64,000 nt of DNA from Myxococcota bacterium (lineage in GTDB: Bacteria; Myxococcota_A; UBA9160; SZUA-336): assembly GCA_965247115.1 (NCBI GenBank), contig CBDFGR010000003.1:672001-736000 (forward strand), written 5' to 3'. The notes under the pieces are model-generated. The model was given only the letters and a program-made list of their open reading frames with translations. It had not been told where the DNA came from and did not search any database. Position 1 is the first letter of the stretch. The number at the start of each line of letters is the position of its first letter. A program made the translations under genes and the position numbers. This document shows, one piece after another, positions 1 through 64,000 of this stretch.

Positions 1-956
1 AGTGTCGACGAGGGTCTCGCGCTCTTCCTCAAGACGCACGCACCAGAGAACTTGTTCAGCACTCGCTGGGAGGCGTTCCTCGCCAAGAAACGGCGCGACG
101 CGCGGCAAGGCCAGATCACGACCCGCCATCTCGGCGAGCTCGAGGGATCGAACGCCGCGGCTACCTCGGGACCCTGCTCGAGCGCTCGATCTACGATCTC
201 GACTACAGTGCGCTCGAGGACTGGCTTGGCTGGCTCCACGATACGAGGCCCGAGCTCTCAGCGAAGACACGCAAATACGCGCTCAGCGCCGTCATGTCAT
301 TCCTGTGCTGGCTCCATCGGCGGCGCGATATCTCGGAGCTGCCCGAGGCGCCGACCATCGTCGTCGGCGAGCACGCGCCCGTGCTGCTTTCGGCTGACGA
401 CCGCGAGAGAATCCTCGCCGCGATCCCCGAGCCGGCTCGCGGTATCTTCCTGGCGCTCGTGCACATGGGACTCAGACCGAGCGAAGCCCGCGTCATGAAC
501 TGGTCGGCCTACCGGGACGGCTACCTCACAGTGGCCCATGCGGCCAAAGATCAGCGGCCCGAGGGGAGGATCGGCGACACGAAGACGCGGAGCGTGCGAC
601 GTCTACCCGTGCATCCCGAGGTGGCCGAGTGGATCGAGAAGCACGTGCGGCGCGAGGATCTGCTCTCCGACCCGCCGCTCTTCCGAAACCCCGAGGGCGC
701 GACTGCATCAAGGCGTTGGAGCCCGTCCGCGATGGGACGCTCGTGGACGCGCGCCCAGATCACGGCTCTCGGACGGATGGTGGCCCCGCTCTACGAAGGC
801 ACCCGGCACAGTTTCGCGACCCTGGCGCTGAACGACGGAGCCGACCAGTACACAGTCGGGAAGTTCCTCGGGCACCGGGACCCGAGGACCACGGAGCGCT
901 ACGCGAAGCTCGCGGACAGCAGTCTCGGGACCGTGTTGCGTCTTCCGAGAGACTGA
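1..956 (+). CDS. Tyrosine recombinase/integrase, 5'-truncated by the window, with an apparent frameshift at ~145
   Basis: Catalytic motifs GLRPSE, DTKT, YEGTRHSFAT, LGH, TTERY. Frame 1 (SVDEGLALFLKTH...HLGELEG) continues in frame 3 as IERRGYLGTLLERSIYDLDYSALEDWLGWL...SAKTRKYALSAVMSF (core-binding domain) if one G is added to GAGGGATC. Confidence 0.9.
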   Translation, partial: CRRGSRALPQDARTRELVQHSLGGVPRQETARRAARPDHDPPSRRARGIERRGYLGTLLERSIYDLDYSALEDWLGWLHDTRPELSAKTRKYALSAVMSFLCWLHRRRDISELPEAPTIVVGEHAPVLLSADDRERILAAIPEPARGIFLALVHMGLRPSEARVMNWSAYRDGYLTVAHAAKDQRPEGRIGDTKTRSVRRLPVHPEVAEWIEKHVRREDLLSDPPLFRNPEGATASRRWSPSAMGRSWTRAQITALGRMVAPLYEGTRHSFATLALNDGADQYTVGKFLGHRDPRTTERYAKLADSSLGTVLRLPRD

Positions 957-1227
957 ACGCCGGCTCTCGCCGCTGGGGCGCCGCCGTCGGATGCGGGGGC
1001 GCTCGAGCGGTGCGGGACCAGGGGCGCAGGCAAGCTGCCGCCGCGGCCTCGTGGCTCCGCACCGAGTTCGGCAAGCTTCTCGAGTGCGTGAACGCACGCG
1101 TCCGCGCCGTGTACTTCGCCCAGAACGGCGTCCACCAGCCGCCGGCGGGCGTCGCGGGCTATCGGTCGCCTAGTGAGAAAGCGCCTGAGCCCGCTCGGTA
1201 GTCCCACCGTGGTAGGGTGAGCAGAGG

Positions 1228-3816
1228 ATGCCCTCCGCGCCCCAGGACAACGTCGGAGCCATCATAGGGTTCGTCAGAGCGCTGCTGCTGACGACGGCGC
1301 TCTTCGGGGGCCTGGGAGCCTGCGCCACACCGGTGACGGATCAGCACTGGATCCGGTTGCGCTCTGAGCACTTCCAAGGCATCAGCAGCGCGGACGCAGA
1401 GACAACTCGCGCGATCACGCGGGAGCTGGAACGGTTCCGCCAAATCGTGATCAGCGTAACGGAGCTCGAGGACATCCAGCCGACGCTACCGACCACGGTG
1501 TACCTCTTTGGAGACGCTCGCACCTTTGCCAGGTTCAGGCCGCGCTCCAACGTCGAGGGGTTCATGGTCCCCGGGCTGCACCGCAACTTCCTCACGGTCA
1601 ACGCCAGCGAAGAAAAGCGAGCGATCCCGATCGCGTTCCACGAGTACGTCCACTTCGTGCTCCGGAACGCGTCGAACGTGACCTATCCGGCCTGGTATGA
1701 CGAGGGCTTCGCGGAGTTTCTCAGCTCCGTCAGGGTCGCCGAACGCCGTGTGCAGCTCGGCGATGTCCCTCACGGCCGCGCCGACTGGCTGATCTACGGA
1801 AACCTCCTCAGTCTACGCCGAATGCTGAGCGCGACGGACATCCTCAGCTGGTCGGATCGCGCACTCGCCATGTTCTACGCGCAGTCGTGGGCTCTCACGC
1901 ACTTTCTCCACCACGGGCACTTCCAGGGGCATCGACAATGGCATAAGGGCCTGGCTGACTACCTTTGGGCGGTCCACAGGGGGGAGGATCCGGAACAGGC
2001 TGTCGAGTCTGCGTTTGGCTCGGATGTCGAGGAGCTCGAGCGCGGGCTCGTTCAGTACATTCGGACCGGAAAGATCCCCATCGTACCGCACCCCTTGGAG
2101 GACACGAGTTCAGACGGGTGGGTTGAGCTCGCCCCGCTCGATAAGCCCGACCAGCTGTATCTTCTCGCCGACCTCGCATTGCACAGCAGCCAGCGGCATG
2201 TGAGCACCGCGCAACAGCTGCTTGAGTCCGCGCTGGAGGCAGACCCGGATCACGCAAAGGCTTGCGCAACTCTCGGGCGGCTCCTCGTCAGCACCGACCC
2301 CGTGAAGGCCGGCGCGCTGGTCGACCGGGCGCTCGAGCTACGGTCCGCCGACCCGGAGGTGCACAGGCTCGCGGGAGATGCGCTGCTCGCACGCGCTTCC
2401 GCGAGCTCGGCCGGATCTCGGTCGGCGAGGTCGCAGCTCATCGATAGCGCGCGATCCCACTACGAGACGAGCCTGGACTTAGACCCGACCCAGGCGGCTT
2501 CGCACGTTGGCTTGGCCCGAATCCAGGGTCAACGTGACCCGGGCGCGGCGATCCGCTCACTCGAAGCCGCTCGGGCACGCGCACCCGGCTACACGCCGCT
2601 CAACCTGGAGCTCGCGGAGCTCTACCTGAAAGCCGACAGGACGGCGGAGGCTCGCGATCTGCTGCGACGCGTGAACTCGCAGCCACACGACGAAGCACTG
2701 AGAGAGGTGGATCAGAGCCGCATCGAGCGGCTGATCCGAGATTCCGGAATCGCGACTCAAGGTGGACGCTCTACACGCCACCTGACGGCGCGGCTGGAGC
2801 TCGAAACCCCTGAAGAGGGACAGGTGATCACGGGGCCGCTCCCCCTCACCGAGTTGTTCGGGAGCGCCGGCCTGTTCGAGACCACGCTTCACGACGTCGT
2901 GATCGCGCTCGACGAGTCCAACAGCACGCTGACGAAGCTGCACCGCGACATAGACGGGGATGGATCCAATGACTCGATCATCGAGGCAGAACTCGCAGCG
3001 GCATACAGGCTGGTCGGGCGGCTCGACCCTCGCACCACGCGGGTCGCGCTCGTAACATTCACCGCCAGCGCACGCGTGCTGGTCCCGCTTGGTCCCCCCT
3101 CGGCGGTCCTCGCGGCCCTGGACGCCTACGAGATCAAGTTCGATCCGACGGGGACGAGCCATGCGATCGCGCTCGCGGTAAGCCTCCAGGAGCTCGTCGA
3201 TCACGCCGATCCCGATGCTCGACGCAAACGCAGCGTGCTGCTCTTGTCCGACGGCCGCCCCACAGCTCCTAGTGTGCCCGCAGCGAGTAGGGACGCGCTT
3301 CGAATCGCACGCTTCTACGGGGAGCACGGGATCCGGATCCACGCGTTCGCCCTCGGGCCGCTTCGCACCGCCGAAACCTATCGGGAGATCGCGGAGGTGA
3401 GCCTGGGCTCCTACGTTTCCCTCGAGGATCCCGGAGACATCGTGGCCAGGCTCGCCGAGGTCCGACTTAGCGGCCTAGAAGCCATAGAGATTCGCAACCA
3501 GACGAACCAGACCGCCGCGCGGGCCGTGCGCGTGTTTCCGGATGGCTCGTTTGACGGTTTTCTGGAGCTTCAGGACGGCCGCAACGAGATCGAGGTCCTT
3601 GCCACGATCCAGGACCGCGAACCGATCATCCAGCACGTCACGCTGCACTACATGCCCGACGCGCTCGAGACTGCGGAGCACGAGGCTACGCTCGAGGAGT
3701 TCCGCGAACGGCTGCGCGAGCGCAGCGTGGAGACCGAGCTCTACCGCGAGACACAGCGAACTCCACCGAGCGCAAGCCCGGACGGCGACCTCTCCATCGA
3801 GATCGATAAGGACTGA
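1228..3816 (+). CDS. Lipoprotein with a gluzincin (HExxH) peptidase-like domain, TPR repeats and a C-terminal vWA domain
   Basis: Lipobox LGAC; HEYVH followed by WYDEGFAEF; TPR-like helices (ALEADPDHA, SLDLDPTQA); MIDAS-like DESNS...T...LLSDG. Confidence 0.75.
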   Translation: MPSAPQDNVGAIIGFVRALLLTTALFGGLGACATPVTDQHWIRLRSEHFQGISSADAETTRAITRELERFRQIVISVTELEDIQPTLPTTVYLFGDARTFARFRPRSNVEGFMVPGLHRNFLTVNASEEKRAIPIAFHEYVHFVLRNASNVTYPAWYDEGFAEFLSSVRVAERRVQLGDVPHGRADWLIYGNLLSLRRMLSATDILSWSDRALAMFYAQSWALTHFLHHGHFQGHRQWHKGLADYLWAVHRGEDPEQAVESAFGSDVEELERGLVQYIRTGKIPIVPHPLEDTSSDGWVELAPLDKPDQLYLLADLALHSSQRHVSTAQQLLESALEADPDHAKACATLGRLLVSTDPVKAGALVDRALELRSADPEVHRLAGDALLARASASSAGSRSARSQLIDSARSHYETSLDLDPTQAASHVGLARIQGQRDPGAAIRSLEAARARAPGYTPLNLELAELYLKADRTAEARDLLRRVNSQPHDEALREVDQSRIERLIRDSGIATQGGRSTRHLTARLELETPEEGQVITGPLPLTELFGSAGLFETTLHDVVIALDESNSTLTKLHRDIDGDGSNDSIIEAELAAAYRLVGRLDPRTTRVALVTFTASARVLVPLGPPSAVLAALDAYEIKFDPTGTSHAIALAVSLQELVDHADPDARRKRSVLLLSDGRPTAPSVPAASRDALRIARFYGEHGIRIHAFALGPLRTAETYREIAEVSLGSYVSLEDPGDIVARLAEVRLSGLEAIEIRNQTNQTAARAVRVFPDGSFDGFLELQDGRNEIEVLATIQDREPIIQHVTLHYMPDALETAEHEATLEEFRERLRERSVETELYRETQRTPPSASPDGDLSIEIDKD

Positions 3817-4055
3817 CGCCGCGAGCCCTGCTACCTTCAGCGCGGGCACCCCTCACAGACCTTGCCGGCCTTCCTTTGGGGACCGTTTAGGCGGGACTCG
3901 ACGCTCCTGTTCTGCGTCGGTGTGCTGAACCTCGGCAGTGCGCCTCCGCTTGCCCGTTAGATACGTTTGTGATGCAGCTGACCAACCTCCTCCCGAGAGC
4001 CCTCGTCCTGTTCGTGTGCGCGTGCTCCACCCCGCTTGGGACTCCTCTCTATCCG

Positions 4056-4688
4056 CTAGGGCGCTAGGTCGATGAGCCTTTCAAGTTCGGCGCGATCTTC
4101 TGAGAGTTGCTGCTCGTCGAGCGGCACCCAAGCGACAGGGAGATCCAGCCCACTGACGAACTCCTGAACGTCGTCTCGCGTGCGAAAGGCGCCGATCCGT
4201 ACACCACGACTCCAAGTGGCGATGCCATGAATATCGATGGGGACGCCCTCCCAAGCGACGAGGACCCTATCGAACGAATAGACCTCTGAAAGACGCTGGA
4301 GACGCGTCCGAACGTCGTCCCTCGGAATCGCAAGAGCAACCCAATAACCGACTTCGGGCTCCCGCACGCTCCGAATTTCGCCCACCCGGACCTCCTTGAT
4401 CTCGCTCCTCTCGATGCTCAGCCGAGGTTTGCTCTCGACGATCGCCGAGAAGGACGCGCCGCCCGGCCCTCTGAATTCGCGTACCTCGCATGCGGGGCAA
4501 TCCGTGAATCTTGGTTGAAACAAACCAAGCGGTCTCTCGTCCTGCTCCTGCGTTACGGCCAGGTAGATATCGAGGCCCGGGTCGTTGGCCGTACATGCGA
4601 AGAGGTTGAGGACCCCAGCGGCACCAAACAGCACGCGAATCAACATTGGTTCGGTGCCGAGAATCTCGACGAACGCCATGTCACGCAT
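4056..4688 (-). CDS. Hypothetical lipoprotein (possible orphan immunity or cassette gene)
   Basis: 210-aa ORF, hydrophobic N-terminus with lipobox LFAC; co-oriented downstream of the RHS gene. Confidence 0.6.
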   Translation of the reverse strand: MRDMAFVEILGTEPMLIRVLFGAAGVLNLFACTANDPGLDIYLAVTQEQDERPLGLFQPRFTDCPACEVREFRGPGGASFSAIVESKPRLSIERSEIKEVRVGEIRSVREPEVGYWVALAIPRDDVRTRLQRLSEVYSFDRVLVAWEGVPIDIHGIATWSRGVRIGAFRTRDDVQEFVSGLDLPVAWVPLDEQQLSEDRAELERLIDLAP

Positions 4689-4851
4689 CGCTCAACGACT
4701 GTTCGGGGCTTCCTGGAGTCGCTCCCCACAACGAGGGCAGCGATTGAGATCAGGTATTCCAAACAACGCGAACTCCCGGCCATCATGACCGAATTCGCGG
4801 AGCGGTGTCGGCTTCCGGCAGTATGGAGGACGTTCTCCCTTGTTGGGCCGC

Positions 4852-5742
4852 TCAGCGCTTGCCGCTGCTTCTGCCCTCGTGCCGTACACCCTCAGCCTTT
4901 TCATCCAATCCCCACTCATCTAGTTGGTCCGAATAGGACTGCAGAGCGGCGGCTCGCTTCTCCTCATCGCCGCTGTCAAGACCTGTAACTATCTGAGCCC
5001 CGTTCATCACACCGCCGTCCAGACCGATCGGGAATATCTCTGGCAGGTAGATGAGGACCCAGGCGTCGAAGGGATCGCTGAGCAACAGACCCTCCCGATA
5101 GCTCGCGGCAGCCTCCTTCCCACGTCCGAGGATGTGGTAGTGATGGCCTATTCGGACCATTGCAACACCTACACCCCCAGGCGTTCCTTTCTGACGCCGC
5201 TCTCCGATCAGCAGCTTCCACGTTACCTCGGCCTGTTCGTGACTACCGAGTTTGTCGTAGGAGAAGGCAAGATCACCAAGAACCGCAGACAAGCTGCGCG
5301 AGCCCTTCCTTCCAGTTCTTGTCTGGAGAGCTACTTCTCGTTCTAGGAGACGAGCGGCTCTCTCAAGCTGCTCTCCAAACAATGCCGAGTGGGCGGCAGC
5401 CTGAAGTGCGTATGCGACGTGTTCCGGGTTACCTGTCTCCTCAGCACGCTGCACTGCAAGATCATAGTACTCGGCAGCCGAACTAAAGTCGGACGCGACC
5501 GTCGCCACAGACCCGCAGTCAACCAGTTCGTACATTGTCGAAGATGAATCTACACAGCTGCGCGCTCGGCCATCTGGCACGACGCGAACGAGTTCCTCAG
5601 CGAGAGCAACCGAGAGTAGGAACGTGAACATCGTTGCCATGCTGAGAATCAGAGTCAGTCGATGCACGAAGGAACTCCTCGCCTGCCCAGTGCGCTGACG
5701 GAACACTTCGAACTTCATCGCATCGCACTTAGGTCCGGTCAC
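4852..5742 (-). CDS. Exported TPR-repeat protein
   Basis: Signal-like segment (MATMFTFLLSVALA); long TPR-type helices (LGDLAFSYDKLGSHEQAE, IGHHYHILGRGKEAAASY); start codon uncertain. Confidence 0.65.
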   Translation of the reverse strand: MTGPKCDAMKFEVFRQRTGQARSSFVHRLTLILSMATMFTFLLSVALAEELVRVVPDGRARSCVDSSSTMYELVDCGSVATVASDFSSAAEYYDLAVQRAEETGNPEHVAYALQAAAHSALFGEQLERAARLLEREVALQTRTGRKGSRSLSAVLGDLAFSYDKLGSHEQAEVTWKLLIGERRQKGTPGGVGVAMVRIGHHYHILGRGKEAAASYREGLLLSDPFDAWVLIYLPEIFPIGLDGGVMNGAQIVTGLDSGDEEKRAAALQSYSDQLDEWGLDEKAEGVRHEGRSSGKR

Positions 5743-5906
5743 CTGGGAATCGGCGACGCTCGACCTCTATCCTGACTGGTCCAGCAGGTGTTCGAATCTG
5801 TACGCGGATCGATCCCTGAACTCCCCAAAGTCAGCCCCGAGCCTCGGAGCTCGCACTCTCGAGCTCCCCCGGGTCGCAGACGGTGGCCCTTCGTCGACGT
5901 GAAAAC

Positions 5907-6365
5907 CTACTCCTCCGCTGGGGGGTTCCAGTTCTCCTCGCCGTAGATCTCTTCAATACTGCTGATGATTCCAGCGGGAGCTCTCCGGTATTGGCCCTTG
6001 GTCGATCGAAAACTTCCCAGGACCAACACGAACTGCCCATCGAACTGACGGGCGTAATCGAGATCAATCTCCCCACCAGTGAATTCGACGACAATCCCGT
6101 TCGGCATCACTGCGTGTTTTGCATCTGACGGCGAGATATAGAGCATCGTCAGTCGAGGCTCAAAGGCGATGACCCCCATGGTGTGAACGAGCTGGCCATC
6201 GTACTGCTCAGGTACGGCAACGAGCCGAACGAGAGAGGTCAACCTAGCAGCACCCTCTGCCAAGGCTGTAGCGGCAACCAAACTGGTCGCAGCCAAGACC
6301 GCCAACGCCCGCAAGACCTGCCTCTCGTTTCCCCCGATAGGTCGCACGAAGATCTCTCTTAGCAC
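5907..6365 (-). CDS. Putative cognate immunity protein of the RHS toxin (exported)
   Basis: ORF begins 10 nt after the RHS stop; signal-peptide-like LAVLAATSLVAATALA; small beta-rich domain (SLVRLVAVPEQYDGQLVHTMG...FDGQFVLVLGSF). Confidence 0.65.
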   Translation of the reverse strand: MLREIFVRPIGGNERQVLRALAVLAATSLVAATALAEGAARLTSLVRLVAVPEQYDGQLVHTMGVIAFEPRLTMLYISPSDAKHAVMPNGIVVEFTGGEIDLDYARQFDGQFVLVLGSFRSTKGQYRRAPAGIISSIEEIYGEENWNPPAEE

Positions 6366-6375
6366 GTGGGTATCC

Positions 6376-9300
6376 TCACTTGCGCCGAGGAAATTCCCGT
6401 GAGCCCGGCCCTCTTAGTGTTTCTCTGATCAATGGCCCCGGACGGGCTGGCTTCGTGATGGACAGTATCCTGCCTCCCGGACTCCGAATGAGTTCCTGGC
6501 CGCCTGCCTTACGTTGCGTCAACGCCCCAATCCGATCCTCGCGGGAGATGCCTTCGCCCCCCCGGGGATGTGTGTGTCCGGCGAGGTCTGCCGTTTTCAG
6601 CCGGTTCTCTGGAAACCTGATCTGCGTCTCCGTTCCGATGAAACTGTCATCAAGCTTGCCGTCTTCTAGGAGGAAACCACGCTCACGAAAGTCGCCCGTG
6701 CCTACCGCATCGTTGTGGAGACGGTCAAGAGTCTGGATTCCAAGGCGTTCCACAGAAGTGAGATCTGGAACGAGTCCAGTCTCCCCCCCACCGCCCCCCG
6801 TGCCGTCCGGCGCCGCCGGGGTCATCCCCTCGCCGTCCGCGGCCGTGGCGATTCCTCCACCCCGGTTTCCTAGGCCGAGCCCCGCCAAGAAGTTCACGAG
6901 ATCCGCGAGGAGACCCGCCCGAGCGGCGTTACGGATTCCCGCGGAGGCTGAGAAGCCCGTGAAGCCGCCGAAACAGCTCGTTACCAGGACGACGGCGAAG
7001 CATCCCCCGACGTTCCCCGTCGGATCGACGAGGGATGTCGGAGCGTTCGATACGTAGGCGTACCGGTTGAGCCCCTGGGAATCGAACGACTGGACAAAAG
7101 AGTCGGGCGAGAGGAAGCGTCCCCACCTCGGGTCGAACATTCGCGCCCCGTAGTCGTAGAAGCCCGCAGCGTCATCCTCCGCCTGTCCTGTAAACCGGTG
7201 GGGGAGGTCGAATGTGCCGCTGTAGTTCACGGACATGCCAAAAGGTGTGTAGTCGCGCTCCTCGACCACGATCCCCAGGAGATTCACCGCGCCGCGGACG
7301 GAACCCTGGTGGTCCGTGATGTGGGCTAGGAGCCGCTCGTGGGTCCCTTGAGGCACCGACCCAGCCGCTCGGACGGGGAGGGTGAGGGTCAACAGCCCGA
7401 AGGCGAGTACACCCACGCCAGGTGCGCTGAGCCAGGCCGGTGGGCGCACTCCGGAACCCTGGACAACGATCCCTACAATCCCGAGAAGCGCGAGCCCGAT
7501 CGCCAGTGCGAGGACGATCTGGCCGGCCAGAGGTAGCCAGGGGCGCAGCCAGCCCGGCCACGAAAACGCCTCAAAAGGGTCCGGGAAATAAAGCGAGGCG
7601 ATGCGCTGGCCGCCCACGATCAAGTACTTGATCGAGACATCCTGAGTCGTGTCGTATTCGAAGTCTTCGCCAACGTAGATGACCTCAGTGGCGTTCGTTC
7701 CGGTGATTTGCTGCCGGACTCTCCGGTCAAAGACATCGTAGTAGTTGGTTGAGTCGTTTGTGGTCGTCTTGTGAAGACGGTTCTGGGCGTTCCAGATGAA
7801 CTGCTCCGATCCGTTCCGGGTCGCTGGATTGCCCCCGAGCTCGGGAACCATCGTCTCCGTGCTCGCGTTCTCCACAAACTCCGTGAGGAAGTGAGGCGCG
7901 TTGCTGTCATCGTACTCCCAAGACCGCGTGTAGCTCCCGGTCGAGGTCTGAGAGAGTAGGTTTCCTAGCGGGTCGTAGGAGTAGTTCCAGGTCTCGAGCT
8001 GGGAGCCCCCCTCCCAAGGTCCGACCGCCTGGGTGAGGCGGCTGAGCCCGTCGTACTGGAAGGAGCGACTTTGCCCGTCGATAGTCTGGTTGGCGAGGCG
8101 CCCGAGGCCATCGACCGTATAGTCGAGGGTCATGTCCGTGTCCGCTGTCGGATCAGCCAGGATCTGAGTCAAGCGGGCTGTGCTGGAATCATAGCTGTAG
8201 CTCAGCGTGAGGACCGACGTTCCTGTTTGGTCGTTGCGATCGCCGATCGAGTAGAACGTCGGGCGTCCCGAGGCGTCGTAGATGGCGGTCCTAATAATCG
8301 GGCGGTTGAAGTATCCACTACTCTCCCGGACCTCGGTGAGCCAGAGACTGTCGTAGTTGTGGTCCCAGATCGCGCCGTCCGGGAAGGTTCGCTGGTCGAT
8401 CCGATCGAGGTGGTCGTACGTGAAGGAGCTGGTGAGCGACCCCGCATATCCGGGCGTGGTCTGCGTTTCTTGCGAGAGACGACCCCCGGCGTCGTAGAGG
8501 AACTGGTAGGTCGTGGTTCCAGACGAGAGGGCTGTCACCGCCTCGATCCGCCCGTAGCTTGAGATGAAGGGGTTCGCGCCGTAGGAGAATCCGGCATCTT
8601 CGGAACCACTCCCGAGCGGCACCATGAGGCGCTTGGACACGCGCTGGAGCTCGTCGTACTCGTAGTCCGAGCCCCTCCCCGCCCCATCGCGTTCCGTGAG
8701 AAGAAGACCGGCATCGTCATATGTGTAGGTCCACGATCCCGAATCTGGATCCAAGAGCTCAGTTCGACGCCCGAGCAGGTCGTACGTGATGAAGGTCTTG
8801 TGGTCCTGGACCGAGCAGTTCGGCGCTAGACCCGCGCACCAGCTCGGGTTGTTCGCGATGGGGTCACGAACCTCGACCAGGCGATCGAGTTCGTCATAGA
8901 AGGCGTCGACGACGAGAGGCGTCCCTAGGGAGACGGCGTTCTCGTAGTTGTAGACAGTATTCAGTCGGCGCCGCCCGTCCCTGATGCGGAGCGTGTACGA
9001 ACGCCTATTGCTCGCAGTGATCGGCCCAAAGAAGACCTCTTCCACGACCGCCCAAGGCGCGTACGACCAGGTCCGAATGGTCGTTCCGTCCTCGCTCAGG
9101 ACGCTCGCAATTCGCCCGATCGCATCGTAGCTCGCAACGCGCGCGAGCGGAGAGAGGTTCGTGCTGAAGTGGGGGATCGTCTCGGTGGCGATCCGGCCGC
9201 GGTCATCGAAGGTCCGGGAGATCAAGACCGTCTTCGAGGAGTCGCCGGGCTGCTCCTCGCGGTATGGGCGGCCAAGTCCATCGAGGAAACTCTTCACCGT

Positions 9301-12300
9301 GAGCGTCGTGCTCGCGTCCGCGGTGAGCGTCGCCGTGATCACGTCCTCTGTGCAGATCGAGTATCCCGTGGGGCAGTAATCGATGGTTTCCACACGCCCG
9401 TTCGCTCGCTCGACGCGCGTCAGATGGGCAAGGGTGTCGTAGCCGAACCTGTCCGCCACGTTTCCAGGTCGCGTGACCATGCACGGAAGCCCTAGGCCCG
9501 CAGGAGGAGCCAGGCCCTGAGCGCAATCCGCATCCAGATAGGAGAACTGGTCGCTAACACCGACCGAAGTATCGGATCCACGCGTGATCTGTATTGGGAA
9601 GGTGTGGAAGTCCGCTTCGTACCAGATCTGGACCTGGTGCCCGTTCGGGTCGTCAAGCGTCGGCGGACCCGTGATCAAGAACTCGTTTCCATAGGAGTCG
9701 TACTGCATCGTCGTCGCCACCCAGGCAGGAGGCGAGCTTTCCTTGAGCTTCTCGACCTTTGTAACGTTCCCCTCGCTCACCTGTCCGAGCGGGAGGCCAT
9801 CGTAGTAGCGGCGCTCGTGAGAGACGGTCGTGGTGGCTGCGAGGTCCGTGATCTGAACCTCGGATGGGCTTGCGATCAGGTGTCGGTCGGTCGACGCGGG
9901 GGAGGCATAGGTCAGGACGGTGCGGCGGCCGTCGTCGCCCAGATCCGTCGTGGGATTCAGGGGATCCACCTCCCCGTACTCGAGGATCTCCTGGGGCAAT
10001 TGGTCCTCAGGCGTGGCGCCATACGCGATGGTCGTACGGCTCATCTTGCGGCCCGACTCGTCGCCCTCGACATCTTCGGTCCGAACCTCTGTGAGGAGGC
10101 AGGCATCCCACCGGTCCGGGAGTGCAGTCGGGCCGGAGACGAGCAGGTAGTCGAGCTCCCTCCGTCTGAGGATCTGGCTAGTGAATAGGTCCGTCACCAC
10201 CTCGCGGTCGATTTCGCGCCCGCAGGCCCGATCCAGCGCCGGGTCGATCACATACTCGCGGAGGATCTCGGTCGACGGCTGTCCGGCCTCGTATTGGGTG
10301 CGTGTGACCGTCCCGTAGCCCCGGAACTCCCGTTCGCTGCGGTCATAGCCCGCGTCCGCGAAGCAGTACTCATCGATGATCGAGTTCTCGAGGTCTTGGA
10401 TCTCCATCTGCGAGACGACCGGACGGACGATGGGAAGATCGGGGTTCAGGCTACTGCCACACGTCGCGGAGGGCATCGCGCTCGTGCCGTAGTCGAAGAA
10501 GGTCACCCCGGCGAGGGGGTTCGTCGCGGAATCCAGGAGTCCGGGCTGCGGCCCCAGGCTCAGGTAGATCTCGTCCAGAGCGAGGATCCAATCGACGAGA
10601 CCGTCACTATCCACGTCTTGGAGGGTCGAGTTCCCGTTCGGGCGCTCGTGGTCGATGACGCAGCTCCGCGGATCCGTACCGCCTCCGGACCAGGTCGGCG
10701 TCCAATTGACTCCGGTCGCCTGGAACCCCTCGCCCGTTCCGTACTTCACCGTCCACTGCGGCGGCGACCCTGAGGTGGAGACGTGATCCACTAATCCGTC
10801 TCCGTTGATGTCGATGAGGTGACTCGTCTTGCAGCTCCCATTGGCGAGACTCAGACTCGCGGGCGCGTTCAGGAGGTTCTGCTCCGTCGACGTATCGAAG
10901 CCACCCCCGAAGTTGAACGCCACTCGCCACGACGTGCCGTTGTGGTACACGCGGTCCAGAAGGCCGTCGCTATTGATGTCCTGCAACAGGGCCGTGTCGT
11001 CTCCCGCGCCTGTCGTGAACACGATCCAGGACGCTGCAGGATCGGGCCACGAAAGAGAGGAGAGCCAGCTGCCCTGACCACCCGAGATCCCTCCATTGGG
11101 GACAACCGTCCAAGCAGATCCGCCCGAAGAGTCGATGCGATCGGGCAGACCGTCGCCCGTGAGGTCCAAGAGATCCCGTGTTGTGCGCAGGTCGAGTGAA
11201 ACGCTGTGCTGGTCGACGATTCGCAGGTTGATCGGACTCCCTGGCCACGCGGTCGAGGTGCTGCTCATTCCGGTCGCGGATCCCAGATAGACATCCCACG
11301 GATCGGCTATTGAGCTGACACCATCCGGAAAGCCGTCCCCGTCCATGTCCAGCGTATCCGTCTCGACATACGTGTTCGTGCTGGGACTAAACCAGGCGTC
11401 CAATGTGAGAGTCGCGTCACGATACGCAACGTGCTGCGTGGACCAGGTCTCTGGAGCGTTCAGGTACTCGTTTCCGTCCCCTGGCCACCGTTCCGCCCGA
11501 GAAGGACTATCCGCCGTCTTGAAGACATCCCGCGCACCATCGGAGTCGAGATCCGAGAGCTGCTTTAGTTCGGTAGCGGAGCCCGGGATGAGAATCTCAC
11601 CATAGATGGGACCGTAAATCCCTATGGGCGCAACGACGATGAGATCCATGAAGCCGGGCTCGACCCCGGGGGCGTTCGCGATGTAGTTGCTCGACATGGA
11701 AGAGAAGCCGGGATTGCTTTCGGAGTACGTGAAGCTGTGCGCGGCTTGTTTGCCCGCCCAGTCGCTCGACCCCCGAGTGACACTTACGAGTCGGCTCCGC
11801 CCTGAGGCTGGGGCCTGGTCGTAGGCGAGGTCGTAGTGGGTGGCGTGCTTTGACACGCCGCTCTTCACCACGTACAGATCGATACGTGTGATCCGATGGT
11901 CCAGCTTTTGGCGGAAGCCTGAGGAGTAGCTGATCGGCTGATCTGGGCGAACCGCACCGACGTACCCGGAGGGGTAGATGTTGATCCTCCGATTTTGGGC
12001 TGTGCCATCCCCCCAGAAGACATTGGTCAACCTCGCAACTCCGCCCGTGAACTGATACCAGTAGGTGATGCGGTTCCCATGGGCATCATCGGCCTGCTGG
12101 AGAAGCCACGAGAAGGTCTCGCCGTTCTTGTCGTTGTCGACGCGACTTCCTGCCGACGTACCGTAAACGAAGAGTCGCCCCTGTCGGTCACGGATCTCCC
12201 ACTTATTCGAGGACGGGATGTACTCGATGAGGCGGCCGTCGTCTCGCTGCGTGCGGTAACGGTCCCGACCTCCGGCACTTGAATCGAAGATCAGATCCTG

Positions 12301-12672
12301 GCCATCGAGGACAAAGTCGTGGCGATATTCGAAGGCGCTTCCAAGTGGCTGCGTCAGATCGTATGGAGGTCCGAACTTTCGGTCGCGCTCGATGGTACTG
12401 AGGCCCTCCAACTTCCACCCGAAGCCGAAAGGCCCCGCTGGTCCTTTCGAGCTCTTGCTCTGGTAGACCAGCGCGAGCTTTGGCGTGTGACCGTCGGGGC
12501 CGGGGGGAACAACGAGCGCGATTCGGTACGTACTCGTACCCTGAGACTCGGAGACCCTCCCAACGGCGGAGAGCCCCACCGATGCTGGATCGGACGCGCC
12601 CGTCTGCGCCTGCGGAGACGTGGGTAAGAACGCGAAGAGCGCGAGTACGATGGGGGGGAGGCCGCGCGCCAC
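6376..12672 (-). CDS. Secreted SpvB/TcB-like + FG-GAP + YD/RHS polymorphic toxin with a JAB/JAMM-like C-terminal domain
   Basis: Signal peptide; SpvB-like N-terminus (YRIALVVPPG...PKLALVY...GPFGFGW); DxDGDG repeats; EREFRGYG; YD repeats; RHS core FTGQ..YDYGARMFDPRWGRFLSPD..LNRYAYVSNAPTSLVDPTG; tip HTHPRGGEGISRED. Confidence 0.92.
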   Translation of the reverse strand: MARGLPPIVLALFAFLPTSPQAQTGASDPASVGLSAVGRVSESQGTSTYRIALVVPPGPDGHTPKLALVYQSKSSKGPAGPFGFGWKLEGLSTIERDRKFGPPYDLTQPLGSAFEYRHDFVLDGQDLIFDSSAGGRDRYRTQRDDGRLIEYIPSSNKWEIRDRQGRLFVYGTSAGSRVDNDKNGETFSWLLQQADDAHGNRITYWYQFTGGVARLTNVFWGDGTAQNRRINIYPSGYVGAVRPDQPISYSSGFRQKLDHRITRIDLYVVKSGVSKHATHYDLAYDQAPASGRSRLVSVTRGSSDWAGKQAAHSFTYSESNPGFSSMSSNYIANAPGVEPGFMDLIVVAPIGIYGPIYGEILIPGSATELKQLSDLDSDGARDVFKTADSPSRAERWPGDGNEYLNAPETWSTQHVAYRDATLTLDAWFSPSTNTYVETDTLDMDGDGFPDGVSSIADPWDVYLGSATGMSSTSTAWPGSPINLRIVDQHSVSLDLRTTRDLLDLTGDGLPDRIDSSGGSAWTVVPNGGISGGQGSWLSSLSWPDPAASWIVFTTGAGDDTALLQDINSDGLLDRVYHNGTSWRVAFNFGGGFDTSTEQNLLNAPASLSLANGSCKTSHLIDINGDGLVDHVSTSGSPPQWTVKYGTGEGFQATGVNWTPTWSGGGTDPRSCVIDHERPNGNSTLQDVDSDGLVDWILALDEIYLSLGPQPGLLDSATNPLAGVTFFDYGTSAMPSATCGSSLNPDLPIVRPVVSQMEIQDLENSIIDEYCFADAGYDRSEREFRGYGTVTRTQYEAGQPSTEILREYVIDPALDRACGREIDREVVTDLFTSQILRRRELDYLLVSGPTALPDRWDACLLTEVRTEDVEGDESGRKMSRTTIAYGATPEDQLPQEILEYGEVDPLNPTTDLGDDGRRTVLTYASPASTDRHLIASPSEVQITDLAATTTVSHERRYYDGLPLGQVSEGNVTKVEKLKESSPPAWVATTMQYDSYGNEFLITGPPTLDDPNGHQVQIWYEADFHTFPIQITRGSDTSVGVSDQFSYLDADCAQGLAPPAGLGLPCMVTRPGNVADRFGYDTLAHLTRVERANGRVETIDYCPTGYSICTEDVITATLTADASTTLTVKSFLDGLGRPYREEQPGDSSKTVLISRTFDDRGRIATETIPHFSTNLSPLARVASYDAIGRIASVLSEDGTTIRTWSYAPWAVVEEVFFGPITASNRRSYTLRIRDGRRRLNTVYNYENAVSLGTPLVVDAFYDELDRLVEVRDPIANNPSWCAGLAPNCSVQDHKTFITYDLLGRRTELLDPDSGSWTYTYDDAGLLLTERDGAGRGSDYEYDELQRVSKRLMVPLGSGSEDAGFSYGANPFISSYGRIEAVTALSSGTTTYQFLYDAGGRLSQETQTTPGYAGSLTSSFTYDHLDRIDQRTFPDGAIWDHNYDSLWLTEVRESSGYFNRPIIRTAIYDASGRPTFYSIGDRNDQTGTSVLTLSYSYDSSTARLTQILADPTADTDMTLDYTVDGLGRLANQTIDGQSRSFQYDGLSRLTQAVGPWEGGSQLETWNYSYDPLGNLLSQTSTGSYTRSWEYDDSNAPHFLTEFVENASTETMVPELGGNPATRNGSEQFIWNAQNRLHKTTTNDSTNYYDVFDRRVRQQITGTNATEVIYVGEDFEYDTTQDVSIKYLIVGGQRIASLYFPDPFEAFSWPGWLRPWLPLAGQIVLALAIGLALLGIVGIVVQGSGVRPPAWLSAPGVGVLAFGLLTLTLPVRAAGSVPQGTHERLLAHITDHQGSVRGAVNLLGIVVEERDYTPFGMSVNYSGTFDLPHRFTGQAEDDAAGFYDYGARMFDPRWGRFLSPDSFVQSFDSQGLNRYAYVSNAPTSLVDPTGNVGGCFAVVLVTSCFGGFTGFSASAGIRNAARAGLLADLVNFLAGLGLGNRGGGIATAADGEGMTPAAPDGTGGGGGETGLVPDLTSVERLGIQTLDRLHNDAVGTGDFRERGFLLEDGKLDDSFIGTETQIRFPENRLKTADLAGHTHPRGGEGISREDRIGALTQRKAGGQELIRSPGGRILSITKPARPGPLIRETLRGPGSREFPRRK

Positions 12673-12703
12673 GAGAATCTCCAGTACACGTGTAGTGCCG
12701 GAA

Positions 12704-13075
12704 TCAGAAGCAGTCGCGGAATTCGGTCTTCGTGAGAGCTAGTACCTCGTTGTCGGTGGCCCCGCGTTGGCACGCGGCGATCACCTGCTTGGTGTATGCG
12801 TCGTAGCGGGAACGAATGCACCGAAGCCTGAGTTCCGTGGAACGATCTTTGGCGCGGTCGAGATGCTCGGTGATCTTGCTCCGAGCGGCTGCAACAGCCT
12901 CGGCCTCGGACCGAGTCATCTCAGCTTGTGCGGTCTGCGCTTTGCAGAGCGACCCGGCACGCGCCGGGCTGCTAGCCAGGAGCAGGGAACAAACCAAGCA
13001 GAGACCTAGTAAGAACGGGCGACCTAGTCCCGGGGGTCGTCGCGAGCAGGCAATCCAAGTAGTTGAATGCCGCAT
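12704..13075 (-). CDS. Small secreted cysteine-containing helical protein upstream of the RHS gene
   Basis: Signal peptide ending SPARA, four Cys in the mature part, GGAG RBS upstream; stop lies 31 nt before the RHS start. Confidence 0.6.
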   Translation of the reverse strand: MRHSTTWIACSRRPPGLGRPFLLGLCLVCSLLLASSPARAGSLCKAQTAQAEMTRSEAEAVAAARSKITEHLDRAKDRSTELRLRCIRSRYDAYTKQVIAACQRGATDNEVLALTKTEFRDCF

Positions 13076-13234
13076 AGGAGTCTCCTATGACGGTCGAGCA
13101 TGAACCCCAACACCTTGCCGAGTCAATGAGAACAAACAACGAAGGCTCGGTAGCGGGCTTCACCATCCCGTTCGACCGGGTCATTGGCGGTGCCGAAGAG
13201 GCAGTAACCGCGAGCCTCGCCGACGCGTAAGGGT

Positions 13235-13660
13235 ATGCGAGCTTGGATGGGATATGTGAACCTGCTTCGTCGCAATGCGCGGCCTCTGTTTGCGACCGCC
13301 CTCATGACGCTCGGCTGCTCGCGCGCACCGATGGGTGTGCCGACGACGAAGCTGTCCAACGGAGAGTCGTGCCCGTCAACGCCGGTGGAGGCGGGAGCGG
13401 CCGCGCGCCAGCTAGTGGCGGAATTCCGCAGGAACTTCGAGCAAGACGTGCGCGTACCCGACTGGTGCTTCGCGTCCGACGACGACTACGCTGAGGTGGC
13501 CGATCGGCTGACGCGTGTCTGCCGAGATCGTCCTGTGGAGGCACGGGCCGACGCTCTGGCGCTCGTGGCCCTCAAGGCAGGCCGCTGCGCGGGCTTCGAA
13601 GCGGGGAGACGCTCGACGCTGGGGGACGGGCGCCGCGGGCCGCGCTTCGGCCATCGCTGA
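13235..13660 (+). CDS. Hypothetical lipoprotein-like protein
   Basis: Hydrophobic stretch ending TLGC and several Cys; weak support. Confidence 0.4.
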   Translation: MRAWMGYVNLLRRNARPLFATALMTLGCSRAPMGVPTTKLSNGESCPSTPVEAGAAARQLVAEFRRNFEQDVRVPDWCFASDDDYAEVADRLTRVCRDRPVEARADALALVALKAGRCAGFEAGRRSTLGDGRRGPRFGHR

Positions 13661-13830
13661 CGAGAGACGCGGCAGCGGGCGTCTCCCCGAGGCTAGTCGA
13701 GGTCGTTCGAGTCGTGCACGGGGCTCTCGACTCCTCCGCCGTCGGGAGCGAGAGTTCAGGAGGGCTAGGTTCGAGGCGACTTCTTTGAACGAGCTACTGC
13801 TGCCTCCAGGGCAACGCTACTGTACTTGCT

Positions 13831-14781
13831 GTGGGCGACATTGACAGGCTCCTCGATATCGATCGGGAGAATGCCGAACAGACATTGCGGTTCCTCCTGG
13901 ACCTGGACGCGGAGCTCGGCGATGCGGTCGACGCGGCCCAAGAGCTCTTCAATTCGTTCCTGCGCGCTTTCAGCCAAGGTGCCACGCACGACGACGACCA
14001 GGAAGTGCTGGAGCGCACGCTGTCTGGACTCGGGGTCGAGGATGAGAGGGCCGTTGACAAGGTCCTCAACGACCCTGGCTCGACCGAGTCACAACTGGAG
14101 CTAGCCCGCGAAGCGAAGGGCGCAATCGATCGATCGTGGAGTCGCCTCATCCGAGGCATCCTTCTGGTTCAGGTTCAAAAGCACTACCTGTGGGGCATCA
14201 CCGATCTTCTCGCGCTCCGTATGACCTCGATGTACAGGTACATGCGGCTTCAAGCCGAGGGAGTCGCTCTGCTCCGGCTGATCTTCGATCGCCCGGAACT
14301 CGCCTGGGCGTGGTTCGACCTGTCTCCGGTGGGTCCTGCAGGCCCGAGGTTCTTTCGCGACCACCGCCAGGCGATGCAGGGCTATATGCGCCAAGATCAG
14401 CTAGACGACGACTACGACGTCGGTTCAGGCGTAGGACAGCACATTCGGCCGGTGGGTGTCGTCTATGGACTCACTCAGTCGACCTTCATCGAACGAGGCC
14501 GGCGCGTCCATGAGTTGCGACTGCGGTTCCAAGAGACGCACCTAGACGAAACCGAGGGAAGGCGCGACTTCCTGCTGGTGTTGACGCGGTTCCTTCGCAC
14601 TCAGCAAAGGGTCTTCAGCGCTCTCGTGCAATGTCTCCCGGAGGCTGATGATCGCCTGCTACGCGATACGCGGGTGCCGAGATTCCGAAGCCTGGTGGAT
14701 CGCCTCTTCAAGAAATTCGCTGGCGCGTACCCGGACTTCGCTTCTCATGCTCGTGAAATGGCGAAGGAGACCGGGATCTAG
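13831..14781 (+). CDS. Hypothetical helical protein, DUF5677/HEPN-like
   Basis: 316-aa ORF; pattern R-x3-E (MRLQAE) ... Y-x3-S-x4-H (YDVGSGVGQH) resembles the DUF5677 family; family call from memory. Confidence 0.5.
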   Translation: MGDIDRLLDIDRENAEQTLRFLLDLDAELGDAVDAAQELFNSFLRAFSQGATHDDDQEVLERTLSGLGVEDERAVDKVLNDPGSTESQLELAREAKGAIDRSWSRLIRGILLVQVQKHYLWGITDLLALRMTSMYRYMRLQAEGVALLRLIFDRPELAWAWFDLSPVGPAGPRFFRDHRQAMQGYMRQDQLDDDYDVGSGVGQHIRPVGVVYGLTQSTFIERGRRVHELRLRFQETHLDETEGRRDFLLVLTRFLRTQQRVFSALVQCLPEADDRLLRDTRVPRFRSLVDRLFKKFAGAYPDFASHAREMAKETGI

Positions 14782-14794
14782 TGGAGGAGACAGC

Positions 14795-15058
14795 ATGTCC
14801 TGAGGAAGACCTTCGCGCCGAAGTCGATCGACTCCGCGCCGGAAACGAAGCCTTGAAGTCCAAACAGACTCGCGAACTCCGCCTCCAGGTAAGCCAGAAC
14901 TCCGCCTCCAGGTAAGCCAGAAGAAGGGTGTCTCTCTGTACGGCATCCGACGCTTTCCGGTCACTTTCTACGCCGATGAGTGGGAGAAGATCCTGGGCAT
15001 GGCAGGCGAGATCCGGTCCTTTATCCGCGAGAACGAGGGACAGCTGAAGCGGAAGTAG
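14795..15058 (+). pseudogene. Disrupted small conserved protein (MSEEDLRAEVDRLRA...LRLQVSQKKGVSLYGIRRFPVTFYADEWEKIL...QLKRK)
   Basis: GGAGGAG RBS and ATG at 14795; an extra T gives ATG TCC TGA; a 23-bp tandem duplication at 14874-14919 shifts the frame; the distal frame reads as a recognisable small-protein motif ending in TAG at 15058. Confidence 0.7.
14874..14919 (+). repeat. Perfect 23-bp tandem duplication GAACTCCGCCTCCAGGTAAGCCA x2
   Basis: Directly visible in the sequence. Confidence 0.95.
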
Positions 15059-15105
15059 CGCGCCGATCCGAGCGTAGCTCGTGAGGTGACCCGCTGGAAC
15101 TCGTC
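15039..15105 (+). repeat. ~66-bp direct repeat, copy 1 (copy 2 at 16404-16469)
   Basis: GACAGCTGAAGCGGAAGTAGCG(CG)CCGATCCGAGCG(T/C)AGCTCGTG(G)AGGTGACCCGCTGGAACTCGTC occurs twice with few differences. Confidence 0.95.
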
Positions 15106-15317
15106 GTAGGAGCCGCGTGGAGGTGTGGAGCGACTCGTGGGATCGGGCGTTGGAATTGCGGAGGTTCTCCGCTCCAGTGCAGCTACGTTGTACGTGACAG
15201 GCCACACGCCCGCTTGCGGAAGAACTGGGCAGTCGTCTTCGTGAGAGCCGCGGATGTTTTCCCCGCTATAGTCAGGCAGACAGTGTCAGGCGAACCGACA
15301 TTCGACGACGTTAGAAG

Positions 15318-16397
15318 ATGGCCGGATCGGAGCTGAGAGTAGTGCGGAAGATCCAAAGCGCGGGCTTCGCTCTGATCTGGGCCTCGACAGTCCTCATACT
15401 GCCGTTGATGAGCCGCGCTGCCAGCTACTGCTATAGCACTGAAGGCTTTCCAAGCGCGTGGAGGCTCGAACCGATGAAAGAAGGCTTCCGCGCGTATCTC
15501 CAACCGGAACATCCGCTGCGGCCGAAGCCTACGGAAACAGCCACACTTCTGTATTCACCAAAGGTGGGCTTCAGTGATGGGGGTGAGCGGCCAGCGCCTC
15601 AGCCAACTTGGCTGCATCGTGACTCAGCGGCTTTGCGTTGTGCCGACTCCGTTCCCGAAACTTACGGCCTGACGCTGGACCAACTTCGACACCTGCGGTC
15701 AGAACTGCAGAACGTCGAGCACGAGTATGAGGTCGAGCAGAAAGTCTCCGCGTGCGCGCGCGACGGCGACACGACCTGGCTTGCCCTTGGATTCTATTCG
15801 GGCGAGGGCGTCACGGGAGTTGGCGGGATCGGTCGCTACGACTCAACGAGTCGACAACTCGAGGTGCACCGGCCGGAAGCGATCCGGAGGGCCTCCGCAA
15901 CCAGCATCGCGGTCTTCGGTGAGATGGTGTGGGTGGGGACCACAGGGTTCCACGAGTGCGTGGGTTATCCGCCCAAGGCCGGGCTGATCCAATACAAGTG
16001 GGGGAGCCTAAACAAGACGGCGAATCAGTTCATCGGAGGACCGGAGGTCTGCGGATTCGTAGTGCACGACATGCTCCGCGTTGAAGACAAACTCTGGGTC
16101 GCTACAGACCTGGGACTCACCGAGATCACCGATCCGGGCGGCTTATTTCCGAGCGGGTTCCGCAACTTCGTACCAGATTCCAAGGCACCCAATCGGGTAC
16201 GAGAGGTTACCTGTGAAGATCTCTACGACGAACTTCTGACCACGCTGCCCAGTACTCCGGACAGGATGGGCAATTCCCCCTTCCGGTGGTTCTTTGACAG
16301 CGTTGTCCGGCACGCCTCGTGGTACACGGGCGGTCTCCTGAGAGAGATGGTCAGGACGCGTCGAGACGGCGGCCAGCTGGGCAAGGCTCCCAAGTAA
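15318..16397 (+). CDS. Exported hypothetical protein with beta-propeller-like repeats
   Basis: N-terminal hydrophobic signal; repeats TTWLAL / MVWVGT / KLWVATDLGL typical of propeller blades. Confidence 0.65.
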   Translation: MAGSELRVVRKIQSAGFALIWASTVLILPLMSRAASYCYSTEGFPSAWRLEPMKEGFRAYLQPEHPLRPKPTETATLLYSPKVGFSDGGERPAPQPTWLHRDSAALRCADSVPETYGLTLDQLRHLRSELQNVEHEYEVEQKVSACARDGDTTWLALGFYSGEGVTGVGGIGRYDSTSRQLEVHRPEAIRRASATSIAVFGEMVWVGTTGFHECVGYPPKAGLIQYKWGSLNKTANQFIGGPEVCGFVVHDMLRVEDKLWVATDLGLTEITDPGGLFPSGFRNFVPDSKAPNRVREVTCEDLYDELLTTLPSTPDRMGNSPFRWFFDSVVRHASWYTGGLLREMVRTRRDGGQLGKAPK

Positions 16398-16403
16398 GCC
16401 GAT

Positions 16404-16469
16404 GACAGCTGAAGCGGAAGTAGCGCCGATCCGAGCGCAGCTCGTGGAGGTGACCCGCTGGAACTCGTC
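16404..16469 (+). repeat. ~66-bp direct repeat, copy 2
   Basis: Matches 15039-15105; begins 7 nt after the stop of the 359-aa gene. Confidence 0.95.
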
Positions 16470-16545
16470 TAGCTCGAGCGCATCGTCCTGTATCCCCGGC
16501 GAAACGCCTAGATGCGTTTGACAGCTACGCGACTGGAACGGCCCT

Positions 16546-16628
16546 GGACGGTATGGGACAGTCAACTAGCCGAGGCTAAAACCGTTTCGGACGAAACAGG
16601 ACACAGCCGGACAGTACCGGACGGTCCC
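16546..16628 (+). repeat. GGAC-initiated 10-bp-periodic repeats (probable integrase arm or directionality-factor sites)
   Basis: GGAC at 16546, 16556 and at 16589, 16599, 16609, 16619, immediately before the att fragment. Confidence 0.7.
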
Positions 16629-16632
16629 TCGG

Positions 16633-16692
16633 GCGGTCTCGAAAACCGTTGAGGGTGCAAGTCCTCCGGGGGTTCGAATCCCCTCTCTCCGC
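16633..16692 (+). tRNA. 3' fragment of tRNA-Ser(CGA) (att-site duplication, not a complete tRNA)
   Basis: Anticodon arm GCGGT-CTCGAAA-ACCGT, long variable arm GAGGG-TGCAAG-TCCTC, T arm GGGGG-TTCGAAT-CCCC, acceptor 3' strand TCTCTCC-G; no D arm or 5' acceptor strand upstream and no CCA. Confidence 0.85.
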
Positions 16693-17045
16693 ACACAGTT
16701 GGACCGATGACGGTCAGTGCCAACTATACTCGGCGGAGGTAGCTGCCCACCCCGGGGCTTCTGTCGCGTGCGGAGCGGCCGTTTTAACACCAAGGCGGTT
16801 GCGGAGACCGCCCCGTACCCGCGTGTAGCCACAGCGCTTTCAGGGCAGACGCAGTCGCGCACGCAGTCGAAGGAGTTCGGATGAGCGATGTAGCGTCGCG
16901 AGCGCAGCCACTCGCCTCGGCATGCCCGCGGTCGATCCCGCTCTGGTAGTCTTCTGGCAACACATCTGGCGATTCGTCGACGGCCTGAGGCAGGCTGCAC
17001 CCTAAGCGTCCTAGCAGTTGGGCGGCGCCGACCGAGGGGGAGGTA

Positions 17046-17738
17046 GTGCAGTTCTCCCGAGTCATTCAGTCATTCCTATTCCGTGACCTCATCTCCTACC
17101 TGGTTCCCGGCTTCGTCGCCATGTTAGCGATTTTCCTACTCGCGGTGCCTAACGGCGAACTCACGTCGGTCGAACGCTCTGCGAAGATCCTCGGCTCCTT
17201 CTCCACAACAATTGCCGCCCTCGCGGTCGCCTACACGACGGGGTATTTGCTCTCTACCCTGGCCTACATTCTCTGGGACCGCTGGGCCTCGTGGTTTCCG
17301 CCTTCGAAGCTTAGCGGCGACTTGCAACTGATTTGTCTATTACGCTCGGACTTCGGCCACGCTGCCAACAAACGCCAGCATCAGTCGGAACGTGACCGCA
17401 GCAATCAACTGAGCAACCTATTCCTGAACTTTGTCGAGTCCCGGGACAGGGACTTCTTCACAATGAACATCGAACGAGCGCAGTCGATGAAGAATTTCGA
17501 GATCGGACTGGCAGCTGCGCTTGCACTCTGGGGCGTGTGCCTAGCGCAATACGGCTCGCAGCCCCACCGGCTCTACTGGGCCGGCTTCGCCGGATTCCTA
17601 GCCTTCTATCTCTTCTTCTTCGCGAGTCGCCGGCTCGACCGGGAGATCGACTCCGTTGGGGCGGCAGCCTACCTGCGACTTCAAGCCGAGCCCGAAGGGA
17701 TCACAGCAGCCACGGCCGACCAGGTGGACACCCCCTAA
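17046..17738 (+). CDS. Hypothetical 4-TM membrane protein, possibly a former integron cassette
   Basis: Two pairs of hydrophobic helices; GGAGG RBS before the GTG; visibly lower GC; stop TAA lies inside CCCTAAC. Confidence 0.7.
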   Translation: MQFSRVIQSFLFRDLISYLVPGFVAMLAIFLLAVPNGELTSVERSAKILGSFSTTIAALAVAYTTGYLLSTLAYILWDRWASWFPPSKLSGDLQLICLLRSDFGHAANKRQHQSERDRSNQLSNLFLNFVESRDRDFFTMNIERAQSMKNFEIGLAAALALWGVCLAQYGSQPHRLYWAGFAGFLAFYLFFFASRRLDREIDSVGAAAYLRLQAEPEGITAATADQVDTP

Positions 17739-18174
17739 CAAGACCGCTGGCAGCACTGGCCGCATCGAGTCCGGCGTGCTCGTCGGGAAAAGAGAAAGTA
17801 GCTCGCCGTGCGAGGATCGTCACAGATCTCTCTCTCGTTGGAGTAGCCGAGGCACGGGGCCACTTCGGGGAGAGGGAGCGCTAGGGCAACCTCTCGAGCC
17901 GTCTAGGGCTTCGCTCCTTCCAGTGCGCCAGCTTTTCAGTGTGCGAACTGATCGCTACGGGCGCAAACAGGGCGAAACCGTCCCATTCGTAAGCCTGTGA
18001 TTTCCCTACCGTGGGACCACGGAGCGCAACGCAAACCAACGCCAGAATCTGTTTCGGGAGCAAGAAGTCGCCGGCGGAACCCGAGCGAACCGCGAGAGCA
18101 GGCGTTCTTCTAGCCTCCGCTCGAGCTGGAGCGGAAGATGAACGGGATCGCGGACTGACCGTCCGTCAAGCGAA

Positions 18175-18456
18175 CTAACGATCCACGTGTCCGAGGTGGC
18201 GGCCGGGCGCAACTCGATCGCGCACGAGCCGCTTGAGTTCTGTGATCTCGGGGAATCGCCCGGCATCCTTCCGCGAGAAGATCTTTTCGCCAGCGACCCG
18301 CACTTCGAACACGCCACCTTCGGCGTTGGGCACGAGCGTGACGCCCCCAAGCTCCTCCTCGAAGGTCGCGAGCAGCTCCTGCGCCATCCATGTAGAGCGC
18401 AGGAGCCACCGGCAGCGCCGGCAGTACTCGATCTCGACGCACGGACGATCGGCCAC
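18175..18456 (-). CDS. SelT/SelW/SelH (Rdx family) protein
   Basis: IEYCRRCRWLLRSTWMAQELLATF...GGVFEV...FPEITELKRLVRD. Confidence 0.92.
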   Translation of the reverse strand: MADRPCVEIEYCRRCRWLLRSTWMAQELLATFEEELGGVTLVPNAEGGVFEVRVAGEKIFSRKDAGRFPEITELKRLVRDRVAPGRHLGHVDR

Positions 18457-18607
18457 TGGGGAAGCCTCCTCCTGCGATTCCTCCCCCAGCGAGCCCCCAG
18501 CGGGATTTTAGGCTCGCGCGCGGGGGTCGCCTAGCTCTCGGATCCAAGGTTCACTCTACTGCGGAGCTCCCGCTCGAGGAAGCATCTTCTTCGAGAGGGA
18601 CCGCCAG

Positions 18608-19369
18608 TCAAGAGCCGGACTGCAGGTCTCGATGGCGCCTGTAGAGGCCGCAGCTGATCGCGATCTCTGCCGCCTCGGCAGCCAGGGCGCGCGAGACCGG
18701 TCCTGCCATGACCAGACGATCGATGCTCCCCTTCCGCGCGCCCGTGGCCGTCCGCAAGGCGGTGACACGGGCGGGGCCGTTCTGGTCGAGCCACTCGTAG
18801 AGTCCGGCTAGCTCGGGATGCTCGAGCGCTTGGTCGATGCGCGCGAACAGGGGCTCAAGCGCCCCGACCAACGCATCGGCGAGTGGGCCGACCGCGACAC
18901 TGCGGCCCCGCTTCTCGACCCATGCCGCGATCAGGGAGGGATGGCCGCCTGTGGCCCGAAACATAGGCTCGAACTCGTTTACCGGCAGCGACCCACCCCC
19001 GATGGTCCGCACCCAGGCGAGTGACTGGCGACGAGTAAGAGGCACGAGCGGGAAGCGCTGGACGGTCCTGCCCGCGATTCGACACGCGGGACCCTGGGCC
19101 TCGAGCGAGCGGTGGAGCTCGAGCGCTCCGACGAGAACGCACGGGCGCTGCCCCACCTCTTCGAGAGCCTCCAGGTCCAGCGCCTCGTCGTCGGGGAGCT
19201 CGAGTACTCCGACGCCTGGAGCGAGCTGCGCGGCCGCGGCTCGCGCAACGGTCGTCTTCCCGGTCCCGGGTCCGCCGAGAACGACGGGCAACCGTCCCCG
19301 ACGAACTGCTCCGACCAGCCTGCGAACGAGGCCAGGACGGGCAAGGACTGCCATTGCGTCTCCGCTCAT
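18608..19369 (-). CDS. Small P-loop NTPase (STAND-like, with C-terminal winged-helix-like region)
   Basis: Walker A GGPGTGKT; TGGHP (GxP) motif; Walker B degenerate. Confidence 0.55.
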   Translation of the reverse strand: MSGDAMAVLARPGLVRRLVGAVRRGRLPVVLGGPGTGKTTVARAAAAQLAPGVGVLELPDDEALDLEALEEVGQRPCVLVGALELHRSLEAQGPACRIAGRTVQRFPLVPLTRRQSLAWVRTIGGGSLPVNEFEPMFRATGGHPSLIAAWVEKRGRSVAVGPLADALVGALEPLFARIDQALEHPELAGLYEWLDQNGPARVTALRTATGARKGSIDRLVMAGPVSRALAAEAAEIAISCGLYRRHRDLQSGS

Positions 19370-19493
19370 TCCTGTCGATGGTTTGTCAGTAAGGATGTGT
19401 CGAGCGCGCTCGACTCCAGAGGGTCAACACCATCCTCACCGTGCCCGCGCTTCTGCCGTAGCATGGTGTCTGAAGAGGAGAGCAGACCAGGCC

Positions 19494-19703
19494 ATGATGA
19501 ATGAGTACACATTCAACAGGGAAGTGCGCAAGTTTCTCAAGCAGGTGGGTGTCACCTCCCAGCGGGAGATCGAGCGCGCCGTGCGCAGGGCGGCCGAGGC
19601 CGGCCAGCTCACGGGCAACGAAAAGTTGAAGGCAACAGCGCGCGTTCAAATCGAGGGCATCGGGCTGGACCACCTAGTCGAGGTCGACATCGCGCTCTCC
19701 TGA
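19494..19703 (+). CDS. DUF6494-like small conserved protein
   Basis: MNEYTFNREVRKFLKQVGVTSQREIERAV motif; GAGGAG upstream. Confidence 0.8.
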   Translation: MMNEYTFNREVRKFLKQVGVTSQREIERAVRRAAEAGQLTGNEKLKATARVQIEGIGLDHLVEVDIALS

Positions 19704-19736
19704 AACAACATCAAAGTCGAGCTGGAGGAGCCCACT

Positions 19737-20097
19737 TCACCGCGTGAAGCGAGGATAGAGGAGGGACCGGTCGGCGAACTTCGGAGGCCACACGATGCGC
19801 CGCGCGCCGCCCTGCCATTGCACGGTAAGTACCTCGTGCCCGACCTGGAGCCCGGTCGCCGGGTCGAGGCGGAAGTCTCCGTAGAGCGTCCGGCAATCGA
19901 GGCTCCGAGCGGCGGCCAATAGGGCCGCGTCTTCCACTGCCCCGGCGTCTCTGAGGCAGCGGGCGGCGAGAACGCCGGCGGCGTCCCACGGCACGCCACT
20001 CACGTCCCCAGAGGCGAAGAGCCTCTGCTCCGACGCGGCCGAAGCGCGCGAGCAGTCCGGAGAGTGGTGTAACCAACAGCGCTCGCAGCTCGCTCAC
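19737..20097 (-). pseudogene. Internally deleted branched-chain-amino-acid-type ABC substrate-binding protein
   Basis: N-terminal TPLSGLLARFG motif joined out of frame to the C-terminal TLYGDFRLDPATGLQVGHEVLTVQWQGG..IVWP motif; most of the protein is missing. Confidence 0.65.
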
Positions 20098-20367
20098 GGA
20101 GTCCAGCCCTCTCCTGCCGTTTGCGCGATTCTCGTCGAATCAATCGAAGAAGAATCCCGGCACCGGCGTATTTCGCCACAAGTGTGTCACGCTCCGGGGC
20201 ATTACGGTCCCATGGGAACGAGGCCCCCGGAGTCGTCGGAGGGATTGGCGGCGAGAAGCCGGCGATGAAGGCCCCCGAATCTCCTTCCTCCGCTGTGACC
20301 CCAGCGGTAGAGTGACTCCGGTCTCCGAACTCCAAACGAGGCCCCGTCAAAGCAAGGACGACTGGGA

Positions 20368-20679
20368 ATGGGAGTGTTCAGAAAGGTAGCCGAGACCAAG
20401 GACCTCGGGCCCGGGACTGCCAGGCTGGTCGAGATCGAGGGGAAGGAAATCGCTCTCTTCAACGTCGACGGGGAGTTCCACGCAATCGACAATACGTGTG
20501 CCCACATGGGCGGTCCGCTGGCCGAGGGGACGATCGAGAGCGATGTCGTCACGTGTCCTTGGCACGGCGCAACCTACAACATCAAAACGGGCGAGGTCCT
20601 GAGTCCTCCGGCTCCCCGCGGTGTAGCGAGCTACAATGTTCGAGTAGAGGGGTCGTATATCGAGATCGAGGTGCCTTAG
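20368..20679 (+). CDS. Rieske [2Fe-2S] ferredoxin
   Basis: CAH...CPWH motifs. Confidence 0.95.
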   Translation: MGVFRKVAETKDLGPGTARLVEIEGKEIALFNVDGEFHAIDNTCAHMGGPLAEGTIESDVVTCPWHGATYNIKTGEVLSPPAPRGVASYNVRVEGSYIEIEVP

Positions 20680-20824
20680 GCCGAAGCGCTGAGTAGTCAC
20701 CCGGGACTCGAGAGGGGGCTGAACCCACTGCCGGCGCGGCGGCCCGCGGGAGAGCTTCGGCGTGCGAGGCGACCGGGCGCCAGCCCCGGAGGAGAGATGA
20801 CCGCCAGGCGGCCTTGGATGCGGC

Positions 20825-21430
20825 GTGACGGCTGAGAAGCTGATTCAGAGCCACGCGACCCTATGGTACGACGCGACGCACCACTCGTTCCTCGATCAGG
20901 TCCGCGACGGGACGCTCGCCCCAGCCGCCTTCGCACGTTGGCTCTCCCAGGATTATCACTTCGGGGTGGCACTGACGCGCGCGGAAGCCCGCTTCCTAGC
21001 TGGCGCGCCGCGCGAAGACCTGGAGGTTCTCGCGAGCGGCGTTCAGGCGATGGTCGCGGAACTCGACTGGTTCGAGCGCAAGGCGGACGAGCGCCGGATC
21101 GATCTGGATAGGCCACTCCATCCGACCGCACGCGCCTACATCGACTACCTGCACACGCTCACCGAGGAGCCCTACTCGATTCAGCTTACGGCGCTCTGGG
21201 CGCTCGAGCGCGCGTACCTCGAGGCGTGGCGGACCGCGCTTCCAGCGGCGCCCGTCTTCCGGGAATTTGTCGAGCACTGGACGAGCGATGCGTTCGCGGC
21301 CTACGTGAGCGAACTCGAGGCCGCAACGAACCGAATCCTCGAGCCCGCCGGGGATGCCGAGCGCGAGGCCTTCCGCAGGGTCGCGCAGCACGAGCGGGCC
21401 TTCTGGCAGATGGCCTATGCGACCCTGTGA
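20825..21430 (+). CDS. tenA: TenA/THI-4 family protein (thiamine salvage)
   Basis: ATHHSFL..WLSQDYHF..LWALERAYLEAW..FVEHWTS..HERAFWQMA. Confidence 0.85.
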   Translation: MTAEKLIQSHATLWYDATHHSFLDQVRDGTLAPAAFARWLSQDYHFGVALTRAEARFLAGAPREDLEVLASGVQAMVAELDWFERKADERRIDLDRPLHPTARAYIDYLHTLTEEPYSIQLTALWALERAYLEAWRTALPAAPVFREFVEHWTSDAFAAYVSELEAATNRILEPAGDAEREAFRRVAQHERAFWQMAYATL

Positions 21431-21468
21431 TGCCTGATCCGGAGGGGCCTCATCCCAACGCCTGGGAG

Positions 21469-21744
21469 TTACTTGGTGCCCTGCTTGGTGGGCGGTGAAT
21501 GCTCATGATCCGTCTCAACGCGCAGGACCGCGAGGGACTTGAGAACCTGTTCCAGCATCGAGGGCTCGCCGCCTCCCATGCCTTCCTCTTCCGCCACCTC
21601 AAGCCCGATCGCGTCATACTTCCAGCGCTGAAGGATGTCGATCTTCTCCTCGCGGGTAAGCTGGGGATGCTCAACCACCGCTTCGGGACTCGAAAAAACG
21701 GCGGTTGGGTCGAGACGCGCTTTGTTTAGATCGATGTCTTGCAT
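21469..21744 (-). CDS. Conserved small hypothetical protein
   Basis: DPTAVFSSPEAVV...LTREEKIDILQRWKYDA...EEGM pattern. Confidence 0.7.
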   Translation of the reverse strand: MQDIDLNKARLDPTAVFSSPEAVVEHPQLTREEKIDILQRWKYDAIGLEVAEEEGMGGGEPSMLEQVLKSLAVLRVETDHEHSPPTKQGTK

Positions 21745-21919
21745 GCACCGGGACCGTTCTGACTTCTGAGCCTGCCCGTCTCTGGGAGAGTCTTCAAGCT
21801 TTGTGCCGGCGCCGTACCGCCATGGACGCGAGTCATGTTTGGAAGCGTTCTTTTGAGCCGGCGTACCCCTCGTGATTACCGCTGTCGTATAATCCGGCCC
21901 TTAGGTCAGGGGAGTCCGC

Positions 21920-23333
21920 ATGGCCAGTCCCAAGACCCGGGTCGAGAGCGACACCATGGGCCAGATCGAGGTGCCTGCCGACCGCTACTGGGGCGCGCAG
22001 ACGCAGCGCTCGCTCTCGCACTTCTCGATCGGCGAAGACCGCATGCCGGTCGAGATCGTGCACGCCTTCGGAGTGATCAAGAAGGCAGCGGCCCTGGCCA
22101 ATCGCGAGCTGGGCGTGCTCGACGAGGAGCGCGCCGGCGGGATCACGCAGGCTGCCGATGAGGTGATCGACGGCAAGCTCGACGATCATTTTCCGCTGCG
22201 CGTGTGGCAGACGGGCAGCGGAACCCAGACGAACATGAATGCCAACGTTCGCGAATCGCGGGATCGAGTTGGCCGGGGGAGTGCTCGGGAGCAAGGACCC
22301 CATCCACCCGAACGATCACGTCAATTGCTCACAGTCTTCCAACGACACGTTCCCGACGGCAATGTATATCGGCTCCGCCCGGATTCTTGTCGAGAAGCTG
22401 ATCCCCGCAGTGAACGAGCTGCGGGACGCGCTGGAGCGCAAACAGGAAGAGTTCGGCGACATCGTCAAGACCGGCCGGACCCATCTGCAGGACGCGGTGC
22501 CCCTCACGCTCGGCCAAGAGTTCTCCGGTTTCGTCTCACAGCTCGACGCGGATCTCGGGAGGCTCGACGGCGTACTGCCGGACTTGTACGAGCTGGCCAT
22601 CGGGGGCACCGCCGTGGGCACTGGCCTCAACGCCCCCGCGGGCTTCGCCGAGCGCTGCGCCGACCAGATCGCCGAGCTCACCGGCATGCCTTTCGCGTCG
22701 GCGCCGAACAAGTTCGCGGCGCTGGCGGCCCACGACTCGATCGTGATGGCGTCGGGCGCGCTGCGCGTGCTCGCGTGCTCGCTCATGAAGATCGCCAACG
22801 ACATCCGCTGGGCGGGCTCGGGTCCGCGCTGCGGCCTCGGCGAGCTGAGCCTGCCCGCGAACGAGCCCGGCTCCTCTATCATGCCTGGCAAGGTCAACCC
22901 CACCCAGTGCGAGGCGATGACGATGGTGGCCGTCCAGGTGATGGGCAACGACGCCGCGGTCGGCATCGCCGGCTCCCAGGGCAACTTCGAGCTCAACGTG
23001 TTCAAGCCGGTGATGGTCCACAATCTGATCCACTCTGCGCGAATCCTGGCGGACGCCTGCGTCACCTTCCGGCGCTTTCTGGTCGAGGGTCTGGAGGCGA
23101 ACCGCGACCGGATCGCGGAGGCCGTCGACCGCTCGCTCATGCTCGTCACCGCGCTCACGCCGAAGATCGGTTACGACAAGGCCGCGGAGGTCACACACAA
23201 GGCCCAGGCCGAGGGCATAACGCTCAAGGAGGCGTGTGTGAGCCTGGGCGTGCTGTCGGCCAAAGAGTTTGACGCCGCAGTGCAGCCGGCGAGGATGGCC
23301 TATCCGCATGGGAGAAGAAGGAGGCTAGGGTGA
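21920..23333 (+). CDS. fumC: Class II fumarate hydratase with an apparent frameshift at ~22247
   Basis: [30 protein letters not shown] in one frame; [28 protein letters not shown] in the next; about 5 nt missing from the expected N-E-V-I-A-N-R. Confidence 0.93.
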
Positions 23334-23450
23334 ACCGCTTCCTCGCGCTCCGGCCCGGATGACTTTTCGGTAACGCGTTAGAAGACGCCACCCTCGGTGC
23401 GCATTCTCGGTGAAGAGGCGGTAGGCCGACCGGCTGATACATTCCTTGCG

Positions 23451-23666
23451 ATGCGGACTTCGATCTCGCGGACCTTCGCCGGGGCGCTCCTCGCCGCTTA
23501 TCTCGGCTGCGACCTCGGCGAGTACGCGCGACCCGCGCCGAGCGGCGAGTGCCGAGAGATCGGCGCTCTATGCCAGCTCGAAAGCGGTCCGCTGGGCGTG
23601 TGTGAGAGCCGGCCCTGCCGGCCCGGCGAGACTCCGCTCTGCTTTACGTGCACGCCGCAGCACTGA
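23451..23666 (+). CDS. Small Cys-rich lipoprotein
   Basis: Lipobox YLGC; six further Cys in about 45 aa. Confidence 0.6.
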   Translation: MRTSISRTFAGALLAAYLGCDLGEYARPAPSGECREIGALCQLESGPLGVCESRPCRPGETPLCFTCTPQH

Positions 23667-23689
23667 TGCGCGCAACAGGAAGCCGACGC

Positions 23690-24130
23690 ACCGGGAATGG
23701 TCAGGACCCCGGGTCGGTTCAAGATCGGCTCCCGCTCAGCCTGATCCGGGCGTGGACGGCAACGTACGCGGGATCCGCCAGCGTGACGGCTTACGCGATA
23801 AATTGGCTCTACGGCAACTTCGCCGCGTTGGTCATCCCGGCTCGCTCTCCGGGATCACGGAGAGTGCCAAGCGATAGAGTTCGCGGAGGGACTTGTCAGG
23901 TCTGTGTGCTTCTGACAACCGAGCTCTTGAGACAGGTTCCCTCGCTGTGGGAGTCGGAGTGCACGGTCAGAAACGGCCGCTGACCGAACCTGTTGCACAC
24001 TAGGTTACGACGGCGCCTCGTCGCAGCTGCTTTACTCGCGCCCTCAAGACCCTGTAATATAGAGGAAAATCATCCTATGAGGGGTATCCGGGTCGGCCCG
24101 TCACACCTGCCGTCACCGACCCAACCCGGC
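23690..24130. ncRNA. Candidate structured non-coding RNA (unassigned family)
   Basis: No convincing ORF; many nested complementary pairs, e.g. TCTTGAG 23925-31/CTCAAGA 24043-49 enclosing ACAGGTTC 23932-39/GAACCTGT 23986-93 enclosing GGTCAG/CTGACC. Confidence 0.4.
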
Positions 24131-24138
24131 GTGGAGGG

Positions 24139-25025
24139 TCAGCCGCGGCGGCGGTAGTCCTCCAGCGCCCTGCCCGCCTCGGCCAGCCCTTTTCGCTGGG
24201 CGTGAGCGTAGATGCCAAGGGTCACCGAGGCGCTGGCGTGCCCGAGTTGTTTCTGAGCAACATGGATCGGAGCACCGCTCTGCACCAGGTCGCTGGCCAC
24301 TGTGTGTCGCAGCGCGTGGCTCGGTTTCTTGCCTCGTATCTCGGCCCGATCATAGACGGCCCTGAGCCGACTGTGAACGCGTTTCGTCCACGGCTTCCCC
24401 CGTCGAGTGTCCATCTGGCACACGCGGTCCTTCGGCCCCTTGAACCGGAGTTCGCTGCGGTATTGGTCCAGCCACCGCACGAGCTCCTGCGCGTACACCG
24501 TCCGCAGCGCGGCCTGTGTCTTCGGCTGCCACCATGGCTTAGCCGTGACCGAGATGCACCCCTCCGCGACGTCAACATCCGACCAGGTCAGGTTGAGCAC
24601 TTCGCCCAACCTCATCCCGGTCGCGTGGCAGATCTTCAGCACTACGAGCGCCGGCACATCGAACTGCGCCGCCTCGAACACGAGAGCCACCTGGTCCGGC
24701 GTCAGCGTCTCGTCCTTCCGAGGGGAGGCGGCAGCAAGAGCCGCTTTAGGGGAACCTGCGGGTGGGGGAGCTCGTTCACCCACGCCCAGTTGAGGCACGC
24801 CTTCAGTGACTTCATGTCACGGTTGGCGCTCAAGACCGACGTGTCGTCAGCCCGCTTGTCCCGGAACTTGATCAGATCCTGGCGCGTGATGTATCGCTCG
24901 CGCGCCTCTGGGACCACCTCGTACAGCTTGGCGATCGCTATGCAATAGGACTCGTGAGTCTTCGGTCGCCTCGTGCGGCGCACGTCTTCGAGCCACTCGG
25001 CCGCGATGTCCGCGAACGTCTCCAT
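24139..25025 (-). CDS. Tyrosine recombinase (~295 aa, core-binding + catalytic domains) with an apparent frameshift at ~24722
   Basis: N-part METFADIAAEWLED..SANRDMKSLKACLNWA; C-part TGMRLGE, PKT, SHALRH, LGH, TLGIY; frames join if one C is added to the CCTCCCCT run; GGAGG RBS. Confidence 0.9.
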
Positions 25026-25311
25026 CCCACAACCTCCTCGGCTTGGGACGGGAGGTTGCTTGAACTGCGCACTCCTGAAACGTACGTAACCCTCTGCTGC
25101 GCATCACAATCCAGTGCTTACAGTCCACTGCCGCCCGATTCGCTCGGTCGTCACCCGGCGGGAAGAAATCGAGAAATCGACCACGCCCGCCGGGCTCCGG
25201 CACATCTTGCACGTACAGGGTTAGGCAGGCCGGCGTCTCGACAGGATCTGGTTGACAGAGCGTGTCCCCCGTAGGCGTAATTGCACGAGCTTCGCAGCGA
25301 GTAAGGGACAG

Positions 25312-27591
25312 ATGTCCAAAGCCGCCAAACGAAACCCCGCTCTCGATCTGGTCGCATGCGCATTGCTTCTCGTTGCGGCTCCGAGCTCATGGGCCGACGA
25401 CCCTGAGCTAGAGCAGACGCCGCCGCCACAGGCGGCTGCGGCCGAGCTCACGGCCGCCGCGCTGGTGCCGACGGCCGCGGAGCGAGCCGTGATCGAGGAG
25501 ATCGTCGTCACCTCTCGGAAGCGGGAGGAAAACCTGCTCGAGATCCCGGAGTCGGTAACCGCTTTCTCCGAGGTCCAGATCGACCGGGCCAACATCAGCG
25601 GTCTCTCGGACATCTCATTGCTTGTCCCCAACCTCTATATGGGGAGGCGGACGGACGGGTTTCCCAACGTCTCGATCCGAGGCCTTGGGGCGTTCGGCAA
25701 TACCCAGGGAGTCGGCTTCTACCTGGACGACGTCCAGATCTTCGGAGATGCCTCTTCCCGGTTCGGTGACATCGCGCGAATCGAGGTGCTGAAGGGGCCG
25801 CAGGGCATCCTGTACGGCGGTGCCAATATCGGGGGCGCCATCAAATGGGTCTTGAACAGGCCCGACCCGGCAGAATTTTCGGGCCGCGTCAGGCTATCGG
25901 CCGGTGAAGACGACTACTACGACACAGAACTCGAGCTGAATGTTCCGCTGGGAGAAAGCTGGGCAGCGCGCCTCTTCTACTTCGGCGAGACCGACGATTC
26001 GTACCTGGAGAATCCCAACTCCGCACGCCTCAATGGTGAGCGCAACAACAACGATCGGAACGTAGGCGAGATCCATCGATACGGTGCGCGTGCAAGTATC
26101 GCGGGCGAGCTCACAGAGCGTCTCTCCCTCTATGCCAGTCTGCGCTACAACGAGTCCGATGGTCCCAACAACAACTGGAGCCGGGAGATCAACGGCAATC
26201 TGCGGTACACCGATGAGATCGACACCAGCCGCAATAATTCGCACGACCGGAAAACCTGGGGCTGGAGCGTGGAGCTCAACTATGACTTCGATGCCTTCAT
26301 GCTCACCTCTATTACGTCGAATACGGATACGGATTCGGAGAGACAGACCGACCTTGATCTCACCCAGGAGTATGTCTTTGATGCGTTTCGCGACCACCGG
26401 TTCGACGTGTTTACGCAGGAGCTGCGTCTGACGTCTTCGGGGTCAGGGCCGTTCCAATGGCAGCTTGGAGGGTACTATCAGGAACTCGAGCGGCACGGAC
26501 GTGGCGAATTGATCTTCTTCGGCGGTTTCGGATTGTTGTTCGAGGATCCACCCAGGATTCCCACGCCCGAGGAGGAGAAGCTGGTCTTCTTCACGGATCC
26601 CGGCGCCGGCGAAGGGGACCGCGAGAATGTCGCCGGCTTCGCGAACGGCAGCTATCGCTGGAACGTCCTGGAATTCTCAGCAGGCGTTCGCGTAGACACA
26701 TGGGAGGCCAAGTCGAAGGACCTTGACAGTGGCGTATCCGGCGATCAGAAGGACACGGAGACCCTGTTCCGAGGCTCCGTGTCGTGGTTCTTTGATGACG
26801 ACCGGTCGATGCTGTACGCACTCTATTCCCAGGGCTTTGAACCCGGCGACTTCAACGGGACTAGCCTCGAGGGCGAGCGTGACCTGTTCGGTTACGGGCG
26901 TGAAAAGGCGACGAACCACGAGCTCGGCTACAAGGGCCGCTTGTGGGACGACAGGCTGGTGCTGACCGGAGCCGTCTTCAGGATCGACTACAAGGACCGG
27001 CAGATCGAGCTCCAGGTAGATACGTCAGAGGGACCGGTCGAGGCGATCATCAATGCGGGCGATTCCAGGAACTGGGGATGGGAGGCGGAGCTGCAGGCGC
27101 TGCTCCATCCCGACTGGACCTTCTCCGCGGGATTCGGCTACCTGGATGCCGAATGGAAGAGTGGCACGCGCTCGCCGTTCACGGGTCGCAGTATGTCGGG
27201 ACGAACGCCGCTCAACGCCTCGGACTGGAGCGCCTTCTATGCGCTCGATTGGAACCACGAGTTTGACACCAACTTGAGGGGGTTCGGCCGCCTCCAGGTA
27301 CGGCAAAAGGGGCCCGCCACCACCAACGCGATCTTCTTCGATACCGAGGGCGACGACTTCCCCATCTGGGAGAACGATCGCTTCACGGTCGTTGACCTCA
27401 ATGTGGGTCTCGAATGGCAGAACTGGGAACTCGGCTTGAGGCTCGAGAACGTGTTCGATGAGGAGTACTACATCGACGTCCAGAAGTTCCCCAACTTTGC
27501 CGGGCCGTTGGTCACGCCGCAGAGCGCCATCATCATCGGCACCCTCGAGCAGCCACGCCGCCTCATGGGCTGGGTGCAGTACCGGTTCTAA
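25312..27591 (+). CDS. TonB-dependent outer membrane receptor
   Basis: TonB box IEEIVVTSRKREE, plug RIEVLKGPQGILYG, C-terminal ENVFDEEY...QYRF. Confidence 0.95.
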   Translation: MSKAAKRNPALDLVACALLLVAAPSSWADDPELEQTPPPQAAAAELTAAALVPTAAERAVIEEIVVTSRKREENLLEIPESVTAFSEVQIDRANISGLSDISLLVPNLYMGRRTDGFPNVSIRGLGAFGNTQGVGFYLDDVQIFGDASSRFGDIARIEVLKGPQGILYGGANIGGAIKWVLNRPDPAEFSGRVRLSAGEDDYYDTELELNVPLGESWAARLFYFGETDDSYLENPNSARLNGERNNNDRNVGEIHRYGARASIAGELTERLSLYASLRYNESDGPNNNWSREINGNLRYTDEIDTSRNNSHDRKTWGWSVELNYDFDAFMLTSITSNTDTDSERQTDLDLTQEYVFDAFRDHRFDVFTQELRLTSSGSGPFQWQLGGYYQELERHGRGELIFFGGFGLLFEDPPRIPTPEEEKLVFFTDPGAGEGDRENVAGFANGSYRWNVLEFSAGVRVDTWEAKSKDLDSGVSGDQKDTETLFRGSVSWFFDDDRSMLYALYSQGFEPGDFNGTSLEGERDLFGYGREKATNHELGYKGRLWDDRLVLTGAVFRIDYKDRQIELQVDTSEGPVEAIINAGDSRNWGWEAELQALLHPDWTFSAGFGYLDAEWKSGTRSPFTGRSMSGRTPLNASDWSAFYALDWNHEFDTNLRGFGRLQVRQKGPATTNAIFFDTEGDDFPIWENDRFTVVDLNVGLEWQNWELGLRLENVFDEEYYIDVQKFPNFAGPLVTPQSAIIIGTLEQPRRLMGWVQYRF

Positions 27592-27668
27592 CGAGCGACC
27601 TTCAACCGCCTCCCGAGCTCACGAGACTCGCTCTGTAGACGCCACCGTTCTATGATGCTCATGAGCTC

Positions 27669-30600
27669 ATGACGGCCACGCCTGACTCCCCGGTGCCGGA
27701 CCCATCCGGGTCGGGAGGATCGGTTCTCAAGACCCTGCTCCTGACGGATCTGGTTGGGAGCACGCGCCTTACCGAGCAGGTGGGAGACCAGCGCGCGAGC
27801 GAGATCTGGGCGCGCCACGACCACCGGGCGCGCGAGCTGCTCGCTCGACAAGGCGGACGCGAGATCGACAAGTCCGACGGGTTCCTGCTGCTCTTCGACC
27901 GGCCGAGCGAGGCCGTGGCCTACGCCCTCGCCTACCACCGCGCGCTGGAGGCGCTGTCGCACGAGCTCGGCGTGGAGCTCCGCGCCCGCGCCGGGATCCA
28001 CCTGGGCGAGGTCATCCTGCGCGAGAACCCCCCGGACGAGGTCGCTCGCGGGGCCAAGCCCTTCGACGTCGAGGGCCTCGCGAAGCCGCTGGCGGCACGC
28101 GTCATGGCCTTGGCTCAGGGGGGGCAGACCCTGCTCACGCGCGGGGCCGTCGACCTGGCGCGGCGCGCCGCGGTGGGGAGCGACACCGGCGAGACGTTGC
28201 AGTGGCTGGCGCACGGGGCCTACCTGCTGGCCGGAATTGACGAGCCCGTGGAGCTGTTCGAGGTCGGCGTGCCAGGGCTCGCGCCGCTCTCGGCCCCTCC
28301 CGATAGCGAGAAGGGCAAGCGAGCCATCACTCCCGACGAGCAGCTCATGCTCGGCTGGCGTCCCGCCGCCGGGCTCGCGATTCCGACCCGCCCGAACTGG
28401 GTGCTCGAGCGCGGCGTGGGCGAGGGGGGCTTTGGAGAGGTCTGGATCGCGTCCCACGCCAAGACCGGCGCAAGGCGCGTGTTCAAGTTCTGCTTCGAGT
28501 CGGAGCGACTGCGGGGCCTGCGGCGCGAGGTGGTGCTGTTCCGCCTGCTCAAGGAGGCGCTCGGAGACCGCGACGACATCGCGCAGATCCTGGACTGGCA
28601 GTTCGATGAGCCTCCCTACTTCCTCGAGGGGGAGTACAGCGCGGGGGGTGATCTCTCCGCGTGGGCGGAGGATCACGGGGGGGCCGGCGAGATCCCGCTG
28701 GACGAGCGGCTCGAGCTCGTGGCGCAGACGGCGGTGGCGCTGGGCGCGGCCCACTCCGTGGGCGTGCTCCACAAGGACATCAAGCCCGCCAACATCCTGA
28801 TCCACACCGATCCGGAGACGCAGCGCTCCCGGGCCCGACTCACGGACTTCGGGATCGGTCTGGTCACGGACCGGGAGGCTCTGGCGAAGCAGGGCATCAC
28901 CGCCCACGGCCTGACCCAGACCCTGCTTTCGGGCAGCGGGAGCACGGGCACGCCGCTCTACCTGGCGCCAGAGGTCCTCGCCGGTCAGCCTCCGACCACG
29001 CGCTCGGACGTGTACGCACTGGGAGTCGTGCTGTACCAGAGCGTCGCGGGCAACTTCGAGCGAGTGCTGGCGCCCGGCTGGGAGCGCGACGTCGACGACG
29101 CGCTGCTGCGCGAGGACATCGCCGGCTGCGTGGACGGGGATCCCGCCCGCCGCCTGGCGAGCGCGGACGAGCTGGCGCAGCGGCTGCGAGGGCTCGAGCA
29201 GCGTCGCGCCCAGCGTGAGAGCGAGGCGCGCCAGCGCCGCGAGGCGGAGCGCGCCCATCGGCGCCGGCGTCAGTTCACGCTAGCGAGCATCGTGGGGGTC
29301 AGCCTGACCCTGGCCGTGGCAGCCCTGGCCTGGCGCGAGAGCAGCCTTCGCGAGCTCGCCCAGGCCGCGAGCTACGTCTCCGACATCCAGCTGAGCTTCG
29401 CCCGCCTGGAGCAGGGCAGGCGCGGGCTGGCGCAGGCGTCGCTCGAGCGCGCGCCTCCGCAGTATAGGGGCTGGGAGTGGGGGTATCTGGCGCGCGAAGC
29501 GGGGCTGGGCGATGCACGGCCCGGTCGCACTCCGCTCGTGCTCCAAACCGGGGAGACCGCTGCGGAGATCTGGAGGAATGCCGTGCCAACCGTCATGGCG
29601 ACCCTCCCGGGAAAGCGTGGTTTGACCGATTGGCAACTCCTCTTCAGCGGCGACGGACGGAGGCTGATCTTCTGGACACAGGGAACGCCCGTCCAGGTCT
29701 GGGATGTGGAGTCTGGCGAGGCAATCAGGCTGCTCTCCGAGACCTCGAGTGGCTTCCTTGCTGGGAGCCATGACGGCAGATGGCTGGTCGCCCGCGAGGA
29801 CGAGTCTTCCGGAGCGACGGACTCGGGAGACCTTGCGGTGCTCTGGAACGTGGAGACAGGGGCTGCGATCCGGAGCTTCGAGTTCCCCTTCGGCAGTTTC
29901 TTTGTGCCGACCTTCAGCCCAGACGACTCGGTTCTTGTCGTATCTTCGATGGGGGGCAGGTCTGAGGACTGGATCGCGTACCAACTCACCATCTGGGACG
30001 TGGCGAGCGGCCGTCTGCGGACGGAAATCACGCTGCCGATCGTGGCCCCGGTCCCGCCCATCGGTGTGGCCTTCCTCTCCGAGGGCCGAATGATGGCTCC
30101 CTGGGGTCTCGACGAGCTCAGAACCTGGGACCTGATGACCGGAGAGCTGCTGGACGCGAGCACGCTTCCCGTCGCTCCGGATCGATTTCTCGCCCGGGTT
30201 GTGGGGAATCCGGACGGGGGAATCGTCGCCTTATCCATTGAGCGAGGTGGTAAGAGCGGCCTGGGATGTCCACTCCGGAAGGAAGATCTGGGAACACGCG
30301 GATTCCGAAGTCGACTGGTACGGTGCCAGGACTGCGGATGGGACCGTCACGGCGGGAGTAGGAGCCGACGGTACGATCCGCTTCATGGAGACGCCCCCCG
30401 AGCCAGGGAACGGCACCACGACAGGACCGGAGTTGGCGCGCTTCGTCATCGACACGGCGGGCCCACTAGCGTCGGATTATTTCGGATCCGCGTTCAGCCC
30501 GGATGGGAGCCGGTATGCATACTTGGATCCGGACGACGGCGGGATCCGTATCCTCGTGCCCGCAGCAGGAGCCCCGCGCGATCTCACACGCCTCGGCGGA

Positions 30601-31710
30601 CACGGCGACCTGGTCCTGCAGCTCTGCTTCACGCCGGATGGATCCCGCCTCGTTGCGGGCTCCCTCGACCACACCCTCTCCGTGTGGGACGTGGAGACGC
30701 GCGAGCAAGTGCACATCCTGAAGGGCCACGAGGGACCCGTCACGAGGGTGTCTTGTAGCCCGGACGGGCGCTCGGTCTTCTCCACGTCGACCGACGGAAC
30801 GGTGGCGCTGTGGGATACCTCGACAGGCGAGCGGCGTTTTCGCCTCGCCGGAGGCTATTCGAGCGAAGAGCTGACTCAGGCAGCGGCCTACGTTCAAGGC
30901 GGGGGGCGGGAGTCTCACCTGTGGGAAGTGCTCAGGTCCGCTCGACAGATCTTCAGTCCCGACGGGCGACGCCTCGTCCATCAAGCCGCTGGTCCCGATG
31001 CGTGGGTCGTCGACACCGCAACGGGGGAGATATCGATGACACTCCCCGGGGTGGAGCTTTGGCCGCGGCTGATGTTCGGAGACGCCATTGAGGTCGGCGC
31101 GGGAGGACGCAGGATTCTCAACAACCACCTGCTCTGGGATGCCGCGAGCGGGGAGTTCATCCGCGAACTTGGAGGTTCTGGGCAAGCGTTCAGCCCGGAT
31201 GGCTCACGCATCGCGGGATTCGTCGGGCCCGCGTTCGGTTCGAATCCCCCGAAGGCCGGGGTTCTGCCCGGCACTTCGTTGAGCGTGAAAGGGGGGGAAC
31301 TCGCAACCTGGGATGCCAGGACAGGGAACGGTGTAAGGGTATTTCGCGACGAGCTTGTCATGCCGTCCGGGCTTCGCTTCAGCCCAGATGGCCGACGTCT
31401 CGCAGTGATCGCAGTCGATGCCAACCGGGTCAACGTGTGGGATACGGAAACTGGTGATCTCGTCACCACCCTTTGCTGTCCAGGTCACCCCTACAGCGCT
31501 TCGTTCAGCCCGGACGGCGAGCGCGTCCTGACCCAGTCTCAACGAGACGGCCTCGGCGTCTGGGATCTGGACGGGAACGAGCTCGTCACTCTCACCCCGG
31601 CCGCAAAGCCCTACACCGTCGCGTGGAGCCCCGACGGCAGCCTGATCGCCGCCGCCCTGCACGACGGCTCGGTCCAGCTCTGGGAAGCCCTGCCCTGGAG
31701 CGAACCGTAA
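27669..31710 (+). pseudogene. Cyclase-like + Ser/Thr kinase + TM + WD40 receptor, copy 1 (frameshifted by an 11-nt deletion at ~30259)
   Basis: TDLVGST/EIDKSDG cyclase-type motifs; GEGGFGEVW, HKDIKPAN, DFG, APE kinase motifs; TM helix; WD40 repeats split over ORFs 27669-30758 and 30199-31710; alignment to copy 2 shows ACTCGGAGCGG is missing. Confidence 0.85.
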
Positions 31711-31757
31711 GTGTCTCGGGTCCATACGCACTACCCCGCACCCGCTTCGAGGAGCAG

Positions 31758-34700
31758 ATGACGGCGACGCCTGACTCCCCGGTGGCGGACCCATCCGGGT
31801 CGGGAGGTTCGGTTCTCAAGACCCTGCTCCTGACGGATCTGGTGGGGAGCACGCGCCTGACCGAACGAGTGGGAGACCAGCGCGCGAGCGAGATCTGGGC
31901 GCGCCACGATCACCTGGCGCGCGAGCTGCTCCCCGACTACGGCGGACGCGAGATCGACAAGTCCGATGGGTTTCTGCTGCTCTTCGACCGGCCGAGCGAG
32001 GCCGTGACCTACGCCCTCGCCTACCACCGCGCGCTGGAGGCGCTGTCGCACGAGCTAGATGTGGAGCTACGCGCACGCACCGGGATCCATCTTGGCGAGG
32101 TGATCCTTCGCGAGAACCCGGCGGACGAGGTAGCTCGTGGCGCGAAGCCCTTCGACGTCGAGGGCCTCGCGAAGCCGCTTGCCGCCCGAGTCATGGGGCT
32201 GGCTCAAGGGGGACAGACCCTGCTCACCCAGAGCGCCTTCGATCTGGCACGGCGGGCCGCGGTGGGGAGCGACACCGGGGACACTCTGGAGTGGCTCGCC
32301 CATGGCGCCTACCTGCTCTACGGGGTAGACGAGCCGGTCGATGTCTTCGAGGTCGGCGTGCCCGGGCTCTCTCCGCTCTCGCCGCCTCCTGACACCGAAA
32401 AGGGTAAGCGGACCGTCAGCGCCGAGGAGGAGCTCACCCTAGGCTGGCGTCCTGCCGCAGGACTCACGATTCCGACCCGCGCGCACTGGGTGCTCGACCG
32501 CAGCGTGGGGGAGGGGGGCTTTGGCGAGGTCTGGATCGCCGCCCATGCCAAGACCGGTGCCAGGCGCACGTTCAAGTTCTGTTTCGAGTCCGAACGCCTG
32601 CGGGGACTGCGGCGCGAAGTGGTGCTGTTCCGGCTCCTCAAGGGGTCGCTCGGACACCGGGACGACATCGCCCAGATCCTCGACTGGGAGTTCGACCACC
32701 CTCCCTACTTCCTCGAGGCTGAGTACAGCGAGGGAGGCGACCTGCTGGACTGGGCCGAGGAGCGCGGCGGTCTCACCCAGGTTCCCCTCCCGGAGCGGCT
32801 CGAGCTCGTGGCCGAGAGCGCGGTCGCGCTCGGCGCGGCGCACTCGGTGGGCGTGCTCCACAAGGACATCAAGCCCGCGAACGTCCTGATCCACACCGAT
32901 TCCGAGACGGGACGCGCTCGGGCCCGCCTCACGGACTTCGGGATCGGGCTGGTGACGGACGGAGAGGCGCTCGCGAAGCAGGGCATCACGGTCGAAGGTC
33001 TCACGCAGACCCTCCTCTCGGGCAGCGGGAGCACGAGCGGCACGCCGCTCTACATGGCTCCCGAGGTCATCGCCGGCCAGCCGTCAACCACGCTCTCCGA
33101 CCTCTACTCGCTCGGAGTGATGCTGTACCAGAGCGTGGCGGGCAACTTCGGCAGGGTGCTCGCGCCCGGTTGGGAGCGCGACGTCGACGACGAGCTGCTG
33201 CGCGAGGACATCGCCGCGTGCGTGGATGGGGATCCGGCGCGCCGCATTGCGAGTGCGGCCGAGCTGGCGCAGCGACTGCGCGGCCTCGAGCAACGCCGTG
33301 CCCGGCGTCAGACCGAGGCGCGCCAGCGCCGCGAGGCGGAGCGCGCCCGCCGCCGGCGCCGTCAGTTCACGGTGGCGAGTGTCGCGGGGATCAGCCTGAC
33401 CCTGGCCGTGGCGGCCCTGGCCTGGCGGGAGAGCAGCCTGCGCCAGCGCGAGAGCAGCCTGCGCGAGCGCGCCCAGGCCGCGAGCTACGTCTCCGATATC
33501 CAGCTGAGCTTCGCCCGCCTGGAGCAGGGCAGACGGGGGTTGGCCCAGGCGTCTATCGAGCGCGCGGCTCCGCAATACAGGGGCTGGGAGTGGGGATACC
33601 TGGCGCGCGAAGCGGGGCTGGGCGATGCACGGCCCGGTCGCACTCCGCTCGTGCTCCAAACCGGGGAGACCGCTGCGGAGATCTGGAGGAATGCCGTGCC
33701 AACCGTCATGGCGACCCTCCCGGGAAAGCGTGGTTTGACCGATTGGCAACTCCTCTTCAGCGGCGACGGACGGAGGCTGATCTTCTGGACACAGGGAACG
33801 CCCGTCCAGGTCTGGGATGTGGAATCTGGCGAGGCGATCAGGCTGCTCTCCGAGACCTCGAGTGGCTTCCTTGCGGGGAGCCATGACGGCAGATGGCTGG
33901 TCGCCCGCGAGGACGAGTCTTCCGGAGCGACGGACTCGGGAGACCTTGCAGTGCTCTGGAACGTGGAGACAGGGGCTGCGATCCGGAGCTTCGAGTTCCC
34001 GTTCGGTTTCTTCTTCGTGCCGACCTTCAGCCCGGACGACTCGGCTCTTGTCATCTCTTCGATGAGGAGCACCTCCGAAGACTGGTTGGAGTACCAGCTC
34101 ACCATCTGGGACGTGGCGACCGGCCGTCTGCGGACGGAAATCACGCTGCCGAACGTGGCCCCGTTCGCGCCCATCGGTGTGGCCTTCCCCTCCGAGGGCC
34201 GAATGATGGCTCCCTGGGGTCTCAACGAGCTCAGAACCTGGGACCTGATAACCGGAGAGCTGCTGGACGCGAGCACGCTCCCCGTTGCTCCGGATCGATT
34301 TCTCGTCCGGGTTGTGGGGAATCCGGACGGGGGAATCGCCGCCTTAGCCGTTGAGCGAGGTGGTAAAAGCGGACTCGGAGCGGCCTGGGATGTCCACTCC
34401 GGAAGGAAGATCTGGGAACACGCGGATTCCGAAGTCGACTGGTATGGTGCCAGGACTGCGGATGGGACCGTCACGGCGGGAGTCGGAGCCGACGGCACGA
34501 TCCGCTTCATCGAGACGCCCGCCGAGCCCGGGAACGGCACCACGACCGGACCGGAGCTGGCGCGCTTCGTCCCCGACACGGCGGGCCAGCTCGCGTCGGA
34601 TTACTTCGGGTCCGCGTTCAGCCCGGATGGGAGCAGGTACGCATACCTGGATCCGGACGACGGCGGGATCCGGATCCTCGTGCCCGCAGCAGGAGCGCCG

Positions 34701-35843
34701 CGCGATCTTGCACGCCTCCGCGGACACGGCAACCTGGTCCTGCAGCTCTGCTTCACGCCGGATGGGTCCCGCCTCGTTGCGGGCTCCCTCGACCACACCC
34801 TCTCCGTGTGGGACGTGGCGACGCGCGAGCGAGCGCACCTTCTTGCGGGCCACGAGGGACCCGTCACGAGCGTGTCCTGTAGCCCGGACGGGCGCTCGGT
34901 CTTCTCCACATCGATCGATGGCACGGTGGCACTATGGGATACCGCGACAGGCGAGCAGCGTTTCCGCCTCGACGGAAGCTATTCGAGCGAACAGCTGACT
35001 CAGGCAGCGGCCTACATTCATGGCGGGGGGGTCCATTGGGGGGATTCTCACCTGTTGGGAGTGCTCCGATCCGGTCGACAGATCTTCAGTCCCGACGGGC
35101 GACGCGTCGTCCATCAAGCCGCTGGTCCCGATGCGTGGGTCGTCGACACCGCAACGGGGGAGATATCGATGACACTCCCCGGGGTCGAGCTCTGGCCGCG
35201 GCTGATGGTCGGAGACGCAGTTGAGGTCGGCGCGGGAGGACGCAGGATTCTCAACAATCACCTGCTCTGGGATGCCGAGAGCGGGGAGTTGATCCGCGAA
35301 CTTGGAGGTGCTGGGCTAGCGTTCAGCCCGGACGGCTCACGCATCGCGGGATTCGTCGGGCCCGCGTTTGGTTCGAATCCCCCGAAGGACGGGGTTCTGC
35401 CCGGAAGTTCGTTGAGCGTGAAAGGGGGGGAAGTCGCAACCTGGGATGCCAGGACAGGGAACGGGGTAAGGGTATTTCGCGACGAGCTTGTCATGCAGTC
35501 CGGTCTTCGCTTCAGCCCAGATGGACGACGTCTCGCGGTGATCTCGGTCTATGCCAACCGGGTCAATGTGTGGGATACGGAAACCGGTGATCTCGTCACT
35601 ACCCTCTGCTGCCCAGCTCACCCCTACAGCGCCCGGTTCAGCCCGGATGGCCGGCGCGTCCTGACCCAGTCTCAACGAGACGGCCTCGGCGTGTGGGACC
35701 TGAACGGGAACGAGCTCGTCACCCTCACTCCGGCCGCGAAGCCCTACACCGTTGCGTGGAGCCCCGACGGCAGCCTGATCGCCGCCGCCCTGCACGACGG
35801 CTCGGTCCAGCTCTGGGAAGCACTGCCCTGGACCGAGCCGTGA
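31758..35843 (+). CDS. Cyclase-like + Ser/Thr kinase + TM + WD40 receptor, copy 2 (intact)
   Basis: GAGGAG RBS then ATG at 31758 (MTATPDSP, as in copy 1); same domain motifs in a single frame. Confidence 0.92.
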   Translation: MTATPDSPVADPSGSGGSVLKTLLLTDLVGSTRLTERVGDQRASEIWARHDHLARELLPDYGGREIDKSDGFLLLFDRPSEAVTYALAYHRALEALSHELDVELRARTGIHLGEVILRENPADEVARGAKPFDVEGLAKPLAARVMGLAQGGQTLLTQSAFDLARRAAVGSDTGDTLEWLAHGAYLLYGVDEPVDVFEVGVPGLSPLSPPPDTEKGKRTVSAEEELTLGWRPAAGLTIPTRAHWVLDRSVGEGGFGEVWIAAHAKTGARRTFKFCFESERLRGLRREVVLFRLLKGSLGHRDDIAQILDWEFDHPPYFLEAEYSEGGDLLDWAEERGGLTQVPLPERLELVAESAVALGAAHSVGVLHKDIKPANVLIHTDSETGRARARLTDFGIGLVTDGEALAKQGITVEGLTQTLLSGSGSTSGTPLYMAPEVIAGQPSTTLSDLYSLGVMLYQSVAGNFGRVLAPGWERDVDDELLREDIAACVDGDPARRIASAAELAQRLRGLEQRRARRQTEARQRREAERARRRRRQFTVASVAGISLTLAVAALAWRESSLRQRESSLRERAQAASYVSDIQLSFARLEQGRRGLAQASIERAAPQYRGWEWGYLAREAGLGDARPGRTPLVLQTGETAAEIWRNAVPTVMATLPGKRGLTDWQLLFSGDGRRLIFWTQGTPVQVWDVESGEAIRLLSETSSGFLAGSHDGRWLVAREDESSGATDSGDLAVLWNVETGAAIRSFEFPFGFFFVPTFSPDDSALVISSMRSTSEDWLEYQLTIWDVATGRLRTEITLPNVAPFAPIGVAFPSEGRMMAPWGLNELRTWDLITGELLDASTLPVAPDRFLVRVVGNPDGGIAALAVERGGKSGLGAAWDVHSGRKIWEHADSEVDWYGARTADGTVTAGVGADGTIRFIETPAEPGNGTTTGPELARFVPDTAGQLASDYFGSAFSPDGSRYAYLDPDDGGIRILVPAAGAPRDLARLRGHGNLVLQLCFTPDGSRLVAGSLDHTLSVWDVATRERAHLLAGHEGPVTSVSCSPDGRSVFSTSIDGTVALWDTATGEQRFRLDGSYSSEQLTQAAAYIHGGGVHWGDSHLLGVLRSGRQIFSPDGRRVVHQAAGPDAWVVDTATGEISMTLPGVELWPRLMVGDAVEVGAGGRRILNNHLLWDAESGELIRELGGAGLAFSPDGSRIAGFVGPAFGSNPPKDGVLPGSSLSVKGGEVATWDARTGNGVRVFRDELVMQSGLRFSPDGRRLAVISVYANRVNVWDTETGDLVTTLCCPAHPYSARFSPDGRRVLTQSQRDGLGVWDLNGNELVTLTPAAKPYTVAWSPDGSLIAAALHDGSVQLWEALPWTEP

Positions 35844-35897
35844 GGCTGCCTCAGCCCATAGCCGGACCACTAGTCGAAACGCAGCCGAATAAGTCCG

Positions 35898-36635
35898 TCA
35901 GGGCTTGAGAAAAAAGTAGACCGCCCATCCCATCTCGTCCCTGCCCCATCTCAAGTAGGTGTCAACAAACTTCGGGTCTCGGAGAGCCGCAGAGTCCGGG
36001 TCATCGGGGTGTTCGTGAGCATACTTTTCAGCGGCATAAAAATGATCCCCTTCAAAGCGGTCCCAATCGTCCGTGCTCGAAACGATTGCGCGAAGAAAGC
36101 GAAGCCCGCTCTCAGTCCCCACCTCGACGTTCCCGCGATGTGAGTGATAGCTCTCCCGCGAGAACCCGGACGCTTTCAAGTGGTCAGGCGAGGGCTCCCG
36201 AATCCAAAACGGCTGACCCGTGACGATCGTACCGCCCCGCTTGGTCCACCTCCCTAGAGCCTCTAGGGTCCCCCGGTGCCCGTTCCAGATCCAGCTGGCG
36301 CCGAGACACATCGACGCGTCGAATGATTCCGCGTCTCCCTCAAACTTCGCGCCGTCCCCCTCGATAATCTCGACCCGGTCAGCAAGTTCGTACTTGACGG
36401 CAGTTTCGCGCGCGACGCCGATGACCCACGGGAACACATCCACCCCGATACCGTGCGCACTCCAGCGCTGAGCGGCGCGACAAAGGACCTCTCCTGGCCC
36501 GCACGCAATGTCAAGAATGCGCCCGCCCAGCGGAAGCTGTAGGAATTCGACGAGGTCATCGACCTTAGCGTCCGACAGAGGGTTCCAAATCCTCTGATCG
36601 CAGTACGTGATTTTGATGAGTTTCCAGAAGTCCAC
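35898..36635 (-). CDS. Class I SAM-dependent methyltransferase
   Basis: RILDIACGPGE, GIGVD, FDASMCLGASW. Confidence 0.9.
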   Translation of the reverse strand: MDFWKLIKITYCDQRIWNPLSDAKVDDLVEFLQLPLGGRILDIACGPGEVLCRAAQRWSAHGIGVDVFPWVIGVARETAVKYELADRVEIIEGDGAKFEGDAESFDASMCLGASWIWNGHRGTLEALGRWTKRGGTIVTGQPFWIREPSPDHLKASGFSRESYHSHRGNVEVGTESGLRFLRAIVSSTDDWDRFEGDHFYAAEKYAHEHPDDPDSAALRDPKFVDTYLRWGRDEMGWAVYFFLKP

Positions 36636-36787
36636 GTAGCCGCTCCCGGCACCGTCTGACCTCGGTACCGACGGCTTTGCCAGCGAGTGGGGTCCGTTCC
36701 GCGAGCCGGCGACGGTGATTCCAGCAATGCACCAGCAGCATAGTAGGGTTTCGCATCAGCTTCATCCTGGGTTAGGGTACGCGCTCA

Positions 36788-38173
36788 GTGGGATGGCTCG
36801 ACGCACTACGGGACCTCGGCGGAGCGCTCTCGGAGGTGACCGAGCGCTGGGTACCGGACGCCTGGGTGATCTGCATGCTGCTGACGGCCGTCGCCCTCTT
36901 GTTGACGCTGTTTGGAGCGGGTGCCGGGCCCCAAGAGACAGTGCTCGCGTGGGGCGCGGGCGTCTGGAACCTGCTCGAGCTCGCGATGCAGTTCACCATC
37001 GCACTGGTTGCGGCCCACGCGTGTGTCGCCTCGCGCCCTATCCACCGCACCCTCGATCTTCTCGCCGGTCTTCCCGACCCCCAGAAGCCAGTGCAGGCGG
37101 TAGCGCTGGCCGGCTCGGTTTCGTTGGTGACAGGCTACCTGAACTGGGCCTTCTGCATTGTCGCCTGCGCGCTGTTCGTCCCATTCCTGTGTAAGCGCAA
37201 CCCGCGTGCAGACGTGCGGGTTCTGGTTGCGGCGTCGTACATGGGGCTTGGCACTGTCTGGCACGGCGGCTTCTCCGGCTCGGGGCCGCTGATCCTCGCG
37301 ACTCCGGGCAACCCCCTGCTCGAGCCTGGGAGCGGGCTGGCCGTCGTCGACCGCCTCTACCCGGTGACGGAGACCTTGTTCAACCCTTTCAACCTGGTCT
37401 ACCTGCCCGTGATCGGCGCCGTCGGGCTGGTCGCTTCGATGGCACTTCACCCGCGCCGCAACGTTCGCAGCCTGACACCCACCGAGGTCGAGCGCATTCT
37501 CCCAAAGCCGCCGGAAGCGGTCGCGCCCCTGCCGACACCGGCGGGCCGTGTCGATGCGTTTCGCGGCTGGGTATGGCTCGCGGTGATCCTGCTCGTCTAC
37601 CCACTCGGCCACTCGATCGCGACGCGTGGTTTCGGCGTGAGCTGGAGCATCAATGCCTACAATGTGGTCTTCCTGGCGCTCGCGCTCGTGCTCCACGGGC
37701 GCCCGCTGCCCTTCCTCCGCGCCTGTCGCGACGGTGTGGATGCCGCCTGGGGGATCATCCTGCAGTTCCCGTTCTACGCGGGCATCTTCGGACTCATGCA
37801 GAACACCGGACTCGGCGCGTGGCTTGGCACGCTCTTCGCCGAGCTTGCTAGCCAGCGCACGTACCCGCTTCTTGTCTACGTGTACTCAGGTGTCATGAAC
37901 CTGTTCGTGCCGTCCGCTGGCTCCAAGTGGCTGATCGAGGCGCCGTTTCTGCTGCCGGCCGGCCAGGCGCTCGACGTCTCGACGGTCACCGTTCTGCTCG
38001 CCTACGCGTACGGCGACTCTACGACGAACCTGATTCAGCCGTTCCTTGCGATCCCGATCCTCGCGGTCACCCGCATGCGCTTCGGGGATATCGTCGGCTA
38101 CACGTTCCTGATCGCGCTCGCGTGCCTTGCCGTGAACCTCGTCGCGATGTTCCTGATCCCAGTAGATCTCTGA
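36788..38173 (+). CDS. atoE: Short-chain fatty acid transporter (AtoE/TIGR00366 family)
   Basis: ERWVPD, WHGGFSGSGPL, IILQFPFYAGIFG, NLFVPSAG, TNLIQPF; multiple TM helices. Confidence 0.88.
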   Translation: MGWLDALRDLGGALSEVTERWVPDAWVICMLLTAVALLLTLFGAGAGPQETVLAWGAGVWNLLELAMQFTIALVAAHACVASRPIHRTLDLLAGLPDPQKPVQAVALAGSVSLVTGYLNWAFCIVACALFVPFLCKRNPRADVRVLVAASYMGLGTVWHGGFSGSGPLILATPGNPLLEPGSGLAVVDRLYPVTETLFNPFNLVYLPVIGAVGLVASMALHPRRNVRSLTPTEVERILPKPPEAVAPLPTPAGRVDAFRGWVWLAVILLVYPLGHSIATRGFGVSWSINAYNVVFLALALVLHGRPLPFLRACRDGVDAAWGIILQFPFYAGIFGLMQNTGLGAWLGTLFAELASQRTYPLLVYVYSGVMNLFVPSAGSKWLIEAPFLLPAGQALDVSTVTVLLAYAYGDSTTNLIQPFLAIPILAVTRMRFGDIVGYTFLIALACLAVNLVAMFLIPVDL

Positions 38174-38275
38174 AGCTCGAGCATCCTGGCCTATTTGAGC
38201 GAGTCGCGAACCGCGGCGTCATCGGCTCCGGCTCTTGTGTAGTCTAGGAGCTGACTTTCACTCGGGAGGCTGCAA

Positions 38276-39058
38276 ATGTCGAGCTACGAAACGATCCGTT
38301 ACGAGGTCTCCGGTGGCATCGCGCGCCTCACCCTGGACCGTCCGGATCAGCGCAACGGGATGACCAAGCGCATGGTTCGGGAGACCCACACGGCCCTGAC
38401 CGAGGCTGCGGCGGATCCCTCTCTCCGGGTGCTGCTGCTGACCGGGGAGGGCACGTCGTTTTGCCCTGGCGCCGACCTGAACTGGGCCACCTCGGGGGAG
38501 CACGACGCCGCCGACACGGCCGAGCCGCTGCACTTCCGCGTCCCGGTTCTGCTCCACCAGATGCCGGCGGTCACCCTGGCCGCGATCAACGGCGCGTGCG
38601 CCGGCGCGGGGTTGGGCTGGGCCTGCGGGTGTGACCTCCGGGTGGCTGCGCGTTCGGCGCGCTTCAACACCGCGTTTCTGAACGTGGCTTTCGCTGGGGA
38701 CATGGGTCTGCCCTGGAGCCTTCCCCGCCTCGTGGGAGCAGCGCGGGCCCGGGACCTCTCCTTTCTGGTCGAGAAGTTCACGGCGGAGGAGGCGCAGCAG
38801 ATGGGCCTCGTCTCGCGGGTCTGGGACGACGAGGTGTTTCGCAAGGAGGTCGAGGAGCTGGTCGGCCGCCTTGAGCGCCGCTCGCCCGTCGCGCTCAAGT
38901 ACCTCAAGGCGCACTACGTCGCCGCAGAGCGCATGGACTTTGGCGACTACGTCGATCTCGAGACGGAGCACCATGTGCGAATTGGGGCCAGCGAGGACAC
39001 GCAGGAGGCTTTCCGTGCCTTCCTGGAGAAGCGCGAGCCTCAGTTCCGGGGGCGGTAG
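38276..39058 (+). CDS. Enoyl-CoA hydratase/isomerase family protein
   Basis: LTLDRP, FCPGADL, AAINGACAGAG, AFLEKREPQFRG. Confidence 0.93.
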   Translation: MSSYETIRYEVSGGIARLTLDRPDQRNGMTKRMVRETHTALTEAAADPSLRVLLLTGEGTSFCPGADLNWATSGEHDAADTAEPLHFRVPVLLHQMPAVTLAAINGACAGAGLGWACGCDLRVAARSARFNTAFLNVAFAGDMGLPWSLPRLVGAARARDLSFLVEKFTAEEAQQMGLVSRVWDDEVFRKEVEELVGRLERRSPVALKYLKAHYVAAERMDFGDYVDLETEHHVRIGASEDTQEAFRAFLEKREPQFRGR

Positions 39059-39113
39059 CTGAATGCCGCTCTGCCCGGGCGGCGATGGCCGCGCGGGCCC
39101 AATAGAGCTCGGA

Positions 39114-39782
39114 CTACGTGCCCCGGAAGGGCTCGCCTCCCCAGCGCTCCAGGACGGTGAAATCCTCGACGGGGTTGCGGCGCAGGCGTGTCAGCTGCTT
39201 CGTCGGCTTGCCGATCGGGAGCAGCGCTGCGATAGCGAAGTGCTCGGGCAGGTCGAGGAGCTTCTGCGCCTCGGGCTCGCGACCGGCGAGGAAGGTGGTG
39301 AGCGCCCCGCCGTAGCCTTCGCCCCGCGCCGCGAGGAGGATGTTCCACACGAACGGGTAGATCGACGCGCCGCTGATCACACCCACGCGCGAAAGGTCGC
39401 GGTCGAGGGACGCGACCACTCTCAGATCAACAGCGACCAGGAGCAGAACCGAAACCGTCTCGAAGTAGTCGAGGAGCTGGGCGGGCACGACAACGTCGCC
39501 CACAGAGGCGGGGTCGACCTTGGACTCGTGCACAGTGTTGAAGGGGTTCTCGCCCGCCTGCACCTGGGCGACGTAGAGCTGCATCGTCGGTTTGACGAGC
39601 TCCGCAAGTTGCCGGCGTACGCTGCGGTCGCGGACGACGATGACACGCCAGCCCTGGCGGTTACCGCCGCTAGGCGCGAAGCGGGCACGGTCGAGGATCC
39701 GATAGAGCACGTCGTCGGGCAGCGGGTCGTCGGTGAACTCGCGTGCCGCGAAGGCCGTTCGCATGACCTGGTCGAGCTCCAT
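39114..39782 (-). CDS. Nitroreductase family protein
   Basis: AAREFTDDPLP, APSGGNRQGW, NILLAARGEGYG; start at MELDQ after GAGGAG. Confidence 0.92.
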   Translation of the reverse strand: MELDQVMRTAFAAREFTDDPLPDDVLYRILDRARFAPSGGNRQGWRVIVVRDRSVRRQLAELVKPTMQLYVAQVQAGENPFNTVHESKVDPASVGDVVVPAQLLDYFETVSVLLLVAVDLRVVASLDRDLSRVGVISGASIYPFVWNILLAARGEGYGGALTTFLAGREPEAQKLLDLPEHFAIAALLPIGKPTKQLTRLRRNPVEDFTVLERWGGEPFRGT

Positions 39783-39831
39783 GGTGATCTCCTCGCCCTC
39801 TGTGAGGCGCCAGATAGGGATGGGCGACCCG

Positions 39832-40423
39832 CTATCGGCCCGTGGTAACCCCTGCCGGAGCCGCCCGCGCCCTCGCGCGCCGGTGCAGTGCCCAGCCGAG
39901 CGGGCCGCACGAGACGACCAGCAGTGCGAGGGCCGCTCCATCGAGCCACGGCCCCAGCCACGGAAGCAGCACAGCCAGGCCCAGGGCGCCGAGCAGCAGC
40001 GGAAGCAGCGGAGTGGCGCAGCAGATCAGCACCGCGACCGCAGACGCCGCACCCCCAGCGGAAGGGCCGCCGCCAGCTGGCGGGCCTGCCGAGTCTCTCC
40101 ACCGCAACCGTCGGCGGGACCAGACGGCCCATAAGCGCGGACGTGCCCACGGGGCCGTGAATCTCGAGCCACGTGCGCTCGTCGCCCTCGTGCGTGCGCA
40201 CGTTGTAGCTGGCAAAGCTGCAGCAGCGGCTCTCGAAGGCGATGAAGGCGTCGATCTCGGCGCGAACATCTGTGCCAGGCCCGAAGCCGAGCGCGATGCC
40301 GTCGGGCAGCTCGCGCGCCGCGACGATGCGCCTCGCCAAGCCGTTGCCCAGCTCTTCCTTTCGCAGGGCGAGCTGGTCGGCCGGAAGCGAGCAGCGGGGT
40401 GCTTCGACGGGGATCTCACTCAT
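39832..40423 (-). CDS. Fusion of a Cys-containing metal-binding domain and a MerF/MerT-like 2-TM transporter (apparent frameshift at ~40054)
   Basis: N-domain RCSL...ESRCCSF; after adding one G to the TGGGGG run the frame continues AASAVAVLICCATPLLPLLLGALGL...WLD (MerF-like CC motif). Confidence 0.7.
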
Positions 40424-40826
40424 TCGGGTCTCCCAGGCCCGCGATTACGTCGCAGCGGCGCAGGTCGCCGCCGCACGCGCAGGCTTCGATGGTGTCCTTC
40501 AACGTGGCGCGCGCAACCTCGAGCGCGCCGATCTTCCGGTCGATCTCGTCGAGCTTGTGCCGCGCGAATGACTCCACGTTGCGCGCCGAGCGATGCGACT
40601 CGGCGACGCCAATGAGCTCTCGGATCTCACCCAGCGTGAAGCCCAGCGACTGCGCCCGTTTGATCCCGCGCACCCGCCGCACCTCAACTTCGCCGTACTC
40701 GCGGTAGCCCGCGCCGCTACGCGCTCGCGGCCGCAACAACCCGCGCCGCTCGTAGTAGTGAAGGGTCTGCACGTTGACGCCCGCGGCCTCTGCGGCGGCC
40801 CCGATCCTCAGGCTCAGTCCGACCAT
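40416..40826 (-). CDS. MerR-family heavy-metal-responsive transcriptional regulator
   Basis: LRIGAAAEAAGVNVQTLHYYERRGLL, IKRAQSLGFTLGEI, C-terminal CAC...C. Confidence 0.93.
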   Translation of the reverse strand: MVGLSLRIGAAAEAAGVNVQTLHYYERRGLLRPRARSGAGYREYGEVEVRRVRGIKRAQSLGFTLGEIRELIGVAESHRSARNVESFARHKLDEIDRKIGALEVARATLKDTIEACACGGDLRRCDVIAGLGDPNE

Positions 40827-40845
40827 GGCGCCTCCCTTCCTCCGG

Positions 40846-40877
40846 AATATAGACCCTATACCTAAGTATAGAGTCAA
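40846..40877 (-). promoter_or_regulatory. MerR-type promoter/operator
   Basis: Minus strand: TTGACT - 20-nt spacer - TATATT, with dyad ACTCTATAC-TTAG-GTATAGGGT, just upstream of the regulator's GGGAGG RBS. Confidence 0.85.
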
Positions 40878-40883
40878 GGCCCC

Positions 40884-41858
40884 TCAGTCGTAAATCGCGA
40901 CACACCGAACTTCGATACTCCAGCGTTCTGGGGCATCGGGGGACGCAGACGGATCCTCGAAGGCGCTGTGAAAGCTGAAGGTGCAGGGGGCCCACACGTC
41001 AGCGGCATCACCTCGATGACCCTGTGAGCGGGCCAGGTTGCCTCCGGAGTCCCACTGCTTGATGAGCAGCGCCTCGTCTCGTGTTAGCGCTGGATAGTAG
41101 TACCACTGGTGTCGTGACGAATGCTTCGCAAAGTAGTTCTCGCCCACTCGGTCTCGATAGTGGATCTCGAACACGACGAGGTCTTCAGGCTCTACGCTCT
41201 GCGCGTCGCACAACGCGACGGGATCTGATGCGACCGGCTCGTGGGCAATGTTGCGCCAGACGTTGATGAACGCGAAACGTCCGTCATCGCCGAGCGCCCG
41301 ATCCACCATCTCGGGCTCCAGCAGGGCCCGATCGATGATCGAGCGCAGCGTGTCGTTGGCGCTCGGAGGCTTTGCGAGGTCTCTCAACCGCTCCGGAGCG
41401 CTCCTCAGCGTGTAATCGCCGTGCGCGAGGTGGGCCGGGCCCTGCACCTGCTGCCCCCCGCTGATCCGTCGCTTGCTTTCCTTCCCGGCTGCAGAGCGTA
41501 CGTTGTGGTCGAAGGCAAAGACATGGCGGGCTGTGGTGGCCTCCCGAACCACCTGCGCACATTCGCGGTAGTAGTCCCCCACGACCTCCAGATGATCGAA
41601 GAAGTCGAGGTCGGGACGCAGGAGGGGTCGGGTGAGCAGCTCCAATCCGTTCCTGGCGAGGGTCCGGCGCTTCGCCCCGTCCATGAGTCGAGCGTTGTGG
41701 ACCGTCATCCTCCGCTGCTCGAGGACGACCCCCTCGGTGCCGGCGTCGCTGCCATCAGCGTCACGCCGCGTGAGCATCTTTCCGTTTCGGTAGAGGGAAT
41801 GTCGAACGGACGGGTCGACGTAGTTGAACCGGCCGACCCGGTCCTCGTCGCCTGTCAT
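40884..41858 (-). CDS. CmcJ/NvfI-like (AsaB-type) oxidoreductase
   Basis: FDHNVR, AHGDYT, FINVWR, PVALCDA, HQWYYYP, FHSAF, SIEVR. Confidence 0.85.
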   Translation of the reverse strand: MTGDEDRVGRFNYVDPSVRHSLYRNGKMLTRRDADGSDAGTEGVVLEQRRMTVHNARLMDGAKRRTLARNGLELLTRPLLRPDLDFFDHLEVVGDYYRECAQVVREATTARHVFAFDHNVRSAAGKESKRRISGGQQVQGPAHLAHGDYTLRSAPERLRDLAKPPSANDTLRSIIDRALLEPEMVDRALGDDGRFAFINVWRNIAHEPVASDPVALCDAQSVEPEDLVVFEIHYRDRVGENYFAKHSSRHQWYYYPALTRDEALLIKQWDSGGNLARSQGHRGDAADVWAPCTFSFHSAFEDPSASPDAPERWSIEVRCVAIYD

Positions 41859-41939
41859 CGGTGCTGCGGTCACGCTCACGGCTGCCCCCGTAACACTACA
41901 ATCCACGCATCATATCCTGCCGGTTCTCCCCGAGTTAGA

Positions 41940-43232
41940 ATGACCGGGGACACCCTGGAGGCTCCATTGCCCGAACCACTGTCCGGCTACCGGGTCGTCG
42001 ACATGACGACGGCCGTCCAGGGGCCCGCTGCAGGGCTCTATCTCTCAGACATGGGCGCCGAGGTGGTCAAGGTCGAGCGCCCGACCGGAGAGGCGACGCG
42101 CTTTCTGCGAGGGCCGAACAATCCCCACCCGCAAGAGGCGCACGGTACGCAGTTCGTCGCCGTCAACCGCGGCAAGAAGATGCTGCGAGTCGACGCCGAG
42201 GGAGAGCTCGGGCGGTCCGCGCTCTACCGGCTGATCGAGCGTTCGGACGTCTTCCTGACGAACTATCGCGAGTTGGCGATGGAACGGCTGGGATTTGGCT
42301 ACGAGGCGCTGCGCGCGCTGAACCCGCAGCTCGTCTACGCGGCCGTCAACGGCTTCGGCCCCCGGGGACCGCTCGCCGACAAGGCGATGGTCGACGGCGC
42401 CGCCCAGGCGCGCGGCGGTCTCCCCCATTTGACGGGCGACCCCGACGGCCCGCCGAGGCCCGCCGGCGGAATCATCGCCGACACCGCTGGCGGCATGCAG
42501 CTCGCCCTCGGCATCCTCACCGCACTCCTCGCGCGCGAGCGCCACGGTGTCGGGCAGAAGGTGAACACCTCGGGCTATGGCACCCAGCTCTGGCTCCAGA
42601 TGTGGGAGATCGCGCATGCGGGCGCGACCGGTCAGTCGCTGCGCCGCGCCGGCGCCCACCACGGCGGCGTTCCCGGCATGTACGGGATCTACGAGACTGC
42701 CGACCACGACCACCTCTTCATGGCGTTTCCGCTCACCACGCCGGCGTGGGTCGCGCTGTGCGAGTTTGCCGGCGAGCACGCGCTGGGGGCCGACGAGCAG
42801 TGGCACGACGTGGCGCGGCGCATCGGTATGAACGACCCCGACGCGGACTACGACGCCGTGCGCGAACGTCTCCGGCTCGCCTTCTTGCGAAAGCCCATGA
42901 AGGACTGGGAGGCGTTTCTGGACTCGGAGCCCGAGATCATCTGGAATCGTGTCTTTAACCACAACGACGTGCTGAACGACCCGCAGGCGCTCGCAAACGA
43001 CTACGTCGTCGAGATGGACATTTCGGGGATCGGGCCGAGCAGGGTGGTCGGAAACGTCGTCCAGCTCAGCGAGACGCCGGGGTCGGCCAAGGGTCCCTCG
43101 CCCGAACCTGGCCAGCACACCGAAGAGGTTTTGCTCGACCTGGGCTACTCCTGGGACGAGATCAGCGCGATCAACGACGAGACCGAGGCGTCGGTCGCGC
43201 GCGCAATCGCGGCGTCGGGCCGCCCGCTCTAG
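41940..43232 (+). CDS. CaiB/BaiF family III CoA transferase
   Basis: PLSGYRVVD, GAEVVKVERP, NRGKK, DVFLTNYR, PGQHTEEVL. Confidence 0.93.
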   Translation: MTGDTLEAPLPEPLSGYRVVDMTTAVQGPAAGLYLSDMGAEVVKVERPTGEATRFLRGPNNPHPQEAHGTQFVAVNRGKKMLRVDAEGELGRSALYRLIERSDVFLTNYRELAMERLGFGYEALRALNPQLVYAAVNGFGPRGPLADKAMVDGAAQARGGLPHLTGDPDGPPRPAGGIIADTAGGMQLALGILTALLARERHGVGQKVNTSGYGTQLWLQMWEIAHAGATGQSLRRAGAHHGGVPGMYGIYETADHDHLFMAFPLTTPAWVALCEFAGEHALGADEQWHDVARRIGMNDPDADYDAVRERLRLAFLRKPMKDWEAFLDSEPEIIWNRVFNHNDVLNDPQALANDYVVEMDISGIGPSRVVGNVVQLSETPGSAKGPSPEPGQHTEEVLLDLGYSWDEISAINDETEASVARAIAASGRPL

Positions 43233-43306
43233 GCCTTACAAGCAACCGCGGTCGACGACGTCGAGCTCTGCGGCAGTCATAGCACCCCCAGGTCGCAGAG
43301 CGGACC

Positions 43307-44419
43307 CTAGCCCAGGCCGTAGATCTTCGCCGCGGTGTCGTGGACGATCTGGCGGCGCTGCTCCTCGGGTAGGTGGCCGAGCCGCTTCTGCACGATCTCG
43401 CGCGAGCGGGGGAAGGTCGCCGCCGTGTGTGGGTAGTCGGACGACCACATGATGTTCTCGGGGCCGTAGCGGTGCAGCGAATCTACGAAGACCGGGTCGG
43501 CGATAAAGGTCGCGAAGACCTGGCGCCGGATGTACTCGCTCGCTCGCCCCGCGAGCTTCAGTCCGCCGAGCGCCCCCAGGCGGTGCTGCACCGTGTCGAG
43601 TCGGTACATGAGGTAGGCCATCCAGCCCGCATCGTTTTCGGCGGACACGATGCGCAGGCCGGGAAACTTCTCCAGCACTCCCCCGAGCACGAGTTCGGCG
43701 ATCGAACGCTCGATCTGGTGGTGTAGCGTCGCGAGCCCGAGCAGGAAATCGGGGCCCGAGCCCGAGCCGGTCCCTGTGCCGCTTCGCGCCGTCAGGATGT
43801 GGAGCGAGAGCGGCAGGTCGAGGTCCTGCGCAGCCGCCCAGAACGGCTCGTAGTCGGGGTGGCGGTAGGGCCGGTCGTCCGGCGGCTCGGCCCAGATCAT
43901 GGCGCCGCGCATGCCGAGCTTCGCGATGCGCTCGAGCTCTTCGATGGCCGACGGGATGTCCTCGAGCGTGATCAGACCGAGCGCGACGAGGCGATCGCGG
44001 TCGTAGCTGCAATACTCGCTGGCCCAGTCGTTGAATGCGCGGAAGCAGGCGGCGCGCAGGCCCGCATCGTCGAGCCCGAAGAGCGGCATGCCCATGGACG
44101 TGTAGATCACCTCGGCCCGAACACCGTCCTTGTCCTGGTCCTCGATCCGGAATGCGGGATCCCACACGCTCTTCGGCGCTTCTTCGAAGCCCTTCTTGGC
44201 GTGGGCCCGAAGGTCGCCCGAAGGCACTCCGGCCCCGAAGAAACCCGCAACCGACATCGGGGTGATGTTCTCGCACACGAACCACTCGCCGTCGCGGCCT
44301 TTCAAGCCCTTGACGGTGTGCGGTGCCCGGTCGCGGTAGGCGCGGTCGATCCGTTCGGTCCACATGTTCGGAGGCTCGACGAAGTGGGAGTCGGCCGAGA
44401 TGAGAACGTCTCGTGTCAT
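43307..44419 (-). CDS. Amidohydrolase family protein
   Basis: ISADSHFVEP, PLSLHI, IVSAEN, MWSSDYPH. Confidence 0.93.
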   Translation of the reverse strand: MTRDVLISADSHFVEPPNMWTERIDRAYRDRAPHTVKGLKGRDGEWFVCENITPMSVAGFFGAGVPSGDLRAHAKKGFEEAPKSVWDPAFRIEDQDKDGVRAEVIYTSMGMPLFGLDDAGLRAACFRAFNDWASEYCSYDRDRLVALGLITLEDIPSAIEELERIAKLGMRGAMIWAEPPDDRPYRHPDYEPFWAAAQDLDLPLSLHILTARSGTGTGSGSGPDFLLGLATLHHQIERSIAELVLGGVLEKFPGLRIVSAENDAGWMAYLMYRLDTVQHRLGALGGLKLAGRASEYIRRQVFATFIADPVFVDSLHRYGPENIMWSSDYPHTAATFPRSREIVQKRLGHLPEEQRRQIVHDTAAKIYGLG

Positions 44420-44487
44420 CGAATACCTCCCAGGCAAGTGTACGCGGCCGGGGGAAGGAAAGTATACTCGGGCGAGAGGAGGGCTCA

Positions 44488-45243
44488 GTGGAGAAGATCG
44501 TCGCAACGACAGAGAGTGGTGTTCGGACGATTTTGCTAAATCGGCCGGAGAAGCGAAACGCGCTCGACGGGGAGATGCTGTCGCTGCTCTTGGATTCGTT
44601 TCGCAAGCTCCCCGATCCGGCCGAGCGAGTGGTCGTCCTACGCTCCGCCGGTCCGGTCTTCTGCGCGGGCATCGACCTGCGCGAGCGCGCGGATGCCCCC
44701 GACCGGATGAGCAACATCGAGGAAGTGCTCCGCGCGATCGAGACGTACAAGCTACCCGTCGTCGCCGTCGTCCAGGGTGCAGCCATCGCCGGCGGCAACG
44801 AGCTGGCGCTCCACTGCGACTTCGTCGTCGCATCCGAACGTGCCGCGTTCGGCATGTCGCTCGCGCAGATCGGCCTCGCGCCGAGCTGGTTTCTGGCGAA
44901 GAAGCTGCTCGAGGTCGCGGGACCCATCGTCGCGCGAGAGATGCTCCTGCTCGGCGACCCGCTCCCTGCCCAGCGCATGCACCAGCTCGGGATCATCTCG
45001 CGGGTGGCCCCCCATGATGAGCTCGACGCAGCAGCGGCGGCCCTGGTCGACCGCCTCGTCGCCAACGCCCCCCTCTCGCTGCGCTCGATGAAGCAGCTCC
45101 TCGTGCGCCAGATGGCCTTCCGCGACGGCATCTCGCACGAGGACGTCGACGCGCTGCTCGCCGAGGCCCGCACGAGCGCCGACGCCCGCGAGGGGATCCG
45201 GGCGCGCCTCGAGAAACGCTCCCCACACTTCGAGGGCCGCTAG
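44488..45243 (+). CDS. Enoyl-CoA hydratase/isomerase family protein
   Basis: LNRPEKRNAL, FCAGIDL, GGGN-type AGGNEL, KRSPHFEGR; GGAGG upstream of the GTG. Confidence 0.92.
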   Translation: MEKIVATTESGVRTILLNRPEKRNALDGEMLSLLLDSFRKLPDPAERVVVLRSAGPVFCAGIDLRERADAPDRMSNIEEVLRAIETYKLPVVAVVQGAAIAGGNELALHCDFVVASERAAFGMSLAQIGLAPSWFLAKKLLEVAGPIVAREMLLLGDPLPAQRMHQLGIISRVAPHDELDAAAAALVDRLVANAPLSLRSMKQLLVRQMAFRDGISHEDVDALLAEARTSADAREGIRARLEKRSPHFEGR

Positions 45244-45253
45244 CACCGGCACG

Positions 45254-46312
45254 GTGGAGGACATGCCTGAAAGCCACTCTCGTGTTGTCGTGATCCCTGG
45301 AGACGATGCCGCCCCCGAAGCGGTCGCGGCGGCAATGCGCGTCCTGCGCAGGCTCGAGCTCCCGATTGACTGGGACGTGTTGCCCGCCGGTGCTGAGCTC
45401 GAGTCGATGGGGGCGGACGAGCGCGAAAAGTGGGTCAACGACCGAATCGATGCCGCCGACACCGTGCTCTTCGGCTCGACCAACGGGACGACCCCTGGCG
45501 TGCTGCACATGCGCTGGGACCGGGAGACCTACGCCAACGTGCGGCCGATCCGCTGGCGACCGGGCTTCCAGTCTCCGCTCGCAAACCCCGCTGACATCGA
45601 CTACGTGATCGTGCGTGAGAACCTCGAGGACATGTACGTGGGCGTGATGGGCCCGCTCACAGACTTGCGCTCCGCCGGTCTCGCGGGAGAGCGGTCGCGT
45701 CTGCCCGCCGGGCGCGAGGGGCGCTACGCGGCCAAGGTGATCACGCGAGATGGCACGGAGCGGGTCTCGCGTTTTGCGTGTGAAGTCGCTGCCAAGCGCC
45801 GAAACAAGCTCACGGTCTCGGCCAAGACCAACATGCTGCCCGCAACGGACCGCTGGTTCTGTGACATCGCCCGCGAGATTGCACAGGAGTACGCCGGGCT
45901 CGAGTTCGAGCAGTTCATAGTCGACGACATGGCGCACCGCTTGGTGAGCGCGCCCCACGAGCTCGACGTTCTGCTGCTCCCGAACCTCTACGGCGACATC
46001 CTGTCCGACGAGGCCGCGGCGACGATCGGCGGACTCGGACTGGCGCCGAGTGGCTGCTACGGCGCCGACTTCGCGTATTTCGAGTCTGCCCACGGCACCG
46101 CGCCCGACATCGCTGGGCAGCACAAGATCAACCCGACCGCCACGTTGGTGTCGGGCGTGATGATGCTAGAGCACCTCGGATTGAACGAGCAGGCCGCGCG
46201 ACTGGACGAGGCAATCTCGAATGTCTACGCGGAGGGGCGCGTCCTCACGCCGGATCAGGGCGGCTCGGCCTCGACCGACGAGTTCGCGGGTGCCCTCGTA
46301 GCTGCGCTCTAG
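45254..46312 (+). CDS. Isocitrate/isopropylmalate dehydrogenase family protein
   Basis: YANVRP, VRENLED, NLYGDILSD, FESAHGTAPDIAG. Confidence 0.92.
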   Translation: MEDMPESHSRVVVIPGDDAAPEAVAAAMRVLRRLELPIDWDVLPAGAELESMGADEREKWVNDRIDAADTVLFGSTNGTTPGVLHMRWDRETYANVRPIRWRPGFQSPLANPADIDYVIVRENLEDMYVGVMGPLTDLRSAGLAGERSRLPAGREGRYAAKVITRDGTERVSRFACEVAAKRRNKLTVSAKTNMLPATDRWFCDIAREIAQEYAGLEFEQFIVDDMAHRLVSAPHELDVLLLPNLYGDILSDEAAATIGGLGLAPSGCYGADFAYFESAHGTAPDIAGQHKINPTATLVSGVMMLEHLGLNEQAARLDEAISNVYAEGRVLTPDQGGSASTDEFAGALVAAL

Positions 46313-46356
46313 TGTCGGCCTTTCCGCTCGCGGGGCCGCAGAGCCGGAGCGACTAG

Positions 46357-48816
46357 ATGCTCAGCGCCTACCGAGTGCTCGACCTCTCTGACGAGCGGGG
46401 CATGCTCTGCGGTCAGATCCTCGCCGACCTCGGCGCGGACGTGATCCAGGTCGAGCCCCCGGAAGGCTCACCCGTCCGCGCGCTGCCCCCGTTTTACAAG
46501 GACGACGTTCATCCCGAGAAGAGCCTCGCCTGGTGGGCGCTCGCCCGCGGCAAGCGCGGTATCCGTCTGGACCTCGAGAACGGCGAAGGCCGCGATCGCC
46601 TGAAGCTGCTGGCCGCGGGAGCGGACGTGCTGATCGAGTCGGCTCCGCCTGGGTCCATGGCCGCGCTGGGTCTGGGGCCAGACGATCTGCGCCCGATCAA
46701 CCCCACGTTGGTCTACGTGTCGATCAGCGCGTTCGGCCAGCGCGGACCCAAGTCGGACTACGCCGACACGGATCTCGTCGTCATGGCAGCGAGCGGGGCG
46801 CTTTACCTGACCGGCGACGAGGACCGCGCGCCGCTGCGGGCGAGCGTGCCTCAGGCGTTCGCGCACGCGAGCACCGACGCGGCGTGTGCGGCGCTGATCG
46901 CGCTCGCCGAGCGCCGCAGGTCGGGTCTGGGACAGTCGGTGGACGTGAGCGCGCAGCAGTCCGTCACGGTCGCGACCATGTTCGGGGCGCTCGACGTCCC
47001 GTACGGCGCGAAACCCCGAGGGCGGGCGGGCACCGGGCGGCGCGTCGGCGACCGCGTGATCCGCACCCACTACCGCGCGCGCGACGGCTGGGTGGTGATC
47101 GTGCCCGGATTTGCGCGACCCGTGGCCCACTTCACCAGGCGGCTCTTCGCGTGGGCCGCGGAGGAGGGCTTGTGCGACGAGTCCGTGCCCGAACGGAACT
47201 GGAGCGAATACGGGGTCGCACTCGTCAGCGGCGCCCTGTCCCAGGACGAGCACAGACTGCAGACCGAGTCGGTCATCGAACGCCTGCTCGCCTCGAGGAC
47301 GAGAGCCGAGATCTTGAAGCAGGCGCTTGCGCGCAAGCTGCTCCTCGCCCCAATTCTCTCGATCGGCGAGACGATGGAGAGCGAGCAATTCGTCGTGCGT
47401 GGCTACCCCACCGAGCTGGCCCACCCGGCGCTCGGCTGCTCGACCCGCTATCCGGGCCCGTTTGCGAGGTTCTCGCGCACGCCCCTGAGCTACCGCCGCT
47501 GCGCCCCGACCATCGGCGAGCACGAAGAGGAGCTCCTGGCCGAGCGTCCGCGAAGACCGACGATCCCGACAGCGGCTGAGGTGGACCGCGCCTCTGAGCG
47601 CGACCCCGCGTTGCCGCTCGCCGGCGTGAAGGTGCTCGACCTGTTCTGGGTGCTGGCCGGTCCGGGATCGACGCGCGTTCTCGCCGACTATGGCGCGACA
47701 GTCGTACACGCCGAGTCCATGCTCCGGAGGGACACGCTACGCGCGGTCGGCCCGCATCTCGGCGGGCGCTCGGGACCCGAGCGCTCGGGCCCGTTCCACA
47801 CGACGAACGCGGGAAAACTCGGGATCACCCTGGACCTGAGTCGGCCCGAGGGCCGGGACATCGTTCGCGACCTGGTGCGCTGGGCGGACGTGGTCACGGA
47901 GTCGTTCTCGCCAGGCGTGATGCAGGCCTGGGGCCTCGACTACGCGTCGCTGCGCGAGATCCGGCCGGACCTGATCATGATCTCGAGCTGCCTCATGGGC
48001 CAGACCGGGCCGATGCGATCGTTTGCGGGCTTCGGCGCGCTCGCCGCGTCGGTCACAGGGCTCCAGAACCTGGCGGGCTGGCCCGATCGTGCTCCCACCG
48101 GACCCTACGGCGCGTACACCGACTTCATCGCGGTTCGCTACAACGCGCTGGCGATCCTCGCGGCGCTCGAGCACCGCGCGCGCACGGGCGAAGGCCAGTA
48201 CGTCGACATGGCGCAGGCCGAGGCGGGTCTGCACTTCGTCGTACCGGCGGTGCTCGACTACACCGCAAACGGACGCAGTCCGGAGCCCCGCGCCAACTGG
48301 GATCCCGTACTCGCCCCGCACGGCGTCTATCCGACTGTTGGGACCGATCGCTGGGCCGCGATCGCCGTACGCGACGAGCGCGATTGGCGCGAGCTCTGCG
48401 CGGTGATCGGCCGACAGGATCTCGCGCGCGATCCAGAGCTCGCCACGGCTGCGGGTCGCCGCTCGCACTCCGGAGCGCTCGACGCAGCGATCTCCGAGTG
48501 GACTCGCGAGCGCGAGCCGGAGGCCGTGGAGAGCGCTCTGCAGGCGCGCGGAGTTCCGGCCCATGCCGTCCACGACATGGAGACCCTGTACCGCGACCGA
48601 CAGCTGGCCGCGCGCGAGCACTTCATCGAAGTCGAGCACCCCGAGCATGGCATGCTCGTGATCGAAGGGTCGCGGTCGCGTCTGTCGCGCACCCCGGCGC
48701 GCGCTCCGAAGCGGGCGCTCACCTACGGGTGCGACAACAGGAGCGTGCTAGAGGAGCTTCTTGGCTACTCTCCGCAACGGATCGCCGGCCTGGCCGAGAG
48801 GAGAATCCTGCTCTAG
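46357..48816 (+). CDS. Two-domain (fused) family III CoA transferase
   Basis: Two CaiB units: LSAYRVLDL...GADVIQVEPP and PLAGVKVLDL...NAGKLG. Confidence 0.92.
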   Translation: MLSAYRVLDLSDERGMLCGQILADLGADVIQVEPPEGSPVRALPPFYKDDVHPEKSLAWWALARGKRGIRLDLENGEGRDRLKLLAAGADVLIESAPPGSMAALGLGPDDLRPINPTLVYVSISAFGQRGPKSDYADTDLVVMAASGALYLTGDEDRAPLRASVPQAFAHASTDAACAALIALAERRRSGLGQSVDVSAQQSVTVATMFGALDVPYGAKPRGRAGTGRRVGDRVIRTHYRARDGWVVIVPGFARPVAHFTRRLFAWAAEEGLCDESVPERNWSEYGVALVSGALSQDEHRLQTESVIERLLASRTRAEILKQALARKLLLAPILSIGETMESEQFVVRGYPTELAHPALGCSTRYPGPFARFSRTPLSYRRCAPTIGEHEEELLAERPRRPTIPTAAEVDRASERDPALPLAGVKVLDLFWVLAGPGSTRVLADYGATVVHAESMLRRDTLRAVGPHLGGRSGPERSGPFHTTNAGKLGITLDLSRPEGRDIVRDLVRWADVVTESFSPGVMQAWGLDYASLREIRPDLIMISSCLMGQTGPMRSFAGFGALAASVTGLQNLAGWPDRAPTGPYGAYTDFIAVRYNALAILAALEHRARTGEGQYVDMAQAEAGLHFVVPAVLDYTANGRSPEPRANWDPVLAPHGVYPTVGTDRWAAIAVRDERDWRELCAVIGRQDLARDPELATAAGRRSHSGALDAAISEWTREREPEAVESALQARGVPAHAVHDMETLYRDRQLAAREHFIEVEHPEHGMLVIEGSRSRLSRTPARAPKRALTYGCDNRSVLEELLGYSPQRIAGLAERRILL

Positions 48817-49172
48817 TCCGGGCTCTCGGGAAGGAACCAGGGCTTCTCAAGGGCTTCGTCCGGCCAGAGGAACTCGAAGCCCGCGGCCAGGGCGTACCTC
48901 TTGTCCAGGTCCTCTCGGTCTCCGATGTGGTAGTACGCGTCCGCCTCGAACTCCGCCTTCACCTCGGGGAGCATGTGCTTGGAGACGGCAAACTTCGCGC
49001 GAATGTTGTGCTCGATCCAGATCGCCCGCTGCGTGCTGAGTGGACGGTCGGAACAACTCCCGATCACGAACCCCTTCTCCTGGGCTCGCCTCACCATGTC
49101 CATCGACAGGACTCCCGGTGGGTCACCCACGTCCAGGGTCCCGTCGATGTCAAAACTGATGAGGATCACCAC
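48813..49172 (-). CDS. Small HAD-superfamily hydrolase
   Basis: ISFDIDGTL, CSDR, K, HIGDREDLD. Confidence 0.85.
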   Translation of the reverse strand: MVILISFDIDGTLDVGDPPGVLSMDMVRRAQEKGFVIGSCSDRPLSTQRAIWIEHNIRAKFAVSKHMLPEVKAEFEADAYYHIGDREDLDKRYALAAGFEFLWPDEALEKPWFLPESPD

Positions 49173-49191
49173 AGCATCGCCCCGAGACGGA

Positions 49192-50514
49192 TCAATCTGG
49201 AGTCGCGCTCCACAGCACAAAGGAGCCATAGAGGGGCATTGGGCCGCCCGATACACCGATCTCCGGCTTGACGCCCGTGATCTGTCGACCGCCAGCGCGT
49301 CCCTGCAGCTGCTGGATGGAATCGCTGTGCATCCAGAAACGGCTGCGGCCACTCCCGATGTTTCCACCGCTGGGTGACACCGGGTTCGGGCCCTCAATAC
49401 TGATGTCCGTCTGGTAGAAGTCCAGGGCTTCGCCGAACTTGATGCCGCGGTAGCCGAGTCCCTCCAGGTGGAATTGATGGAACAGGGAGAACCCGTCGTA
49501 CATGTTCTCGAAGGAGAGATCTGACGCGTGGATCCCGGCCCCCTCGTAGATCTTCCTTGCCGTGCTGGCCGTATTCTCCTCGACCTCGGCGAGCGTTGGG
49601 GTGAGGCTTCGATGGCTCGCCCTGGTCGACGCGTGGTTCCACACATAGACGGGCTCTTGCTTCATGTGTCGCGCCCGATCGGCGGTCGTGAACAGGTACG
49701 CAGCCGACACCATGATGGGTATGTCGTTGTCGAACAAACTCGCAGGCTTGGCGATCCAACGCGCGGCCAGGTAGTCCTCCGTCGTCAACTGCTCCGGCCT
49801 GTGCTGGGCCCAGTAGCCCTCAGGGAACATCAAGCCGTTCCGTCTCGAGTTCGAAATGAACGGAGCCATCATCTCGTGGGTCTTGCCGTACTTGCGACAG
49901 TACTCGGCAAACTGCAGGGCCGTCCCGTAACACGCAGGGGTTCCCCACAGATTTCGAATCGCGCTGGTCCCCGCAACTGCGCCGGCGGCGTTGGACCCTC
50001 CCTGGTAGTACCGACCCTCGAAGTTGTGCCAGCCCTTGAGCACCAGGCACGTACTCGCGCGGCCATCGCCGACCGCCTGTGCAGCCACGCACAGGGCGTT
50101 GGACATACAGGTCGGACCGTACATGGCGAACTCGACGTTGGTGAGCTCGGGCATATTGTTCAAGATCCACTCGGCGCTCAGCTGGGCGATGCCGTCCAGC
50201 GGATCGCTCGTGGGCTTGAAGGCATTCACGACCTCCGCCGGGACGGGTTTCCCCTTCGGCCAGAAGGCCCCCGTCGTTGTCACGGGATCGAGGACCAAAC
50301 CGTCGATCTCGTCGGGGGATACACCCGCGTCCTCGATTGCCCTTCTCAGCGCCAAGACGCTGTTAGCGCCCAGCGACGTCTCGGGTTTCCCGTCCCAGCG
50401 GCGGGAGGTCGGTGAGTGCCCGACGCCGACCGCCGCCACCTTCCCCCGGTGCTCCCAGACCCCGAGCCCCTCTGCGGTTCGATACATGGAATCCGGAGCC
50501 GTTTCTGTGGTCAT
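49192..50514 (-). CDS. Thiolase-like protein (SCP-x/Ltp2 type)
   Basis: AVGVGHS, YLAARWIAKP, YDGFS, PVSPSGGNIG; paired with a DUF35 gene. Confidence 0.85.
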   Translation of the reverse strand: MTTETAPDSMYRTAEGLGVWEHRGKVAAVGVGHSPTSRRWDGKPETSLGANSVLALRRAIEDAGVSPDEIDGLVLDPVTTTGAFWPKGKPVPAEVVNAFKPTSDPLDGIAQLSAEWILNNMPELTNVEFAMYGPTCMSNALCVAAQAVGDGRASTCLVLKGWHNFEGRYYQGGSNAAGAVAGTSAIRNLWGTPACYGTALQFAEYCRKYGKTHEMMAPFISNSRRNGLMFPEGYWAQHRPEQLTTEDYLAARWIAKPASLFDNDIPIMVSAAYLFTTADRARHMKQEPVYVWNHASTRASHRSLTPTLAEVEENTASTARKIYEGAGIHASDLSFENMYDGFSLFHQFHLEGLGYRGIKFGEALDFYQTDISIEGPNPVSPSGGNIGSGRSRFWMHSDSIQQLQGRAGGRQITGVKPEIGVSGGPMPLYGSFVLWSATPD

Positions 50515-50945
50515 GCATCACCCCTGTCGCGGTCGGTCCGCTCGACCCGCCATTCGGGGACCCTCTGACCGTTCGCGGTCGCCTCGAAGATCACCTCGAC
50601 CTTGGCCCCCACAGGGACCTCATCGACGGGAGTGCCGGGTAGGTGGGAGTACATCTGGATACCCGGGTCCTCGTCCAACATGATCACCGCGACGTTGAAC
50701 GGTTGATCGTCCTGAAGCCGCGAGACGGGGCAGTCGTACACGACGCCGTAGTTGTAGATCTTGCCCCGTCCACTCATGGTCCTCCATCCGAGCTCGTTCT
50801 CGGAGCCGCACTGACGACATCGCGTCGCCGGCGGGTGCTGGAGCGTGTCGCAGGCCTTGCAGTTCTGGATGACCAACTGCCCTTCGTTGGCGGCATCCCA
50901 AAAAGGCCGGGTCAACTCGTCGGGTTCCACTCCCTGCTTTGCCAT
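50511..50945 (-). CDS. DUF35 Zn-ribbon/OB-fold protein
   Basis: PFWDAANEG, CKAC..CRQC, SGRGKIY; overlaps the thiolase start. Confidence 0.92.
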   Translation of the reverse strand: MAKQGVEPDELTRPFWDAANEGQLVIQNCKACDTLQHPPATRCRQCGSENELGWRTMSGRGKIYNYGVVYDCPVSRLQDDQPFNVAVIMLDEDPGIQMYSHLPGTPVDEVPVGAKVEVIFEATANGQRVPEWRVERTDRDRGDA

Positions 50946-51089
50946 CGCTCCCCAGGTTCCCTCCGCTTCCGCTTCTGATTCTGCGCGACCTCGAAGGGTG
51001 CCAGTGTACTAGTCGGATCCCCTCTGCGCAGAGCCTTCGCCACGCATGTGGAGCTCCAGCACGCCGAGAGCTCCTTCCGGCAGCAGCTG

Positions 51090-51560
51090 CTAGTCGGCGA
51101 CCCGCCAGCGAATCCGCCTGCTGCCGAGGACCTCCCGGAGGCTCTGATGCGTCAGGCGCTCCACCTCCTCCTTCGAGCGCTCGTCTACTTTCGACCGAAT
51201 CCTGAGCTCTGATCTAGCCCCGTCGAGCGGCTCCACCGACCATCTGGACTCGACTTCGGAGCCATCCGAGAGGGTGCCTCGGGCTTCGAACTCCCGATTC
51301 TCCCGGTCGTCCTTGACGATCTCCGCGTCCGGATTCCGCTGCTTGATGACTCGCGACATCGTGGCGTAAAGCTCGTCGGGATTGCGGTCCACCTCGATGG
51401 TGACCGTGTATGTGTCCGAGAGCCACTTCTCGTAGGCCTTGTACCCAGCCCAGGGGATCAGGGCAACGCAGGCGACTAGCTGACTCGCCACGATCACGGA
51501 CGCGGCGACGTTTATCCGCACTCGAACTCTTCCAACGCCACCGCTTGTCTTCGACTCCAT
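51090..51560 (-). CDS. Hypothetical lipoprotein/exported protein
   Basis: Hydrophobic N-terminus with LVAC; small alpha/beta domain. Confidence 0.6.
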   Translation of the reverse strand: MESKTSGGVGRVRVRINVAASVIVASQLVACVALIPWAGYKAYEKWLSDTYTVTIEVDRNPDELYATMSRVIKQRNPDAEIVKDDRENREFEARGTLSDGSEVESRWSVEPLDGARSELRIRSKVDERSKEEVERLTHQSLREVLGSRRIRWRVAD

Positions 51561-51618
51561 GTGATGTTCCCCCCGGTACCCGCACCAAGCGCTTCACGGG
51601 AGCAGACACCCTCGCATC

Positions 51619-52170
51619 TTGACCACCTCGGGATCAACCGCATTGCACTCTGCGATTGGCAGTAGAATCGTGCGTGTGAGTTCCCGGTCTCCACGACACG
51701 AGATCCACCCCTCCCCGGCGCCTCAGCTCGCCGCTCTCTCCTTTCTGATCGGGCGGCTGCGTGGGGAAGGCTGGCTCGGCGACCGGAGCTATCACTACAC
51801 GAAGGAAGTGGCGGGCTCCTGGGTGGCCGGCGGGCACCATGTGCTCGTCGAGATGAGCGCCGACTACCCTGTGCGCAACCACGTGCGCGACCACCACTCG
51901 GTGGTGATGGTGGTGTCGGCGGGCCCCGACGAGGGGTCGCTGGTGTCCCGGGTCTACGACGACGGCGGGGCCATCATCGAGTATCACCCTACCCCCACTC
52001 CGGACGGCCTGGTCTTCGATGACCGGGTTCCCCACGGCTCGAAAGCGACCCGAGCGCGCAAGATCCTGCGGGCCCGGAGCTTCGGTTACGAGGAGACCCT
52101 GGAAGTCGATATGGGCGACGGGGCGTTTGTCCCGTATGCGGAGATCGAGCTGCACCGGAGCACGGATTGA
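51619..52170 (+). CDS. Hypothetical beta-barrel (DUF1579/lipocalin-like) protein
   Basis: LAALSFLIGRLRGEG start motif followed by beta strands; true start probably further downstream. Confidence 0.55.
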   Translation: MTTSGSTALHSAIGSRIVRVSSRSPRHEIHPSPAPQLAALSFLIGRLRGEGWLGDRSYHYTKEVAGSWVAGGHHVLVEMSADYPVRNHVRDHHSVVMVVSAGPDEGSLVSRVYDDGGAIIEYHPTPTPDGLVFDDRVPHGSKATRARKILRARSFGYEETLEVDMGDGAFVPYAEIELHRSTD

Positions 52171-52190
52171 ACGGCAGCTCCTGCCGGCTC

Positions 52191-53312
52191 TCAGGGGGAT
52201 GCGGCAGACCGCGAGCCGTCGGAGCCCGGCTCGAGATCTCGGAATCCCACCAGCCTGCCCCGTTTCTCGTCCCACAGCGAGAGCCAGATTGCTCTCCTGC
52301 TCTCGGCCATGGTCAGGCGCCGCACCCCTTTGAGCTCTGGATTGGCCTCCAAGCCCTCGCGCAGCCGGTAGTTCGGGATCTTGCTGTTCAGGTGGTGGAT
52401 GTGGTGAAGTCCAATGTCCCCGGTGAACCAACTCAGGACCCCCGGTAGCTCGGAGTAGCTGCTCCCCTGCATCGCTGCAGTGCGAAAGTCCCAGTCCTGT
52501 TGCCGTTCCCAGTAGGTGTTCTCGAACTGGTGGTGAACGTAGAAGAGCCACACGCCCACGATCGACGCCATCACGACAATCGGGACGTGAACCATCAGAA
52601 AGCGCTCGATGCCGAGCATCGAGACCATGATGGCCGCAACCCCGAGGATGACCAGGTCTGTCGAGAGCGCGCTGACCCAGGCCCTTCTCCCTGCGTGGAA
52701 CAGGTCCGATGGCAGCCGGTGCCTCAGGAGAAATTGGTAGGCCGGACCGATGCCGAACAGGACGAGAGGATTTCGGTAGAGACGGTAGGCGAGCTTCCCC
52801 CGCACAGGGAGTGAGACGTACTCGTTCACCGTCAACGTGCTGATGTCACCAACTCCTCGGCGACTTAGATTCCCCGAGGTGGCGTGGTGGATCGCATGAG
52901 CGTTGCGCCAGTCCGCATACGGAGTCAGCGTCAGAACCCCAATCAGACGGCCCAGCACGTCGTTGGCCCATCGGGACCGGAAGAACGAGCCGTGCCCACA
53001 GTCGTGCTGGATGATGAAGAACCGCACGAGGAGGCCGGCCGCCGGGACCGCCAGGAGTAGTGTGGCCCAGTAGGAGTAGTCCAGGCTGAGGAGCATTGCG
53101 GCCCAGACGACCACAAAAGGGATCGCGGTGGAGAGCACCTGCCCGATGCTCCGGCCCAAGACGGGTTTCCTGTAGGCCGTGAGGGCATCGGCCGATCCGG
53201 CTACACGATGATGTTGCGGCGTCTCCAGGAGTCTCTCCCGGCCCAGACCATGGTCCCGCATGGACCATAACCGGTTCGCGCTGCCTCCGCAGCAGCTGGG
53301 GCGGGTGACCAT
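52191..53312 (-). CDS. Membrane fatty acid desaturase
   Basis: His boxes HDCGH, HAIHH, HHIHH; TM helices; start uncertain. Confidence 0.93.
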   Translation of the reverse strand: MVTRPSCCGGSANRLWSMRDHGLGRERLLETPQHHRVAGSADALTAYRKPVLGRSIGQVLSTAIPFVVVWAAMLLSLDYSYWATLLLAVPAAGLLVRFFIIQHDCGHGSFFRSRWANDVLGRLIGVLTLTPYADWRNAHAIHHATSGNLSRRGVGDISTLTVNEYVSLPVRGKLAYRLYRNPLVLFGIGPAYQFLLRHRLPSDLFHAGRRAWVSALSTDLVILGVAAIMVSMLGIERFLMVHVPIVVMASIVGVWLFYVHHQFENTYWERQQDWDFRTAAMQGSSYSELPGVLSWFTGDIGLHHIHHLNSKIPNYRLREGLEANPELKGVRRLTMAESRRAIWLSLWDEKRGRLVGFRDLEPGSDGSRSAASP

Positions 53313-53411
53313 TCAGCACGATTTCGCTGGCGAGCTTGTTCGGAGGTGTCGAGGTAGGGCGACTGACTATCTGAAAGCCCTGTCTGGTATCGTCGCCTTC
53401 AGGAGGAACAG

Positions 53412-54041
53412 ATGATCAAGCTATACGGCGCTCCACTGAGCAACTACTACAACATGGTCAAGACCGCGTTGATCGAGAAGGGCATCGAGTTCGAGGCCCT
53501 GATGCAGCCGCCGTCCCAGGAGGACGACTACCGCGCCAAGAGCGCGATGGGAAAGATCCCCTGCATCGAGACCGAGCGAGGGTTTCTGGCTGAGAGCTCC
53601 GCCATTCTCGACCACCTCGAGGACATCCAGCCGGAGCCGGCGCTCCTGCCCCCCGACCAGTACGCACGCGCCAAGGTGCGTGAGCTGTCGAGATCACTCG
53701 AGCTCTATATCGAGCTGGTGGCACGTCGCGGATACGGCGCCTTGCGCGGCAAGGACCCATCGGACGACGTGAAAGCGGGGATCAAGCGGGACCTCGAGAG
53801 GGGCGTGGAGGCCATCAAGCGGCTGGCGAAGTTCTCGCCCTGGATCGCAGGCGACACGTTCACCTACGCAGACCTGGTTGGCTACTTTGCCTTCCTCCTC
53901 GGCAACATGTCTGCCAAGGCCAACGCCGACACCGATCTGCTCGCTGCGATCCCGGGCGCCCAGGCGTGGTTCGACAAGGTGGGCGAGCGCGGTTCCGTCA
54001 AGCAGGCCCTCGCAGATCAGGCCGCTGCCCGCAGAGGTTGA
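53412..54041 (+). CDS. Glutathione S-transferase family protein
   Basis: SNYYNMVK, MGKIP, LAESSAI, FTYADL; AGGAGG RBS. Confidence 0.92.
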   Translation: MIKLYGAPLSNYYNMVKTALIEKGIEFEALMQPPSQEDDYRAKSAMGKIPCIETERGFLAESSAILDHLEDIQPEPALLPPDQYARAKVRELSRSLELYIELVARRGYGALRGKDPSDDVKAGIKRDLERGVEAIKRLAKFSPWIAGDTFTYADLVGYFAFLLGNMSAKANADTDLLAAIPGAQAWFDKVGERGSVKQALADQAAARRG

Positions 54042-54063
54042 CCGGGACCGCCACAGCGCTGCG

Positions 54064-54720
54064 TCAGGGCCTGGTCGCCTCGACGTGGATGGCGTCCATT
54101 GGCATGTCCTCCACGGGCTCGACGACGCTGCGGTCGATGGTGAACCCGGCCTCGCGGATCCAAGCGTCTACCTCGGCCTGGGAATACCTTCGGGCCAGGA
54201 CATCAGACGTGTCTCCGTAGTCAATGTGCCCGGAACCTTCCCAGGTGGCGACAACCAGCTGGCCGCCCGCCTTCAGTACGCGGGACCACTCCTCCATGGC
54301 CTGCGCAGCGTCTTTCGCGTCCAGGTGGTGAAGAGCAAAGAAACTCACAACGGCTGCCGTGGATCCGGATAGCGTCTTGGTCAGGTCACGCATGTCGCCC
54401 TTCAGGACTTCGGCCGCCGGCCCTAGCGCCTTGCGGGCCATCGACACCATCTTCGGGGACAGATCCATTCCAACCAGCGCTCGCTCCCCGTCGAACTTGT
54501 CGTGATACAGCCTCAACATATGCCCCGGTCCGCAGGATGTATCCAGGACGGGACCCGGTAGCGAACGGATTCTCTCGGCCAACCTGCCCAACGTGTCGGC
54601 GTACAAGGGCAGGCCGATTTCCGCATCCATGATCTCCGCGTACCACTAAGCGGACTCGTCGTAGAGCGCCTGCACGTCCTCTGCGGGTGACAACGCCGTA
54701 TCGTCGGCTGACGTCGACAT
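54064..54720 (-). CDS. Class I SAM methyltransferase with an in-frame TAG near the N-terminus
   Basis: VLDTSCGPG, GMDLS, GDMRDL; upstream in-frame MSTSADD..VQALYDESA*WYAEIMD with TAG at 54646-54648. Confidence 0.8.
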
Positions 54721-54851
54721 CTGACCGCAGTGTACCGTCCGACGTCCTCTCGGCCCACTCCACCGAGTGGCGTGCTCCGCGCGCTAGGGCCGCCCGACCG
54801 ACTGGTGTAAGGTTAGTCTGCTACCGCAGAAACGCGGCAGGATTCCTCCCC

Positions 54852-55613
54852 ATGCGCATTGCTATCTCTCTCATCGCCGCGATCGCAGTCGTCGTCGTGG
54901 CCGTGCTGCTGTACGTCACAGCCTCACTCGACTCCCTGGTAAAGCAGGGCATCGAGACCTATGGCTCGCGGATCGTGGGCGCGCCCGAACGCGTGGGCTC
55001 GGTCGAGATCTCGCTGAGCACCGGCCGCGGGACTCTGCGCGAGCTGAGCGTCAGCAACCCGGAGGGCTTCTCGAACGGGGATGCGCTGCGGCTGGCTGAG
55101 ATCACTCTGGACATCCAACCGAGCTCATTGACACAGGAACCGCTCGTCATCCAGGAGATCACGATTCTGGGTCCGCAAGTAAACGCTGAGGTCTCGGCGA
55201 GCGGCAGCACGAACATCGACGTGCTGCGGCGGAATGTCTCGGCGTACGCCGGGACGAGCTCGGACGGCGGATCGACACCCAGCCCCGAGGCGGTGGACGA
55301 CACCCCACCGCCTCTGCTGCGCATCAACGAGCTCACGTTCGCGGACGGCGTGCTCGCTGCCGACACCACGGCCATCGGTGGCGACGTTCGTACCCTGGAG
55401 CTCGCTCCGCTGCGGCTCGCAGAGCTCGGGGGCAAGAATGGGCAGCCGGTCGACGTGATCGCGAAGAGCATCCTCGACGCCTACACACGCAGCGTGGCCA
55501 GCGTCGTCGCGAAGGACGTCGCGGCCAGTCGCGCAGGGAAGCTGATCGACGAGAAGATCGGCGGTGAGCTCGGCGAGGCCGCCAGGGGCTTGCTCGATAG
55601 AGTTCTCGACTAG
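54852..55613 (+). CDS. AsmA/DUF748-like envelope protein
   Basis: N-terminal TM anchor; LSVSNPEGFS, PLVIQEITI motifs. Confidence 0.75.
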   Translation: MRIAISLIAAIAVVVVAVLLYVTASLDSLVKQGIETYGSRIVGAPERVGSVEISLSTGRGTLRELSVSNPEGFSNGDALRLAEITLDIQPSSLTQEPLVIQEITILGPQVNAEVSASGSTNIDVLRRNVSAYAGTSSDGGSTPSPEAVDDTPPPLLRINELTFADGVLAADTTAIGGDVRTLELAPLRLAELGGKNGQPVDVIAKSILDAYTRSVASVVAKDVAASRAGKLIDEKIGGELGEAARGLLDRVLD

Positions 55614-55651
55614 CAGATGTAGGTCCGGGCGAGGTCCAGGCAGGTTGCGCG

Positions 55652-57976
55652 TTATTCGGGGGTGGCGGCCTCGAGACGAGTCAGAAACGCGCGCGCCGAG
55701 GCGTCATCGGGGGCCCGCTCGACGAGCTCCCGCGCGTAGCCGAGGGCCGCCCCAACCCGTCCCAGGTCCCGGCTCAAGGTCGCGAGGACCATGAGCAGCT
55801 GCCGGTCGCCCGGGTGCCGGGCCAGGGACTCCGTCAGGACCGCGATAGCGCGTTCGCTCTGACTCGCGGAGTGAAGCGCGACGCCATACACGTATGCGTA
55901 GCGCGGGCGTTCGGGCGCGAGCTCGGCGGCGCGCGCGAGTGAGTCGAGAGCGCCGTCGAGGCCCCCGCGCCGAACGAGCGTGAGACCCAGGGCGTGATGC
56001 GCCTCAGCGGCGTCGGGCACGAGCTCCAGTGCTCGCCGCAACACGCGCTCCGCCTGCTCGTCGCGCCCTTCCTGGCGGTGGAGATCCGCCAGGTTGACAT
56101 AGGTAGGGGCGAACCGGGGCGCCAGCTGCAAGGCTCGCGTGTAGGCGTCGCGGGCAAGTTCGAGCTCGCCTCGTCGGGCGTGCAGGATGCCGAGGTTCAA
56201 GTGCGCGGTCGGCCCGTCCGCGTTCGCGAGCTGCGCCTCCTTATACTCGGCGAGCGCAGCGCCCAGAGCCGGACGATCTCCCGGCGCAAGGCGCTCCAGT
56301 GGTGCATCGGCCAGGAGTCGCGCAGCCTCTATCCGAACGGCCAGGAACGGATCGCGCAGCAGCGGCGTTGCGAGGCGCAAGCGAGCCCCCGGCTCGATGC
56401 TCTCTGCCGCTTCGAGGGCGGCCATCCGAACCAGGCCATCGGCGTCCCTCGTTCCGCGGGCCACGGCGTCGGCGGTCCGCGGCCCGGGCGCATCCCGCAG
56501 AAGCCGCAGCGCGGTGGCACGTGCGATGCCTGGCTGAGTCACGTCGGCCGCCAGCTCGGAGAGGGAGCGCTCCGCGTCGGGCAGCTGCCTCCTGCCCGCG
56601 TGAAGAGCGTTCGCGAAGTGCGCCCGCCCGGCGGACTCGGGTCCCCACCAACGCTCGCTGGCCGCGGCGGCCCAGGACGCCGGGCGATCCAGGTGACAGC
56701 CGGTGCAGGCGTTCGGGGTGTCGATCGCAACGCTCAGATCGGGGCGCGGAACCCGCAAGGAGTGATCGCGTCGTGCGTCGACTCCCATGTAGGTGCGAGC
56801 GGGCATGTGGCACTCGACGCAGCTCGCGCCGGTCGACTCGGGCTCGTGGAAGTGATGCGAGGACGACGCGAATACCTCAGGACGGTGACATCCGGAGCAG
56901 GTCTCGTCCGGGTTGGCGGCGACGGCGAGAGCGTGCGGATCGTGACAGTCTCCGCACGAAACTCCCGCGGCATACATGCGACTCTGGAGGAACGAGCCGT
57001 ACACGTAGACTTCGTCGAGGATCTGGCCGTCCGCGTGATAGAGCGGCTCGTCGAGAAGAGCCGGGCGGTAGCTGTCGAGCAGCGGCTTGCCCCAGCGATA
57101 GGTGCCACGAAGTACGGTGCGGCGCGAGTGACAGCGAGCACAGGTCTCGAGCTCGACGTTCGCCTCGCGCTCGCGTGTTCGCCGGGCAATCGCCGCTCCC
57201 GGGTCGAAGACCCACCCGGCTGGCTGCCGTTCGCGCAGCTGGACGACGAAGCCATTGCCAGCGTCCCCCTCCGGGACCTCTTGCGCGGCGGCGATCGACT
57301 GACGCACGTGCTCCGAGCCCGGGCCGTGGCAGGCCTCGCACGCCACGTCGAGCTCCGCCCAGCCGGTGTCGTAGCGGTCCTGCTCCGGCAGATAGCCTCT
57401 GCGCAGGTCGGTCGAGTGGCAGTCCGCACACATGAAGTTCCAGCGCTGGTTCCGTCCGGTCCAGTGCAGCTCGTCGTCGGGCGGGATGGTCTCGTCGGGA
57501 TAGAGATGGAACCAGCGCTGCCCGCCGACGCTGGCAGGGCGGGTGTCCCAGGCGACCCCGAAGGCCTGCACCCTGCCACCCGGCAGGCGGATCAGGTACT
57601 GCTGCAGCGGCTCGACCCCAAAGGCATAGGCGACCTCGTAGTCCCCCTGCTCTCCCTCTGGCCCTTCCGTGTTCACGAAGAAGCGGCCCCCGCTCCGGAA
57701 GAACCTCGAAGTCACGCCGCGATGCGTGAAGCTCGCAGCCTGGAAGTCACCCAGCACGGACGCGCTGGTCGCCTCCTGCATCGCCAGGTCGTGATGCGAG
57801 CCGCGCCAGCGCTCCAGCTCCCGTACATGGCAGCCCCCACAAACAGCGACCCCCACGAACACCGGCTCGGACACCTCGGCTCCCGGCCCGCCGGTGTGCG
57901 ACTCATCGGTACAGCTCGCGAGAGCCAGCATCAGCGCCACCACCAGGGCTCGCGGCGGCAGACCAGACCGTCTCAT
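55652..57976 (-). CDS. Octaheme c-type cytochrome lipoprotein with HEAT and TPR repeats
   Basis: Lipobox LASC; eight CxxCH (CGGCH, CADCH, CEACH, CARCH, CGDCH, CSGCH, CVECH, CTGCH); C-terminal TPRs. Confidence 0.92.
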   Translation of the reverse strand: MRRSGLPPRALVVALMLALASCTDESHTGGPGAEVSEPVFVGVAVCGGCHVRELERWRGSHHDLAMQEATSASVLGDFQAASFTHRGVTSRFFRSGGRFFVNTEGPEGEQGDYEVAYAFGVEPLQQYLIRLPGGRVQAFGVAWDTRPASVGGQRWFHLYPDETIPPDDELHWTGRNQRWNFMCADCHSTDLRRGYLPEQDRYDTGWAELDVACEACHGPGSEHVRQSIAAAQEVPEGDAGNGFVVQLRERQPAGWVFDPGAAIARRTREREANVELETCARCHSRRTVLRGTYRWGKPLLDSYRPALLDEPLYHADGQILDEVYVYGSFLQSRMYAAGVSCGDCHDPHALAVAANPDETCSGCHRPEVFASSSHHFHEPESTGASCVECHMPARTYMGVDARRDHSLRVPRPDLSVAIDTPNACTGCHLDRPASWAAAASERWWGPESAGRAHFANALHAGRRQLPDAERSLSELAADVTQPGIARATALRLLRDAPGPRTADAVARGTRDADGLVRMAALEAAESIEPGARLRLATPLLRDPFLAVRIEAARLLADAPLERLAPGDRPALGAALAEYKEAQLANADGPTAHLNLGILHARRGELELARDAYTRALQLAPRFAPTYVNLADLHRQEGRDEQAERVLRRALELVPDAAEAHHALGLTLVRRGGLDGALDSLARAAELAPERPRYAYVYGVALHSASQSERAIAVLTESLARHPGDRQLLMVLATLSRDLGRVGAALGYARELVERAPDDASARAFLTRLEAATPE

Positions 57977-58108
57977 CGCGGCAGTCTACCGTAGGGCCCT
58001 CTGCGGAAGCGGTGGGTTTCCGCTTCGGACGCGCGAGGCATACAATCTCGGCGTGGGAAACTTAATGCCGGGTTCCGCGAAGGCGGTCCGGCGGGAGGGC
58101 CAGCCGCA

Positions 58109-59476
58109 ATGTCGGACATCGGATCGAGAACAGCTCGGCTTCTGGGAACGCTCCCGCTCATCACGGCACTGCTCGGGGTCTCGGCTCCTGCCGGCGCCGA
58201 CGAGACCTGCCTCTCGCCCTACATGGCGAAGATCGTGGGGCAGGAGCAGTTCGTATACGTCTGGACGCTCGGCATGGAGGGCCTCGGTGACGAGCAGGAC
58301 AAGCTCGTCACGATCGACGCGGATCCGGACTCGAGTAGCTTCGGCAAGGTGGTCCACAGCCTGCCGGTGGGCGGGCGGAACGAGGCGCACCACTCCGGCT
58401 TGACGGACGATCGGCGCTACCTGTGGGCGGGGGGTCTGGATACGAGCCAGATCTTCATCTTCGACATCCACTCGAACCCCGCGCGCCCCGAGCTGTCTCG
58501 AGTGGTGGGCGACTTCGTCGCGCGCAGCGGCGGAGTCGTGGGGCCACACACGTTCTACGCGCTGCCGGGTCGCATGCTGATCACGGCCCTCTCGAACAAT
58601 CGGGACCACGGCGGCCGCTCGGCCCTGGTGGAGTACACGAATGCCGGGGAGTACGTGGCCACCCACTGGATCCCGCACGAGGAGGACCTGCAGGGCAGCG
58701 TCAAGACCGGACAGTACGCGGACGGCTACAGCTACGACGCGCGCGTTCAGCCGCGACTCAACGCCATGCTCACGAGCTCGTTCACAGGCTGGTCCAACTA
58801 CATGATGGACTTCGGCAAGATGCTCCGGGATGAGACTGCCATGCAGCGCTTCGGCCAGACCGTCGTGCTCTGGGATCTTCACAGCCGCAAGCCGAAGCAG
58901 ATCTTCGACGTGCCCGGCGCCCCTCTCGAGATTCGCTGGGCCTGGGGACCGAGCAACAACTACGCCTTCACGTCCACCGCCCTGACCTCCCAGCTCTGGC
59001 TCATCGAGATGCGCGAGAGCGGGGAGTGGAACGCGAGCGCAGTGGCGGACATCGGCGACCCCGCGCAGATCCCGCTCCCCGTCGACATCTCGATCTCGTC
59101 CGACGATTCGCGGCTCTGGGTCGACACGTTCCTGGACGGTACCACGCGACTCTTCGACATCAGCGATCCGCGCGAGCCGAAGCAGATCTACTCGAAGAAG
59201 ATCGGCTCGCACCTCAACATGGTTTCTCAGAGCTGGGACGGAGAGCGCGTCTACTTCAGCAGCTCGCTGCTCGCCAACTGGGACAAGAAGGGTGCGGAGA
59301 ACGAGCAGTTCGTCAAGCTCTACCGCTGGAACGGCACGGAGCTCGAGCACGTCTGGACGGTCGACTTCATCGAGCAGAAGCTGGGGCGCGCTCACCAGAT
59401 GCGCTTTGGCTCCCGCGCGCTGTACGCCACACCGAAGCCGGGAACGGAGCGGACGAGCACGGTAGCCGTGAGGTAA
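58109..59476 (+). CDS. mtoX: Methanethiol oxidase / selenium-binding protein (SBP56 family), exported
   Basis: Signal peptide then DETCLSPY; GRNEAHH, GPHT, SSFTGWSNY, PLEIRW, LLANWDK; adjacent SCO/MauG gene. Confidence 0.88.
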   Translation: MSDIGSRTARLLGTLPLITALLGVSAPAGADETCLSPYMAKIVGQEQFVYVWTLGMEGLGDEQDKLVTIDADPDSSSFGKVVHSLPVGGRNEAHHSGLTDDRRYLWAGGLDTSQIFIFDIHSNPARPELSRVVGDFVARSGGVVGPHTFYALPGRMLITALSNNRDHGGRSALVEYTNAGEYVATHWIPHEEDLQGSVKTGQYADGYSYDARVQPRLNAMLTSSFTGWSNYMMDFGKMLRDETAMQRFGQTVVLWDLHSRKPKQIFDVPGAPLEIRWAWGPSNNYAFTSTALTSQLWLIEMRESGEWNASAVADIGDPAQIPLPVDISISSDDSRLWVDTFLDGTTRLFDISDPREPKQIYSKKIGSHLNMVSQSWDGERVYFSSSLLANWDKKGAENEQFVKLYRWNGTELEHVWTVDFIEQKLGRAHQMRFGSRALYATPKPGTERTSTVAVR

Positions 59477-59483
59477 GCCGGGC

Positions 59484-61310
59484 GTGCCTCTCAGCCGGTT
59501 CCTGCTCACGTGTCTCCTGCTGGTGGGTGCCACAGGAGGACTCGCCGGCGCGCACGAGGCGCACACGGACAGCGAGGTCCTGACGCCGAGCCTGGGATCG
59601 ATGGCGTTCGATCCTCCGCAACCCGGGTCCTACACGCTTCCCGTGCTCGGCGCGGCTGGCGACGGCACCGTACTCGATGTGGAGGGAGTGACCGAGCGGC
59701 TGCACACGTTGTACGCCGGCAGGATCGTGCTGTTGGCCTTCGTCTACAGCAGCTGCACGGACGCGAAAGGCTGCCCGCTCGCCCTCGCCGTCCTGAACCA
59801 GGTCAAGAGCCGCTTCGAGCTGGAGCAGGCGCTCTGGCGGGAGGCGCGTCTACTGACGCTCAGCTTCGACCCCGAGCGAGATACCCCAGCCGTGATGCGG
59901 GCGTACGGCGCGGGCTTCCGTACACGGAACTCCGACTGGCGCTTTCTGACTACGGCCTCCACGAGCGAACTCACCCCAATCCTGGAAGCGTACGGTCAGC
60001 CCATCCAGAGCGAGTACGATGCCGAGGGCAGAGCCACCGGGCAGTTTGCGCACGTCCTGCGGGTGTTCCTGATCGACAAGCAGCGGCGGATCCGCAACGT
60101 CTACAGCAGCTCCTTCCTCCACGCGGACCTGCTGCTGAACGACGTGCGCACGCTCCTCCTCGAAGAGCACAACGATGTAGCGGCGCCCCGCGCAAAGCGA
60201 CCCGTTCGAGGGGAAGCGCCCGTCGACTTGCGCGCCCTCGCAGAGCGGCCCTCGCTCGGCCTGCCCGCCGTACCCGTCCCGGCGGACAACTCGCTCACGA
60301 CGGACAGGATCGCCCTGGGACGCAAGCTCTTCTTCGATCGCCGCCTCTCACACAACGGCACGATCTCCTGCGCCATGTGCCACATCCCCGAGCAGGGCTT
60401 CACAAACCAGGAGCTCGCAACGGCCGTGGGGATCGAGGGCCGCACCGTCCGCCGCAACGCGCCTACGCTCTACAACGTCGGCTACGCCGAGCGCCTCCTC
60501 CACGACGGACGCGAGAGCCGCCTGGAGCGGCAGGTGTGGGGCCCGCTGCTCGCCAGGAACGAGATGGGCAACCCCGCAGTAGGCACCGTGCTCGAGCGCC
60601 TCGAGGCCCTGCCCGACTACGAGGGACTGTTCGAGCAGGCCTTTGCCGGCAGAGGCCCGGGAATGGAGACGCTGGGGATGGCGCTGGCGAGCTATGAGCG
60701 CACGCTGATCGCGGGCAACAGCCCGTTCGACCGCTGGCACTTCGCTGGCGAGACCGATGCGCTCAGCCCAGCAGCGGTGCGTGGTTTTCACCTCTTCTCG
60801 ACCGCGGCCGCGTGCGTGTCCTGCCACCGGATCGACCGCGAGACTGCGCTCTTCACCGACCACCGCATGCACAACACGGGGATCGGCTACGAGCGCTCGA
60901 TGGGAGCGGGCCCGACGCGGCAGAGAATCGAGATCGCTCCGGGAACCTACGTTGAGCTGGAAGGCAAGACGCTCGAGTCGATCTCCGAGACTCCTCCGAG
61001 CGACCTCGGGCTCTACGAAATCACACTCGATCCGCGTGATCGCTGGAGGTACAAGACACCCTCGCTGCGCAACGTCGCTCTCACCCCTCCGTACATGCAC
61101 GACGGCTCGCTCGCCACACTGCGCCAGGTCGTCGACTTCTACAACGCGGGTGGGATCGAAAACGAGACGCTCGACCCCTTGATGCGACCGCTCGGGCTGA
61201 GTAGTCAGGATGTCGAGGATCTGGTGGCCTTTCTCGAATCGCTCAGTGGAGACAACGTGGATCTTCTGGTCCGGGACGCTCTGTCCGCGCCGATCGGCGA
61301 CCCGCGCTAG
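59484..61310 (+). CDS. SCO copper chaperone - MauG/cytochrome c peroxidase fusion
   Basis: SCO: FVYSSCTDAKGC, LSFDPERD, HVLRVFLID; MauG: LGRKLFFDRRLS, CAMCH, CVSCH, KTPSLRNVALTPPYMHDG. Confidence 0.92.
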   Translation: MPLSRFLLTCLLLVGATGGLAGAHEAHTDSEVLTPSLGSMAFDPPQPGSYTLPVLGAAGDGTVLDVEGVTERLHTLYAGRIVLLAFVYSSCTDAKGCPLALAVLNQVKSRFELEQALWREARLLTLSFDPERDTPAVMRAYGAGFRTRNSDWRFLTTASTSELTPILEAYGQPIQSEYDAEGRATGQFAHVLRVFLIDKQRRIRNVYSSSFLHADLLLNDVRTLLLEEHNDVAAPRAKRPVRGEAPVDLRALAERPSLGLPAVPVPADNSLTTDRIALGRKLFFDRRLSHNGTISCAMCHIPEQGFTNQELATAVGIEGRTVRRNAPTLYNVGYAERLLHDGRESRLERQVWGPLLARNEMGNPAVGTVLERLEALPDYEGLFEQAFAGRGPGMETLGMALASYERTLIAGNSPFDRWHFAGETDALSPAAVRGFHLFSTAAACVSCHRIDRETALFTDHRMHNTGIGYERSMGAGPTRQRIEIAPGTYVELEGKTLESISETPPSDLGLYEITLDPRDRWRYKTPSLRNVALTPPYMHDGSLATLRQVVDFYNAGGIENETLDPLMRPLGLSSQDVEDLVAFLESLSGDNVDLLVRDALSAPIGDPR

Positions 61311-62101
61311 GGGCGAGCTACAACGGGGCGGACACCCGGCGTCTTCCAGCGCGAAAGGCCGCTCGGCTGGTACGTGAGGACCACAGCGCGTCGACTTCCC
61401 GTGCTCCCGTTGCTGCGCGAGCCGTGCACGACGTAGCCGTCGAAGAAGATCACGGATCCGGCTGGTGCCTCGATCGGTAGCGGCTCCGGCTCCTCGATCG
61501 TGGAGAGATCCGTGTACAGGCGGCCGAGCACGCCACGATCTTCGAGGACAGGCAGGTTCCCCTGCGTGTGAGAGCCGGGAATCACCCAGAGGCAGCCGTT
61601 GTCTACGCGCGCGTCGTCCAGATAGATCTGCAGGCTCGAGAGTCGATCGAGGTGGTCGCAGCCGAACGCCCAGTACGGTGCGTCCTGATGCCACGGGAAG
61701 GGCGCACCGAGAGGTCGTTTGAAGTTCAGCTTGTCCGTGAAGAGGCTGACCGCATCCGTGCCCAGGATGTCCAGCGCCGGTCCCCACGAGCGGGGATCAT
61801 CAACGAGGGCATCCAGGCGCCGATCGAGGTGCGTAACGGGCTCCATCGAGCGGATCTCCCGCGCCCCCGCGCGCCACTCCCACTTGATGGTCGAGCCGAG
61901 CAGCTCCTGGTACGGCTTGTCGTCGATCCACTCGATCGGCTCGGCTCCGGCTCCTGCTCCCGCAGCGACAACGGCGTCGTGAATGCCCTCGACCGCCTCA
62001 CGCAGGGGGTCGAGCTCATGCTCCGCGAATACCGCGCGACGAAGGAAGAAGCCGTCTGCTCGATAGCTCCGACGCTCAGCGCCTGTTGCCCCCTCGCCCA
62101 A
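61307..62101 (-). CDS. Phytanoyl-CoA dioxygenase (PhyH) family protein
   Basis: WHQD, DNGCLWVIPGSH, VHGS..N..RR. Confidence 0.92.
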   Translation of the reverse strand: MGEGATGAERRSYRADGFFLRRAVFAEHELDPLREAVEGIHDAVVAAGAGAGAEPIEWIDDKPYQELLGSTIKWEWRAGAREIRSMEPVTHLDRRLDALVDDPRSWGPALDILGTDAVSLFTDKLNFKRPLGAPFPWHQDAPYWAFGCDHLDRLSSLQIYLDDARVDNGCLWVIPGSHTQGNLPVLEDRGVLGRLYTDLSTIEEPEPLPIEAPAGSVIFFDGYVVHGSRSNGSTGSRRAVVLTYQPSGLSRWKTPGVRPVVARP

Positions 62102-62161
62102 GCCGCTCTCCTCTCACGATCCAGCTTGCAGGCGCCGCCCCGAGCAGTCAACCTCCTCGCC

Positions 62162-63103
62162 GTGATCATCGTGACGGGCGGGGCGGGCTTCATCGGCAGC
62201 AGCCTGGTGAAGGCACTCAACGACCGGGGACGAACGGACATCCTGGTCGTGGACGAGCTGATGGACGGCCGGAAGTTCCGGAACCTCGTCGACTGCGAGC
62301 TCATCGACCTGGTCGACAAGGACGACTTTCGAGAGCGGCTGCTCTGGGGGGAAGAGATCGGTCACGTCGATGCCGTCTTTCACCAGGGCGCGTGCTCCAA
62401 CACCATGGAGTGGGACGGCCAGTACCTGCTGCGAACAAACTACGAGTACTCGAAGGCACTCCTCGATTTCTGTGAAGTCCGCGGCATACCGCTCATCTAC
62501 GCCTCGTCCGCGGCGGTGTACGGAGCCGGCCCGGAGTTCCGGGAGGACCCTCACTGCGAGTCCCCACTCAACATGTACGCGTACTCCAAGCTCCTGTTCG
62601 ACCAGTACGTGCGGAGGCGCTCGGATCAAAGCCGCTCTCAAGTAGTCGGGCTGCGCTACTTCAACGTCTACGGCGTGCGCGAGCAGGCGAAGGACGAGAT
62701 GGCCAGTGTGGCGTTCAAGCTGAATCGTCAGCTGGGGGAAGGCTCGCGGGTTACTCTGTTCGAAGGCTCGGACGGCTACCCGGACGGTGGCCAGCTCCGG
62801 GACTTCGTCTACGTCGGCGACGTCTGCAACGTGAACCTCTGGCTTCTGGAGCACCCGCAGGTGAACGGCGTCTTCAACGTCGGCTCAGGTCGCGCACAGA
62901 GCTTCAACGAGGTGGCCCGTGCCGTGATCGGCTATCACGGGCGCGGTGAGATCGAGTACGTCCCTATCCCGGCCGAGCTGCGCGATTCCTACCAGAGCTT
63001 TACGCAGGCCGATCTCACGGCGCTGCGAAGGGCCGGATACGAGGCCCCCTTCCTCGCTGTAGAAGAAGGGGTACCTCTCACGCTGAAAGAGCTGAACGCC
63101 TAG
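62162..63103 (+). CDS. hldD: ADP-L-glycero-D-manno-heptose 6-epimerase
   Basis: IIVTGGAGFIGS, FHQGACS, YASSAAVYG, YAYSK, GLRYFNVYG..KDEMASV, YQSFTQAD. Confidence 0.95.
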   Translation: MIIVTGGAGFIGSSLVKALNDRGRTDILVVDELMDGRKFRNLVDCELIDLVDKDDFRERLLWGEEIGHVDAVFHQGACSNTMEWDGQYLLRTNYEYSKALLDFCEVRGIPLIYASSAAVYGAGPEFREDPHCESPLNMYAYSKLLFDQYVRRRSDQSRSQVVGLRYFNVYGVREQAKDEMASVAFKLNRQLGEGSRVTLFEGSDGYPDGGQLRDFVYVGDVCNVNLWLLEHPQVNGVFNVGSGRAQSFNEVARAVIGYHGRGEIEYVPIPAELRDSYQSFTQADLTALRRAGYEAPFLAVEEGVPLTLKELNA

Positions 63104-63110
63104 ACGCCTG

Positions 63111-63140
63111 CTCGCAGCGAGACGTCTTCTCGCTTGCGAG
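63111..63140. terminator. Hairpin between convergent hldD and hsp20 genes
   Basis: CTCGCAGCGAGA / TCTCGCTTGCGAG inverted repeat; no U tract. Confidence 0.45.
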
Positions 63141-63143
63141 ACG

Positions 63144-63518
63144 TCAGCTCGCGGCGACCTCGATGCGCCGGGCTTGCGCCCTGGCGACCTTCGGCAGCTC
63201 GAGCTCCAGGACTCCGTCGCGCATGCTGGCCCGGATCCCCTCGAGGTCGATCGAGTTCGAGAGGGTGAAGCGCTTCAGGTAGTTGCCTACGCGGTACTCC
63301 GTGTAGACGGGCGACAGGTTCTCGTAGTCCTCTGCGGACGCGCTTCCGGCCACAGACAGGACGCCGTCGTGCAGGTGAACGTCGACGGAACTGTCCTCTA
63401 CGCCGGGCATGTCCGCCCAGAGCCAGAGCTTGTCCTCCGTCTCCCAGATGTCCACGTGCGGCTCGTAGACCCGCCCCGGGCGTGTCGTCTCGGTGGACTG
63501 TTCGGCTTGCTCGCTCAT
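63144..63518 (-). CDS. Hsp20/alpha-crystallin small heat shock protein
   Basis: PHVDIWET, ADMPGV, GVLELELPK. Confidence 0.93.
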   Translation of the reverse strand: MSEQAEQSTETTRPGRVYEPHVDIWETEDKLWLWADMPGVEDSSVDVHLHDGVLSVAGSASAEDYENLSPVYTEYRVGNYLKRFTLSNSIDLEGIRASMRDGVLELELPKVARAQARRIEVAAS

Positions 63519-63961
63519 GCTGTCTTCACCTCGATCTGGCGAGGGCGTACCTCCTCGCGCAGGGGGATGCGGACGGTCAGGACGCCGTTCTTGCACGTGG
63601 CAGCCGCGCGCGATGTGTCGAACTCCCGCGGAACGTGCAGGGAGCGCGAGAACTCTCCGTGCGCGCGTTCGCGCCGATGAGCACTTGCACCCGCCGGAGG
63701 AGCGGTTTCGCGCTTGCCGGAAATCACGAGATCCTGGTTCCGACCCTCGACCTCGATGGCTTCGGGCGAAAAGCCGGGAACCTCGGCGCGAATGACGAGC
63801 CCGTCGTCATCGCGGAACACGTTCACGGGCGGGCTGGCTCCTCGACCCGACAGGCCGAGCTCGAAGCCGCGTGGCTTCTCGAACACGCCCTCCAGCCGGT
63901 CCTGGAGGCGCAGCAGGGCATCCACGGGATCGCGGTCCCAAGAATGAGAGAAAAGGGGCAT
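63515..63961 (-). CDS. Hsp20/alpha-crystallin small heat shock protein
   Basis: PPVNV, AEVPG, HRRERAHGEFSR, NGVLTVRIP; GGAGG RBS. Confidence 0.93.
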   Translation of the reverse strand: MPLFSHSWDRDPVDALLRLQDRLEGVFEKPRGFELGLSGRGASPPVNVFRDDDGLVIRAEVPGFSPEAIEVEGRNQDLVISGKRETAPPAGASAHRRERAHGEFSRSLHVPREFDTSRAAATCKNGVLTVRIPLREEVRPRQIEVKTA

Positions 63962-64000
63962 GGGTTACCTCCACTTCGCCGGCTTTCGTTCGTCCGGCTT

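Follow-up and report, generated by a model that had tools for sequence, protein, structure and literature searches.

The analysed window is a 64,000-nt stretch of a contig from a Myxococcota bacterium (source genome, G000). [quoted passage not shown] A TonB-dependent receptor gene block abuts the orphan copy and lies outside the integrase unit. The features are listed in Table 1.

Table 1. Features at the integrase locus, in window positions
Feature	Position	Strand	Remarks
Flagged tract, non-coding single-copy spacer	23690..24138		flanked by a small ORF and the integrase stop codon
Lone tract piece with a relative	24002..24096	+	95 nt, 83% identical to G002:C21 (L016 4285-4380)
Tyrosine integrase gene, Xer-like, two domains	24139..25025	-	split into two ORFs in the window
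ORF of the integrase PF00589 catalytic domain	24139-24798	-
ORF of the integrase N-terminal SAM-like domain	24702-25025	-
Frameshift site	24722..24725	-	from alignment: run of four G (four C on the coding strand), five in relatives
Spacer of 91 nt between integrase start codon and rnpB-like block	25026..25116		part of the unit common to G002
Orphan rnpB 3'-end block, likely att site (attR-like)	25117..25230	+	model R1, 108.6 bits, E 1e-30
Terminal 13 nt of rnpB in the orphan copy	25117..25129	+	invariant in 12/12 aligned copies; identical to the genome's genuine rnpB
Trailer hairpin 1	25130..25152	+	10 pairs; sequence variable, covarying
Trailer hairpin 2	25153..25198	+	conserved outer stem CCCGGCGGG/CCCGCCGGG around a small variable hairpin
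TonB-dependent receptor gene block	25231..27591	+	abuts the att copy, outside the integrase unit

The integrase gene

The integrase comprises 297 aa, with a SAM-like N-terminal domain and a PF00589 catalytic domain (96.7 bits, cut-off 27.1, E 1.7e-27, profile positions 2-169 of 172). This build bears out the earlier observation that no arm-binding N-domain is present. Tyrosine recombinases share the catalytic set R...K...H-x-x-R...H/W...Y. In the alignment, the integrase motifs ATGMRLGE, HALRHT, LGHAS and IYAH fall opposite similar motifs of XerA (5hxy), whose residues there are presumably the catalytic ones. XerA was the top sequence match (E 6e-17), and XerA 5hxy and XerD 1a0p were among the Xer relatives. 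The scores against the NCBIfam models for XerC (86.4), XerD (84.1) and XerA (84.2) were all below the equivalog cut-offs of 335.15, 329.6 and 220, respectively, and the integron-integrase models gave 57.8, far below their cut-off of 265. The window enzyme is a PF00589, Xer-like protein and not an IS110-type DEDD recombinase.

The sequence-only reading had taken the gene for an intact, lone recombinase gene. This was corrected by a one-base deletion, which splits the window copy into its two ORFs and leaves no uninterrupted frame. An extra G behind position 24721 was present in the contigs of all four non-source runs (X5, X6, X10 and X8, from four studies), and the contig of X1, the probable source sample, was the same as the window sequence, including the frameshift. 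The congener G002 carries an intact 297-aa allele, and G014, from another genus, carries a 299-aa homologue with 68% identity. Judged by its reading frame, the window copy is probably inactive.

The tract at the 3' side of the integrase gene

The tract had been described as densely nested structure without a credible ORF and proposed as a partner or substrate of the recombinase. The lack of an ORF was confirmed by the loss of codon-position GC periodicity, which collapses between 23340 and 24140 (max-min at most 0.17, against 0.3-0.58 in the flanking genes). The listed stems also exist: all eight pairs given with coordinates, as well as CGACG/CGTCG at 24008-24023, were found in the sequence as described. 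The structure did not exceed what chance would give. Shuffled versions of the whole tract had a mean folding energy of -178.9 kcal/mol; the tract itself reached -179.8 (z -0.16), which 47 of 100 shuffles matched or bettered. It was no better than these controls, and the same was true of the minus strand (z -0.75; 22 of 100). The 'outer' domain at 23925-24049 gave z +0.16 (113 of 200 shuffles as good), and the domain at 23794-23885, cut exactly at its own stem ends, gave z -2.1 (8 of 200). Nine 7-nt inverted repeats within 130 nt were counted in the tract, which is ordinary for the window: its other 449-nt tiles had a mean of 6.5 (sd 4.1), and 44 of 142 equalled or exceeded the tract.

Rfam scans detected no known structured RNA, with no match at the gathering score across the whole window and no meaningful match at E<=10 across 23300-25400. 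The source genome contains one copy of the tract, which is kept beside the integrase in near-identical strains (contigs of about 99% identity). It is missing in both related loci of other species: G002 has an integrase fragment where the tract would be, and G014 has an HNH-domain gene. Two interior substitutions, at 23942 and 24062, were common to all four other runs; each stands alone, and neither is accompanied by a change at a listed stem partner.

The relative of the lone tract piece in G002 sits in an unrelated place, not beside an integrase. By eye, a TTTACT...TGTAATAT box was seen in this piece; it was set aside as a promoter, being visible by eye only and not listed by a consensus promoter scan. 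The RNA libraries X18-X20 gave four short contigs from the stretch (24270-24446, 24769-24978, 23342-23410 and 23577-23727), for which DNA carry-over is possible.

The tract is a plain, non-conserved spacer with no conserved structure. Neither the conservation beside homologues nor the covariation of a recombinase-associated guide or partner RNA was found in it.

The rnpB trailer and its orphan copy

The source genome has one rnpB (C3:643014-643433) and exactly two copies of the trailer element. These lie on the + strand, at C3:643414 and, 53,703 nt further along, at C3:697117. RF00010 matched at full length at the C3:643414 copy only. In the window, no RNase P body was found with RF00010 at the gathering score, and the orphan copy consists of the terminal 13 nt and the trailer only. 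The two copies are 80% identical over 89 nt, with longest identical blocks of 14 and 17 nt (hand count). G002 has the same arrangement, with rnpB at C20:90593-91012 and an integrase-adjacent copy about 25 kb away (C20:116328-116436), which is followed by a degenerate third copy. The copy-B-like region of G002 (L003 2590-2760) was not found in G000.

The trailer is an ordinary companion of rnpB in the class. With model R1, it was present in 119 of 151 class genomes, following rnpB. The alignment of the ~90-nt element included 12 copies, and Rfam was run on 11 of these loci. RF00010 (197-258 bits) ended about 20 nt into the element in all nine integrase-less loci, near which this integrase was not found, and no RNase P body was detected at the integrase-adjacent loci scanned (G002 and G014). 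Compensatory changes were observed in 20 of 24 trailer pairs, with changes on both sides in 10 of 10 pairs of helix 1 and in 10 of 14 pairs of helices 2 and 3. The trailer is covered by no Rfam model.

More than one R1 match occurred in only four of the 151 class genomes (G000, G002, G025 and G349), and the remaining class genomes with the element had one copy with readable context each. The extra matches of G025 and G349 are so close to contig starts (45 and 30 nt) that their upstream sequence is unreadable, and they were not counted as orphan copies. In both genomes rnpB is on another contig than the extra match; that of G349 is about 300 nt from a contig end, as might result if the assembly had divided a single locus. 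The G014 assembly lacks its own rnpB.

Similarity of native rnpB loci to the window begins only at 25117, and native and integrase-adjacent copies become similar exactly at CTTACAG. On the 5' side of this motif, native copies have conserved rnpB sequence, whereas integrase-adjacent copies have the sequence upstream of the integrase. The stretch 24142-25230 is 98.4% identical to G002. The right edge, 25230/25231, is a synteny break, where homology to the integrase unit of G002 stops and homology to the TonB-receptor locus of G002 begins. The likely receptor start is about 110 nt downstream of the orphan copy, on the same strand. In the contigs of other runs, different sequences were joined directly behind 25206, 25221 and 25230, as expected at a recombination hot spot, and one related strain has a second copy of 25183-25221, a 39-nt repeat, 7.3 kb further downstream. 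The hairpins of the orphan copy are nearly intact, with 4 to 6 non-standard pairs in the R1 alignment. The spacer between the copy and the start codon probably contains the integrase promoter region and forms the element-side arm.

Integrase homologues (E<=1e-35 or better) were found in three of 32 genomes of the order (G000, G002 and G014), and the same threshold in a phylum sample gave two of 401 genomes and no new carrier. In each of the three, one homologue adjoins an orphan element copy, which lies about 90-140 nt upstream of the integrase start codon in divergent orientation, in three species and two genera. The flanks of these copies differ: a TonB receptor, a TPR protein and a thioesterase-like gene. 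Further paralogues, on G000:C2 and G002:C32 (two loci), have no element copy, and one truncated paralogue adjoins tRNA-Lys. A search of genome contigs recovered the G002 loci only, and a search of metagenome contigs recovered one 29% match and three loci 99.8% identical to G014, which are therefore not independent. Viral contigs contained no integrase homologue, and the typed att pattern was also unmatched in them. As the added searches brought no independent carrier, the co-occurrence rests on three species. The trailer variant next to the integrase is 93-96% alike in two genera, and this near-identity is more easily explained by a copy carried on the element than by an attR half derived from the host.

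Phage-like and other mobile genes lie between rnpB and the integrase. In G000 this interval includes two further integrases (at C3:654 kb and window 3-953), an HNH gene, small and large terminase subunits and a Rhs/Tc-like giant protein, as well as an ordinary-looking tRNA-Ser, TenA and a fumC pseudogene. The G002 interval includes a PrimPol-AAA_25 gene, an integrase, an integrase fragment and transposases, and a different integrase lies 4 kb downstream of its rnpB. The similarity of the two genomes ends about 76 nt beyond the rnpB trailer, and the region is heavily rearranged between them; the interval is therefore not one clean island, and a single-event history was abandoned. In G007 and G012 an epimerase orthologue follows rnpB at 4-9 kb, together with an M20 peptidase orthologue in G007. 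The G000 counterparts of these two genes, at window 61481-63100 and immediately past the window end, are separated from rnpB by about 91-93 kb. The relatives showed no case of rnpB joined to the 25231 sequence, and the assembled contigs, over the stretch compared, showed no empty site, excised circle or joint across the interval. Two features of an island in a stable-RNA gene are present: a direct repeat has one copy with the whole gene and one orphan copy, and the integrase adjoins one repeat at 91 nt.

Interpretation and known systems

From these comparisons, with a probability of roughly 70%, the orphan copy is an attR-like scar, namely the integrase-proximal end of a stacked and rearranged set of mobile insertions at the rnpB 3' end. 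A circular element would carry an rnpB-like attP beside int, and its Xer-like integrase would recombine this attP with the rnpB end and swap in a new 3' end. Since the 3' end is replaced, rnpB would stay whole. Subsequent insertions and rearrangements would then stack and scramble the region. Integration at the rnpB end by this particular enzyme is what the sequences suggest. Against this explanation, the integrase is at the far end from rnpB; island integrases usually adjoin their target gene. The integrase 4 kb from rnpB in G002 could have made the rnpB-proximal junction, and the paralogues of the window integrase lack an rnpB-like copy at all three of their loci. Also counting against it are the lack of an observed empty site or circle, the 80% identity of the two G000 copies, the ordinary-looking genes and rearrangement of the interval, the near-identical trailer variant in two genera, and the missing rnpB of the G014 assembly.

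The other readings were weighed against the same evidence. The proposal that 23690-24138 yields a structured RNA, or folds as ssDNA, and acts like a bridge RNA or an attC site as partner or substrate of the recombinase is already largely refuted and keeps hardly any probability. Its stems are real, it is non-coding and kept in near-identical strains (~99%), and one sub-domain, cut at its stem ends, reaches z -2.1. These points are outweighed by whole-tract z values of -0.16 and -0.75 and of +0.16 for the largest nested domain, by an ordinary inverted-repeat density (44 of 142 tiles as high), and by the absence of the tract beside the 98%-identical G002 and the 68%-identical G014 integrases. 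The changes at 23942 and 24062 are also unpaired at their listed partners, Rfam gave no match, and the enzyme is a tyrosine recombinase rather than an IS110-type DEDD enzyme.

Two further readings concern the orphan copy itself. The copy and the integrase might have become neighbours through rearrangement only, with the copy being an old duplication or part of another integrase's element (such as the integrase 4 kb from the G002 rnpB, or those at C3:654 kb and window 3-953) and the integrase having a different target. The heavy rearrangement between congeners, the several other integrases in the interval, the paralogues without an rnpB-like copy and the truncated paralogue beside tRNA-Lys would agree with this. 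It is nevertheless unlikely, given that the copy and integrase are adjacent in three species, two genera and three flanking contexts, and that outside G000, G002 and G014 no extra copy with readable upstream sequence was seen among the 151 class genomes. It is very improbable that the orphan copy has been retained because it functions in itself, as a transcribed leader or regulator of the TonB receptor or a regulator of integrase expression. The two hairpins have been preserved almost whole (R1 score of 108.6 bits, with 4 to 6 non-standard pairs), and the copy is on the receptor strand, ~110 nt upstream of the likely start; but unrelated genes follow it in G002 and G014, the G002 receptor orthologue has no copy upstream, and the synteny break at 25230/25231 separates copy and receptor block.

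The sequence-only reading is partly supported in this sense: the tract failed as a partner by two of the refuting conditions named with that reading (folding no better than shuffled controls, and no co-occurrence with the integrase in the two related loci), and the proposal of a host ncRNA as the integration site was right in kind and applies to another sequence, the rnpB-end copy at 25117-25230. This copy sits 5' of the integrase, still within the coordinates flagged earlier. Likewise, no tRNA adjoins the integrase, as had been claimed, and an att-like copy of the rnpB 3' end is nonetheless present 91 nt upstream of the start codon.

These results remove a false lead, as the locus has no recombinase-guiding RNA. 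Myxococcota would be a phylum in which the RNase P RNA gene is an integrase landing site in place of a tRNA gene, and rnpB-inserted elements would escape island finders restricted to tRNA and tmRNA genes. The strongly covarying trailer is a small separate lead for the maturation or termination of RNase P RNA in the class. More speculatively, and on balance doubtfully, the ~75-nt two-hairpin trailer may be an undescribed 3' extension or processing element, with a clade of arm-less Xer-like integrases specialised on its DNA and using its inverted repeats as core binding sites. If true, mobile DNA can stack behind an essential ribozyme gene without harm.

IS110 bridge RNAs and the folding of integron attC sites are cases of recombinases with a structure-forming partner or substrate. 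The likeness here is only that a recombinase adjoins structure-forming sequence, in that the att copy encodes two covarying hairpins. Unlike in IS110, these hairpins are the host's rnpB trailer (119 of 151 class genomes), nearly always without this integrase. The integrase shares with Xer recombinases the two-domain build of ~300 aa without an arm-binding domain. It differs from them in its scores (84-96 bits, with equivalog cut-offs of 220-335) and in its mobile, variable contexts with paralogues and fragments, with no conserved chromosomal position.

The locus is most likely a known kind of stable-RNA-gene insertion, with an rnpB target that no paper found has named. Within the retrieved passages of the literature, no report of rnpB or the RNase P RNA gene as a target of an integrase, island or prophage, or as attB, was found, and rnpB appeared there in phylogeny, annotation or qPCR uses only. 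The TIGER/Islander resource places 33.8% of islands in tRNA or tmRNA genes (PMC12424338). The present locus resembles such islands in having a tyrosine integrase beside a directly repeated stable-RNA gene end (3'), a target gene that is whole, and mobile genes, mixed with ordinary-looking ones, between the repeats. It is unlike them in that the target is rnpB, the repeat takes in ~100 nt of conserved structured trailer beyond the gene, the integrase is at the end far from the target, and the interval is a scrambled stack. For phage phiEf11, attB is reported inside ffs, the 4.5S RNA gene, with identical 27-nt attP/attB cores and the prophage mapped into ffs in the host chromosome (PMC12540744). 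The present case concerns another RNA gene and phylum and is known from its scar alone, and it shares with phiEf11 the targeting of a non-tRNA stable-RNA gene and an att core near the integrase gene.

Folding and conservation of the tract on the 3' side of the integrase

The tract at 23690–24138 had been proposed, from the sequence alone, to be a structured RNA or ssDNA associated with the recombinase. All eight stems with specified coordinates and the CGACG/CGTCG pair were found in the sequence, and the lack of an ORF across these ~450 nt was borne out by flat codon-phase GC (spread among the three phases at most 0.17 over 23340–24140, vs. 0.3–0.58 in fumC, the integrase and the TonB-receptor gene). 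The minimum free energy of the tract was −179.8 kcal/mol, compared to −178.9 ± 5.7 in dinucleotide shuffles, 47 of 100 of which folded equally well (z −0.16), and the z value of the minus strand was −0.75. The large nested domain (23925–24049) was equalled by 113 of 200 shuffles (z +0.16), and the domain at 23794–23885, when excised exactly at its closing stem, by 8 of 200 (z −2.1). The tract contained nine 7-nt inverted repeats at most 130 nt apart, compared to 6.5 ± 4.1 in the remaining window tiles, and 44 of 142 tiles matched or exceeded it. The Rfam search gave no match at gathering score anywhere in the window and only chance-level matches at E ≤ 10 in 23300–25400. Because folding z, inverted-repeat density and the Rfam search were all ordinary, the structure of the tract is that expected by chance for sequence of 63–66% G+C.

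In both loci compared, those of a same-genus relative (G002) and of a relative in a second genus (G014), the tract was not beside the integrase homologue. The G002 match spanned only 24142–25230, beginning three bases past the integrase stop codon; a fragment of another integrase lay 3' of the gene in G002, and an HNH-domain gene in G014. The tract was single-copy in its own genome, and its sole relative was a 95-nt piece (24002–24096) with 83% identity to an unrelated place in G002. These comparisons argue that the tract is not tied to the recombinase. The proposal was thus refuted on grounds that the sequence-only reading had itself named, namely folding equal to shuffles and no co-occurrence with homologues.

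By eye, an A+T-rich box was seen within 24002–24096, which a consensus promoter scan does not list. A small Cys-rich ORF (23397–23666, plus strand) showed weak codon periodicity, by eye a lipoprotein-type signal at its start (…LAAYLGC), and no Pfam match.

The rnpB-end copy and the integrase

A DNA search of 40 relatives matched window positions ~25116–25210 to many genomes at 75–93% identity. Twelve aligned copies shared an invariant CTTACAGTCCACT, a variable hairpin, and then ACCCGGCGGGAAGAAG, a small hairpin and CCACGCCCGCCGGGCTCC. RNAalifold predicted 24 pairs, with compensatory changes in 12, and G-U cells outnumbered A-C cells by 12 to 2, so the structure points to the plus strand. At nine of nine integrase-less loci, a full-length RNase P RNA (RF00010, 197–258 bits) ended ~20 nt into this element, and the Rfam scan found no RNase P body at the integrase-adjacent loci of G002 and G014. 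The conserved ribozyme end ..ACAGAACCCGG stood directly upstream of native copies and was replaced by unrelated sequence at integrase-adjacent ones. Since the RNase P body is present at native loci and missing at integrase loci, 25117–25230 is an orphan copy made up of the trailer and, ahead of it, the last 13 nt of rnpB. The suggestion that a host ncRNA served as the integration site was right in kind; the sequence concerned lies on the opposite side of the integrase, not in the flagged tract.

A covariance model of the element (R1) matched 119 of 151 sampled class genomes, nearly always once. In 31 copies aligned by fitting to this model, which somewhat favours structure, 93.8% of cells paired vs. 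32–52% with partners slid; both partners changed in 20 of 24 pairs, and none of 500 shuffles reached the covariation score. The trailer is a genuine structure, conserved in the rnpB transcript or around its terminator, and not an integrase accessory. No Rfam model covers the two hairpins. They could extend the 3' end, direct processing or, with no U-run, serve as an unusual terminator; they are a small side lead. In another genome (G020:C104, L006 414–504), a c-di-GMP-I riboswitch (40.7 bits) was observed ~600 nt upstream of rnpB.

The window genome (G000) carried a single rnpB and exactly two element copies, 53,703 nt apart. rnpB was not found in the G014 assembly (89% complete). Besides G000 and G002, two R1 matches occurred only in G025 and G349, where the extra match lay at most 45 nt from a contig start and the preceding ribozyme body is unreadable.

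Coordinates of features at the rnpB and integrase loci
Feature	Position	Strand	Remark
rnpB, G000	C3:643014-643433		RF00010 full length, 231.8 bits
Element copies, G000	C3:643414; C3:697117 (window 25117)	+
Two-hairpin trailer	window 25130-25198; native e.g. L010 3928-4001 (C3:643427-643500)		directly behind RNase P RNA
Integrase	L075:10896-12026		G000 interval
HNH, small and large terminase subunits			G000 interval
Another integrase	window 3-953		G000 interval
TPR-VWA protein			G000 interval
Rhs/Tc-like protein, 2120 aa	window 6379-12738	-	G000 interval; SpvB, TcdB_toxin_midN, RHS-repeat matches; polymorphic toxin build
tRNA-Ser, TenA			G000 interval
fumC	window 21920-23333		G000 interval; 5-nt deletion near 22246 vs. 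96%-identical intact G002 gene
Integrase catalytic ORF	window 24139-24798	-	219 aa; PF00589, E 1.7e-27
Integrase N-terminal ORF	window 24702-25025	-	107 aa; weak matches to SAM-like N-domains
rnpB, G002	C20:90593-91012
Integrase-adjacent copy, G002	C20:116328-116436
Degenerate third copy, G002	L003 2615-2713 (C20:116479-116577)		26.3 bits; 42 nt behind the integrase-adjacent copy; opens with near-palindrome GTGGACTTCTAGTCCAC

The gene described as a compact lone tyrosine recombinase is of that family and, as claimed, without an arm-binding domain, but it is split into two ORFs rather than intact. The G002 copy (98.4% identical) was one open frame of 297 aa, and the G014 homologue had 299 aa (68% identical). 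Compared to G002, the frameshift was one base in a C run of the coding strand (G 24722–24725 on the plus strand). The extra G was present in contigs of all four other sequencing runs, from four studies (X5, X6, X10, X8), which matched the window at ~99% identity over the tract, the integrase and the att copy; only X1, probably the sample of origin, equalled the window. The break is therefore either confined to this strain or an artefact of assembly. The protein was Xer-like (XerA 5hxy, E 6e-17) and scored far below all Xer and integron-integrase model cut-offs. Searches at E ≤ 1e-35 or better turned up homologues in 3 of the order's 32 genomes, and in 2 of 401 genomes sampled across the phylum. 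In all three carrier genomes one homologue adjoined an orphan element copy; three paralogous or truncated loci had no adjoining rnpB-like copy. One paralogue (G000:C2:2114964-2117229; L032, L036; 71–73% identical) was split by ~1.4 kb between query residues 211 and 209, with no rnpB-like copy nearby. The C-terminal part of a related integrase, present as a fragment (G002:C32, L028 2639–3208; 88% over residues 223–291), had a tRNA-Lys(CTT) gene 290 nt away.

Probable mobile DNA behind rnpB

The rnpB-end copy beside the integrase is read as an att site, and the locus as the scar, at its integrase-proximal end, of mobile DNA inserted at rnpB, with a probability of about 0.7. An element carrying int beside an rnpB-like attP would have recombined with the rnpB end and supplied a new 3' end with its trailer in exchange, which would keep the ribozyme gene whole; the displaced or duplicated rnpB end, left beside int, would mark the distal junction. 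A manual count on the alignment of the two G000 copies gave two identical blocks, one of 14 nt (GCTTACAGTCCACT) and one of 17 nt (CCGCCGGGCTCCGGCAC). The trailer variant beside int was 93–96% alike in two genera, which suggests that it travels with the element.

Next to rnpB, the G000 interval held metabolic-looking genes, followed by a mixture of others (table). With its deletion, fumC is a pseudogene unless the missing bases reflect an assembly error. A phage-like block between two integrase genes (C3:654295-672953; L075, L076, window 3–953) contained DUF3102, HNH and both terminase subunits, with no portal or capsid by Pfam at E ≤ 1e-5. At the start of the G002 interval stood a PrimPol-AAA_25 gene together with an integrase; transposases were present in it as well. 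The segment just downstream of the G002 rnpB (C20:92695-95944; L023 2196–5445), a PrimPol, PriCT_2 and AAA_25 gene with a 226-aa integrase gene, has the look of a small integrative element that is of a different type but sits at the same target.

G000 and G002 shared 93% identity across rnpB, its trailer and the next 76 nt, and were unrelated beyond. An epimerase orthologue lay 4–9 kb behind rnpB in G007 and G012, as did an M20 peptidase orthologue in G007; in G000 both were 91–93 kb from rnpB (window 61481–63100 and just past the window end). Contigs of other runs joined different sequences directly behind 25206, 25221 and 25230. In a 9.3-kb X6 contig (record 20; ~99%-identical strain), 25183–25221 (39 nt at the 3' margin of the att copy, spanning the 17-nt block) recurred 7.3 kb downstream; these direct repeats bracketed the TonB-receptor block, and the second was missing in G000. 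One clean island does not fit this gene mix, divergence, displacement and set of alternative joints, all of which fit repeated insertion of mobile DNA with later shuffling.

Comparison with known integration targets

In a literature search of article text, rnpB was not named as an att target by any paper found. The introduction of PMC12540744 gives tRNA/tmRNA and csRNA as the non-coding RNA gene targets, with rnpB unmentioned there, and the targets tallied in the available text of the TIGER/Islander announcement (PMC12424338) are tRNA/tmRNA, protein-coding and intergenic ones only. Among published cases outside tRNA genes, the closest one found was the phiEf11 attB in ffs (PMC12540744). By function, the rnpB locus shows the same pattern as tRNA/tmRNA islands; it follows the known pattern of mobile DNA in stable-RNA gene ends and is of modest interest.
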